Source of the DNA: a virus
Lineage: Duplodnaviria > Heunggongvirae > Uroviricota > Caudoviricetes
IMG/VR virus record: IMGVR_UViG_2651869782_000025
Length of the DNA stretch: 64,000 nt
Strand: one strand, 5' to 3'
Both the position numbers and the translations under genes were made by a program. How positions within the stretch are numbered: position 1 is the stretch's first letter; each line of letters opens with the position of its first letter. Below are positions 1 to 64,000 of the stretch, piece by piece. The notes beneath the pieces are model-generated. The model did not search any database and was not told the DNA's origin. It saw nothing but the letters and a program-made list of their open reading frames with translations.

Positions 1-1090
1 CATCGGCGTTCGCTGTATATCCACATACCTGGCATCTGAATTTACTTTGTGACAGGCGATTTTCTTTCGCGGTATGACCACAGCACGCGCAACGCTGGCT
101 TGTGTACGCTGGCGGCACTGCCAGTACCTGACCGCCATGCCAGAGCTGCTTATACTCAAGCTGGCGGCGCATTTCATACCAGCCCTGATCCAGTATCGAA
201 CGGTTTAAACCTGATTTTGCCCGGACATTGCGACCCGGCTGACTTATCGTACCCGCCGCTGACTTTGACATGTGTTTAACCTTCAAATCCTCAATGACAA
301 TCATTGCGTGGTTTTTGCTGATGATCGTTGTGACTTTATGAAGGTAGTCTCTGCGGATATTTGCGATACGGGAGTGCAGTTGCTGTATTTTGCGTTTCTG
401 CTTCTGCCAGTTGTTGCTGAATCTGACCTTGCGGCTTAACTGGCGCTGAAGTCTCGCCAGCTTTTTCTGGTTTTTCTGGAAACTGTTTACAGGCTCAAAG
501 ACTGTGCCATCTGACAGCGTGGCGAGCCTGGCCACGCCAGCATCCAGTCCGACCATTGATGCTGAAGGGTGAACAGGAGTGGATACTTCACTTTCTGTCT
601 GAATACTGATGTACCATTTACCGCAGGACTGGCTGACAGTGACATTTTTCACAATCCCCGTGACCTGCCGGCTGTTACGGTAGCGCATCCAGCCAAGTTT
701 CGGCAGAAAAATACGGCTGTTTTCCTGGTCGAGCTTAACACCCTGCGGGTAGCGGAATGCATCATTCTGTCCCCGCTTTTTGAATCGGGGAAAAGCCGCC
801 CGCTTCTGGAAGAAATTTTTGTAGGCCCGCTCAAGGTCTTTCAGTGACTGCTGCAATGGCTGTGAGGGAGAATCTTTAAGCCATTCGGTTTCAGTGTCTT
901 TTTTCCACTCAACCAACCAGGAAGCCATTTTCGTGTAAGGGATGTATTTATTCCCGGCCTCATAATTCTCATTCTGAAGTGCCAGTGCACGATTGAAAAC
1001 GAAACGACAAGCTCCGGCAAAGAGCCTCATTTGACGCTCCTGTTGACCACCGGGTCTTAACTGGAATTTAAATGCTTGTAGTCGCTTCAT
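1..1090 (-). mobile_element. tnpB: IS200/IS605-family TnpB (OrfB, RuvC-like), N-terminal and central part; C-terminus lies beyond the window start
   Basis: Minus-strand frame open from ATG at 1088-1090 to position 1 (absent from ORF track because truncated). My translation begins MKRLQAFKFQLRPGG... and ends in a CxxC...CxxC zinc-finger region (QRCACCGH...CQVCGY) typical of IS605 OrfB/TnpB. No tnpA-sized ORF nearby. Confidence 0.8.
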
Positions 1091-1128
1091 CCCACTATTT
1101 TAAACAAAAACAGTTAGGTGGAAAACCA

Positions 1129-1168
1129 CGCCTTATATCCCCGTCCTTCAGGGCGGGGATATAAGGCG
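1129..1168. repeat. Subterminal hairpin of the IS200/IS605-type element (imperfect palindrome, about 16-bp arms, 4-nt loop)
   Basis: CGCCTTATATCCCCGTCC-TTCA-GGGCGGGGATATAAGGCG read directly, immediately upstream of the tnpB start; IS200/IS605 ends carry such hairpins. Confidence 0.5.
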
Positions 1169-1251
1169 CACCGGATAACCCATTTAGGTTACATATTTTC
1201 GCCTTTAAAAAAAAGAGGTTATTAGATCCATTTATGTATTTATTAAACAGC

Positions 1252-1268
1252 AAATGCTCTAATAAATT
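1252..1268 (+). promoter_or_regulatory. C1-repressor operator-like 17-mer upstream of immI (Op51-like)
   Basis: AATGCTCTAATAAATTT, one mismatch to the P1 C1 operator consensus ATTGCTCTAATAAATTT. Confidence 0.55.
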
Positions 1269-1449
1269 TGTATTTTTAAGTCGCAAATGCTATCTTTTCG
1301 CATCATATTGACCTTTTAATCGTTCAGGCTTATAGTTCCGCCGTCGTAGCAAATTCTGCGACCGGGTTTAGCAGCCTGAATGTTAGTGCGGACAACCGCA
1401 GATATCCGATATTGCGGTATTTTTGTGTCCGTAAAACCGCGTTACGCCC

Positions 1450-1570
1450 AAATTATGGTGGGGCGTGATGGGGAGGCTTCGGCCTGCTGGTTTCACTAAC
1501 GCCAGTCTGCTAACCCCGTCACGTCCTGCCACCTGTTTAGCAGCGGGTAGCAGGTTGTTAAACCTGTTAG
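1450..1570 (+). ncRNA. c4: Probable c4 antisense-RNA region of immI (boundaries approximate)
   Basis: Non-coding GC-rich stretch directly upstream of icd. It contains GGGGAGG, complementary to CCTCCCC just upstream of the ant start (about 1772-1778), plus internal CACTAAC/GTTAGTG complementarity, consistent with the P1 c4 mechanism. Confidence 0.4.
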
Positions 1571-1583
1571 TGAGGCCGTAACT

Positions 1584-1805
1584 ATGGTTAATGCCAATCC
1601 TTGCGCACGCCCAGAATTCATCTGGCGTTTCTATTCCTGTAAAAAACACCACTATCACTTCGTTATCGCAGCAACTGAAGACGAAGCACGCTCTCAATTG
1701 CCTGATGGCCCCTGCATTTTTACTGCCCGTTTTTCTACTGACTCGCGCAATTCACTTAGTTACTGGAACCTCCCCTTCTCTGCCGACGTTCAGGGGGTTT
1801 TATGA
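1584..1805 (+). CDS. icd: Icd (interference with cell division), 73 aa
   Basis: 73-aa ORF immediately upstream of and overlapping the ant start (ATGA overlap at 1802-1805), matching P1 icd-ant1 coupling; a paralog occurs at 50508. Confidence 0.65.
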   Translation: MVNANPCARPEFIWRFYSCKKHHYHFVIAATEDEARSQLPDGPCIFTARFSTDSRNSLSYWNLPFSADVQGVL

Positions 1806-2845
1806 AAAAACCTCTCATCACCCGGAATGAAATAGCCGAAGCGATCGCTTTGCATACAACCTGTATGCCGACACGGGAGATCCCCGGCGCAATTGCCAAC
1901 TATTTCATGATAACCAGGCGTTTTTATACCCGAACAGATAAGGCTGTGATCAACAGGCTACTGATAGCCGAGATCAGGGATTATTTGATTGAACAAGGAC
2001 GTCTACGTTACGCAACAGTGGCAGCAGAAATGAGAAAGGAGGCACATAGAATGACCGGTAATAATTTGAATGTTGAAAAACCAGCACCTGTTACGTCAGC
2101 TACGCCAGCACCAACCGTGAATATTATCCCCAACACCGGAGACACAATCGACAGCCTGACATTGTTGAAGATGGTCAATGAGGCACGTAAGTTATGTGGA
2201 GAACCAGAGGTTAGAAACAATAAATTCATCGAAAAAATACTCGATGAACTTGAAGGTGAATTTTACACAAAAAGTGCAAAATCCCATGGCACAAGGGCCG
2301 GGCGCTCTTTTGAGGTCATAACCATGACCTATAAACAAGCCCTGCGAGTCGCCGCGCGCGAATCAAAAGCTGTCCGCCGTTCGCTGATCGACAAACTGGA
2401 AGAATTGCAGCAGGCAAACTCCCCTACTCCATCGATCCCCCAAACATTACCAGAAGCTCTACGCCTGGCTGCCGAGTTGGCAGAACAGAAAATGCAGCTG
2501 GAACAACAGCTGGTGGCCGCTGCCCCTAAAGTCGATTTTGCCGACCGGGTATCAGTGGCCAATGGAATCCTGATCGGTAACTTTGCAAAGGTCGTTGGAC
2601 TTAAGCAAAACGCCCTTTTCTCATGGTTGCGCCAGAACGGCATTATCATGGCTTTTGGTGCGCGCAAAAACGTACCGCGCCAACAGTACATCAACGCCGG
2701 GTATTTCACGGTGAAAGAAGTGGTACTGGATGATGAAAATGGCTACCAGATACGGCTGACGCCCCAATTAACGGGTAAAGGCCAGCAGTGGTTAACTCGC
2801 AAGCTACTTGATGCTGGTTTGTTAAAACCAGTAGCAATAGGTTAA
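1802..2845 (+). CDS. ant1: Antirepressor Ant1 (Ant2 would be an in-frame internal start); C-terminal KilAC domain
   Basis: 347-aa ORF. Its C-terminal about 130 aa (PQTLPEALRLAAELAEQK...GKGQQWLTRKLLDAGLL) is shared with the KilA ORF and the second Ant-like ORF, a KilAC-type antirepressor domain. Confidence 0.7.
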   Translation: MKKPLITRNEIAEAIALHTTCMPTREIPGAIANYFMITRRFYTRTDKAVINRLLIAEIRDYLIEQGRLRYATVAAEMRKEAHRMTGNNLNVEKPAPVTSATPAPTVNIIPNTGDTIDSLTLLKMVNEARKLCGEPEVRNNKFIEKILDELEGEFYTKSAKSHGTRAGRSFEVITMTYKQALRVAARESKAVRRSLIDKLEELQQANSPTPSIPQTLPEALRLAAELAEQKMQLEQQLVAAAPKVDFADRVSVANGILIGNFAKVVGLKQNALFSWLRQNGIIMAFGARKNVPRQQYINAGYFTVKEVVLDDENGYQIRLTPQLTGKGQQWLTRKLLDAGLLKPVAIG

Positions 2846-2922
2846 CAAAAGAAAAAACCTGCCAGCAAACTGGCAAGTTTCTGAGCAGATCGACCAACCC
2901 GATCTGGATCGAGTTAGAAAAA

Positions 2923-2939
2923 TTTGCTCTAATAAATTT
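2923..2939 (+). promoter_or_regulatory. C1 operator-like 17-mer upstream of kilA-repL (Op53-like)
   Basis: TTTGCTCTAATAAATTT, one mismatch to consensus, about 70 bp upstream of the kilA start. Confidence 0.6.
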
Positions 2940-3008
2940 CGTTTTCTAAGTGCAAAGAATCACCATTTCGAGCTGGTGATTGAAGGTTGATGCAAATTTG
3001 GAGAAAAA

Positions 3009-3809
3009 ATGCAACAAACATTCAATGCGGATATGAATATATCAAACCTTCATCAAAATGTCGATCCTTCAACCACTCTGCCTGTTATTTGTGGTGTTGA
3101 AATTACGACCGACCGCGCTGGCCGTTACAACCTTAATGCTCTACACAGAGCGAGCGGACTCGGTGCCCATAAAGCGCCAGCTCAATGGCTAAGAACGCTA
3201 TCAGCCAAACAGCTCATCGAAGAGCTTGAAAAAGAAACTATGCAGAATTGCATAGTTTCGTTCGAAGGCCGTAGCGGCGGCACTTTTGCCCATGAATTGC
3301 TCGCTGTGGAGTACGCAGGCTGGATTTCCCCCGCGTTTCGGCTGAAGGTAAACCAGACATTTATCGACTATCGAGCCGGAAGATTACAACCTGCTATTCC
3401 GCAGAGTCTCCCTGAAGCCCTCCGATTGGCTGCCGACCTGGCAGAGCAAAAGCAACGGCTGGAGCAAAAAATGCTTATGGATGCACCTAAAGTCGAATTC
3501 GCCGAACGCGTTGCTACCGCCAGCGGGGTTCTAATCGGCAACTATGCCAAAGTGCTCGGCCTGGGCCAAAACTATCTCTTCACCTGGTTGCGTGATAACG
3601 GAATTCTGATCGCAACCGGTGAACGCAGGAACGTCCCCAAACAAGAATACATATCCCGTGGGTACTTCACCCTCAAAGAAACCGTGATCGATACAAGCAA
3701 CGGAAGCAGGATTTCTTTCACGACTCGTATAACCGGCAAAGGTCAGCAGTGGCTGATGAAGCGATTGCTTGATGCTGGTGTGCTGGTACCTGTCGCGGCT
3801 ACGCGCTAA
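3009..3809 (+). CDS. kilA: KilA (KilA-N plus KilAC domains)
   Basis: 266-aa ORF directly upstream of repL; C-terminus paralogous to Ant; size and position match P1 kilA. Confidence 0.7.
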   Translation: MQQTFNADMNISNLHQNVDPSTTLPVICGVEITTDRAGRYNLNALHRASGLGAHKAPAQWLRTLSAKQLIEELEKETMQNCIVSFEGRSGGTFAHELLAVEYAGWISPAFRLKVNQTFIDYRAGRLQPAIPQSLPEALRLAADLAEQKQRLEQKMLMDAPKVEFAERVATASGVLIGNYAKVLGLGQNYLFTWLRDNGILIATGERRNVPKQEYISRGYFTLKETVIDTSNGSRISFTTRITGKGQQWLMKRLLDAGVLVPVAATR

Positions 3810-3838
3810 CAGACGTAGTAAGAACCACCAGCATTGTA

Positions 3839-4681
3839 ATGCTGGCTAAAGTCACTTTCCTGAGCTGTATAACGATGAGCGATTTTACTTTTTCTGGCTA
3901 TGAATTGGCCTGCTTTGTAACACACTCCGGTCTATCCCGTAGCGCCGGGCATATCCTGTCGCAATGTGCAAATCTCGCGGCAACAACCAGTGAATACTTC
4001 ATTCACAAGCCCCACCGCCTGATCGCGGCAGAAACTGGTTATAGCCAATCAACCGTCGTTCGTGCATTCCGTGAAGCTGTAAACAAAGGAATTCTGTCTG
4101 TAGAGATTGTTATCGGCGATCACCGTGAACGTCGCGCTAACCTGTACCGGTTTACACCATCCTTTTTGGCCTTCGCACAACAAGCCAAAAATGCGCTGAT
4201 TGAAAGCAAATTAAAGATCTCTTCAGCGGCAACCAAGGTTAAAGCTGTTCTCGCTAAGACATTGGCTTTATTTAATTTTTTATCCACACCCCCATGTCAA
4301 AATGATACCCCCTCCCCCTGTCAGGATGACGTGGCAATAAAGAATAAGAAGTCACAAATTAAAAAAACAAAAAGATCAGTTTCCGGCGGTGCCGGAACGA
4401 CCAGACTCAAAAAATTGACTTCATGGATCGCTGAGGCAAAAGCAAAGGCTGACAATCTGCGGTTATCCAAAAAACGCGCTGAAAAACATGAGTTCAAGCA
4501 GAAAGTAGAGGCGGCAGCGCGGAAATATGCTTACCTGAAGAACAAGCGTTCTCCTGATATTGGCGGGGTATCAAACTTCGATAATCTGCCGCATTGCATG
4601 ACGGTAAACGAAGCTATGGATATGGTCCTATCTACCAGAAAAGAAAAGGAATTTTATATTCCAACTGGTTTTCGCGGATGA
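3839..4681 (+). CDS. repL: RepL lytic replication initiator (oriL expected inside the gene)
   Basis: 280-aa ORF following kilA; P1 RepL is about 281 aa in the same arrangement. Confidence 0.7.
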   Translation: MLAKVTFLSCITMSDFTFSGYELACFVTHSGLSRSAGHILSQCANLAATTSEYFIHKPHRLIAAETGYSQSTVVRAFREAVNKGILSVEIVIGDHRERRANLYRFTPSFLAFAQQAKNALIESKLKISSAATKVKAVLAKTLALFNFLSTPPCQNDTPSPCQDDVAIKNKKSQIKKTKRSVSGGAGTTRLKKLTSWIAEAKAKADNLRLSKKRAEKHEFKQKVEAAARKYAYLKNKRSPDIGGVSNFDNLPHCMTVNEAMDMVLSTRKEKEFYIPTGFRG

Positions 4682-4776
4682 TCGCGAATGATAGAATCTT
4701 TACGTGTATTTAACGCTCAATACACACTATTTTGTCACCAGTATTATTTTTAACGTTTTTATAGGTAACTTTTTCC

Positions 4777-5292
4777 ATGAAAAAAGTAGTTTTAACGGCC
4801 CTTCTGGCATGTGCCTTGGGGGTTGCTGGGACTGCCTCCGCATATCAGCACACACTCTCCTTAGACTTTGCCCAAGGAAGCGCAACGGTTAAAGGCGGAG
4901 ATATAAAAGATCCAAAAGGCGTGAATATTAAATATCGCTACGAAATGGATTCTACGTGGGGTGGATTAGCTTCGGTCACTTACGAAAAGTCAAACACAAA
5001 CCTATGGAATGCCGCCAAAGCCAAGGTTGAGTATGCCTCATTTACTTTTGGTCCGTCATACAGATTCAATGAATTAATGAGTGCATACGGCTTGGTGGGT
5101 TTAAGCCATGCGGATGCAACAGCAAAACTGAATGGACAGTCATATGCTGGTTTTGGAACCGATTTTGCTTATGGACTTGGGCTTCAATTTAACCCATCTC
5201 CGCAGTTTGCTGTTGACCTTTCGTATGAACGCTCTAAACCAGGTGATCTAAGCAATAGCATTTGGATGCTTGGTGTCGGTTACCGATTTTAA
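4777..5292 (+). CDS. Ail/Lom/OmpX/PagC/Rck-family 8-strand outer-membrane beta-barrel protein
   Basis: 171 aa with signal peptide MKKVVLTALLACALGVAGTASA and C-terminal ...GVGYRF ending in Phe, the family hallmark; alternating aromatic/hydrophobic strands. Confidence 0.75.
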   Translation: MKKVVLTALLACALGVAGTASAYQHTLSLDFAQGSATVKGGDIKDPKGVNIKYRYEMDSTWGGLASVTYEKSNTNLWNAAKAKVEYASFTFGPSYRFNELMSAYGLVGLSHADATAKLNGQSYAGFGTDFAYGLGLQFNPSPQFAVDLSYERSKPGDLSNSIWMLGVGYRF

Positions 5293-5301
5293 CTATTTAG
5301 T

Positions 5302-5335
5302 CCCTCTGCCCTACGCAGAGGGATTTATACTTTGC
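5302..5335 (+). terminator. Rho-independent terminator candidate after the OMP gene
   Basis: Hairpin CCCTCTGC-CCTAC-GCAGAGGG followed by a T-rich tract. Confidence 0.45.
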
Positions 5336-5339
5336 TCTG

Positions 5340-5603
5340 GTGATATTCGTTATGTTCATTGAGACTAACGCTATGACTATCCTGGTATCTATTCCCATCT
5401 ATATACTAATTGGTGGACTGATATACGCATTAAGTCGATATATTTTGCGAGCTAATGCAGAAATGGCCTGGTGGGATCGTTTTTGGATAATGATTTTTTT
5501 TGGCATATTCTGGCCATTAGGGATCATGTTTGCTGCAACATTTCTTCTGATGTGGATATTCACCCTTCCAGGTGATTTCTATAGAAAAAAAGCCAGACAT
5601 TGA
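5340..5603 (+). CDS. Small hydrophobic membrane protein (hypothetical)
   Basis: 87-aa ORF, strongly AT-rich, two or three predicted TM helices; the true start may be the internal Met (MTILVS...). Confidence 0.35.
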   Translation: MIFVMFIETNAMTILVSIPIYILIGGLIYALSRYILRANAEMAWWDRFWIMIFFGIFWPLGIMFAATFLLMWIFTLPGDFYRKKARH

Positions 5604-5785
5604 TACACCCGCTGCGGTGTGCTTGAGGCTATCTGCTTCAGGCATTCCCCGAAAAGCAGATAGAAGAAAGCCCCAGTAAACATTATGCGTCCCGCACAAC
5701 GCTTAACATTAACCGGGGCCATACCTATGCTTAGCGTACTTAGATTAATCCTCTCCTCTGTCAAGGAGCAAGGAATTTTTTACTG

Positions 5786-6418
5786 CTATGCCGCCTTTCC
5801 AGTTATGGATTCTGCGACAAGAACAACACCATGCTTACTTCGATCCGGATGTTCACTCCATATCTCGGATTCAGGAATACTTTTCCCGTCATAGCAAACA
5901 CGTTCGCCGTCAAACGGGTAATACTGAGCGGCATCGGTGTCGAGGATAAACACTTTTAGCTCGGAAGAGCGACGGGCGATATGTTGCCAAAGAGCTTTTC
6001 CACCTTCGTATTGCTCATTATCACTGAGCAAAACAACACCAGCTTTTGAGGCTACGGTTTCGTAAACAAAAGTAGCTAAACCGACATCCCGGACAGTTCC
6101 ATCAACCACGATACCTTCAATCTGGGCAACATCGCTATCCTCCCAGAACTTCCTTACCAGTACGCCTTCAAGCTGCGGGCGACGTTGAAGTTCAAGAGTA
6201 GCGACAACCTTATGCCGCATATCACCATCGATAACAGAAGGCGCAGCCTCTATTACAGCTGCAAATGGGGTTTTGGAATCCCATATAACCTGGTAAAGCA
6301 CACCCTGGATGGTAACTCCGTCCAGGATCGAAAATCGACGAGCGACAGTACCCGGGGAGTACGACATTGGAATCACAGCCATTTTAGAGTCCCCCTTTAA
6401 CAGTACAGGCACAAACAT
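5786..6418 (-). CDS. Hypothetical phage late protein
   Basis: 210-aa ORF co-oriented with the late structural block; likely start at the internal MAVIPMSY. Confidence 0.45.
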   Translation of the reverse strand: MFVPVLLKGDSKMAVIPMSYSPGTVARRFSILDGVTIQGVLYQVIWDSKTPFAAVIEAAPSVIDGDMRHKVVATLELQRRPQLEGVLVRKFWEDSDVAQIEGIVVDGTVRDVGLATFVYETVASKAGVVLLSDNEQYEGGKALWQHIARRSSELKVFILDTDAAQYYPFDGERVCYDGKSIPESEIWSEHPDRSKHGVVLVAESITGKAA

Positions 6419-6553
6419 CTACCTCAATAATTGTAGTTTATTAGAACATTAATAATCTAACATAAAACTCCAGACAATGTTATCGATGCATTTTTATATA
6501 AAATAGTTATAAAAAAAGCTCCCGAAGGAGCTTTAAAATACAAGGGATGACTC

Positions 6554-7063
6554 TTAATCCCACTCAATCCAGTTGTAGACGATACGAAGTGACGGGCGCA
6601 CAGCGGCAGTCACATCTTCGGTACTAAAGTCGATTGCATCACTGTAGATTTTGCAGTCCAACATTTCAATTGTTGTAGCAGCTTTTGTCACAGCGTTAAC
6701 CCCGGAGGATTTGGATTCAGGGGTAGCAGCCATAGTGATATCAACATAGTCCTTTGCCGCAATGCGATCTTTAATGAACTGAAGAATATCGCCTTCGATA
6801 GTCTCCACGCACTGGACCTGGATTTCCCCAGAGTTTCGAATTGGTCCGTGCTGGTTGAACTTCACACCATTCGGACCATAGTCCTCCACATCCTCGCGAG
6901 TCATTTCAGGGATTTGCGACGTACGAACAAGTACACTGATATCTTCATAGCCTGCAAAAGTGAGCTGGAATTCAGAAGATACCAGTCGTTCGCCTTTGGC
7001 CGCGTTGGCAGTATAGCGGCCCTTAATAAATTTACGGTTTCCCTTAGTGTTATTGTGCCCCAT
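6554..7063 (-). CDS. Phage structural protein, possibly tail tube (P1 gene 21-like)
   Basis: 169 aa, size and position relative to the putative sheath and head genes; no diagnostic motif seen. Confidence 0.4.
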   Translation of the reverse strand: MGHNNTKGNRKFIKGRYTANAAKGERLVSSEFQLTFAGYEDISVLVRTSQIPEMTREDVEDYGPNGVKFNQHGPIRNSGEIQVQCVETIEGDILQFIKDRIAAKDYVDITMAATPESKSSGVNAVTKAATTIEMLDCKIYSDAIDFSTEDVTAAVRPSLRIVYNWIEWD

Positions 7064-7074
7064 ATAAAATCCTT

Positions 7075-7521
7075 TTACTGGAACGCCCGAACAATATCGG
7101 AGCTGTTATATATCGAAGAACCGGTCAACTGGAGGTTGACGGTGTTTTTCAGGAAATATCCATTACTGTCCCTTGGCGCATCGAGATCAAAACTTAAGTC
7201 CTGGATAGCGACATCGGTGATGTTGATCCGGCGACCAATGTTTAGCGTCACACGTTCCGGGATTCGACCACCAACATTGGCCGCTTTTAGTTCCGGGCTA
7301 ATCATGGCTGTCAACGCGGCGATAGCGCCTGAAACTTCAATGAATGGATTGTTCAAAGCAATGAAAGTTACGGGCAGCGTGAACGTCGGCGGTGTCCCCC
7401 CTTCCCAAACCATTAAGCTGTTCCAACGGGCAACCGACGTTGTTTCAGTACCTACTTGCACAACCCCCCCAGAGCGCCAGAAACAGACCCCATGGACATA
7501 CCAGTAAACGGTGCTTCCCAA
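7075..7521 (-). CDS. Hypothetical phage structural protein (may be joined with ORF 7452-7655 by a frameshift)
   Basis: 148-aa ORF overlapping a 67-aa ORF in another frame on the same strand. Confidence 0.35.
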   Translation of the reverse strand: MGSTVYWYVHGVCFWRSGGVVQVGTETTSVARWNSLMVWEGGTPPTFTLPVTFIALNNPFIEVSGAIAALTAMISPELKAANVGGRIPERVTLNIGRRINITDVAIQDLSFDLDAPRDSNGYFLKNTVNLQLTGSSIYNSSDIVRAFQ

Positions 7522-7690
7522 TTCTGGGCCATGTTCATTGCCGCCCCCTGGCTGATATATCCGGTAACCTGGTACTGAGAGTTCGTTAAAGTAACTTTCA
7601 GAAATGGCGATACACCGTCAGCCTGGCTGTAAACCCCATAAGGTATAGGTGCCATTCAAGTTAAAGGCCGGAGTTCTCCGGCCTCCTCCT

Positions 7691-8473
7691 TTAGCCGAGG
7701 CGCTTACGGCGCAGTTTCATTGACTTTTTGCGGGCAAGTTTTGCCGCGCCGGTCTGGGCTTTTCGACGCGCTTTTTTCAGCGCCGATTTTTGAGCCGCAG
7801 TCAGACGTTTTTTACGCAGGCGTTTACGGATGAGTTTGATCTCACCGTTACGAACAACCTTCTTAAATGCTTCAGTCAGCATTTCATCAGAAGTGCCAGC
7901 AACAACAAACGCCGCTTCCAGTTCGTCACGGTCATCGCTATCTAAACCAGCGATAGAGGCACCAACATCAGCAGCTGCGTCGTCGTCTTCATCGTCAGCC
8001 AGAGCTTCGATCAGGTCATCATCTACACCGCATGCTGCGAGGAAGTCAGCAACATTTGCCCATGCTTCGTTATAGGCATCGTCCTGTTCTTCTGTAACTT
8101 CGGAGTCGTCGTCATCAGAAATACCAGCGATAGCCTGAACGAAACCATCAAGGGAGTCGAAAGTCAGATCACCGCTATCAGCCCAGGCGAAAACGGCGTC
8201 GGCCGCATCACTCAACGCATTCTGCATAGCACTTCGATTTGCAGCTTCCAGAATCATCTGGTGCGCCTGTTCGACGGTCCATTCTTTACCGTCTTTCCCT
8301 TCCAGGATTTGCTCAGGAGCCGGGGCAGATGGAACGTTATCGTTAGTCTGTACCGCCGATTCCGGATTATTATTAATAACCGGATCTGTTGGCGGTTCGG
8401 CGCTTGCTCGGGCAGACTCCATCAGCTGCACAGGATCAGAGTTCAAAGCGAAACGAGACAGTCCATTCCCCAA
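7691..8473 (-). CDS. Highly acidic protein with Lys/Arg-rich C-terminal tail (possible scaffold or internal protein)
   Basis: 260 aa; D/E-rich centre and a C-terminal K/R-rich tail read from the translation. Confidence 0.45.
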   Translation of the reverse strand: MGNGLSRFALNSDPVQLMESARASAEPPTDPVINNNPESAVQTNDNVPSAPAPEQILEGKDGKEWTVEQAHQMILEAANRSAMQNALSDAADAVFAWADSGDLTFDSLDGFVQAIAGISDDDDSEVTEEQDDAYNEAWANVADFLAACGVDDDLIEALADDEDDDAAADVGASIAGLDSDDRDELEAAFVVAGTSDEMLTEAFKKVVRNGEIKLIRKRLRKKRLTAAQKSALKKARRKAQTGAAKLARKKSMKLRRKRLG

Positions 8474-8516
8474 AAATGCCCCGGATTGAAAAAAAGTTTT
8501 TGCTCATTGTATTCCC

Positions 8517-10106
8517 TTACTTAATAAGCAGCGGTACGCCCTGGATACGACGGGCTACGCCAGTCGGGCAGCAGGCCCAGACTACTTCCCATTTATCGAA
8601 TTCCGCCTGCGTAACTTTCAGCACATACGGTTCTGTACCGTCAGCATCAGGATCACGAGGAGCCACCAGAGCGCCGGAGGCGACAAAGCGATCTAAAAGT
8701 TTGGTCATCCCTTTAGTCAGGCCAGCCGCAGTAATACCGTCCGGGCTATGCTTCATCTGGCGGGCTAACTGGACAAAGAAACGGCTGATTGCATTCATCA
8801 GGGATGGGACGTGCTGGAAGTGCAGATAGTTATCCTGCGTGCAGCAAGTTAAAGCATCGTCGATGATCATCTGGCCAGAGGTGCCAACGGATACTTTATT
8901 GAGACGGCCCTTGACCATTGCTTCTTCGTCCGGGGTATCTTCCGGATACAGCGGTTGAATTGACGCACGAGCAATGACGGCACGTTCTTCACCAGCCGGT
9001 GAGTAATGCCAACCGCCGACATCAGAGTTTTTCTTGACGCCACGAGCTTTCGCCGCGTACGCCACGCCAGACAGACCAAAGACCACACGGGATTGGGTCC
9101 ATTTGTCTTTGCAGGAGAACGGGTAGTGATAGACAGAACAGCTTACATAATCGGTACCAAGTAAACCGGTATCTTCAACAGCAGACAGCGCTTCCGTGTA
9201 CGTCAATGTCGGTTTAACATCAAAGAAGCCATCAATCAGGCGATCAGAACAGATATTACCTAACGCAGTGATCGCCGCATTGTCATAGCAGCCCAGGCCA
9301 AGAACAGCGGTGTACATGTACGGGGCATTGTTCAGCACTTTCACCGCACGCAGGTACGCAGCAGTTGAGATTTTCGATTGATCACCGTTGGTACCACCGG
9401 TGAACGCCAACGATTTTTTGTTTGTTACTTTCGCTGTCGAAATCAGCTCTTCATTAACAACCGCGCGCAGATATTTAGAACGGGCTTCCAGAGCCGTAGG
9501 CAGATAACACAAGCGGCCCATGTCATCTTTCGCTTCTTCCGCCAAAGACACAGTGTGTGTCTCCAGGGTCGTTACCACACCGAGCGAAGTCGTCTGGGTC
9601 AGTTTTAAGAGGAAGCGTTCATTGCCTGCACTGTCCGCTGTTGCCGTTTCGATGGTTAACTCACGGGTAGGTGAAATACACGGATCACCATCATCAACGT
9701 AGATAGCAAAGGCTTCGCCGCTATCAAGTTCAATTTCAGAACCGTATGGCAACGCACTGTTAGCTGGTTCGCCTGATTCATCGAACATAATAACCGGGAA
9801 CTTCGCATCATCCGGAACAGCACGGACAACATAACCAGACGTTTGCTGAATAGCTTCGTACACATGGCGAATTGGTTCGAACTGTGAGCCGGAAGACGGT
9901 TTCAGCGGTTCGCCGAGAACATCTTCGTAATTGGACTCAGTAACAGCGAGAACAGTAAACGGCTTGCCACGCGCAAATACGCCAATACCAGCCCACAAGC
10001 TGCTATTTAATGCAACACCGGTAGATAACGTCGCATCGGCATTGATCGGGCTAACCGCGACGCCGGATGCATTACCTAATGACTGTTGAATTGAATATTG
10101 AGACAT
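8517..10106 (-). CDS. Large phage structural protein, possibly tail sheath (P1 gene 22-like)
   Basis: 529-aa ORF between the tube-like and head-like genes in the late block; assignment by size and synteny only. Confidence 0.4.
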   Translation of the reverse strand: MSQYSIQQSLGNASGVAVSPINADATLSTGVALNSSLWAGIGVFARGKPFTVLAVTESNYEDVLGEPLKPSSGSQFEPIRHVYEAIQQTSGYVVRAVPDDAKFPVIMFDESGEPANSALPYGSEIELDSGEAFAIYVDDGDPCISPTRELTIETATADSAGNERFLLKLTQTTSLGVVTTLETHTVSLAEEAKDDMGRLCYLPTALEARSKYLRAVVNEELISTAKVTNKKSLAFTGGTNGDQSKISTAAYLRAVKVLNNAPYMYTAVLGLGCYDNAAITALGNICSDRLIDGFFDVKPTLTYTEALSAVEDTGLLGTDYVSCSVYHYPFSCKDKWTQSRVVFGLSGVAYAAKARGVKKNSDVGGWHYSPAGEERAVIARASIQPLYPEDTPDEEAMVKGRLNKVSVGTSGQMIIDDALTCCTQDNYLHFQHVPSLMNAISRFFVQLARQMKHSPDGITAAGLTKGMTKLLDRFVASGALVAPRDPDADGTEPYVLKVTQAEFDKWEVVWACCPTGVARRIQGVPLLIK

Positions 10107-32778: not shown

Positions 32779-32795
32779 AAAATTATTAGTGCAAT
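32779..32795 (-). promoter_or_regulatory. C1 operator-like 17-mer in divergent promoter region
   Basis: Reverse complement ATTGCACTAATAATTTT, two mismatches. Confidence 0.4.
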
Positions 32796-32852
32796 TTTGA
32801 TTGTGAAATGTATCATTCTGCCCTTAAGTAGGTTCTTCACGAGGAAACAAAA

Positions 32853-33098
32853 TTGGCAGAACGTGTTGATGATGCAGAGCTGAGCATGAATCAATTAGAA
32901 GCTCTCAAAGACATGGCCATCGATAACATCAGAAAGCAGGCACAGGTCGTGAGCCAGGTATTTACAGGGAAGTGTCGTTACTGCAATGAACCGATTGAAT
33001 CAGGTATCTATTGTGACGCTGAGTGTGCGCAATGGCACAGGGAAGAGCAGGCAGCAAAACAGCGTAAATATGGCATGCGACCGGCAGGATTTGACTGA
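32853..33098 (+). CDS. Small C4 zinc-finger protein (TraR/DksA-like)
   Basis: 81 aa with CRYCNEPIESGIYCDAEC. Confidence 0.45.
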   Translation: MAERVDDAELSMNQLEALKDMAIDNIRKQAQVVSQVFTGKCRYCNEPIESGIYCDAECAQWHREEQAAKQRKYGMRPAGFD

Positions 33099-33100
33099 TT

Positions 33101-33679
33101 ATGTTGCGCTTTACTGAGGAAGAGTTTCAGGCTTTTAGTGAGCGTCGAAATAAGGGGCGGTCCAGGCCAAAAACCAAAAAGGATCCATTCTTATCGCTTG
33201 CGCCGGTAAAAGAAGTTTCTCCACATGCGAAGGCACTTGCAGCACTGGCAAAAAATCCTGATCTGCGAGTAGGAAATTGCGAGCACTACGAACAGGTTTT
33301 CATTTTTGATTACTTCGAGCGCAATTACCCTGAAATTTATGAGCTGTTGCATGCAACGCCTAACGGAGGGAAGCGTTCAAAAGCAACCGCCGGGAAAATG
33401 AAGGCTGAAGGGCAGAAAAAAGGTTATCCGGACATGAGTCTCGATAAAGCATGCGGTATTTATCACGGCATGCGAATTGAGCTTAAAGAACCAAATGGTA
33501 AAGCCCCGACGAAAGAGCAGATTGCCTGGATGCGCAGGCTTAGAGAGGAAGGTTACTACGTTGTTCTTGCGTATGGTGCAGAACAAGCGATTACCGCCAT
33601 CCTGGAATACATAAGCCTTAAAAAGGGTGAGGCTATTGAGCATGTATTGAACGGCGATAAGTGGTTGTATGCTGCTTAA
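33101..33679 (+). CDS. VRR-NUC domain nuclease-like protein
   Basis: 192 aa with GYPDMSL...IELKEPNGK, a PD-(D/E)xK-type VRR-NUC pattern. Confidence 0.5.
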   Translation: MLRFTEEEFQAFSERRNKGRSRPKTKKDPFLSLAPVKEVSPHAKALAALAKNPDLRVGNCEHYEQVFIFDYFERNYPEIYELLHATPNGGKRSKATAGKMKAEGQKKGYPDMSLDKACGIYHGMRIELKEPNGKAPTKEQIAWMRRLREEGYYVVLAYGAEQAITAILEYISLKKGEAIEHVLNGDKWLYAA

Positions 33680-33843
33680 AAATAATAAATTAATTAGTGC
33701 ATATCTGCTCTTTGTGGTAGTGCACCTTAACATCGGGAGAATAATCGTGTCATCCAAGGTTAATTATGAGTCGCTGGCATCGGTCATGCCGCGTAATGAA
33801 CAGGAAACAGAAGCTGTAGTGGACCCTGTAATCGCTGAAATGA

Positions 33844-34506
33844 ATGCTCGCCTGGAGGCTGAATTTGCAGCTGAGAATGAACATACCACCCAGGGCGACT
33901 AGGACTGTTTTTTGTGTCGGTAGCGGTCCTTCACTCACTCGTGAGGACTGTGCTGCTATAGAAAAAACTGGCTGTTCAATCATCGCGGTTAACAATTCCT
34001 GGCAGATGTTCGATGACATTTATGCCTTATACGCCGGTGATTTGTCATGGTGGAAGCAATACGGTTCCACCATACCGGGAGGGAGGTTCCGCAAAGTGAC
34101 AGCCAACCTGGCAGCGGCAAAATCATTTTCGTTGGAGTACAGGCGATATTGTGGACCGGCGGAAGGGGTAAATAGCGGCGCGCAGGCTATCAGTCTGGCG
34201 GCTGAATCAGGGGCTGAAGTAGTTGTATTAGTCGGCTATGACTGTTCTCTGCAAAACGGCCTTCATTGGCATGGGGCGCACCCTCAAGCACTACGGAATC
34301 CAACGCAGGTATCTATTTCAAAATGGCAACAGCAGTTCCTGGATACCCGCAAAAAACACGCAGATTTACATATTTTGAATGCAAGTAGGAGCAGTGCAAT
34401 TCAATGTTTCCCAAGAATAAATTTAGAGGCAGTGATCGCGTTATTATCGTCGGCAGTGGCCCAAGCGCCGCAAACTTTGTTGCGCCGCGCGGAGTGCCGA
34501 TTATAG
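33844..34506 (+). CDS. DUF115/MptE-like (GSGPS...IAVN) protein, paralog A
   Basis: VFCVGSGPSLT...CSIIAVNNSW; overlaps the next paralog by about 100 bp in another frame, so the true boundary is uncertain. Confidence 0.4.
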   Translation: MLAWRLNLQLRMNIPPRATRTVFCVGSGPSLTREDCAAIEKTGCSIIAVNNSWQMFDDIYALYAGDLSWWKQYGSTIPGGRFRKVTANLAAAKSFSLEYRRYCGPAEGVNSGAQAISLAAESGAEVVVLVGYDCSLQNGLHWHGAHPQALRNPTQVSISKWQQQFLDTRKKHADLHILNASRSSAIQCFPRINLEAVIALLSSAVAQAPQTLLRRAECRL

Positions 34507-35030
34507 CGGTCAATGGGGCCATCGACTGGCTTAACCGTGCTTCTTATTTTTTCACACTTGATCCATCGCCAGACAATATGCGGCGCGTTGGTCGTGGCCG
34601 CCGTCGCCGTGGTGTTTGTTATTGCATGGCACTACCCGATGTTAAAGAACGTGAAGTCAGAGATGGCGTTCTGTGCTTCCGTCGTGTGGCTGAACGCGGC
34701 ACGGAGCCAAAAAATACGAATTATCCCGAGTGGTGGGCATGGCGCTGGTCCGCACATTTCGGCCTTTGTGAAGATGAGAATGAAATTGCCAGCGGCAATA
34801 GTGCATATGGCGCTCTGAACCTGGCTTTCCATATCGGATTCAAACATGTCGCCCTGGTGGGCGTTGACGCTACACAAGAACCACGCGTTCACTCCGGCGG
34901 CACGCCAAAAAATCTAAGTCACCTGCCTTTGTTATTCCAGTCTGCGCGTGAACAGATTGACGTTGTTTCATGCGGGAAAATGGGAGGTATTCCGCAGATG
35001 ACTCTTAAAGAATGGCTGAAGAATACATGA
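34404..35030 (+). CDS. DUF115/MptE-like protein, paralog B
   Basis: [11 protein letters not shown]...[10 protein letters not shown]; same N-terminal motif pair as paralog A. Confidence 0.45.
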
Positions 35031-35704
35031 TGGCACCCACAATTTATCACCGTATCGACGGTACCAAATACAGGAATGTCTGGGTTGTTGGTGATCTGCA
35101 TGGTTGCTACACCAGACTGATGTCCGAACTCCATCGTGTGGATTTTGACCCGGCGCAGGATTTACTGATATCGGTCGGCGACCTTATCGATCGCGGTACT
35201 GAAAATGTCGAATGTCTGGAACTATTGCAGATGCCCTGGTTCAGGGCAGTAATGGGGAACCATGAGCGGTTGATGCTCGATGCGTTAAGTCCTGATGGCA
35301 ACGTGAATAACTGGTTAATGAATGGCGGACAATGGTTCTTCATGCTGGACACTGAGCAGGAAATATTAGCCAAGGCGCTGGTGGAGTTGGTAAAGCGTCT
35401 GCCATATATCATTGAGTTGAACACCGGGCAAGAAACTATCGTTATAGCCCATGCCGACTATCCGGATAATGAATATCAATTCGGTAAGGAGGTGCCGCTT
35501 TTCAACGTTGTCTGGGCGCGCGAGCGTATCAGTGATTCGATGGATGATATTGGTGGCGAAATTTCGGGAGCAGATCGTTTTATCTTTGGTCACACTCCGG
35601 TGAAAAGCCCGAAGACATTCTGGAATCAGCATTATATCGACACTGGTGCCGTATTTTGCGGAAACCTGACATTGATGAAAGTGAAAGGTGATGGTGCAGC
35701 ATGA
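35012..35704 (+). CDS. ppp: Ser/Thr protein phosphatase, lambda-phosphatase-like (P1 Ppp-like)
   Basis: Metallophosphatase motifs GDLHG, GDLIDRG, GNHE in canonical order. Confidence 0.8.
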
Positions 35705-36402
35705 AGATTGCTTTAGTTCTTCGCTCTGGTGGCGACTATAACGCTTCCGATGTGCAGTGGCTGGTTAATCAACTGCCAAAAGGCTATGAAATTATTTGCC
35801 TGACAGACCTGAAGCGTTTACATGTACCTGGCGTCAAAGTTATCCCATTGATCAACCAGTGGCAAAAGTGCCGTGGCTGGTGGGCGAAAATCGAGTTGTT
35901 CCGACCGGATATAACCGATGATCTGTTCTATCTGGATTTGGACACGGTTATTGCCGGTGATATACGCCCAATCCTTGAGGATCCACCAACCAGCTTCACC
36001 ATGCTTAGGGATTTTTACCATCCACAATATCGTGGTAGCGGTGCCCTGTGGATACCAAATAGTGTAAAAGCGCATATCTGGAGTGCATTCTGGCAAGATC
36101 CGGAAGGTTGGATTGCTCGTTGTGTTACTACTGAATGCTGGGGTGATCAGGGGTTTTTGCGGAAGGTTATGGGTGATGATACACCAGCATTTCAGGATCT
36201 GTATCCGGGATGGTTTGTAAGTTACAAGGCCGATGTTGTGGAACCTGGTTCGAAATATGCGAGCGCGCGTTACTCCAGGGGGAATGGGGCATTACCAAAA
36301 GACTGCCTAATAATCTTTTTCCACGGCAAACCGCGACCTCGCGAAGTGTCAGAGGATTGGTTTCCCCTTATCAGCTCGTTTTTTGAGCGAGAATCAGAAT
36401 AA
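35701..36402 (+). CDS. Hypothetical protein, possible nucleotide-sugar transferase (DxD-like YLDLDTV)
   Basis: 233-aa ORF translationally coupled to ppp. Confidence 0.35.
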
Positions 36403-36403
36403 T

Positions 36404-36420
36404 ATTGCTCTAATAATTCC
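36404..36420 (+). promoter_or_regulatory. C1 operator-like 17-mer (left of an inverted pair)
   Basis: ATTGCTCTAATAATTCC. Confidence 0.5.
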
Positions 36421-36453
36421 ATATTTATAAAACGTGATGTACACTCATCGCGT

Positions 36454-36470
36454 TTTTTATTAGAGCAATA
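36454..36470 (-). promoter_or_regulatory. C1 operator-like 17-mer (right of the inverted pair)
   Basis: Reverse complement ATTGCTCTAATAAAAAA; the two sites bracket about 33 bp. Confidence 0.5.
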
Positions 36471-36703
36471 TACAAGGTGCACTATGTGGCCATTCCGACG
36501 GAAATATCACTACTGGCTGATCGCCTTTGTTACGCCTACCGGCAGTATCAGGCATGTCATCACCAGGTATCGCAACAAGAGACTCACCTTAGCCAGAATT
36601 TTACAGGCTGCCATAGGTGAGGGACTGGATACAAATTGCGTAGTCCTTCCTCCTTCATACTTAGGAAAAATGACCGAAGCACAAGCTAATACGGAACTTT
36701 GAA

Positions 36704-37966
36704 ATGAGCACTTCAGCACAAAACCAATCAATCGAAAATGTATCTATCCCTGATGTCCTGAATGCCGGTATTCCGGCCATTATCCAGAACATCCGGGCCG
36801 CGCAACGCCGCGTTAGTTGTGATGACCTCACAGCACGTTTTTTTGATAATGCGGTTCAGTCAGCGGAGATGCTTCACGCACAGCTTATTGATGTTTATAA
36901 CGCAGAAGCTGATAGCCATAACTCCCTGGTAGATGCAGCTGAAAATATGCAGTTGGATCTCGGTCTGAAGGGTAAAGAAATTGAAGAGCTTCAGCTGCAA
37001 ATTGAACATTTGAAACGCCAGCAACAGGATGCGATCGACGATGCGACGCATGACGCCAACCAGCGTGCTGATAATGCCGAACGTATAAGCATTGAGCTGG
37101 AAACAAAACTCAATGAAATGACCGCGATGGTTGAACTGCGGAACTCACAGATTTCAACGCTAAAATCTCAATATAAAGAGATCATGAAACTTGATCCTTT
37201 TAACCTTGAGAAACGCTATAACAAAGCTAAAAGCGAGCGACAGGAACTGCGTAAGCAGGTCGCCGACCTTAACCAACAGCTCAAAAAAACTATTAAAGAT
37301 GCAAGCGAAGCGCGCGTGGCATTTGCTAATAAAAAAGCAGAGGTTACCGCGCTGGTTAATGAGAATGCCAAATTTGCGACGCTCAAGAAGGAAATGTATG
37401 GCATTACTGAGCGCCGTTTCCCTGCAAGCAAACTTCATCCGACGTTAGGGCAAATCTCCTTCTTCCCGCGCCTCCTGGCTTATGGGATCTCATCGCCTAA
37501 AGAGTTCAATAACGAGCGTCCTTATATCGTTTCTAAGCTGGACTTTGCTTATCAGTTCTGCTGCGACATGGGCTATGCCATTGATATCCGGATCAACGAA
37601 TGGTTGATGCCAAACTTCCAGCCGTTGGCCATTTTCCGCGAGTTCCAGCCGGAAGGTTGGGTAGAGTTCTTCCATGAATTGATCTGTAAAGAGATGGAAA
37701 GCCGCCGCCCGGAACTGGTCCGTCGAGTTGAGTGGGCGCAAGAGGTTATGTTGGCAGAGGCAGAGCTGCCGTTCGAACCGGAATTTATTGATGATCTGGC
37801 AGCTAAAGGGCTGCATACCCTGTTTGATGTGGTTACCCGCCGTCATGAGCAGTTGGTTGTCGAATTGGGTTTAGAGGAAACTGCGGCAAGAAGACTTCTC
37901 GATGTTTGCTATGCACGTAGCGATGCATGGGAAAAAGAGAACGGCGGCACTATTTACGTTCGCTGA
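36704..37966 (+). CDS. Hypothetical coiled-coil protein with C-terminal globular domain
   Basis: 420 aa; heptad-rich central region (EELQLQIEHLKRQQQ...). Confidence 0.45.
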   Translation: MSTSAQNQSIENVSIPDVLNAGIPAIIQNIRAAQRRVSCDDLTARFFDNAVQSAEMLHAQLIDVYNAEADSHNSLVDAAENMQLDLGLKGKEIEELQLQIEHLKRQQQDAIDDATHDANQRADNAERISIELETKLNEMTAMVELRNSQISTLKSQYKEIMKLDPFNLEKRYNKAKSERQELRKQVADLNQQLKKTIKDASEARVAFANKKAEVTALVNENAKFATLKKEMYGITERRFPASKLHPTLGQISFFPRLLAYGISSPKEFNNERPYIVSKLDFAYQFCCDMGYAIDIRINEWLMPNFQPLAIFREFQPEGWVEFFHELICKEMESRRPELVRRVEWAQEVMLAEAELPFEPEFIDDLAAKGLHTLFDVVTRRHEQLVVELGLEETAARRLLDVCYARSDAWEKENGGTIYVR

Positions 37967-38038
37967 TAGTTACAGTGTCACTTTTAATGCTGGTGGAGTG
38001 CTCCCACCAGCATTTTTTTCGTCCAATGAGGAGGGCAT

Positions 38039-38545
38039 TTGAGTATTTTCAATAAACACGCACACCAGGAACGTCCGTACATCGTCATAGTAGATATTGA
38101 TGGGACGATATCAGAGGCAACGGAAGACAGGCTGCATTTACTTCCACCACCTGGCAAAGGTGCATTAACAGAGCACTGGAACGAGTTTAACCTTGCCTGT
38201 GACACTGATGCTCCCATCACTCCAGTTATTGATATGGTGCGCCAGTTGTCCGGCATTTACACCCTCTGGTTTGTAACCGGGCGCTGTGAGATAGCCAGGG
38301 ATAAAACACGAGCCTGGTTGCGTAAGCACGTAACAAATGGGGCTGAGCCTTTGCTATCTATGCGTCCTGCCACCGATGACAGAAATGACGGTCCAGCAAA
38401 GATTGATCTCCTGAAGAAAATTGGTATAAGTAAAATTGCGTTCGCGCTGGAAGATAAGATTGAAGTGGCGCGTGTTTTCAGGAGTCACGGCGTACTTACG
38501 TTAATGGTCAGGGAGTATGAAAATGCACTTCTTCATCAGCAATAA
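38039..38545 (+). CDS. HAD-superfamily phosphatase-like protein
   Basis: 168 aa with DIDGT (motif I), VTGR (motif II), a downstream K and ALEDK (motif III/IV-like). Confidence 0.5.
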   Translation: MSIFNKHAHQERPYIVIVDIDGTISEATEDRLHLLPPPGKGALTEHWNEFNLACDTDAPITPVIDMVRQLSGIYTLWFVTGRCEIARDKTRAWLRKHVTNGAEPLLSMRPATDDRNDGPAKIDLLKKIGISKIAFALEDKIEVARVFRSHGVLTLMVREYENALLHQQ

Positions 38546-38561
38546 TTGCTCTAATAAATCT
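38545..38561 (+). promoter_or_regulatory. C1 operator-like 17-mer
   Basis: ATTGCTCTAATAAATCT, one mismatch, at the stop of the HAD-like gene. Confidence 0.5.
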
Positions 38562-38811
38562 TGATCTTTAAAGCAGAGAAGATAAAAATAAAAACATGCC
38601 GCAAGGGGCGCGGCATGTATCCAATCAATCACAGGAGCTGAAGATATGAACACGGCATTCAAAATCATTATGGCCGCGATCTATTTCTGGCTGTTCTCTA
38701 TCACTTTTGGCAGCATTGTCGCGCATGGGTAAGGGGAGTATATTAGCCATTTGGAACCCCACGGTCTCTTGCGGGTTTAATTAAGAACCCGCAAGAAAAA
38801 CACGAATTGGG

Positions 38812-41800
38812 CTATATTTTTCCGCCTACGTCTTTAAACTTCTCAATAAACGAAACGATTTTCTGGAAAACTGCCTGTTTTTTCGTTTTATATTGCGGAT
38901 TTAACGGACTAAGTTTTGGTAATGTTTCGTTTAATTCTGTGCCATTTTCGGTGGCATATTTGCGTTTTAAAGATGTGCGAATATAGCGTTTTGCTGCATC
39001 TTCATTGAGATTTTCTTCTTTTATCAATGCTTCTGCTTCACGTTGCTGTTCGCGTTGAGCAAACGTAAAGAATGCGTCAATGATGCTGGCTTTGTCCGGT
39101 AAATCATCCAGGTTCGTTTGCTGAATAAAATCGACCACCAGGCCCTCTTTAGCACGGTTCCCTAGGCTTGAACGAATTAAGCGTTTGACCTCTTCGATCA
39201 TTTCGCCCTTGCCTTTATTTTGTCTATTGTGTTCGAAAATCAGTCCAAGGATATAATCCAGGTTTATTTCCTGAGACTTCAGCAAATCGACCTCAAAAAC
39301 TACGTCATCCCAGTCAGTGGTTGATTTCTCTTTTTTCTCAGCTTCTTTCTCACGGCGCTGCCAGTCGCGAATATCGTTATAGGCAGAACGATAATCCTGA
39401 ATCTTGCGATCAGCAGGGAGACGAATTGTTTGCAATTCAGCGAACTTTTCATCATCCACATAATGTTCTGCTTTGAATTTTTCTACCGCAACAGGATCGC
39501 TAAGATCGATTTGTTGCAGGGCTTTTAGCGTGGCAAATTCATCATAGTTTTGCAGGATGTTCTCGGCACGCAGGTATTCGCCAAACAGTTTAACGAAGTC
39601 TTTCTTCTCTTTTTCACTTTCAATACTGGCAGGGTCAGGGAACCGTTGTTCCAGTTCTGAAACTACTGTCATGAAGCCGCGTTTAGCTTCACCAGTGGCA
39701 GCATCAGTAAAGCCTTCCATATACTCTGCATAACTCTTTTCTAAAACCACATTTTTGGTATTTTTGTCACCAAACAGCGTTATGGCATCAATGGTTGAGC
39801 GTTCCAGATCCCGGAACGTGACAATATTACCGAAGGTTTTAGTCGCGTCATAAATGCGGTTGGTGCGGGAGAATGCCTGCATCAGGCCGTGAAAACGCAA
39901 GTTTTTATCGACGAATAGCGTGTTTAATGTTGGAGCATCGAAGCCGGTTAAAAACATCCCCACGACAATTAGCAGATCGATATCCTGATTTTTAACCCGC
40001 TGGGCTAAATCACGATAGTAGTTCTGAAAACCGTTACTGTCGGTGCTAAAGTTAGTTTTAAAATGGCTGTTATATTCACGAATTGCAGCGTCCAGAAACT
40101 CTTTAGCACTGCTGTCCATTGCGCTGGTATCAAAAGTTTCATCGGAAATTTCACCAATGGCATTTTGTTCTTCATTGGCGGCAAAGGAGAAGATTGTCGC
40201 AATACGCAGCGGTTTATAGGTAGCCGATTTATTAGCGGCTTCTTCTTGTAACCGTTTAAACGTCGCATAATAGGCTTTCGCGGCATCCACGCTGCTCACT
40301 GCCAACATAGCATTAAAACCTTTTGAGCCAGGGAAGGTACGGTGGGTTTTCTGGCGGAAATTATTCAGAATATATTGCGTGATTTCCTGAATACGCATGG
40401 GATGAAGAAACGCCTGCTGATTTTCAGCCGCACTCAGTTTTTTCTCGTCAGTTTCTGTCTCTAAAGACTTAAACTGTGGCCGCACATCGTTGTAGTCCAC
40501 CTTGAATTTGAGCACTTTTTCGTCACGAATCGCATCGGTAATTACATACGAATGCAATTCATGACCAAATACGCTGGCGGTTGTTTCTGAGCCTAAGGCG
40601 TTTTCCGGGAAAATAGGGGTGCCGGTAAAACCAAACTGATAATAGCGTTTGAATTTCTTCTTCAGGTTTTTCTGCGCTTCTCCAAACTGGCTGCGGTGGC
40701 ATTCATCAAATATAAACACCACTTGCTGATTATATACAGGCAGATCGCTTTCTGCTTTCATCAGGTTATTGAGTTTCTGAATAGTAGTGACGATAATTTT
40801 GTTATCGTCCTTATCCAGATTTCGTTTAAGGCCTGCGGTATTTTCCGAGCCGTTGACGCTGTCTGGCGAAAAACGCTGATATTCCTTCATGGTCTGGTAA
40901 TCGAGGTCTTTCCTGTCGACCACAAAGAAGACTTTATCAATAAAGTCCAGCTCTGTTGCCAGACGCGCGGCTTTAAAGCTGGTGAGGGTTTTACCAGAAC
41001 CGGTAGTGTGCCAGATATACCCACCGCTTTCCGGTTTTGACCAGTTCTTCGCTGTAAAGGAACTCTTAATTTTCCACAGAATGCGCTCGGTGGCGGCAAT
41101 CTGGTACGGTCGCATTACCAGTAGTGTCTGACTGCTGTCAAAAACGCTGTAGTTCACCAGAACATTAAGCAGAGTATGTTTCTGGAAAAAGGTAGCGGTA
41201 AAGTCTTTGAGGTCTTTAATCAGTGTATTGTCTGATTTAGCCCAGTTCATGGTGAAGTCAAAACTGTTTTTATCGCGCTTTGTGGTGTTGGCAAAATAAC
41301 GGGTATCAGTGCCGTTGGAAATGACGAACAGCTGCAGATACTTAAACAGGGAATTTTCGCTGTTAAAACTCTCTTTACTGTAACGATGTATCTGGTTGAA
41401 AGCCTCACGAATCGCCACCCCGCGTTTTTTTAGTTCGATTTGCACCAGCGGTAAACCATTAACCAGGATCGTGACGTCATAACGGTTAGCATGAGAACCC
41501 GTCTGTTCAAACTGCTGGATAATCTGCACCTTATTGCGCATGAGATTCTTTTTATCTATCAAATAGATGTTCTCAAGTCGCCCGTCGTCAAAAATAAAGT
41601 CGCAGATATAGTCGATATGGATTTTACGGGTTTTATCCAGAATACCATCGCTGGGGTTGTCCAGATACTGCTCCGTGAAGCGCCGCCACTCGCTGTCATT
41701 AAACATCACACCATTGAGGCTCTGAAGCTGTTCCCGAACATTGGACAGCATTGCCGACTGTGATTTTACGGAAATAAATTCATAACCCTGATTCCGCAGG

Positions 41801-41928
41801 TCCTGAATCAGTTCACGTTCCAGGTCCGATTCGCTCTGGTAGCTGTCGCTTGTTTGCTCAGCTTTGATGTACTTATCAAGGACGATAAAGTTATTGGATT
41901 CAGCAATGGTGTGTGTTTGATGAGTCAT
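38812..41928 (-). CDS. hsdR: Type I restriction endonuclease subunit HsdR (family IC, EcoR124-like)
   Basis: 1038 aa (same length as EcoR124I HsdR as I recall); SF2 helicase motifs (TGSGKT, DECH) and N-terminal PD-(D/E)xK region. Confidence 0.9.
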
Positions 41929-42050
41929 AGCGCATCCTTTGTGCCGCCTGGCAAGAGCCGGAAGGGCGTTAAGAGTGACTTCCGGCGCGTAAAAAAATAG
42001 TCTATATACTGACCGGGTGTTAAGGTGGCCCGATCGGTAGCAATGGTCAA

Positions 42051-43252
<1,202 letters not shown>

Positions 43253-43256
<4 letters not shown>

Positions 43257-44815
43257 CCCTGCACCTCGTCACCTTCAATCTCTGCCACAATTGAGTCGAT
43301 ATCTTTACGCAACTGGTCGATTTTGCTGACCGTAGTTTTCAGTTCTGCATTCAGCTCAGCAATATCGATAATTTCGCGGTTATCTTTCGATTCTACATAG
43401 CTGCTCACCGACAGGTTATAGTCATTCGCTACAACGGCTTCAAACGCGACAGATTTTGCCAGATGAGCAACATCTTCCTTGCTGGTGAATACCTGCATAA
43501 TTTGTTCGATATGGGCATCGGTCAGGATATTGTTGTTGGTCTCTTTTTTGAACAGTTCGCTGGCATCAATAAACTGAACGTTGGTATCCGTTTTATGTTT
43601 GGACAGAACCAGAATGTTTACGGCAATGGTGGTGCCAAAGAACAGGTTCGGAGCCAGTGAAATTACGGTTTCGACATAGTTATTATCGACCAGATACTGA
43701 CGGATTTTCTGCTCTGCGCCGCCACGGTAAAAAATACCCGGGAAGCAGACAATCGCAGCACGACCTTTGGCCGAAAGATAGTTCAGCGCATGTAATACAA
43801 ACGCAAAGTCAGCTTTGGATTTGGGGGCCAGAACGCCAGCCGGGGCAAAACGCTCATCGTTAATCAGCGTCGGGTCATCGCTGCCAATCCATTTCACCGA
43901 ATACGGCGGGTTAGAAACGATGGCATCAAACGGTTTTTCATCTCTGAAGTGCGGTTCAGTCAGCGTATTGCCCAGCTTGATATCAAACTTGTCGTAGTTG
44001 ATGTTGTGCAAAAACATGTTCATACGCGCCAGGTTATAGGTCGTATGGTTGATTTCCTGACCGAAAAAGCCTTCTTCGATGATATGGTTATCAAACTGTT
44101 TTTTCGCCTGCAACAACAGTGAGCCGGAACCCGCTGCCGGGTCGTAGATTTTGTTAACGTGGGTCTGCCCGTGCATAGCCAGTTGTGCAATCAGCTTGGA
44201 GACGTGCTGCGGTGTAAAGAACTCACCGCCTGACTTACCGGCATTTGCCGCATAGTTAGAAATCAGGAACTCATAGGCATCACCGAACAGGTCAATCTGA
44301 TGTTCGTTGAAGTCACCAAGTTTTAACCCTTCAACCCCTTTCAGAACCGCAGCCAGGCGGGCATTTTTATCTTTAACGGTGTTACCCAGGCGGTTACTGG
44401 TGGTATCGAAATCAGCAAACAAACCTTTGATGTCAGCTTCTGAAGGATAACCGTAAGCAGAACTTTCGATAGAAACGAAGATGCTGTTTAAATCTGCATT
44501 CAGTCTGTCATTAGTATTTGCTTTCGCAGCTACGTTGCAGAAAAGCTGACTGGGGTAGATGAAGTAGCCTTTAGTTTTGATGGCATCGTCTTTAATGTCA
44601 TCAGTAATTACGCTGTCATCCAGTTTCGCATAACAGATACTGTCATCACCGGCTTCAATATAACTGGAAAAATTTTCGCTGATAAAACGGTAGAAAAGTG
44701 CGCCCAGAACGTATTGCTTAAAATCCCATCCATCGACCGAACCCCTGACATCGTTAGCAATTTGCCAGATTTGACGATGAAGCTCTGCACGTTGTTGAGT
44801 ACTTGTCATTTTCAT
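43253..44815 (-). CDS. hsdM: Type I R-M N6-adenine DNA methyltransferase HsdM
   Basis: 520 aa; NPPY catalytic motif ([10 protein letters not shown]) and AdoMet-binding motif; overlaps the hsdS start by 4 bp. Confidence 0.9.
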
Positions 44816-44991
44816 CCACTTATTTCAGGCTTATGTAATTGGCGGTGATTCTACAGCAACTTGGATGCTTTAGCAGTTCGGACATTAGGCTACGAATGAC
44901 CTGCCTAGAGGTTTGTTAAGCCGCAAAGTGCTGGTGCTTTATGCCTGTGAAGTTTATAATCGTGTACACATAACGAGTACACGAGGTGTTT

Positions 44992-45213
44992 ATGCAATCC
45001 ATTAACTTCCGTACCGCGCGCGGCAACCTTTCTGAAGTGCTCAACAATGTTGAAGCCGGGGAAGAGGTTGAAATCACCCGCAGAGGCCGTGAGCCAGCAG
45101 TAATTGTCAGCAAGGCTACTTTCGAAGCCTACAAAAAAGCGGCGCTGGATGCTGAATTTGCATCCCTGTTTGACACCCTGGACTCCACCAACAAGGAACT
45201 GGTTAACCGATAA
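44992..45213 (+). CDS. phd: Phd antitoxin
   Basis: My translation [49 protein letters not shown]... matches P1 Phd as I recall it; palindromic GTGTACAC/GTACAC operator repeats lie upstream. Confidence 0.9.
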
Positions 45214-45593
45214 TGAGGCATATATCACCGGAAGAACTTATTGCGCTTCATGATGCGAATATAAGCCGCTACGGCGGCCTGCCGGGAATGTCAGATCCGG
45301 GTAGGGCAGAGGCCATTATCGGGAGAGTTCAGGCCAGAGTTGCCTACGAAGAGATCACCGACCTTTTCGAAGTCTCCGCCACCTACCTGGTGGCTACAGC
45401 GAGAGGGCATATATTCAATGATGCCAATAAGCGTACCGCGCTAAACAGTGCGCTGTTATTTCTACGCCGTAACGGGGTGCAGGTATTTGATTCACCTGAA
45501 CTGGCAGACCTTACTGTAGGCGCTGCGACTGGCGAGATATCTGTATCTTCTGTCGCCGACACGTTACGTAGATTGTATGGTTCTGCGGAGTAG
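45213..45593 (+). CDS. doc: Doc toxin (Fic-fold kinase)
   Basis: 126 aa, overlapping the phd stop; Fic-like motif [11 protein letters not shown]. Confidence 0.9.
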
Positions 45594-45597
45594 ATTA

Positions 45598-45777
45598 ATG
45601 GCACGCAAATACAACAAATTGTCCCGTGAAGCGTTAAAGATGCTTCTTGATGGCGTGAGTCGCCGCAAGGTAAAGCAATACCTGGTTGGTAAGCAAATTG
45701 GTGCCAGGACCGCTATTGCTGTGTTATGCCGTCAGGAAATGGTTGTGCTTAAACAGAGAATGCCGGGCAGCAGATAA
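45598..45777 (+). CDS. Small protein downstream of doc (PdcA-like)
   Basis: Internal Met of ORF 45577-45777. Confidence 0.35.
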   Translation: MARKYNKLSREALKMLLDGVSRRKVKQYLVGKQIGARTAIAVLCRQEMVVLKQRMPGSR

Positions 45778-45804
45778 AGCCCAATCAGTGATGAAAGGTG
45801 TGAT

Positions 45805-46848
45805 GTGAAAGCCGTAATTACTCCCTTTGTACAAAAAGAGCTTGGCGTCGCCACATTCAAAGTGGATCAGGAAGTCAGAAAGCTGGTGGAGGCTGGCCGT
45901 AAATTTATTATGGAGCCGGTGCCGCGTGAGTTAATCGAGCACATGGACGACGGCCTCGTTGTTTCCGAGCAAACTATGGCAACAAATGAGGCGTTGCAGC
46001 CGTTTTTTAACAGCGATGAACTGTTTCGCCGTATTGGTGGAATTGACGCGCTGGTGGCGTGGTTGCGCAGGAAAGAGGGGCAATGCCAGGCCGCAGATCG
46101 GAGCTGGTGTGACAACCATATTGTCCACGCAGAACGAGACAATAGCGCGGTGTTGTTGTGCTGGCATCACGATAACCATTACCGGATGCGTGGTTTTAAT
46201 GAGCTGAAAGAAACGCTGCATAATAATCGCGTTAACTGGATACTGGATGTCGCCCGTCAGGAAATGGGGCTTTCAGATGGCCATGATTTAAGTATTCAGG
46301 AACTGTGCTGGTGGGCTTTCATGCGCGACATGATGCACCTGATGCCGGAAGAAGTCTGCCGTATATCAATAAATAAGATTAAGGCTGCAACGCAGGGTAG
46401 CGGACCTCTGAAAGAGGCGGATATTCGCCCGTATGACGATCGCGCTACAGCATATGTTCAGATGATGGAAGAACGCGCCGCGCCGATGCGTGCAAAAGTA
46501 TGCTCTGTGGATGTTGACTCCGATCCTGGCATGGCGCATTTCAAAATACCAAAACTGCAATCGCTAAAATTACCTGAGTACATGGACTTTGTAGCTTCCC
46601 GTCCATGCTGTGGGTGTGGCGCTGCGGGAGCTGGCGCTCACATTACGCCTTATATTGTTCGTCATAGTCGATTATGCGCGCATGACATTTATGCGATTCC
46701 TCTGTGCCAGTCATGCCAGCGTGACATTGAACGTGACCGTGATAGTTGGGAAAGGACGCACGGCAGGCTGGCGATGCATCAACGATTGTTCTTTGATTAC
46801 GCGCTTGGAGTCGGCGCTATCACAAGTTATTCGTCGAGCGTTAGATAA
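45805..46848 (+). CDS. Hypothetical protein with C-terminal Cys-rich region (PdcB-like)
   Basis: 347 aa; cysteine cluster CCGCG...CAHD...CQSCQRD. Confidence 0.5.
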
Positions 46849-46859
46849 AATTGCTCTAA

Positions 46860-46876
46860 TGTATTGCTATTTCTTT
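46860..46876 (+). promoter_or_regulatory. C1 operator-like site upstream of lpa
   Basis: ATTGCTCTAATGTATTG followed by a second degenerate copy; lpa is C1-controlled in P1. Confidence 0.45.
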
Positions 46877-46936
46877 AATCGAGGGTATTATATTCCACGT
46901 TGATTAGTTGACATGGGCTAATCAGTAGGTGACAGG

Positions 46937-47389
46937 ATGTTACTTAACTGGCAGGGACGCCACTTCATGGAAATAAATCACTCACGAATAACATCGTATG
47001 AGATTGCGGATTACATGATCCGCACTAAATCTCTTCTATCAGCGAAAGAACTCGCAGCAATCCTTGAAAAGGAATACCCGCATCTGGATATCGATAAGCG
47101 CGACGTTTATCTGCGCTTAAAGGCTATCGCTGTGTCTAAATATTCGTCTGTTTTGATTGATGACAGTACACGCCCACGTAGATTTCAGATCCACTCACTG
47201 AATCCTGAATTCTTTCGCCGCAGCCGCGCGCCGCGCCGGTTTGATGAAAAACTCCAGAATGAACTCTATCTGACGCAGGACGAAAAAGAACGTCGGGAAC
47301 ACCAGCCTTGGGTAATGGCGCGGCAACTTTTCAATAAGGTGGTCCGTCAACACCGCCATTGCGGCAATGCCGCCTGCGCACGTATCTGA
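46937..47389 (+). CDS. lpa: Lpa late promoter activator
   Basis: 150-aa ORF with C-terminal Cys/His (HRHCGNAACAR), immediately upstream of pacA. Confidence 0.6.
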   Translation: MLLNWQGRHFMEINHSRITSYEIADYMIRTKSLLSAKELAAILEKEYPHLDIDKRDVYLRLKAIAVSKYSSVLIDDSTRPRRFQIHSLNPEFFRRSRAPRRFDEKLQNELYLTQDEKERREHQPWVMARQLFNKVVRQHRHCGNAACARI

Positions 47390-47470
47390 TTGCTTGCCCG
47401 TTCCGGGCCTTTTGACATGTGACTTTCGTTACCCTCGCGTCAAAAAGAGTTTTTACGAAAGGAAGCATAA

Positions 47471-48664
47471 GTGACCTGGGACGATCACAAGAAGAATTTT
47501 GCTCGCCTGGCGCGAGATGGTGGTTACACCATCGCACAGTATGCCGCCGAGTTTAATCTTAACCCTAATACCGCACGTCGTTATCTCCGTGCCTTCAAAG
47601 AAGACACCAGGACAGCGGACAGCCGCAAGCCAAATAAGCCAGTCAGAAAGCCACTAAAAAGCATGATCATTGATCACGCAAATGATCAACATGCAGGTGA
47701 TCATATTGCGGATAAAGTAGCTGAAAAACAAAGAGTTAATGCTGTTGTTAGTGCCGCTGTCGAGAACGCGAAGCGCCAAAATAAGCGCATAAAAGATCGT
47801 TCAGATGATCATGACGTGATCACCCGTGCCCACCGGACCTTACGTGATCGCCTGGAACGTGACACCCTGGATGATGATGGTGAACGCTTTGAATTCGAAG
47901 CTGGCGATTACCTGATAGATAACGTTGAAGCGCGGAAGGCCGCGCGCGCTATGTTGCGTCGTTCTGGAGCTGATGTTCTGGAAACCACCCTTCTGGAAAA
48001 GTCTCTTTCTCATCTCCTTATGCTGGAGAACGCCAGGGATACGTGTATTCGTCTGGTGCAGGAAATGCGCGAGCAGAAAAAAGACGATGATGAAGGTACT
48101 CCGCCTGAATACCGTATCGCGAGCATGCTAAACAGCTGTTCTGCGCAGATTAGCAGTCTGATCAACACTATTTACAGCATCCGGAATAACTATCGAAAAG
48201 AAAGTCGGGAGGCGGAAAAGCACGCTTTATCTATGGGGCAGGCTGGCATTGTTAAGCTGGCATACGAACGAAAGCGTGAAAACAGCTGGTCAGTGCTGGA
48301 GGCAGCAGAATTCATCGAGGCGCATGGTGGGAAAGTACCTCCCTTGATGCTGGAGCAAATCAAAGCTGATCTGCGTGCTCCTAAGACCAATACCGATGAT
48401 GAGGAAAGGCAAACTGCCGTTGGTGGCCCTTCTCTTGAAGATCTGGATAAAGTTGCGCGAGAACGGGCCGCTAACCGCCGCGCAGATGCCGCATTATGGA
48501 TTGAGCAGCGCAGGGAAGAAATCGCCGATATCGTTGATACAGGCGGTTATGGAGATGTTGATGCTGAAGGTGTATCAAACGACCCATGGCTGGAACAAGA
48601 CCTGGATGAGGACGAGGAGGAAGACGAAGAAGTTACCCGCAAGCTATACGGGGATGATGATTAA
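47471..48664 (+). CDS. pacA: PacA terminase small subunit
   Basis: 397 aa (P1 PacA is 397 aa); the pac GATC hexamer cluster lies in its 5' part; acidic C-terminus. Confidence 0.85.
47664..47823. other. pac: pac packaging site: two clusters of TGATCA/G hexamers (Dam sites)
   Basis: TGATCA(T/C/A) repeats at 47664, 47671, 47683, 47698 and GATC motifs at about 47793, 47806, 47817, separated by an AT-rich spacer. Confidence 0.8.
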
Positions 48665-50148
48665 TGGCCAGAAGTTGCGTAACAGACCCTCGTTGGCGCG
48701 AGCTGGTGGCGCTATATCGTTATGACTGGATTGCGGCCGCTGATGTTTTGTTCGGGAAAACACCTACCTGGCAGCAGGATCTGATTATTGAGTCCGTGCA
48801 GGAACAGGGTAGCAAGACATCTGTTTCGTCAGGCCACGGTACCGGGAAATCGGATATGACCTCTATCATGATCATGCTGTTTATAATCATGTATCCCGGT
48901 GCCCGCGCCATTATCGTTGCGAACAAAATTCAGCAGGTAATGACAGGTATATTCAAGTACATCAAGATAAACTGGGCTACGGCCACCAGCCGTTTTCCAT
49001 GGCTTGCTGATTATTTTGTTCTGACAGAAACCGCTTTCTACGAGGTTACTGGTAAAGGGGTGTGGACTGTAGTACCGAAGGGCTTTCGTCTGGGAAGTGA
49101 AGAAGCTCTCGCAGGTGAACACGCAGATCATCTTCTGTATATTATCGATGAAGCCTCCGGTGTCAGTGATAGGGCTTTCGGTATCATCACCGGTGCTCTT
49201 ACCGGACAGGATAACCGCATCTTATTACTGTCACAGCCTACACGCCCAAGCGGCTATTTCTACGATACACACCATAAACTGGCCAAGCGTCCTGGTAACC
49301 CTGATGGCGTTTATACGGCGATCACGCTTAACAGTGAGGAATCACCGCTGGTAACGCCAGCATTTATCAAAATGAAGCTGGCGGAGTACGGCGGGCGTGA
49401 TAACCCTATGTACATGATTAAGGTACGCGGCCTGTTTCCTAAATCACAGGATGGCTTCCTTCTTGGACGTGATGAGGTTGAACGTGCAACGCGGCGGAAA
49501 GTCAAGATTGCCAAAGGATGGGGCTGGCTTGCATGTGTGGACGTTGCTGGTGGTACGGGACGGGATAAGTCCGTTATCAATATCATGATGGTGTCCGGCC
49601 AGCGAAATAAACGCCGTGTAATCAACTATCGAATGCTGGAATACACAGACGTTACAGAAACGCAGCTTGCCGCCAAAATTTTCGCAGAATGCAATCCTGA
49701 GCGATTCCCAAATATCACCATAGCGATAGACGGCGATGGCCTGGGTAAAGCAACGGCGGATCTGATGTACGAGTATTATGGTATTACCGTACAGCGTATA
49801 CGCTGGGGTAAAAAGATGCATAGCCGTGAAGATAAGAGCCTGTACTTTGATAAACGTGCTTATGCCAACGTTCAAGCCGCAGAGGCCGTAAAATCTGGTC
49901 GTATGAGACTGGATAAGGGTAATGAAACTATTGAGGAAGCGTCGAAAATCCCTGTAGGGATTAACTCCGCAGGTCAATGGAAAGTGATGAGTAAGGAGGA
50001 TATGAAGAAAAAACTCAACCTGCACTCACCAGACCATTGGGATACATATTGTTTCGCTATGCTGGCGGATTATGTTCCTCAGGATGAAGTGCTTAGCGTC
50101 GAAGACGAAGCGCAGGTTGATGAAGCTCTGGCATGGCTTAATGAATGA
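48664..50148 (+). CDS. pacB: PacB terminase large subunit
   Basis: 494 aa (P1 PacB is 494 aa); Walker A-like GHGTGKS; start overlaps the pacA stop. Confidence 0.85.
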
Positions 50149-50151
50149 ATA

Positions 50152-50168
50152 TTTGCTCTAATAAATTG
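50152..50168 (+). promoter_or_regulatory. C1 operator-like 17-mer upstream of the second immI-like module
   Basis: TTTGCTCTAATAAATTG. Confidence 0.5.
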
Positions 50169-50329
50169 TGTTTTTTAACTGCCGATGTTACATTGAGCCT
50201 GACCTCTTGCGCCTTGAGGCATTTTCGGTTTATGCTTATCAGGCACCTCATTAAAACGGGTGCCGGGATTGGAACCCCGGATAATGCAAAAGGCGACACA
50301 GACGCCAAAAGCGTCTTTTTTTGTGTCAT

Positions 50330-50500
50330 GCCATCGCACAGCCATACGTAGCACATAGCTCCGAGATCAATGGTAGTGCTGGCTGGGCTGCCGAAAGGCA
50401 GGCCGGTTCCCTTTTGCGCCGGTAGTTCCAACCCAGTCAGTGCTACCGCCATTGAGATTGGAACCTCACGCGGTAGCTCCTTAAGTTAGCAAAAGGAGGC
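50330..50500 (+). ncRNA. Possible c4-like structured RNA of the second immunity module
   Basis: Non-coding stretch with internal complementarity (GGTTCCAA/TTGGAACC; GTAGTGCTGG/CAGTGCTAC) upstream of the icd paralog; sequence differs from the first c4 region. Confidence 0.3.
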
Positions 50501-50507
50501 TGCCATT

Positions 50508-50729
50508 ATGGCTACTATCCCTACCCCAACTCACCCTGAATTTATCTGGCGCTTTTATTCCTGCCAGAAACGTCACTATCACTTCGTTATTGCACCGACA
50601 GAAGATGAGGCTCGCTCTCAGCTTCCTGATGCACCCTGCATTTTCTCCGCCCGTTTTTCTACTGATTCGCGCAATTCTCTCAGTTACTGGTGCCTCCCTG
50701 TTAACGCTTCTGCTCGGGAGGGGCTATGA
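50508..50729 (+). CDS. icd: Icd paralog, 73 aa
   Basis: Clearly paralogous to ORF 1584-1805 (shared PEFIWRFYSC...HYHFVIA...TEDEARSQLPD...CIF...ARFSTDSRNSLSYW); ATGA overlap with the downstream gene. Confidence 0.65.
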   Translation: MATIPTPTHPEFIWRFYSCQKRHYHFVIAPTEDEARSQLPDAPCIFSARFSTDSRNSLSYWCLPVNASAREGL

Positions 50730-51838
50730 GAACATCGTTAGTTACCCGTGAAGAGATGATCGAGGCAATTGAACAGCACACTGCCTGTATCAGCACCAGG
50801 GATATACCGGGCGTTATTGCCAACTACTTCATGATCACCAAGCAACTTTACCGGAGAAAGGACAAGAACGCTGTTCACCGTATCCTGCTGTCTGATATCC
50901 GCGAATACCTGCTCGAACAGGGTCATCTGAATTACGCAACCGTAGCAGCTGAAACACGCAAGGAGGCACACAGAATGAAAGCAACTAACGTTAAATCAGA
51001 AAAAATTCATGCACCTTCAGTTCAGGAATCGGAGCTGGTGGTTGCTCAAAATCAGCCTGATGAAATTCCCGTTCTGGAGTGGCAGGGAGTACGTGTCGTG
51101 ACAACCGAAACTCTTGCTAGAGGGTATGGGGTCGATGAAGCCAATATTCGCAACAATTTGTCTCGCAACCTTGACCGCTTTGAAGAAGGTAAGCATTACT
51201 TTCTTCTAACTGGTTTAAAATTAAGAGAATTTAAGAACAGAGTAACCGGAAGTTACTCTGTTGGTAAGAACGCCAGAAGCCTTACACTCTGGACAGAGCG
51301 CGGCGCTGCACGCATGTCTAAGATCGTGGACACAAATGAAGCATGGGCATTCTTTGAAAAACTGGAAGACAGCTACTTCCGGCAAAAAGAACAGCAACCG
51401 GTTGCAATCCCCCAAACATTACCAGAAGCCCTACGCCTGGCTGCCGAACTGGCTGAACAAAAGCAGCTTCTGGAACAGAAAGCCCACCAGCTAAATCAGC
51501 AGCTGGTGGCCGCCGCTCCTAAGGTCGATTTTGCCGACCGGGTATCAGTGGCCAAGGGGATCCTGATTGGGAATTTTGCAAAGGTTGTTGGACTTAAGCA
51601 AAACGCGCTGTTTGCCTGGTTACGGGAGAACGGCATCCTGATAGCGTCCGGTGGACGTAAAAATGTGCCGTTCCAGCAGTACATCAACGCGGGGTATTTC
51701 ACGGTGAAAGAAGTGGTGCTGGATGATGAAGATGGCTACCAGATACGGTTGACGCCTCAATTAACGGGGAAAGGCCAGCAGTGGTTGACGCGTAAACTGC
51801 TCGATGCTGGCTTGTTAAAACCGGTGGCGGCTGAATAA
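50726..51838 (+). CDS. Ant-like antirepressor paralog with a different central domain and shared KilAC C-terminus
   Basis: 370 aa; N-terminal 90 aa and C-terminal 150 aa parallel Ant1, the middle (VLEWQGVRVVTTETLARGYGVDEANIRNNLSRN...) is unrelated. Confidence 0.65.
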   Translation: MRTSLVTREEMIEAIEQHTACISTRDIPGVIANYFMITKQLYRRKDKNAVHRILLSDIREYLLEQGHLNYATVAAETRKEAHRMKATNVKSEKIHAPSVQESELVVAQNQPDEIPVLEWQGVRVVTTETLARGYGVDEANIRNNLSRNLDRFEEGKHYFLLTGLKLREFKNRVTGSYSVGKNARSLTLWTERGAARMSKIVDTNEAWAFFEKLEDSYFRQKEQQPVAIPQTLPEALRLAAELAEQKQLLEQKAHQLNQQLVAAAPKVDFADRVSVAKGILIGNFAKVVGLKQNALFAWLRENGILIASGGRKNVPFQQYINAGYFTVKEVVLDDEDGYQIRLTPQLTGKGQQWLTRKLLDAGLLKPVAAE

Positions 51839-51870
51839 TGGAAGAATGCCCGGTTGATGCCGGGCATAAT

Positions 51871-52722
51871 TTATTGTGCGCTTTCGGGGTTGTCGTTTAC
51901 TGGCTGCCCCTTCTTAGTTTTACGGCTGCGCGTAACTGATGCGGCTGATTTGACCTTTTTCTCTTCGCGAGTGATGGCAATTTGTTTTTTTACATTTTCA
52001 ATATCTGCCAGGCGATATATTTTTGCCTGCGGCCAGCGGTCGCAGATGATCGGTTCTATAGAGTCATAAAGGCTAAATTTTGCTTTCTCGAATTCACCGT
52101 TGATGATAATTCCATCACGGAGAGTTTCATCGCAGATAAACACACCACACAGCGGCACATGGTAACTAACTGATTTACCATCATTGTAGTTAGGGCTACT
52201 GGAAATGTAATGGACGCGCAGCATTGTTTCGCTAAAGCCGTGTACACGCATACGGAATTTTTCATCCTCCGGGTACTGCTTCATTAGCTCTTTTGTTGCT
52301 TCCAGGTTCTCTATGTATTTCGCACTGTGCTCATTGATCCCCGCGCTTTTCTGGATGCGAATGTCCTTATCAATCAGATGAATAATGCGGCCAGCGGTCA
52401 TGTTGACGCTGTTCACAGCTTCTGTCTGATAAGTTGTAACCTTACGCACACCGCGAAGGATGTTAGGCACTGGATATAAAATAGTCTTTGGGATATTGAG
52501 GTCTGGGTACTGTTCCAGTTCCCGCGCCATTAAAGTCCATTTATCAATTTCAGCCTGAATGCTGTCAGTTTCTTTGAACGGTAGAACGACAACCGGGCGT
52601 ACAGGACGACCGTCGCTGGCTGTATCAACGTGTTGGGCGCGTGCAACAGCTTTTTTTAGAAAGAGATCCCTGAAGCTGACGAACTCCTGGTACAGTTGTT
52701 CGCCGTAGACATAATTTATCAT
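51871..52722 (-). CDS. c1: C1 repressor of lysis
   Basis: 283-aa ORF (P1 C1 is 283 aa), downstream of coi on the same strand, surrounded by operator 17-mers. Confidence 0.8.
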   Translation of the reverse strand: MINYVYGEQLYQEFVSFRDLFLKKAVARAQHVDTASDGRPVRPVVVLPFKETDSIQAEIDKWTLMARELEQYPDLNIPKTILYPVPNILRGVRKVTTYQTEAVNSVNMTAGRIIHLIDKDIRIQKSAGINEHSAKYIENLEATKELMKQYPEDEKFRMRVHGFSETMLRVHYISSSPNYNDGKSVSYHVPLCGVFICDETLRDGIIINGEFEKAKFSLYDSIEPIICDRWPQAKIYRLADIENVKKQIAITREEKKVKSAASVTRSRKTKKGQPVNDNPESAQ

Positions 52723-52832
52723 TGATCCTCCTCCAGAATTGACATGGTCAATAACGCCCGGCTGAGAAAACCGGTCATTACTGACCTATATTATAGAGGG
52801 ATCAAACAAAAATAATAGATTTATTAGTGCAT

Positions 52833-53042
52833 TTATTGTGAGTCTAACTGGTTAGTTGCCATGAGATATTCGATTGTGTCAGTGAGGTCATCCAGGTCGT
52901 CTTGGGTGATGCGGTACTCCTGATTGGATATCTTTGAGTAGTGTTCAGCAATGGCGCGGGCAGCGTCGGTTTCGGCAGGGTCTACAGATAAAGCGTTAGA
53001 GCAATGTCTAACGTCGTCGATAGTTGGTTGAATGAAAGCCAT
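52833..53042 (-). CDS. coi: Coi (C1 inactivator)
   Basis: 69-aa ORF (P1 Coi is 69 aa) directly upstream of c1. Confidence 0.7.
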   Translation of the reverse strand: MAFIQPTIDDVRHCSNALSVDPAETDAARAIAEHYSKISNQEYRITQDDLDDLTDTIEYLMATNQLDSQ

Positions 53043-53280
53043 AATTATGCCTCACTGTATTGACAACACAGAGCCTGAAGCTCTGACCTACTGTTTCACC
53101 CATGATCCATGCTGGGGTAATCTAACAACATTGCGCTGTGTGTAAGATGAGCAATGCATAGCTGTAATGCCGTTGTATAAGGTTTCCCTGTTTGCTCATT
53201 TCCTTCTGAGCCGCTCTACAACGCTGAAGACACATTAAATAGTGAATCCAAAGTCGTATTACGTAACGGCGGCAAAACTA

Positions 53281-53297
53281 TAATTTATTAGAGCAAT
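53281..53297 (-). promoter_or_regulatory. C1 operator (Op99-like) upstream of coi-c1
   Basis: Reverse complement ATTGCTCTAATAAATTA, one mismatch. Confidence 0.6.
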
Positions 53298-53363
53298 TGT
53301 CAAACAACTATGAAAAACAATCCAGTTTTTAGCTGGTGGAGTGGGATTTCTCTCTCAAAATTT

Positions 53364-53380
53364 ATTGCTCTAATAATTCT
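53364..53380 (+). promoter_or_regulatory. C1 operator-like 17-mer
   Basis: ATTGCTCTAATAATTCT, divergent from the site at 53281. Confidence 0.5.
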
Positions 53381-53423
53381 TGATTTTTTTGCGCAGCTGG
53401 ACGTAAACTCCTCTTCGGACCTT

Positions 53424-53457
53424 ATAACTTCGTATAGCATACATTATACGAAGTTAT
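53424..53457. other. loxP: loxP site (Cre recombination target)
   Basis: Exact canonical 34 bp: ATAACTTCGTATA-GCATACAT-TATACGAAGTTAT. Confidence 0.98.
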
Positions 53458-53645
53458 CTTAAGGTTATTGAACATGATCAATTTACCTGTAAATCCATAC
53501 AGTTCAATACCTTATCAGGTCAAATAGTGATCACTTGATCATTTGATCAAGGTTGCGCTACGTAAAATCTGCGAAATGTTGGCAGTGTTAGTGCTCCAGA
53601 TTTCGCGTAGCGCACTTAGCACCACCAATCAATCAGAGGTGAAAA

Positions 53646-53867
53646 ATGGGATATTCAGCTGCTAAAGTGTCCACTCATCTTGAGCTTGAGAAAAACCGTG
53701 GTTACTGGCGGGCAAAAGGGTTTGATCGTGATAGTTGCCAACTGTCATTATCGCGCGGTGAAGAAAAGATAGAACGCACGCGCGATCGCTGGCGTTTCTA
53801 TGACGAGAACCATAAACAGGTAAAGGCAGAGCCGATCCTGTACACTTTACTTAAAACCATTATCTGA
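53646..53867 (+). CDS. Small ORF between loxP and cre (uncertain)
   Basis: 73-aa ORF; the region also carries GATC clusters expected for Dam-regulated cre promoters, so it may be regulatory rather than coding. Confidence 0.3.
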   Translation: MGYSAAKVSTHLELEKNRGYWRAKGFDRDSCQLSLSRGEEKIERTRDRWRFYDENHKQVKAEPILYTLLKTII

Positions 53868-53874
53868 GTGTTAA

Positions 53875-54906
53875 ATGTCCAATTTACTGACCGTACACCA
53901 AAATTTGCCTGCATTACCGGTCGATGCAACGAGTGATGAGGTTCGCAAGAATCTGATGGACATGTTCAGGGATCGCCAGGCGTTTTCTGAGCATACCTGG
54001 AAAATGCTTCTGTCCGTTTGCCGGTCGTGGGCGGCATGGTGCAAGTTGAATAACCGGAAGTGGTTTCCCGCAGAACCTGAAGATGTTCGCGATTATCTTC
54101 TATATCTTCAGGCGCGCGGTCTGGCAGTGAAAACTATCCAGCAACATTTGGGCCAGCTAAATATGCTTCATCGTCGGTCCGGGCTGCCACGACCAAGTGA
54201 CAGCAATGCTGTTTCACTGGTCATGCGGCGGATCCGAAAAGAAAACGTTGATGCCGGTGAACGTGCAAAACAGGCACTAGCGTTCGAACGCACTGATTTC
54301 GACCAGGTTCGTTCACTCATGGAAAATAGCGATCGCTGCCAGGATATACGTAATCTGGCATTTCTGGGGATTGCTTATAACACCCTGTTACGTATAGCCG
54401 AAATTGCCAGGATCAGGGTTAAAGATATCTCACGTACTGACGGTGGGAGAATGTTAATCCATATTGGCAGAACGAAAACGCTGGTTAGCACCGCAGGTGT
54501 AGAGAAGGCACTTAGCCTGGGGGTAACTAAACTGGTCGACCGATGGATTTCCGTCTCTGGTGTGGCTGATGATCCTAATAACTACTTGTTTTGCCGGGTC
54601 AGAAAAAATGGTGTTGCCTCGCCATCATCCACCAGCCAGCTATCAACTCGCGCCCTGGAAGGGATTTTTGAAGCAACTCATCGATTGATTTACGGCGCTA
54701 AGGATGACTCTGGTCAGAGATACCTGGCCTGGTCTGGACACAGTGCCCGTGTCGGAGCCGCGCGAGATATGGCCCGCGCCGGAGTTTCAATACCGGAGAT
54801 CATGCAAGCTGGTGGCTGGACCAATGTAAATATTGTCATGAACTATATCCGTAACTTGGATAGTGAAACAGGGGCAATGGTGCGCCTGCTGGAAGATGGC
54901 GATTAG
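53875..54906 (+). CDS. cre: Cre tyrosine recombinase
   Basis: 343 aa; MSNLLTVHQNLPALPVDATSDEVRKNLMDMFRDRQAFSEHTWKMLLSVCRSWAAWCKLNNRKWFPAEPEDVRDYLLYLQARGLAVKTIQQHLGQLNMLHRRSGLPRPSDSNAVSLVMRRIRKENVDAGERAKQALAFERTDFDQVRSLMENSDRCQDIRNLAFLGIAYNTLLRIAEIARIRVKDISRTDGGRMLIHIGRTKTLVSTAGVEKALSLGVTKLVDRWISVSGVADDPNNYLFCRVRKNGVA is the Cre sequence as I recall it, apart from a few residues near position 260; ends ...LLEDGD. Confidence 0.97.
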   Translation: MSNLLTVHQNLPALPVDATSDEVRKNLMDMFRDRQAFSEHTWKMLLSVCRSWAAWCKLNNRKWFPAEPEDVRDYLLYLQARGLAVKTIQQHLGQLNMLHRRSGLPRPSDSNAVSLVMRRIRKENVDAGERAKQALAFERTDFDQVRSLMENSDRCQDIRNLAFLGIAYNTLLRIAEIARIRVKDISRTDGGRMLIHIGRTKTLVSTAGVEKALSLGVTKLVDRWISVSGVADDPNNYLFCRVRKNGVASPSSTSQLSTRALEGIFEATHRLIYGAKDDSGQRYLAWSGHSARVGAARDMARAGVSIPEIMQAGGWTNVNIVMNYIRNLDSETGAMVRLLEDGD

Positions 54907-54956
54907 CCATTAACGCGTAAATGATTGCTCTAATTCTTTGATGTTTATGGTGGCAT

Positions 54957-55268
54957 ATGAGAAAGGATTTCAACATCGACGGAAAATGTGTAGTGCTGTC
55001 TGTAAGCACTAATATTCAGTCGCCAGCCGTCATTGTCACTGTAAAGTTGAGCGATAGAATGCCTGATATTGACTCAATATCCGTTGCGTTCCCTGTCAAA
55101 AGTATGCGTAGTGCTGAACATTTCGTGATGAATGCCACCGAGGAAGAAGCACGGCGCGGTTTTGCCAAAGTGATGTCTGAGTTTGGCGAATTTTTGGGGC
55201 ACGTTGACAAAGCCCTCTCAATCAGTTCAGCAAGGTCCAAAGCATTAACAGCTTCCATGATGAAATAA
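54957..55268 (+). CDS. Hypothetical protein at the position of P1 cra
   Basis: 103-aa ORF between cre and ref, with a C1 operator-like site just upstream (54924-54940). Confidence 0.4.
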   Translation: MRKDFNIDGKCVVLSVSTNIQSPAVIVTVKLSDRMPDIDSISVAFPVKSMRSAEHFVMNATEEEARRGFAKVMSEFGEFLGHVDKALSISSARSKALTASMMK

Positions 55269-55400
55269 AAAAAAGCCTGGCAAGGAGCCAGGCTGCACAA
55301 AAGAGCGGGTTTGTATTCCGCATCCAATCAATCAAGAAGGAGTATAGCACACAGGCACTGAAGAGAAAAAATGTGATTATCGATAAATGAAATGCCTATA

Positions 55401-55417
55401 ATTGCTCTAATTTATTG
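55401..55417 (+). promoter_or_regulatory. C1 operator-like site(s) upstream of ref (Op2-like)
   Basis: ATTGCTCTAATTTATTG overlapping a second ATTGCTATAATTGAGCC. Confidence 0.55.
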
Positions 55418-55515
55418 CTATAATTGAGCCGCAGTTTTTGTCAACTACGAAGACGTGCCATTACTTAACTCCTTGACATCATAGGCGGCCATTAGGCCGC
55501 CTTTTTTTTGACCAT

Positions 55516-56076
55516 ATGAAAACAATCGAACAAAAAATTGAACAGTGCCGCAAGTGGCAGAAGGCAGCCAGAGAACGAGCGATCGCTCGGCAACGGGAAA
55601 AGTTGGCTGATCCGGTCTGGCGAGAATCTCAATATCAGAAAATGCGGGATACTATCGACCGCCGTATCGCTAAACAGAAAGAGCGCCCACCAGCCAGCAA
55701 AACGCGGAAAAGCGCGGTAAAAATAAAATCTCGTGGCTTGAAGGGGAGAACACCAACGGCGGAGGAACGGCGCATCGCCAATGCTCTTGGCGCTCTCCCC
55801 TGCATTGCCTGCTATATGCATGGAGTAATATCTAATGAGGTGTCTCTGCACCATATCGCCGGTCGTACCGCGCCGGGTTGTCATAAAAAGCAATTGCCAC
55901 TTTGTAGATGGCACCACCAGCATGCAGCACCGGCTGAAGTAAGAGCAAAATACCCCTGGCTGGTCCCTGTTCATGCCGATGGGGTGGTTGGAGGCAAGAA
56001 AGAATTCACCCTGCTGAACAAGTCAGAGATGGAGTTACTGGCTGACGCCTATGAGATGGCAAACATCATGCACTAA
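55516..56076 (+). CDS. ref: Ref (recombination enhancement function, HNH endonuclease)
   Basis: 186 aa; basic N-terminus and Cys/His HNH-like core (CIACYMHG...HHIAGR...CRWHHQH). Confidence 0.8.
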   Translation: MKTIEQKIEQCRKWQKAARERAIARQREKLADPVWRESQYQKMRDTIDRRIAKQKERPPASKTRKSAVKIKSRGLKGRTPTAEERRIANALGALPCIACYMHGVISNEVSLHHIAGRTAPGCHKKQLPLCRWHHQHAAPAEVRAKYPWLVPVHADGVVGGKKEFTLLNKSEMELLADAYEMANIMH

Positions 56077-56265
56077 TAAATATATTATTTTTAATGATAA
56101 ATGATTGACAGCTGACAAGTGACTTCAGTCAGAATCATCACACGCCCGGTACGGATGGATCCCTTTTCAAATATTCCATGGACGGCACAGTCTAAGTACC
56201 GGGCGCTACCTTCAGTTGTATTGCTAAGCCGCCGCTGGTGGCTTTTCTTTTTTGTAGGGGGCGCT

Positions 56266-64000: not shown

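Follow-up and report, generated by a model that had tools for sequence, protein, structure and literature searches.

Genomic context

The window analyzed here, a stretch of 64,000 nt, originates from a P1-like phage-plasmid (Punavirus). It carries a gene for a predicted outer-membrane protein (hereafter OMP), followed by a terminator-like hairpin and a small hydrophobic ORF; the coordinates of these features and of their neighbors are listed in Table 1. The OMP gene is preceded by icd-ant, kilA and repL, together with their C1 operators and the C4 antisense RNA; bplB, pmgG, gp21 and the sheath gene follow it on the opposite strand. In P1 the same interval contains the C1 operator Op55, rlfA, rlfB and pmgF. 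The interval between repL and bplB is one of eight highly variable, low-GC regions of P1-like phage-plasmids (PMC9603915); that study covers the variability of the slot, and the OMP is not described there. Both the comparison with P1 and the published hypervariable region bear out the sequence-only reading that had placed the OMP gene after repL, in the slot of the rlf genes. The content of the slot in this element, replacing rlfA, rlfB and pmgF, comprises the OMP gene, the small membrane ORF, a hok-less sok leader and a phrog_7522 gene.

The C1 operator upstream of this region is located 70 nt before kilA, a spacing identical to that in P1. It would control the kilA-repL operon, the transcripts of which could read through into the OMP gene.

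Table 1. Features predicted at and around the OMP gene
Feature	Position	Strand	Basis or remark
C1 repressor operator, P1 Op53/OrepL equivalent	2923..2939	+	One mismatch to ATTGCTCTAATAAATTT
repL, lytic replication initiator	3839..4681	+	Immediately upstream of the OMP gene
Mosaic block, OMP-bearing versus OMP-less P1-like elements	4616..5491		Junctions from blastn
Candidate extended -10 promoter element, TGaTAGAAT	4689..4697	+	Found by eye, inferred
Ail/Lom-family outer-membrane beta-barrel protein precursor, 171 aa	4777..5292	+	ORF, profiles, predicted fold
Predicted Sec signal peptide, residues 1-22	4777..4842	+	AXA site; helix at residues 2-17 in model
Intrinsic-terminator-like hairpin	5299..5325	+	11-bp stem, 5-nt loop, then ATTTATACTTTG
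Small hydrophobic protein, phrog_3772, 83 aa	5352..5603	+	ORF 5340-5603; likely start ATG 5352

The predicted outer-membrane protein

The ORF starts with ATG and its translation ends in GVGYRF, as the sequence-only reading had stated for a protein of this length. Its N-terminus, MKKVVLTALLACALGVAGTASA followed by YQ, contains an AXA site with predicted cleavage within TASA/YQ, which would leave a mature protein of 149 aa; in the structural model the signal-peptide region appears as the N-terminal helix, followed by low pLDDT at residues 18-21. A lipoprotein reading, prompted by an 'LLAC' motif in the signal peptide, was ruled out because Cys12 is replaced by Val in three alleles.

The protein matched the Pfam profiles OMP_b-brl (E 2e-24) and Ail_Lom (PF06316; 81 bits, cut-off 23), the Pfam match being far beyond chance, and it matched PHROG 108 (phrog_108, 'Lom outer membrane protein') over its full length (E 2.6e-47). 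An AlphaFold2 model built with 34 homologues (mean pLDDT 87) shows eight long strands after the N-terminal helix, and Foldseek aligned this model to Ail (3qra/3qrc; TM 0.86-0.90) and to OmpX (1qj9; TM 0.89). In sequence searches of solved structures, Y. pestis Ail ranked first (E 1.6e-29), followed by E. coli OmpX (about 1e-20) and lambda Lom (4e-13). The assignment to an eight-strand family of the Ail/Lom type, also made in the earlier reading, is thus upheld by profiles, predicted fold and structural matches. Two family signatures are present: the beta-2 motif N-[IL]-K-Y-R-Y-E, here VNIKYRYE (residues 49-56), of which K52 is invariant and N50, Y53, R54, Y55 and E56 are nearly invariant in the family alignment, and the C-terminal aromatic beta-signal GVGYRF, common to nearly all aligned members.

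The GC content of the gene is 44.6% (GC3, 38%), and that of the window is 46.9%. The description of the gene as AT-rich cargo is therefore marginal for the gene itself and holds mainly for the intergenic DNA and the small ORF.

Placement within the Ail/OmpX/Lom superfamily

Alignment to Rck, PagC, Ail, Lom and OmpX, which had been suggested as a check, placed the OMP closest to the Ail group. Amino-acid identity was 42-48% to Ail-group proteins of Arsenophonus and Photorhabdus, 44-46% to a 178-aa OMP of lambdoid E. coli/Salmonella prophages, 42% to Y. pestis Ail, 34-39% to Rck, 35-39% to OmpX, and 28-36% to Lom; the Arsenophonus/Photorhabdus proteins and the lambdoid-prophage morons are the nearest relatives. 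The OMP scored below the NCBIfam equivalog cut-offs for OmpX (NF006917; 116.4 bits, cut-off 176) and for Rck (NF011777; 79.4 bits, cut-off 258). Bootstrapped neighbor-joining trees kept it apart from the clades of OmpX (100%) and Lom (99%) and showed it as a long branch in the Ail group with modest bootstrap support (40-55%). These comparisons indicate a member of the Ail/Lom family that is neither OmpX, Rck nor Lom, and they place it on the Ail branch of the superfamily with the modest confidence that this tree support conveys.

The Ail proteins of Y. pestis and Y. enterocolitica, with the Photorhabdus/Arsenophonus group, are the best sequence and structure matches (TM 0.90 for 3qra) and share with the OMP the eight-strand barrel, the NIKYRYE and GYRF motifs, similar lengths of loops L1 and L3, and the grouping in the trees; they differ in being chromosomal, whereas the OMP is phage-plasmid-borne, has an L2 that is four residues shorter, and shares 41-48% identity with them, less than half of the residues. 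Lambda Lom and the Lom-like proteins of Stx/lambdoid phages are likewise prophage-encoded eight-strand OMP morons of the same Pfam family and PHROG, but they are longer (199-206 aa), have much longer L2 and L3, and are encoded after the tail gene J, whereas the OMP gene follows the lytic replication gene of a myovirus-type phage-plasmid. Rck of the Salmonella virulence plasmid pSLT and PagC belong to the same family, and Rck too is encoded on a mobile replicon; relative to Rck, however, L2 and L3 of the OMP are 8-10 residues shorter, the loop-3 cell-binding region of Rck has no counterpart, and the srg/SdiA context of rck is absent around the OMP gene. OmpX of E. coli and Enterobacter resembles the OMP in its 171-aa precursor, its short L2 and its predicted fold, but is encoded at the chromosomal ompX locus and not on a mobile element.

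In summary of the loops, L1 and L3 are Ail-like in length and L2 is short as in OmpX; all are far shorter than the loops of Rck or Lom, with L3 8-18 residues shorter than in these two. Ail and Rck owe their virulence functions to the extracellular loops, and the OmpX-like length of L2 and the shorter L3 count against a role of the OMP in host interaction.

The earlier reading had named clustering with a housekeeping OmpX as an outcome that would speak against phage cargo; the bit score, the identity and the tree position given above all separate the OMP from OmpX. We consider it very improbable that the gene represents a recent capture of housekeeping ompX or a decaying, unexpressed passenger. 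The equal precursor length and the fact that the best NCBIfam match is the OmpX equivalog would agree with a capture, but the sub-threshold score, the low identity, the exclusion from the OmpX clade, and the failure to find any chromosomal relative closer than 42% among the species-representative genomes searched argue against it. With the integrity and dN/dS of the gene in all copies examined (see below), which are at odds with decay, a captured ompX or a dead gene appears largely refuted and ranks last among the readings considered.

Terminator and small membrane protein

The hairpin that follows the OMP gene (dG -18.5 kcal/mol) agrees with the terminator proposed earlier at this place, as far as sequence features can tell. 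In diverged copies the stem is almost unchanged, with a difference at one outer-stem position in two of them, and the loop varies.

The small ORF (GC 37.5%) has alternative starts at GTG 5340 and ATG 5373, encodes two hydrophobic segments, and is intact in all compared copies, including the copy in a decayed P1 fragment (L009, see below). An 81-aa homologue directly follows repL in OMP-less P1-like plasmids; its C-terminal 30 residues are identical to those of the 83-aa protein (from position 5492), and its N-terminal half is diverged from the type found here with the same hydropathy pattern. The small AT-rich membrane protein noted previously thus exists, but its status as cargo does not stand: the ORF is a backbone gene of most P1-like plasmids.

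A mosaic block and its probable origin by recombination

The limits of the OMP-bearing segment were located by blastn against the OMP-less elements RCS47, 673R5, pLH10-b-1-B and pMB9880_2. The junctions lie at 4615/4616 and 5491/5492, outside of which the DNA is 98-99% identical to the OMP-less elements. The block between them takes in the terminal repL codons, the spacer that follows, the OMP gene with its terminator, and the N-terminal half of the small ORF, and has a GC content of 41.3%. Up to position 4615, repL is 98.4-98.9% identical to repL of P1 and other P1-like elements, and DNA identity is lost thereafter; the last 22 or so codons are part of the imported block and constitute a diverged allele, and the two types of RepL C-terminus (ending in MDMVLSTRKEKEFYIPTGFRG and in LNAVLAKNKDNEQWGIPAGFRG, respectively) are diverged yet homologous. 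The right junction is located within the small membrane ORF.

A transposon-type insertion was rejected, as there are no IS elements or repeats at the junctions and the block ends on either side in a diverged but homologous version of a backbone gene; the latter implies exchange by homologous recombination rather than transposition. These junctions thus point to an 876-bp block obtained from a more distantly related P1-like element through homologous recombination. A search for the donor among phages, plasmids, species-representative genomes, IMG/VR and an index of 5.8 billion proteins found no relative of the OMP with an identity between 50% and 93%.

Expression signals

Signals for a promoter next to the OMP gene are weak. 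A strict two-hexamer sigma-70 scan upstream of the gene found no promoter, and on inspection by eye the other -10-like hexamers were without a usable -35 or TG element. The candidate extended -10 element (Table 1) is conserved in all 10 compared copies, with the form TGaTAAACT in two of them. A local promoter is suggested by L009, a P1 fragment between IS elements on a conjugative IncF plasmid, since this fragment retains an intact OMP gene without the upstream kilA promoter. Most likely, the gene would have its own weak constitutive promoter at this element and its own terminator at the downstream hairpin. Its Shine-Dalgarno sequence is weak (AGG, 11 nt upstream). The negative outcome of the strict scan, the weak Shine-Dalgarno sequence and the modest Ail-group bootstrap support count against a host-interaction role.

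The window contains 15 C1-operator-like sites, of which none lies within 4616-5491; direct control of the OMP gene by a C1 operator, comparable to Op55 before rlfA in P1, was therefore rejected. No convincing terminator on the plus strand was found between the operator upstream of kilA and the OMP start codon, and the C1-repressed kilA-repL operon is therefore, once induced, a plausible source of additional OMP transcription by read-through. Regulation through a PhoP box, as for pagC and Photorhabdus ail1, was not supported: 63 matches with up to three mismatches were found in the window when 72 are expected by chance, and the three weak matches near the OMP gene are not meaningful. A structured 5' UTR or riboswitch in front of the gene was rejected as well (z-score -0.12; no Rfam hit there).

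Distribution and annotation

The OMP is encoded, with at least 93% identity, on 36 of 72,556 PLSDB plasmids, namely 24 from Escherichia albertii, mostly isolated from wild birds, seven from E. coli and five from Salmonella; it is also found in phage SJ46, in six IMG/VR contigs and, among 5,426 complete E. coli genomes, in nine. The lineage is discrete, with at least 93% identity within and at most 48% to any other protein in the collections searched. The OMP is absent from P1, P7, RCS47 and 673R5, and from roughly 470 further P1-like E. coli plasmids, which match the shared backbone only. The carrier plasmids differ in replicon typing (IncY, p0111-type, 'IncHI1B'), and the block therefore circulates among P1-like backbones. 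An enrichment of P1-like elements in avian E. albertii clusters has been described (bioRxiv 10.1101/2025.09.12.675607).

RefSeq already labels the protein 'Ail/Lom family outer membrane beta-barrel protein' (WP_025210472.1 and others), and the SJ46 RefSeq record labels its copy 'Lom outer membrane protein'. The OMP adds a clearly delimited new member to a known family, in a known hypervariable slot and with a familiar architecture, and is correctly annotated in public records; in the literature searched no discussion of the gene was found, and neither the SJ46 paper nor the surveys of P1-like elements mention it.

Selection and integrity

The OMP gene is intact in all 11 copies examined, which represent nine alleles. 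Among these alleles 40 nucleotides are variable, 24 of them at third codon positions, and dN/dS is typically 0.1-0.3. The substitutions are conservative and spread over the barrel; all 15 variable residues are located in the signal peptide, the strands or the periplasmic turns, and the extracellular loop tips are invariant. Hence no diversifying selection on the exposed loops was seen among the nine alleles, which provide a weak test.

In L009, repL is cut to its last 75 codons, bplB is incomplete, and the gene for a 210-aa protein is disrupted by a frameshift and a stop; the OMP gene and the small ORF are both intact. This single case points to selection on the OMP gene that is independent of phage functions. 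From the dN/dS values and its integrity in this decayed P1 fragment, the OMP appears functional, and the gene is maintained under purifying selection.

A general envelope-fitness factor, acting like Y. pestis Ail or OmpX in outer-membrane lipid homeostasis, stress tolerance or biofilm formation without a specific ligand on host or phage, would agree with the conservative substitutions scattered over the barrel, with the OmpX-like size (mature protein 149 aa, 148 aa in OmpX) and with the short loops; moreover, Ail of Y. pestis is reported to be needed for outer-membrane integrity at 37 C (PMC8508112). We regard such a role as unlikely and rank it third, however, as the hosts already have a chromosomal ompX, and it is not obvious why purifying selection would preserve a redundant structural OMP on a mobile element.

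Proposed role in the lysogen

The OMP gene is an ordinary kind of prophage accessory gene. Its variable presence between conserved genes and its own terminator-like hairpin fit, as judged from the compared elements, what defines a moron. Ail-group proteins, PagC and Rck make bacteria resistant to complement and in some cases mediate adhesion, and Rck and PagC are the archetypes of complement resistance. The reading that we rank first, and consider on balance probable, is that of a moron-type surface protein that brings about lysogenic conversion for host interaction. The gene would have arrived in the block of about 0.9 kb exchanged with a diverged P1-like relative, with one breakpoint in the terminal part of repL and the other within the small membrane ORF that follows the OMP gene. 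Its product would be exported via Sec and inserted via BAM as an eight-stranded barrel, adding a new protein to the surface of the lysogen; expression would come from the weak promoter of its own and be increased by read-through after induction. By analogy with Ail-group proteins, the phenotype would most likely be a protection of the host cell against complement and/or an altered adhesion, and the carriers to benefit would be mainly avian E. albertii, in addition to E. coli and Salmonella. Identity, predicted fold, family placement, mosaic limits, purifying selection and distribution of the gene come from the comparisons above. We infer insertion in the outer membrane of the lysogen, a benefit at the level of the host, expression in the lysogen, for which the conserved extended -10 motif found by eye is the basis, and, from family membership, a serum-resistance or adhesion phenotype and with it lysogenic conversion.

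When expressed in E. coli, Ail of Y. pestis, Ail2 of Photorhabdus and PagC conferred serum resistance, which was intermediate for Ail2 and PagC; with Ail1 of Photorhabdus and Ail of P. asymbiotica the resistance was only weak, and cell association was seen with none of the proteins (PMC4198210). The phenotypes are thus not uniform within the Ail group, which counts against a host-interaction role.

An alternative that we rank second, possible but less likely, is a factor that serves the phage or acts in defense, by blocking phage adsorption through shielding or altering of receptors (LPS core, porins); this could effect superinfection exclusion in the lysogen, or could stop progeny from adsorbing unproductively to infected cells after read-through. 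In functional metagenomic selections, OmpX/OmpA-like eight-strand OMPs were obtained that block the adsorption of T7 and lambda-vir, and overexpressed lambda Lom strongly defended against lambda-vir, whereas OmpX did not; the authors suggested a role late in infection (bioRxiv 10.1101/2025.02.28.640651). The position of the OMP gene right behind a C1-controlled lytic operon with no convincing intervening terminator would fit such a role, as would the repeated occurrence of the OMP branch in phages (lambdoid morons) and the loop tips invariant across nine alleles, unlike those of an antigen under immune pressure. On the other hand, when expressed at the native level of a lysogen, Lom fails to exclude lambda-vir (bioRxiv 10.1101/2025.02.28.640651), and the OMP is only about 30% identical to Lom. 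PADLOC, with a 2023 library that precedes the OMPs described in 2025, returned no match for the OMP, the small ORF or the 210-aa protein, and the OMP was thus not assigned to a known defense system. The intact OMP gene in the non-phage IncF context favors a benefit to the host, although anti-phage defense would be a host benefit too. The adsorption blocking known for other eight-strand OMPs and for overexpressed Lom counts against a host-interaction role.

In its most specific form, which we regard as rather unlikely, the OMP would be not of the virulence type but an adsorption blocker that is low in the lysogen and boosted by kilA-repL read-through, protecting lysogens from heterologous phages and/or keeping P1 progeny from being lost to infected cells. 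If so, the anti-adsorption role recently proposed for Lom would extend to a protein of the Ail branch and to a myovirus-type phage-plasmid with an LPS receptor.

Phage-plasmids of the P1 type occur commonly in E. coli, E. albertii and Salmonella, where monitoring is directed mainly at resistance genes. The OMP cassette represents a second class of cargo on these elements, a surface protein under purifying selection that is absent from survey discussions. Should complement resistance, adhesion or phage exclusion prove true, the cassette would contribute a data point on the purpose of Ail/Lom proteins in phages and would constitute a transmissible fitness trait that is apparently concentrated in avian E. 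albertii.

Features of the window around the OMP gene

The immunity region ImmI of the window is conserved with that of P1, and its predicted elements are listed in the table below together with those found 3' of the small ORF (the hydrophobic 83-aa protein of phrog_3772).

Predicted features of the immunity region and of the interval 3' of the small ORF (window coordinates)
Feature	Position	Strand	Evidence
C1 operators, before c4 and kilA	1253-1269, 2923-2939
C4 antisense RNA	1330-1536 region	+	Rfam RF01695, 70 bits
a1/b1 target element of C4 RNA	ImmI		Rfam RF03163
Antisense kilA promoter	3064-3036	-
sok antitoxin (CssrC) RNA match	5617-5790	+	Rfam RF01794, 69.6 bits (gathering 59)
210-aa ORF (198 aa in PGAP annotation)	5786-6418	-	phrog_7522

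The sok match lies directly 3' of the small ORF, and no hok toxin ORF comes after it. The same element scores 115.7 bits against RF01794 in plasmid pRHBSTW-00312_2 (L012), where it runs into an annotated, intact hokD, and 94.7 bits in a plasmid that has no OMP gene (L007); homology between the window and pRHBSTW-00312_2 stops near window position 5775, at the end of the convergent 210-aa gene. In the window, the element looks like a leftover type I toxin-antitoxin leader without its hok gene, kept in hundreds of P1-like plasmids.

In most P1-like plasmids, the 210-aa gene stands where P1 has pmgF; hokD is found instead in pRHBSTW-00312_2, and the gene is a pseudogene in the IS-flanked P1 fragment on an IncF plasmid (L009). 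Its product has no match in Pfam, NCBIfam or PADLOC.

Haplotype variation

A second haplotype break was observed at the 3' end of the small ORF (window 5587-5660; compared loci L001 and L008-L011). The C-terminus of the small protein exists in two alternatives (…YRKKARH vs …YRNRVKR), as do the approximately 70 nt that follow the ORF, and these versions assort independently of the OMP allele, indicating further recombination inside the hypervariable interval between repL and bplB. At the repL stop codon (window 4678-4697), a 10-nt indel (ATGATCGCGA) is flanked by the short direct repeats GGATGAT/GAATGAT; with the 10-nt deletion in L008 and L013, the candidate extended -10-like motif shares nucleotides with the stop codon of repL.

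Related genes and gene blocks in other replicons

Lambdoid siphovirus prophages of E. coli and Salmonella (IMG/VR loci L039-L044; e.g. L040, 4001-4537) encode a 178-aa Ail-like OMP with 44-46% identity to the window protein. Its gene, a moron, has the tail assembly chaperone genes on one side and the tape-measure gene on the other, is missing from closely related phage records, and differs in insertion site from lom of lambda.

The chromosome record of E. coli ST2747 (NZ_CP007393.1, 2219961-2233064) contains, beside a truncated lambda-like gpJ pseudogene, the entire icd-ant-kilA-repL-OMP-tail gene block known from P1-like elements, in which ant is enlarged. Either a P1-like element has integrated there, or the record joins separate sequences through an assembly error.

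Annotation in public records

The locus is annotated inconsistently across records (L001, L005, L008 and KU760857.1). The OMP is labelled 'replication protein' in the GenBank record of SJ46, and the note 'RepL' is attached to the RefSeq OMP CDS; RepL itself is named 'MarR family transcriptional regulator' or 'helix-turn-helix domain-containing protein' by PGAP. The small ORF is left out in most OMP-bearing plasmids and annotated in the OMP-less ones (WP_023351467.1).

Follow-up and report, generated by a model that had tools for sequence, protein, structure and literature searches.

The immunity of phage P1 is taught as tripartite (immC, immI and immT), a picture drawn from P1 and P7. In the immI operon of these phages a C1 operator lies over the first of two promoters, and the leader carries the sites a1 and b1 together with a terminator-like hairpin. 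C4 RNA follows, and a2 and b2 come next, at the ribosome-binding site of icd. The icd and ant genes overlap in an ATGA, an Ant2 start is nested at codon 84 and the C-terminal domain is KilAC. The C4 mechanism and the resulting heteroimmunity of P1 and P7 are established. The satellite phage P4 has an immunity region composed of PLE, seqA, CI RNA and seqC. CI is said to act by premature transcription termination, and the genes under its control are those for P4 replication instead of an icd/ant pair.

Another described system is the isrK-orf45-anrP region of Gifsy-1 in Salmonella. When supplied in trans, IsrK increases AnrP translation about 140-fold (Hershko-Shalev et al. 2016, PMC4825925). 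In the compensatory mutants G28A/C162U and G31A/C159U the wild-type RNA conformation is back on native gels, but the values of the translation fusions are restored only in part (PMC4825925). As output the authors report antQ expression and growth arrest. They read the region in which we find a C4 RNA as a translated open reading frame, and the term "phage P1" has 0 occurrences in the paper (PMC4825925).

An insert between pacB and c1

The window is a stretch of 64,000 nucleotides from a P1-like phage-plasmid, a virus of the Caudoviricetes (IMG/VR record IMGVR_UViG_2651869782_000025). A preliminary description had placed a second, divergent c4/icd/ant unit between pacB and c1 (50152-51838), in addition to the canonical immI. 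This module is confirmed at these coordinates and was borne out on every point tested. Relative to reference P1 the window carries an insert of about 1.72 kb (50147-51868), and the gap between pacB and c1 in reference P1 measures 24 bp. Queried against P1 and P7, the region matches only inside the C-terminal segment of ant, and the matches fall on the phages' own ant1. Both references thus lack the module, and it is ruled out that it represents the reference-P1 state. The module adjoins immC and is convergent with c1. Its parts follow each other in the order C1 operator-like site with promoter, second promoter, IsrK-type leader, C4 RNA, a2/b2, icd-2 and ant-like 2. In detail, the features are:

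50145-50351: 68-aa open reading frame on the leader
50152..50168, plus strand: C1 operator-like site TTTGCTCTAATAAATTG, overlapping the -35 of promoter Pa (consensus match)
50166..50194, plus strand: promoter Pa, putatively C1-controlled (TTGTGT, 17-nt spacer, TACATT; read from the sequence)
50207..50236, plus strand: promoter Pb (TTGCGC, 18-nt spacer, TATGCT)
50243..50321, plus strand: IsrK-type leader RNA (Rfam RF01394, 62.4 bits with the gathering score at 50; covers model positions 1-77)
50269-50275, plus strand: a1, TTGGAAC, in the loop of leader hairpin 2
50286-50293, plus strand: b1, GCAAAAGG, single-stranded leader segment
50300-50316, plus strand: intrinsic terminator hairpin of the leader, followed by a T-run (terminator scan)
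50366..50453, plus strand: C4-2 antisense RNA (Rfam RF01695, 76.7 bits with the gathering score at 45, E = 3e-13)
50370-50489: 39-aa open reading frame lying exactly on the C4 RNA, "ash family protein" in RefSeq
50410-50417, plus strand: b' loop of C4-2, CCUUUUGC
50425-50431, plus strand: a' of C4-2, GUUCCAA
50458-50464, plus strand: a2, TTGGAAC, C4-2 target in the icd-2 translation initiation region (50458..50499)
50489-50496, plus strand: b2, GCAAAAGG, overlapping the icd-2 Shine-Dalgarno sequence AAGGAGG (50493-50499)
50508..50729, plus strand: icd-2, 73 aa, paralogue of the Icd encoded at 1584-1805 (80% identity)
50726..51838, plus strand: ant-like 2 (Ant-2), 370 aa (phrog_63 "anti-repressor Ant", E = 1.6e-136), with an Ant1-type N-terminal segment (residues 1-85), ORF6N (116-200) and KilAC (258-359)
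51846..51867, no strand: hairpin ATGCCCGGTTGATGCCGGGCAT, rich in G+C, in the gap where ant-like 2 and c1 converge (terminator scan)
1253..2845, plus strand: canonical immI, with operator (1253-1269), c4-a1b1 (1330-1382), C4 (1451-1536), icd (1584-1805) and ant1/ant2 (1802-2845)

The features of the P1/P7 operon named above recur in the module, with a C1 operator-like site and predicted promoters at the 5′ end, and the order of the parts is identical. The differences are that the leader is of the isrK type, that the recognition sequences are entirely different, that the centre of Ant is ORF6N and that the location is beside immC and not at kilA-repL. The hairpin downstream of ant-like 2 belongs to the insert and has no counterpart at the P1 junction; it is a probable bidirectional terminator.

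The module has its own C1 operator-like site, as had been claimed. It deviates from the consensus ATTGCTCTAATAAATTT at two positions and its 13-nt core is intact. In the window 10 such sites are found where 0.03 are expected by chance. The operator-to-(-10) geometry of Pa is that of P1 Oc4 (Op51) with P2c4 (P51a). On paper Pa is weak because the consensus promoter scan did not report it. Putative control of Pa by C1, with Pb as a second and uncontrolled promoter, would resemble the P1 Op51/P51a arrangement. Pb itself appears to be the equivalent of PisrK, P4 PLE and P1 P51b. In D6, Stx phages, phiP27, P4 and Brenneria a promoter-like hexamer pair is conserved in position, 6-7 nt 5′ of where isrK starts.

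The presence of an Icd paralogue, also put forward in the preliminary description, agrees with the matches of Icd-2 to NCBIfam phage_ICD_like (E = 2.5e-13) and phrog_1426 (E = 4.5e-45). The icd-2 stop codon and the ant start overlap in an ATGA (50726-50729), the same as in P1, and the two genes are predicted to be translationally coupled. Ant-like 2 is 55% identical to Ant1 overall; about 85 N-terminal and about 140 C-terminal residues are conserved and the centre is unalignable. Pfam detects ORF6N (E = 2.4e-18) and ANT/KilAC (PF03374, E = 1.5e-31) in Ant-like 2, so that the proposed swap of the central domain stands. Ant1 matches KilAC only and KilA matches KilA-N and KilAC; therefore the three proteins indeed share KilAC. 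No NCBIfam model matches Ant-like 2, and a PDB sequence search with this protein returned nothing relevant. An internal in-frame start of the Ant2 type is present at Met84 (50975) with AAGGAGG just 5′ of it, and this is the same codon as in the annotated P1 ant2.

Leader, C4 RNA and pairing specificity

The leader had been described as structured and different from the canonical one. Its match to the Rfam isrK model and the fold of the whole leader (z = -4.73) agree with this, and the secondary structure is conserved and covarying. The leader is laid out as hairpin 1, hairpin 2 with a1 in the loop, the single-stranded b1 and the intrinsic terminator. It thus has everything that makes up the architecture of the isrK family: a pair of hairpins at the 5′ end, a single-stranded stretch and a Rho-independent terminator. 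The c4-a1b1 model of Rfam gives a weak overlapping match (23 bits, E = 0.001). C4-2 matches RF01695 at full length (1-87), with a long closing stem and two internal hairpins, and the C4 stems covary among 14 homologues. Both the a1:a' and the b1:b' pairs form in the RNAalifold consensus as well as in the single-sequence minimum-free-energy fold. In modules of the P1/P7 type RNase P releases C4 from the transcript of the operon and requires a CCA-like motif at the 3′ end for this. In C4-2 a conserved GCCA is found at the 3′ end (50448-50451), and its CCA (50449-50451) is invariant in 11 of 11 aligned loci.

The loops of C4-2 are exactly complementary to their own a1/b1 and a2/b2 sites (7 and 8 nt). 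The canonical immI of the window has the sites a = TTAGCAG and b = GTTAGTG(A) (GTTAGTGA), and thereby joins an a site of the P7 type to a b site of the P1 type. C4-1 (b' UCACUAAC, a' CUGCUAA) matches only these immI-1 sites. The leader and C4 region of the second module is about 55% identical to its canonical counterpart, and the two modules have no recognition sequence in common. Therefore, the two switches should be orthogonal. The idea that each C4 RNA pairs solely with its own targets was checked: cognate pairing is exact, and the longest non-cognate Watson-Crick runs extend over 3-5 nt with one exception of 7 nt. The exception is a' of C4-1 against GTTAGCA (50485-50491), beside b2 of module 2. 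Designed cross-talk is probably not the reason, since a match by chance has a probability of about 1% per comparison and 8 comparisons were made. The match is not kept in RCS47 or p13C1065T-3. Some cross-talk of C4-1 with module 2 may nevertheless pass through this site.

Duplexfold and cofold energies of full-length C4 with its targets are uninformative because intramolecular structure dominates. We therefore measured specificity with the duplex energies of short segments and with counts of exact complements. At the a2 sites the cognate short-oligo duplexes have energies of -9.7 and -9.0 kcal/mol and the non-cognate ones range from -3.3 to -6.0 kcal/mol; they tell the two kinds of pair apart only moderately well. 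For covariation we used 11 divergent homologous loci from P1-like plasmids, D6, Stx phages, phiP27 and P4. At these loci every cell (100%) of a'/a2 and b'/b2 contains a standard pair, and 12 of the 15 pairs are changed on both sides. For a1/a' and b1/b' the pairing amounts to 98.8% of the cells (11 of 15 pairs changed on both sides). The observed pairing was reached by none of 500 shuffles for either set of sites, and slid controls were 26-51% paired.

The same tandem of isrK and C4 occurs in Gifsy-1, where a C4 RNA scoring 69 bits is found under "orf45" and the antirepressor gene lies 3′. Also as in the second module, the terminator of the leader leaves room for two RNAs, a short one and one that reads through. 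Pairing in cis of the Gifsy-1 leader with a segment about 130-160 nt further 3′ (helix b-I, "structure A") corresponds to a1b1:a'b', and the mutated positions G28/C162 and G31/C159 map to a1 and a'. Unlike the second module, Gifsy-1 has neither an icd gene, with AnrP directly after the RNA region, nor a C1 operator. In the P4 immunity region isrK (60.8 bits) and C4 (74.9 bits) stand in tandem 3′ of a positionally equivalent promoter, and its loop and target sites change in concert with those of the other family members. The D6 immI is about 89-90% identical to the second module from the leader through C4 to icd. It is without the segment with the C1 operator and Pa, and its antirepressor is unrelated (20% identity).

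Distribution and alleles of the module

The pacB-c1 modules of RCS47, JL22, vB_EcoM-673R5 and pTZ20_1P were compared with that of the window. In RCS47, JL22 and 673R5 the module is at the same site with 88-97% identity. The full arrangement is present in 307 PLSDB plasmids, about 54% of the pacB-bearing ones, and among 5,426 complete E. coli genomes it occurs in 300. Since it occurs in about half of the sequenced P1-like plasmids it is not rare; the module, already contained in the databases, is real and probably functional. The question of synteny raised by the preliminary description thus has a divided answer. The arrangement is not that of reference P1 or P7, yet it is ordinary synteny for about half of the sequenced P1-like plasmids.

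In RCS47, JL22, 673R5 and the sampled plasmids the open reading frames are intact and operator and promoter are conserved; one sampled plasmid, pF200-2, has two additional operator mismatches. The D6 homologue lacks the operator-like site. At least five combinations of a and b specificities occur at the pacB-c1 site, each with matched loops and targets. The window has TTGGAAC with GCAAAAGG, JL22 and D6 have TTGAGAC with GCAAAAGG, RCS47 has TTGAGAC with GTCAAAGG and 673R5 has TTGGCCT with GTCYAAGG. Two a alleles and two b alleles occur at this site in each of their four possible pairings. The intact reading frames, the wide retention and the at least five matched alleles may be taken as signs of selection on the locus.

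Venturini et al. (2019) mention [quoted passage not shown] (PMC6906374). In our literature searches this sentence was the sole mention of the pacB-c1 module and no functional study of it came up. Nor did these searches find a description of the RNA logic, of the at least five specificity alleles or of the equivalence to Gifsy-1 isrK-orf45-anrP.

Proposed switch and alternative explanations

We suggest, with a probability of roughly 70%, that the region is a complete and self-contained second immI-type switch beside c1 and that Ant-2 acts on C1. The switch could operate in the following steps. Two tandem predicted promoters, the upstream one overlapped by the C1 operator-like site, would give rise to one transcript. 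This would start as an IsrK-type leader with a1 and b1 and could end at the intrinsic terminator. Read-through transcripts would contain C4-2, the loops of which are complementary to a1/b1 and to a2/b2 at the icd-2 ribosome-binding site. In the lysogen, processed and stable C4-2 would pair with a2/b2, and no Icd-2 and Ant-2 would be synthesized, as homology to P1/P7 immI and to Gifsy-1 IsrK suggests. By homology the a1/b1 leader would compete for the C4 loops, in cis and also in trans as the terminated short RNA; therefore, once C1 is lost, a burst of transcription would lift the block. Ant-2 could then inactivate C1 and close a positive feedback loop, again judged by homology. Judged by its N-terminal and KilAC homology to Ant1, Ant-2 may bind and inactivate C1; the centre of the protein differs.

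It is conceivable, though unlikely, that the RNA switch works but that Ant-like 2 targets another repressor (D6-like or lambdoid) or DNA, so that the module serves prophage cross-talk or the induction of co-resident elements and not P1 immunity. In D6 the same cassette of leader, C4 and icd stands before its unrelated antirepressor, and in Stx phages and Gifsy-1 the leader-C4 cassette precedes proteins of the Rha/ORF6N type. The central ORF6N segment is mosaic among the pacB-c1 modules, with at least three variants, and trans-acting antirepressors between Gifsy prophages are documented (PMC3121763). However, Ant-like 2 closely resembles P1-type Ant1 in its N-terminal 85 residues and in KilAC, and the nested Ant2-type start is retained. 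Moreover, the C1 operator-like site is found only in P1-like versions of the operon and the second module always adjoins c1. There is a slim chance that the module is a passenger mosaic from a D6-like phage, silent or redundant and without effect on immunity. Reference P1 and P7 do function without it, some plasmids carry truncated versions (H51, H52, H54-H56), and its parts have different nearest relatives, namely D6 for leader and icd (about 89-90%) and P1 ant1 for the ant 3′ end (about 86%). Against this, the open reading frames of the second module are all intact and the arrangement is kept in more than half of the pacB-bearing plasmids. The complementarity of loops and targets is perfect through at least five allelic states, which requires simultaneous selection on three sites.

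The conserved small open reading frames on the leader could be the real regulators and the RNA structures incidental, which we regard as highly improbable. Besides its RefSeq name, the 39-aa frame has matches to PHROG "transcriptional repressor" families. With a tag, the product of Gifsy-1 "orf45" was detected, and translation of this frame is needed for full anrP activation (PMC4825925). But the 39-aa frame coincides with a high-scoring C4 RNA that shows compensatory stem changes, and there is no Pfam or NCBIfam match. For orf45 the IsrK paper itself notes that the nucleotide sequence is conserved and the amino-acid sequence varies (PMC4825925). In the window the stop codon of the 39-aa frame is 19 nt 5′ of the icd start; therefore a coupling of the Gifsy-1 type is not available.

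If the second immI-type switch is active, the rules of superinfection, prophage induction and co-residence would differ from the textbook. These rules would depend on short and rapidly reassorting RNA recognition sequences that are evident from the DNA sequence itself. About half of the P1-like plasmids in the databases carry this extra immI-type switch, many of them together with resistance genes. The sequence suggests possible dual or hetero-immune control, as the preliminary description had considered. The two C4 RNAs suggest that such a prophage should stay immune to relatives carrying either ant module, and that a superinfecting element should escape in any lysogen that is missing one or the other of its two C4 types. 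More tentatively, and at somewhat less than even odds, P1-like phage-plasmids could carry a second and highly polymorphic RNA "immunity barcode" locus beside c1 which together with the independently reassorting immI forms a combinatorial heteroimmunity network, with IsrK as the decoy arm. Such a network would determine the outcome between co-circulating P1-like plasmids, whether one can superinfect another, induce it or exclude it, and elements with two modules would dominate those with one.

The literatures on P1 c4, P4 CI and Salmonella IsrK, which have been kept apart, appear to describe one RNA switch. The IsrK experiments would then be evidence for the long "putative" a1/b1 sites of P1. 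If this reading is true, the IsrK family would be the general anti-antisense arm (a1b1 decoy) of all C4-type switches, and Gifsy-1 "orf45" would be reinterpreted as a C4 RNA gene. We also scanned contigs with the conserved 17-mer GGAGGCTGCCAWYATGG. Among the matches listed, most are chance matches in unrelated phyla and only the loci from Serratia, Brenneria, Yokenella and Kluyvera are real C4 units, three of which have an isrK match as well.

The 1.72-kb unit between pacB and c1

The window represents a P1-like phage-plasmid. Just 24 bp separate the stop codons of pacB and c1 in reference P1, whereas a junction alignment reveals that in the window about 1.72 kb (50147-51868) stands in place of this short spacer. 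Similarity of P1 and P7 to the inserted unit (module 2) is restricted to the ant C-terminal segment and comes from their own ant1 genes. We confirm the second icd/ant unit of the preliminary description, with its parts as described. Compared with the reference phages, neither of the two objections foreseen there applies: an identical module in P1, or a leader lacking conserved structure. Its neighbours are pacA/pacB, c1, coi and cre.

Features of module 2 and its surroundings
1253-4681, canonical immI-kilA-repL block
47471-50148, pacA/pacB
50152-50168, plus strand, C1 operator-like site TTTGCTCTAATAAATTG, 2 mismatches
50166-50194, plus strand, promoter-like pair Pa (TTGTGT, 17 nt, TACATT), -35 overlapped by the operator-like site
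50207-50236, plus strand, putative promoter Pb (TTGCGC, 18 nt, TATGCT), ending 6 nt before the leader
50243-50321, plus strand, IsrK-type leader (RF01394, 62.4 bits, gathering score 50)
50300-50316 plus T-run, plus strand, intrinsic terminator closing the leader (terminator scan)
50366-50453, plus strand, C4-2 RNA (RF01695, 76.7 bits, E = 3e-13)
50458-50464, plus strand, site a2, TTGGAAC
50489-50496, plus strand, site b2, GCAAAAGG, overlapping the icd-2 Shine-Dalgarno sequence AAGGAGG
50508-50729, plus strand, icd-2
50726-51838, plus strand, ant-like 2 (Ant1 N-terminal segment, ORF6N, KilAC)
51846-51867, G+C-rich hairpin between ant-like 2 and convergent c1 (terminator scan)
51871-52722, minus strand, c1

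Icd-2 is a paralogue, 80% identical to Icd-1, and its gene's stop overlaps the ant-like 2 start (ATGA). The claimed swap of the central domain holds as well: Ant-like 2 shares the N-terminal segment of Ant1 but carries ORF6N where Ant1 has an unrelated segment. The C-terminal part is about 86% identical in DNA to P1 ant1, and the internal start of P1 ant2 (Shine-Dalgarno sequence and Met84) is kept.

The window contains 10 C1 operator-like sites against 0.03 expected, and the spacing from operator-like site to the Pa -10 is that of Oc4/P2c4 in P1. D6, Stx phages, phiP27, a Brenneria chromosome and P4 all have equivalents of the Pb hexamers at this position, those of P4 being its PLE promoter. 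D6 homology begins only at 50199, directly past Pa; therefore the segment with the operator and Pa is peculiar to the P1-like versions. In pF200-2, a plasmid of the 673R5-type allele group, the operator-like site (TTTGTTCTAATGAATTG, 200-216) has two extra mismatches, so C1 control of module 2 may differ among lineages.

Within the leader, a1 (TTGGAAC) lies inside the loop of the second hairpin and b1 (GCAAAAGG) in the single-stranded part; the c4-a1b1 model matches these hairpins weakly (23 bits). The leader folds with z = -4.73, the minimum-free-energy structure being the cis-paired conformer and the centroid combining the IsrK hairpins with the C4 fold. Within 50448-50477 we note an alternative pairing: the closing-stem strand on the 3′ side of C4-2 (GCUACCGC) can pair instead with GCGGUAGC at 50470-50477, which would place a2 in a hairpin loop. 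This helix covaries across the 11 loci aligned below (e.g. columns 289:320, 5 double changes), suggesting that a conformational switch is conserved at the 3′ boundary of C4.

Pairing specificity and covariation

The preliminary description had asked whether each C4 RNA pairs with its own targets only. The C4-2 loops are b' CCUUUUGC and a' GUUCCAA; those of canonical C4-1 are b' UCACUAAC and a' CUGCUAA. Each C4 has exact 7-8-nt complements at four sites of its own module, whereas the longest complement in the other module is 3-5 nt, with one 7-nt exception for C4-1 a'. Duplex energies of short segments are in line with this: -9.0 to -19.3 kcal/mol for cognate and -1.6 to -9.7 kcal/mol for non-cognate pairs.

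The exception is GTTAGCA (50485-50491), directly 5′ of b2, an exact complement of the C4-1 a' region (UGCUAAC). It could allow weak cross-talk of the canonical C4 onto icd-2; a chance match is more likely. The motif beside b2 is not conserved in RCS47 or p13C1065T-3.

We aligned the region from leader to start codon of 11 divergent loci (the window, RCS47, 673R5, D6, p13C1065T-3, three Stx/Oslovirus-type phages, phiP27, a Stx1 phage and P4). A conserved framework, in which the CCA at the 3′ end of C4 and GGAGGCTGCCA ahead of the start codon are invariant, is interrupted by six short hypervariable islands, and these coincide exactly with a1, b1, b', a', a2 and b2. For a'/a2 and b'/b2 all 165 cells hold standard pairs and both sides have changed in 12 of the 15 pairs; none of 500 shuffles reached this level, and slid controls were 26-47% paired. 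For a1/a' and b1/b' the values are 98.8% and 11 of 15, and RNAalifold independently predicts this cis helix. The leader structure is thus conserved.

Alleles, prevalence and relation to IsrK

RCS47, JL22 and vB_EcoM-673R5 carry the same module between pacB and c1. In PLSDB it is present (at least 80% coverage) in 307 plasmids against 569 with the pacB 3′ half (about 54%), and 300 of 5,426 complete E. coli genomes have it. In RefSeq its genes carry the labels 'ash family protein / Icd-like / KilAC antirepressor'. The insert is mentioned by Venturini et al., who liken it to RCS47 (PMC6906374); we found no functional or RNA-level account in the literature searched. The 12 sampled pacB-c1 modules and D6 represent at least five combinations of a and b sites, with the loop matching both targets in every one of them.

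Allele combinations (a; b; elements)
TTGGAAC; GCAAAAGG; window, pHNSHP24, pZ1323SSL0053-3, pCRKP-59-KPC
TTGAGAC; GCAAAAGG; JL22, pFLI21_1, D6
TTGAGAC; GTCAAAGG; RCS47
TTGGAAC; GTCAAAGG; p13C1065T-3
TTGGCCT; GTCYAAGG; 673R5, pF200-2, p95NR1A, pEA24_3

As two a and two b alleles occur in all four combinations, the sequences point to reassortment at this site. The Ant ORF6N segment has at least three variants between nearly identical protein ends. The window's canonical immI (1330-1590) is itself a chimera, with P7-type a sites (TTAGCAG, a' CUGCUAA) and P1-type b sites (GTTAGTGA, b' UCACUAAC); P1 has TTGACAG/GTTAGTGA and P7 TTAGCAG/GATTGTGA. Thus, a and b elements reassort at the classical locus too.

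Tandem isrK and C4 matches occur in D6, Stx phages, phiP27, chromosomes of Serratia, Brenneria and Kluyvera, and P4, where they are its leader and CI RNA; Yokenella has a C4 match only. In Gifsy-1 (NC_010392.1), isrK (34240-34316, minus strand) passes the c4-a1b1 gathering score (48.1 against 46.7) and the isrK-anrP (STM2616) interval holds a C4 RNA of 69 bits (both within 34131-34316, minus strand). This match overlaps 'orf45', an interval conserved in nucleotide but not in amino-acid sequence, which yields the processed RNA STnc1160 of about 80 nt (PMC4825925). From these matches, IsrK looks like the a1b1 leader of a C4-type switch. In trans it raises anrP translation about 140-fold, and the compensatory mutants G28A/C162U and G31A/C159U regain the wild-type RNA conformation in native gels (PMC4825925). 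If numbering begins where Rfam isrK starts, the a1 loop UUGGCGU includes G28 and G31, and a' CGCCAA includes C159-C162; these experiments thus directly support both a1:a' pairing and the leader's decoy (anti-antisense) role. The IsrK paper does not mention P1 (PMC4825925) and a 2025 review handles IsrK and c4 separately; neither links IsrK to the C4 switch.

Proposed switch and alternatives

We suggest that module 2 is a working second immI switch (probability about 0.7), in support of the preliminary interpretation. In a lysogen, C1 would bind the operator and limit Pa, and C4-2, expressed and processed into a stable RNA, would act at a2/b2 to block translation of icd-2/ant-2. Once transcription rises, titration of C4-2 by the a1b1 leader would follow, in cis and, as the terminated IsrK-like RNA, in trans; Icd-2 and Ant-2 would then be made and Ant-2 would antagonise C1. 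Since the sequences recognised by C4-1 and C4-2 are unrelated, the element would have a pair of locks that work independently. The resident prophage should be immune to relatives whichever ant module they carry, and only lysogens supplying both C4 types should hold the element when it invades. The sequences establish the parts, their complementarity and covariation and how widespread they are; expression, processing, C1 binding to the operator, the Ant-2 target and the population-level effect are inferred.

Ant-2, with its ORF6N domain, might act on another repressor, which we consider unlikely. A silent passenger is quite improbable for a module with such covarying sites, even one absent from P1. 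Least probable is that small ORFs rather than RNAs are the regulators. A 39-aa ORF (50370-50489, plus strand), which RefSeq calls 'ash family protein' in homologous plasmids, falls exactly on the C4-2 RNA gene and matches PHROG 'transcriptional repressor' families, which probably go back to the old reading frame of the P4 'cI protein'; such protein families look as if a conserved RNA gene had been translated.

Module 2 adds one more member to the C4-antisense/antirepressor family. Being common in P1-like plasmids, it will surprise nobody who has compared such genomes by alignment; so far uncharacterised, it offers a testable story of orthogonality and allelic diversity.

Downstream of repL (window 4777-5292 and 5617-5790) we observed a 171-aa ORF with a signal-peptide-like N-terminus, its product looking by eye like a beta-barrel protein of the outer membrane, and a match to the Rfam sok antitoxin RNA (69.6 bits). 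The match suggests a hok/sok-type cassette, to our knowledge absent from reference P1, which has rlfA/rlfB at this place.
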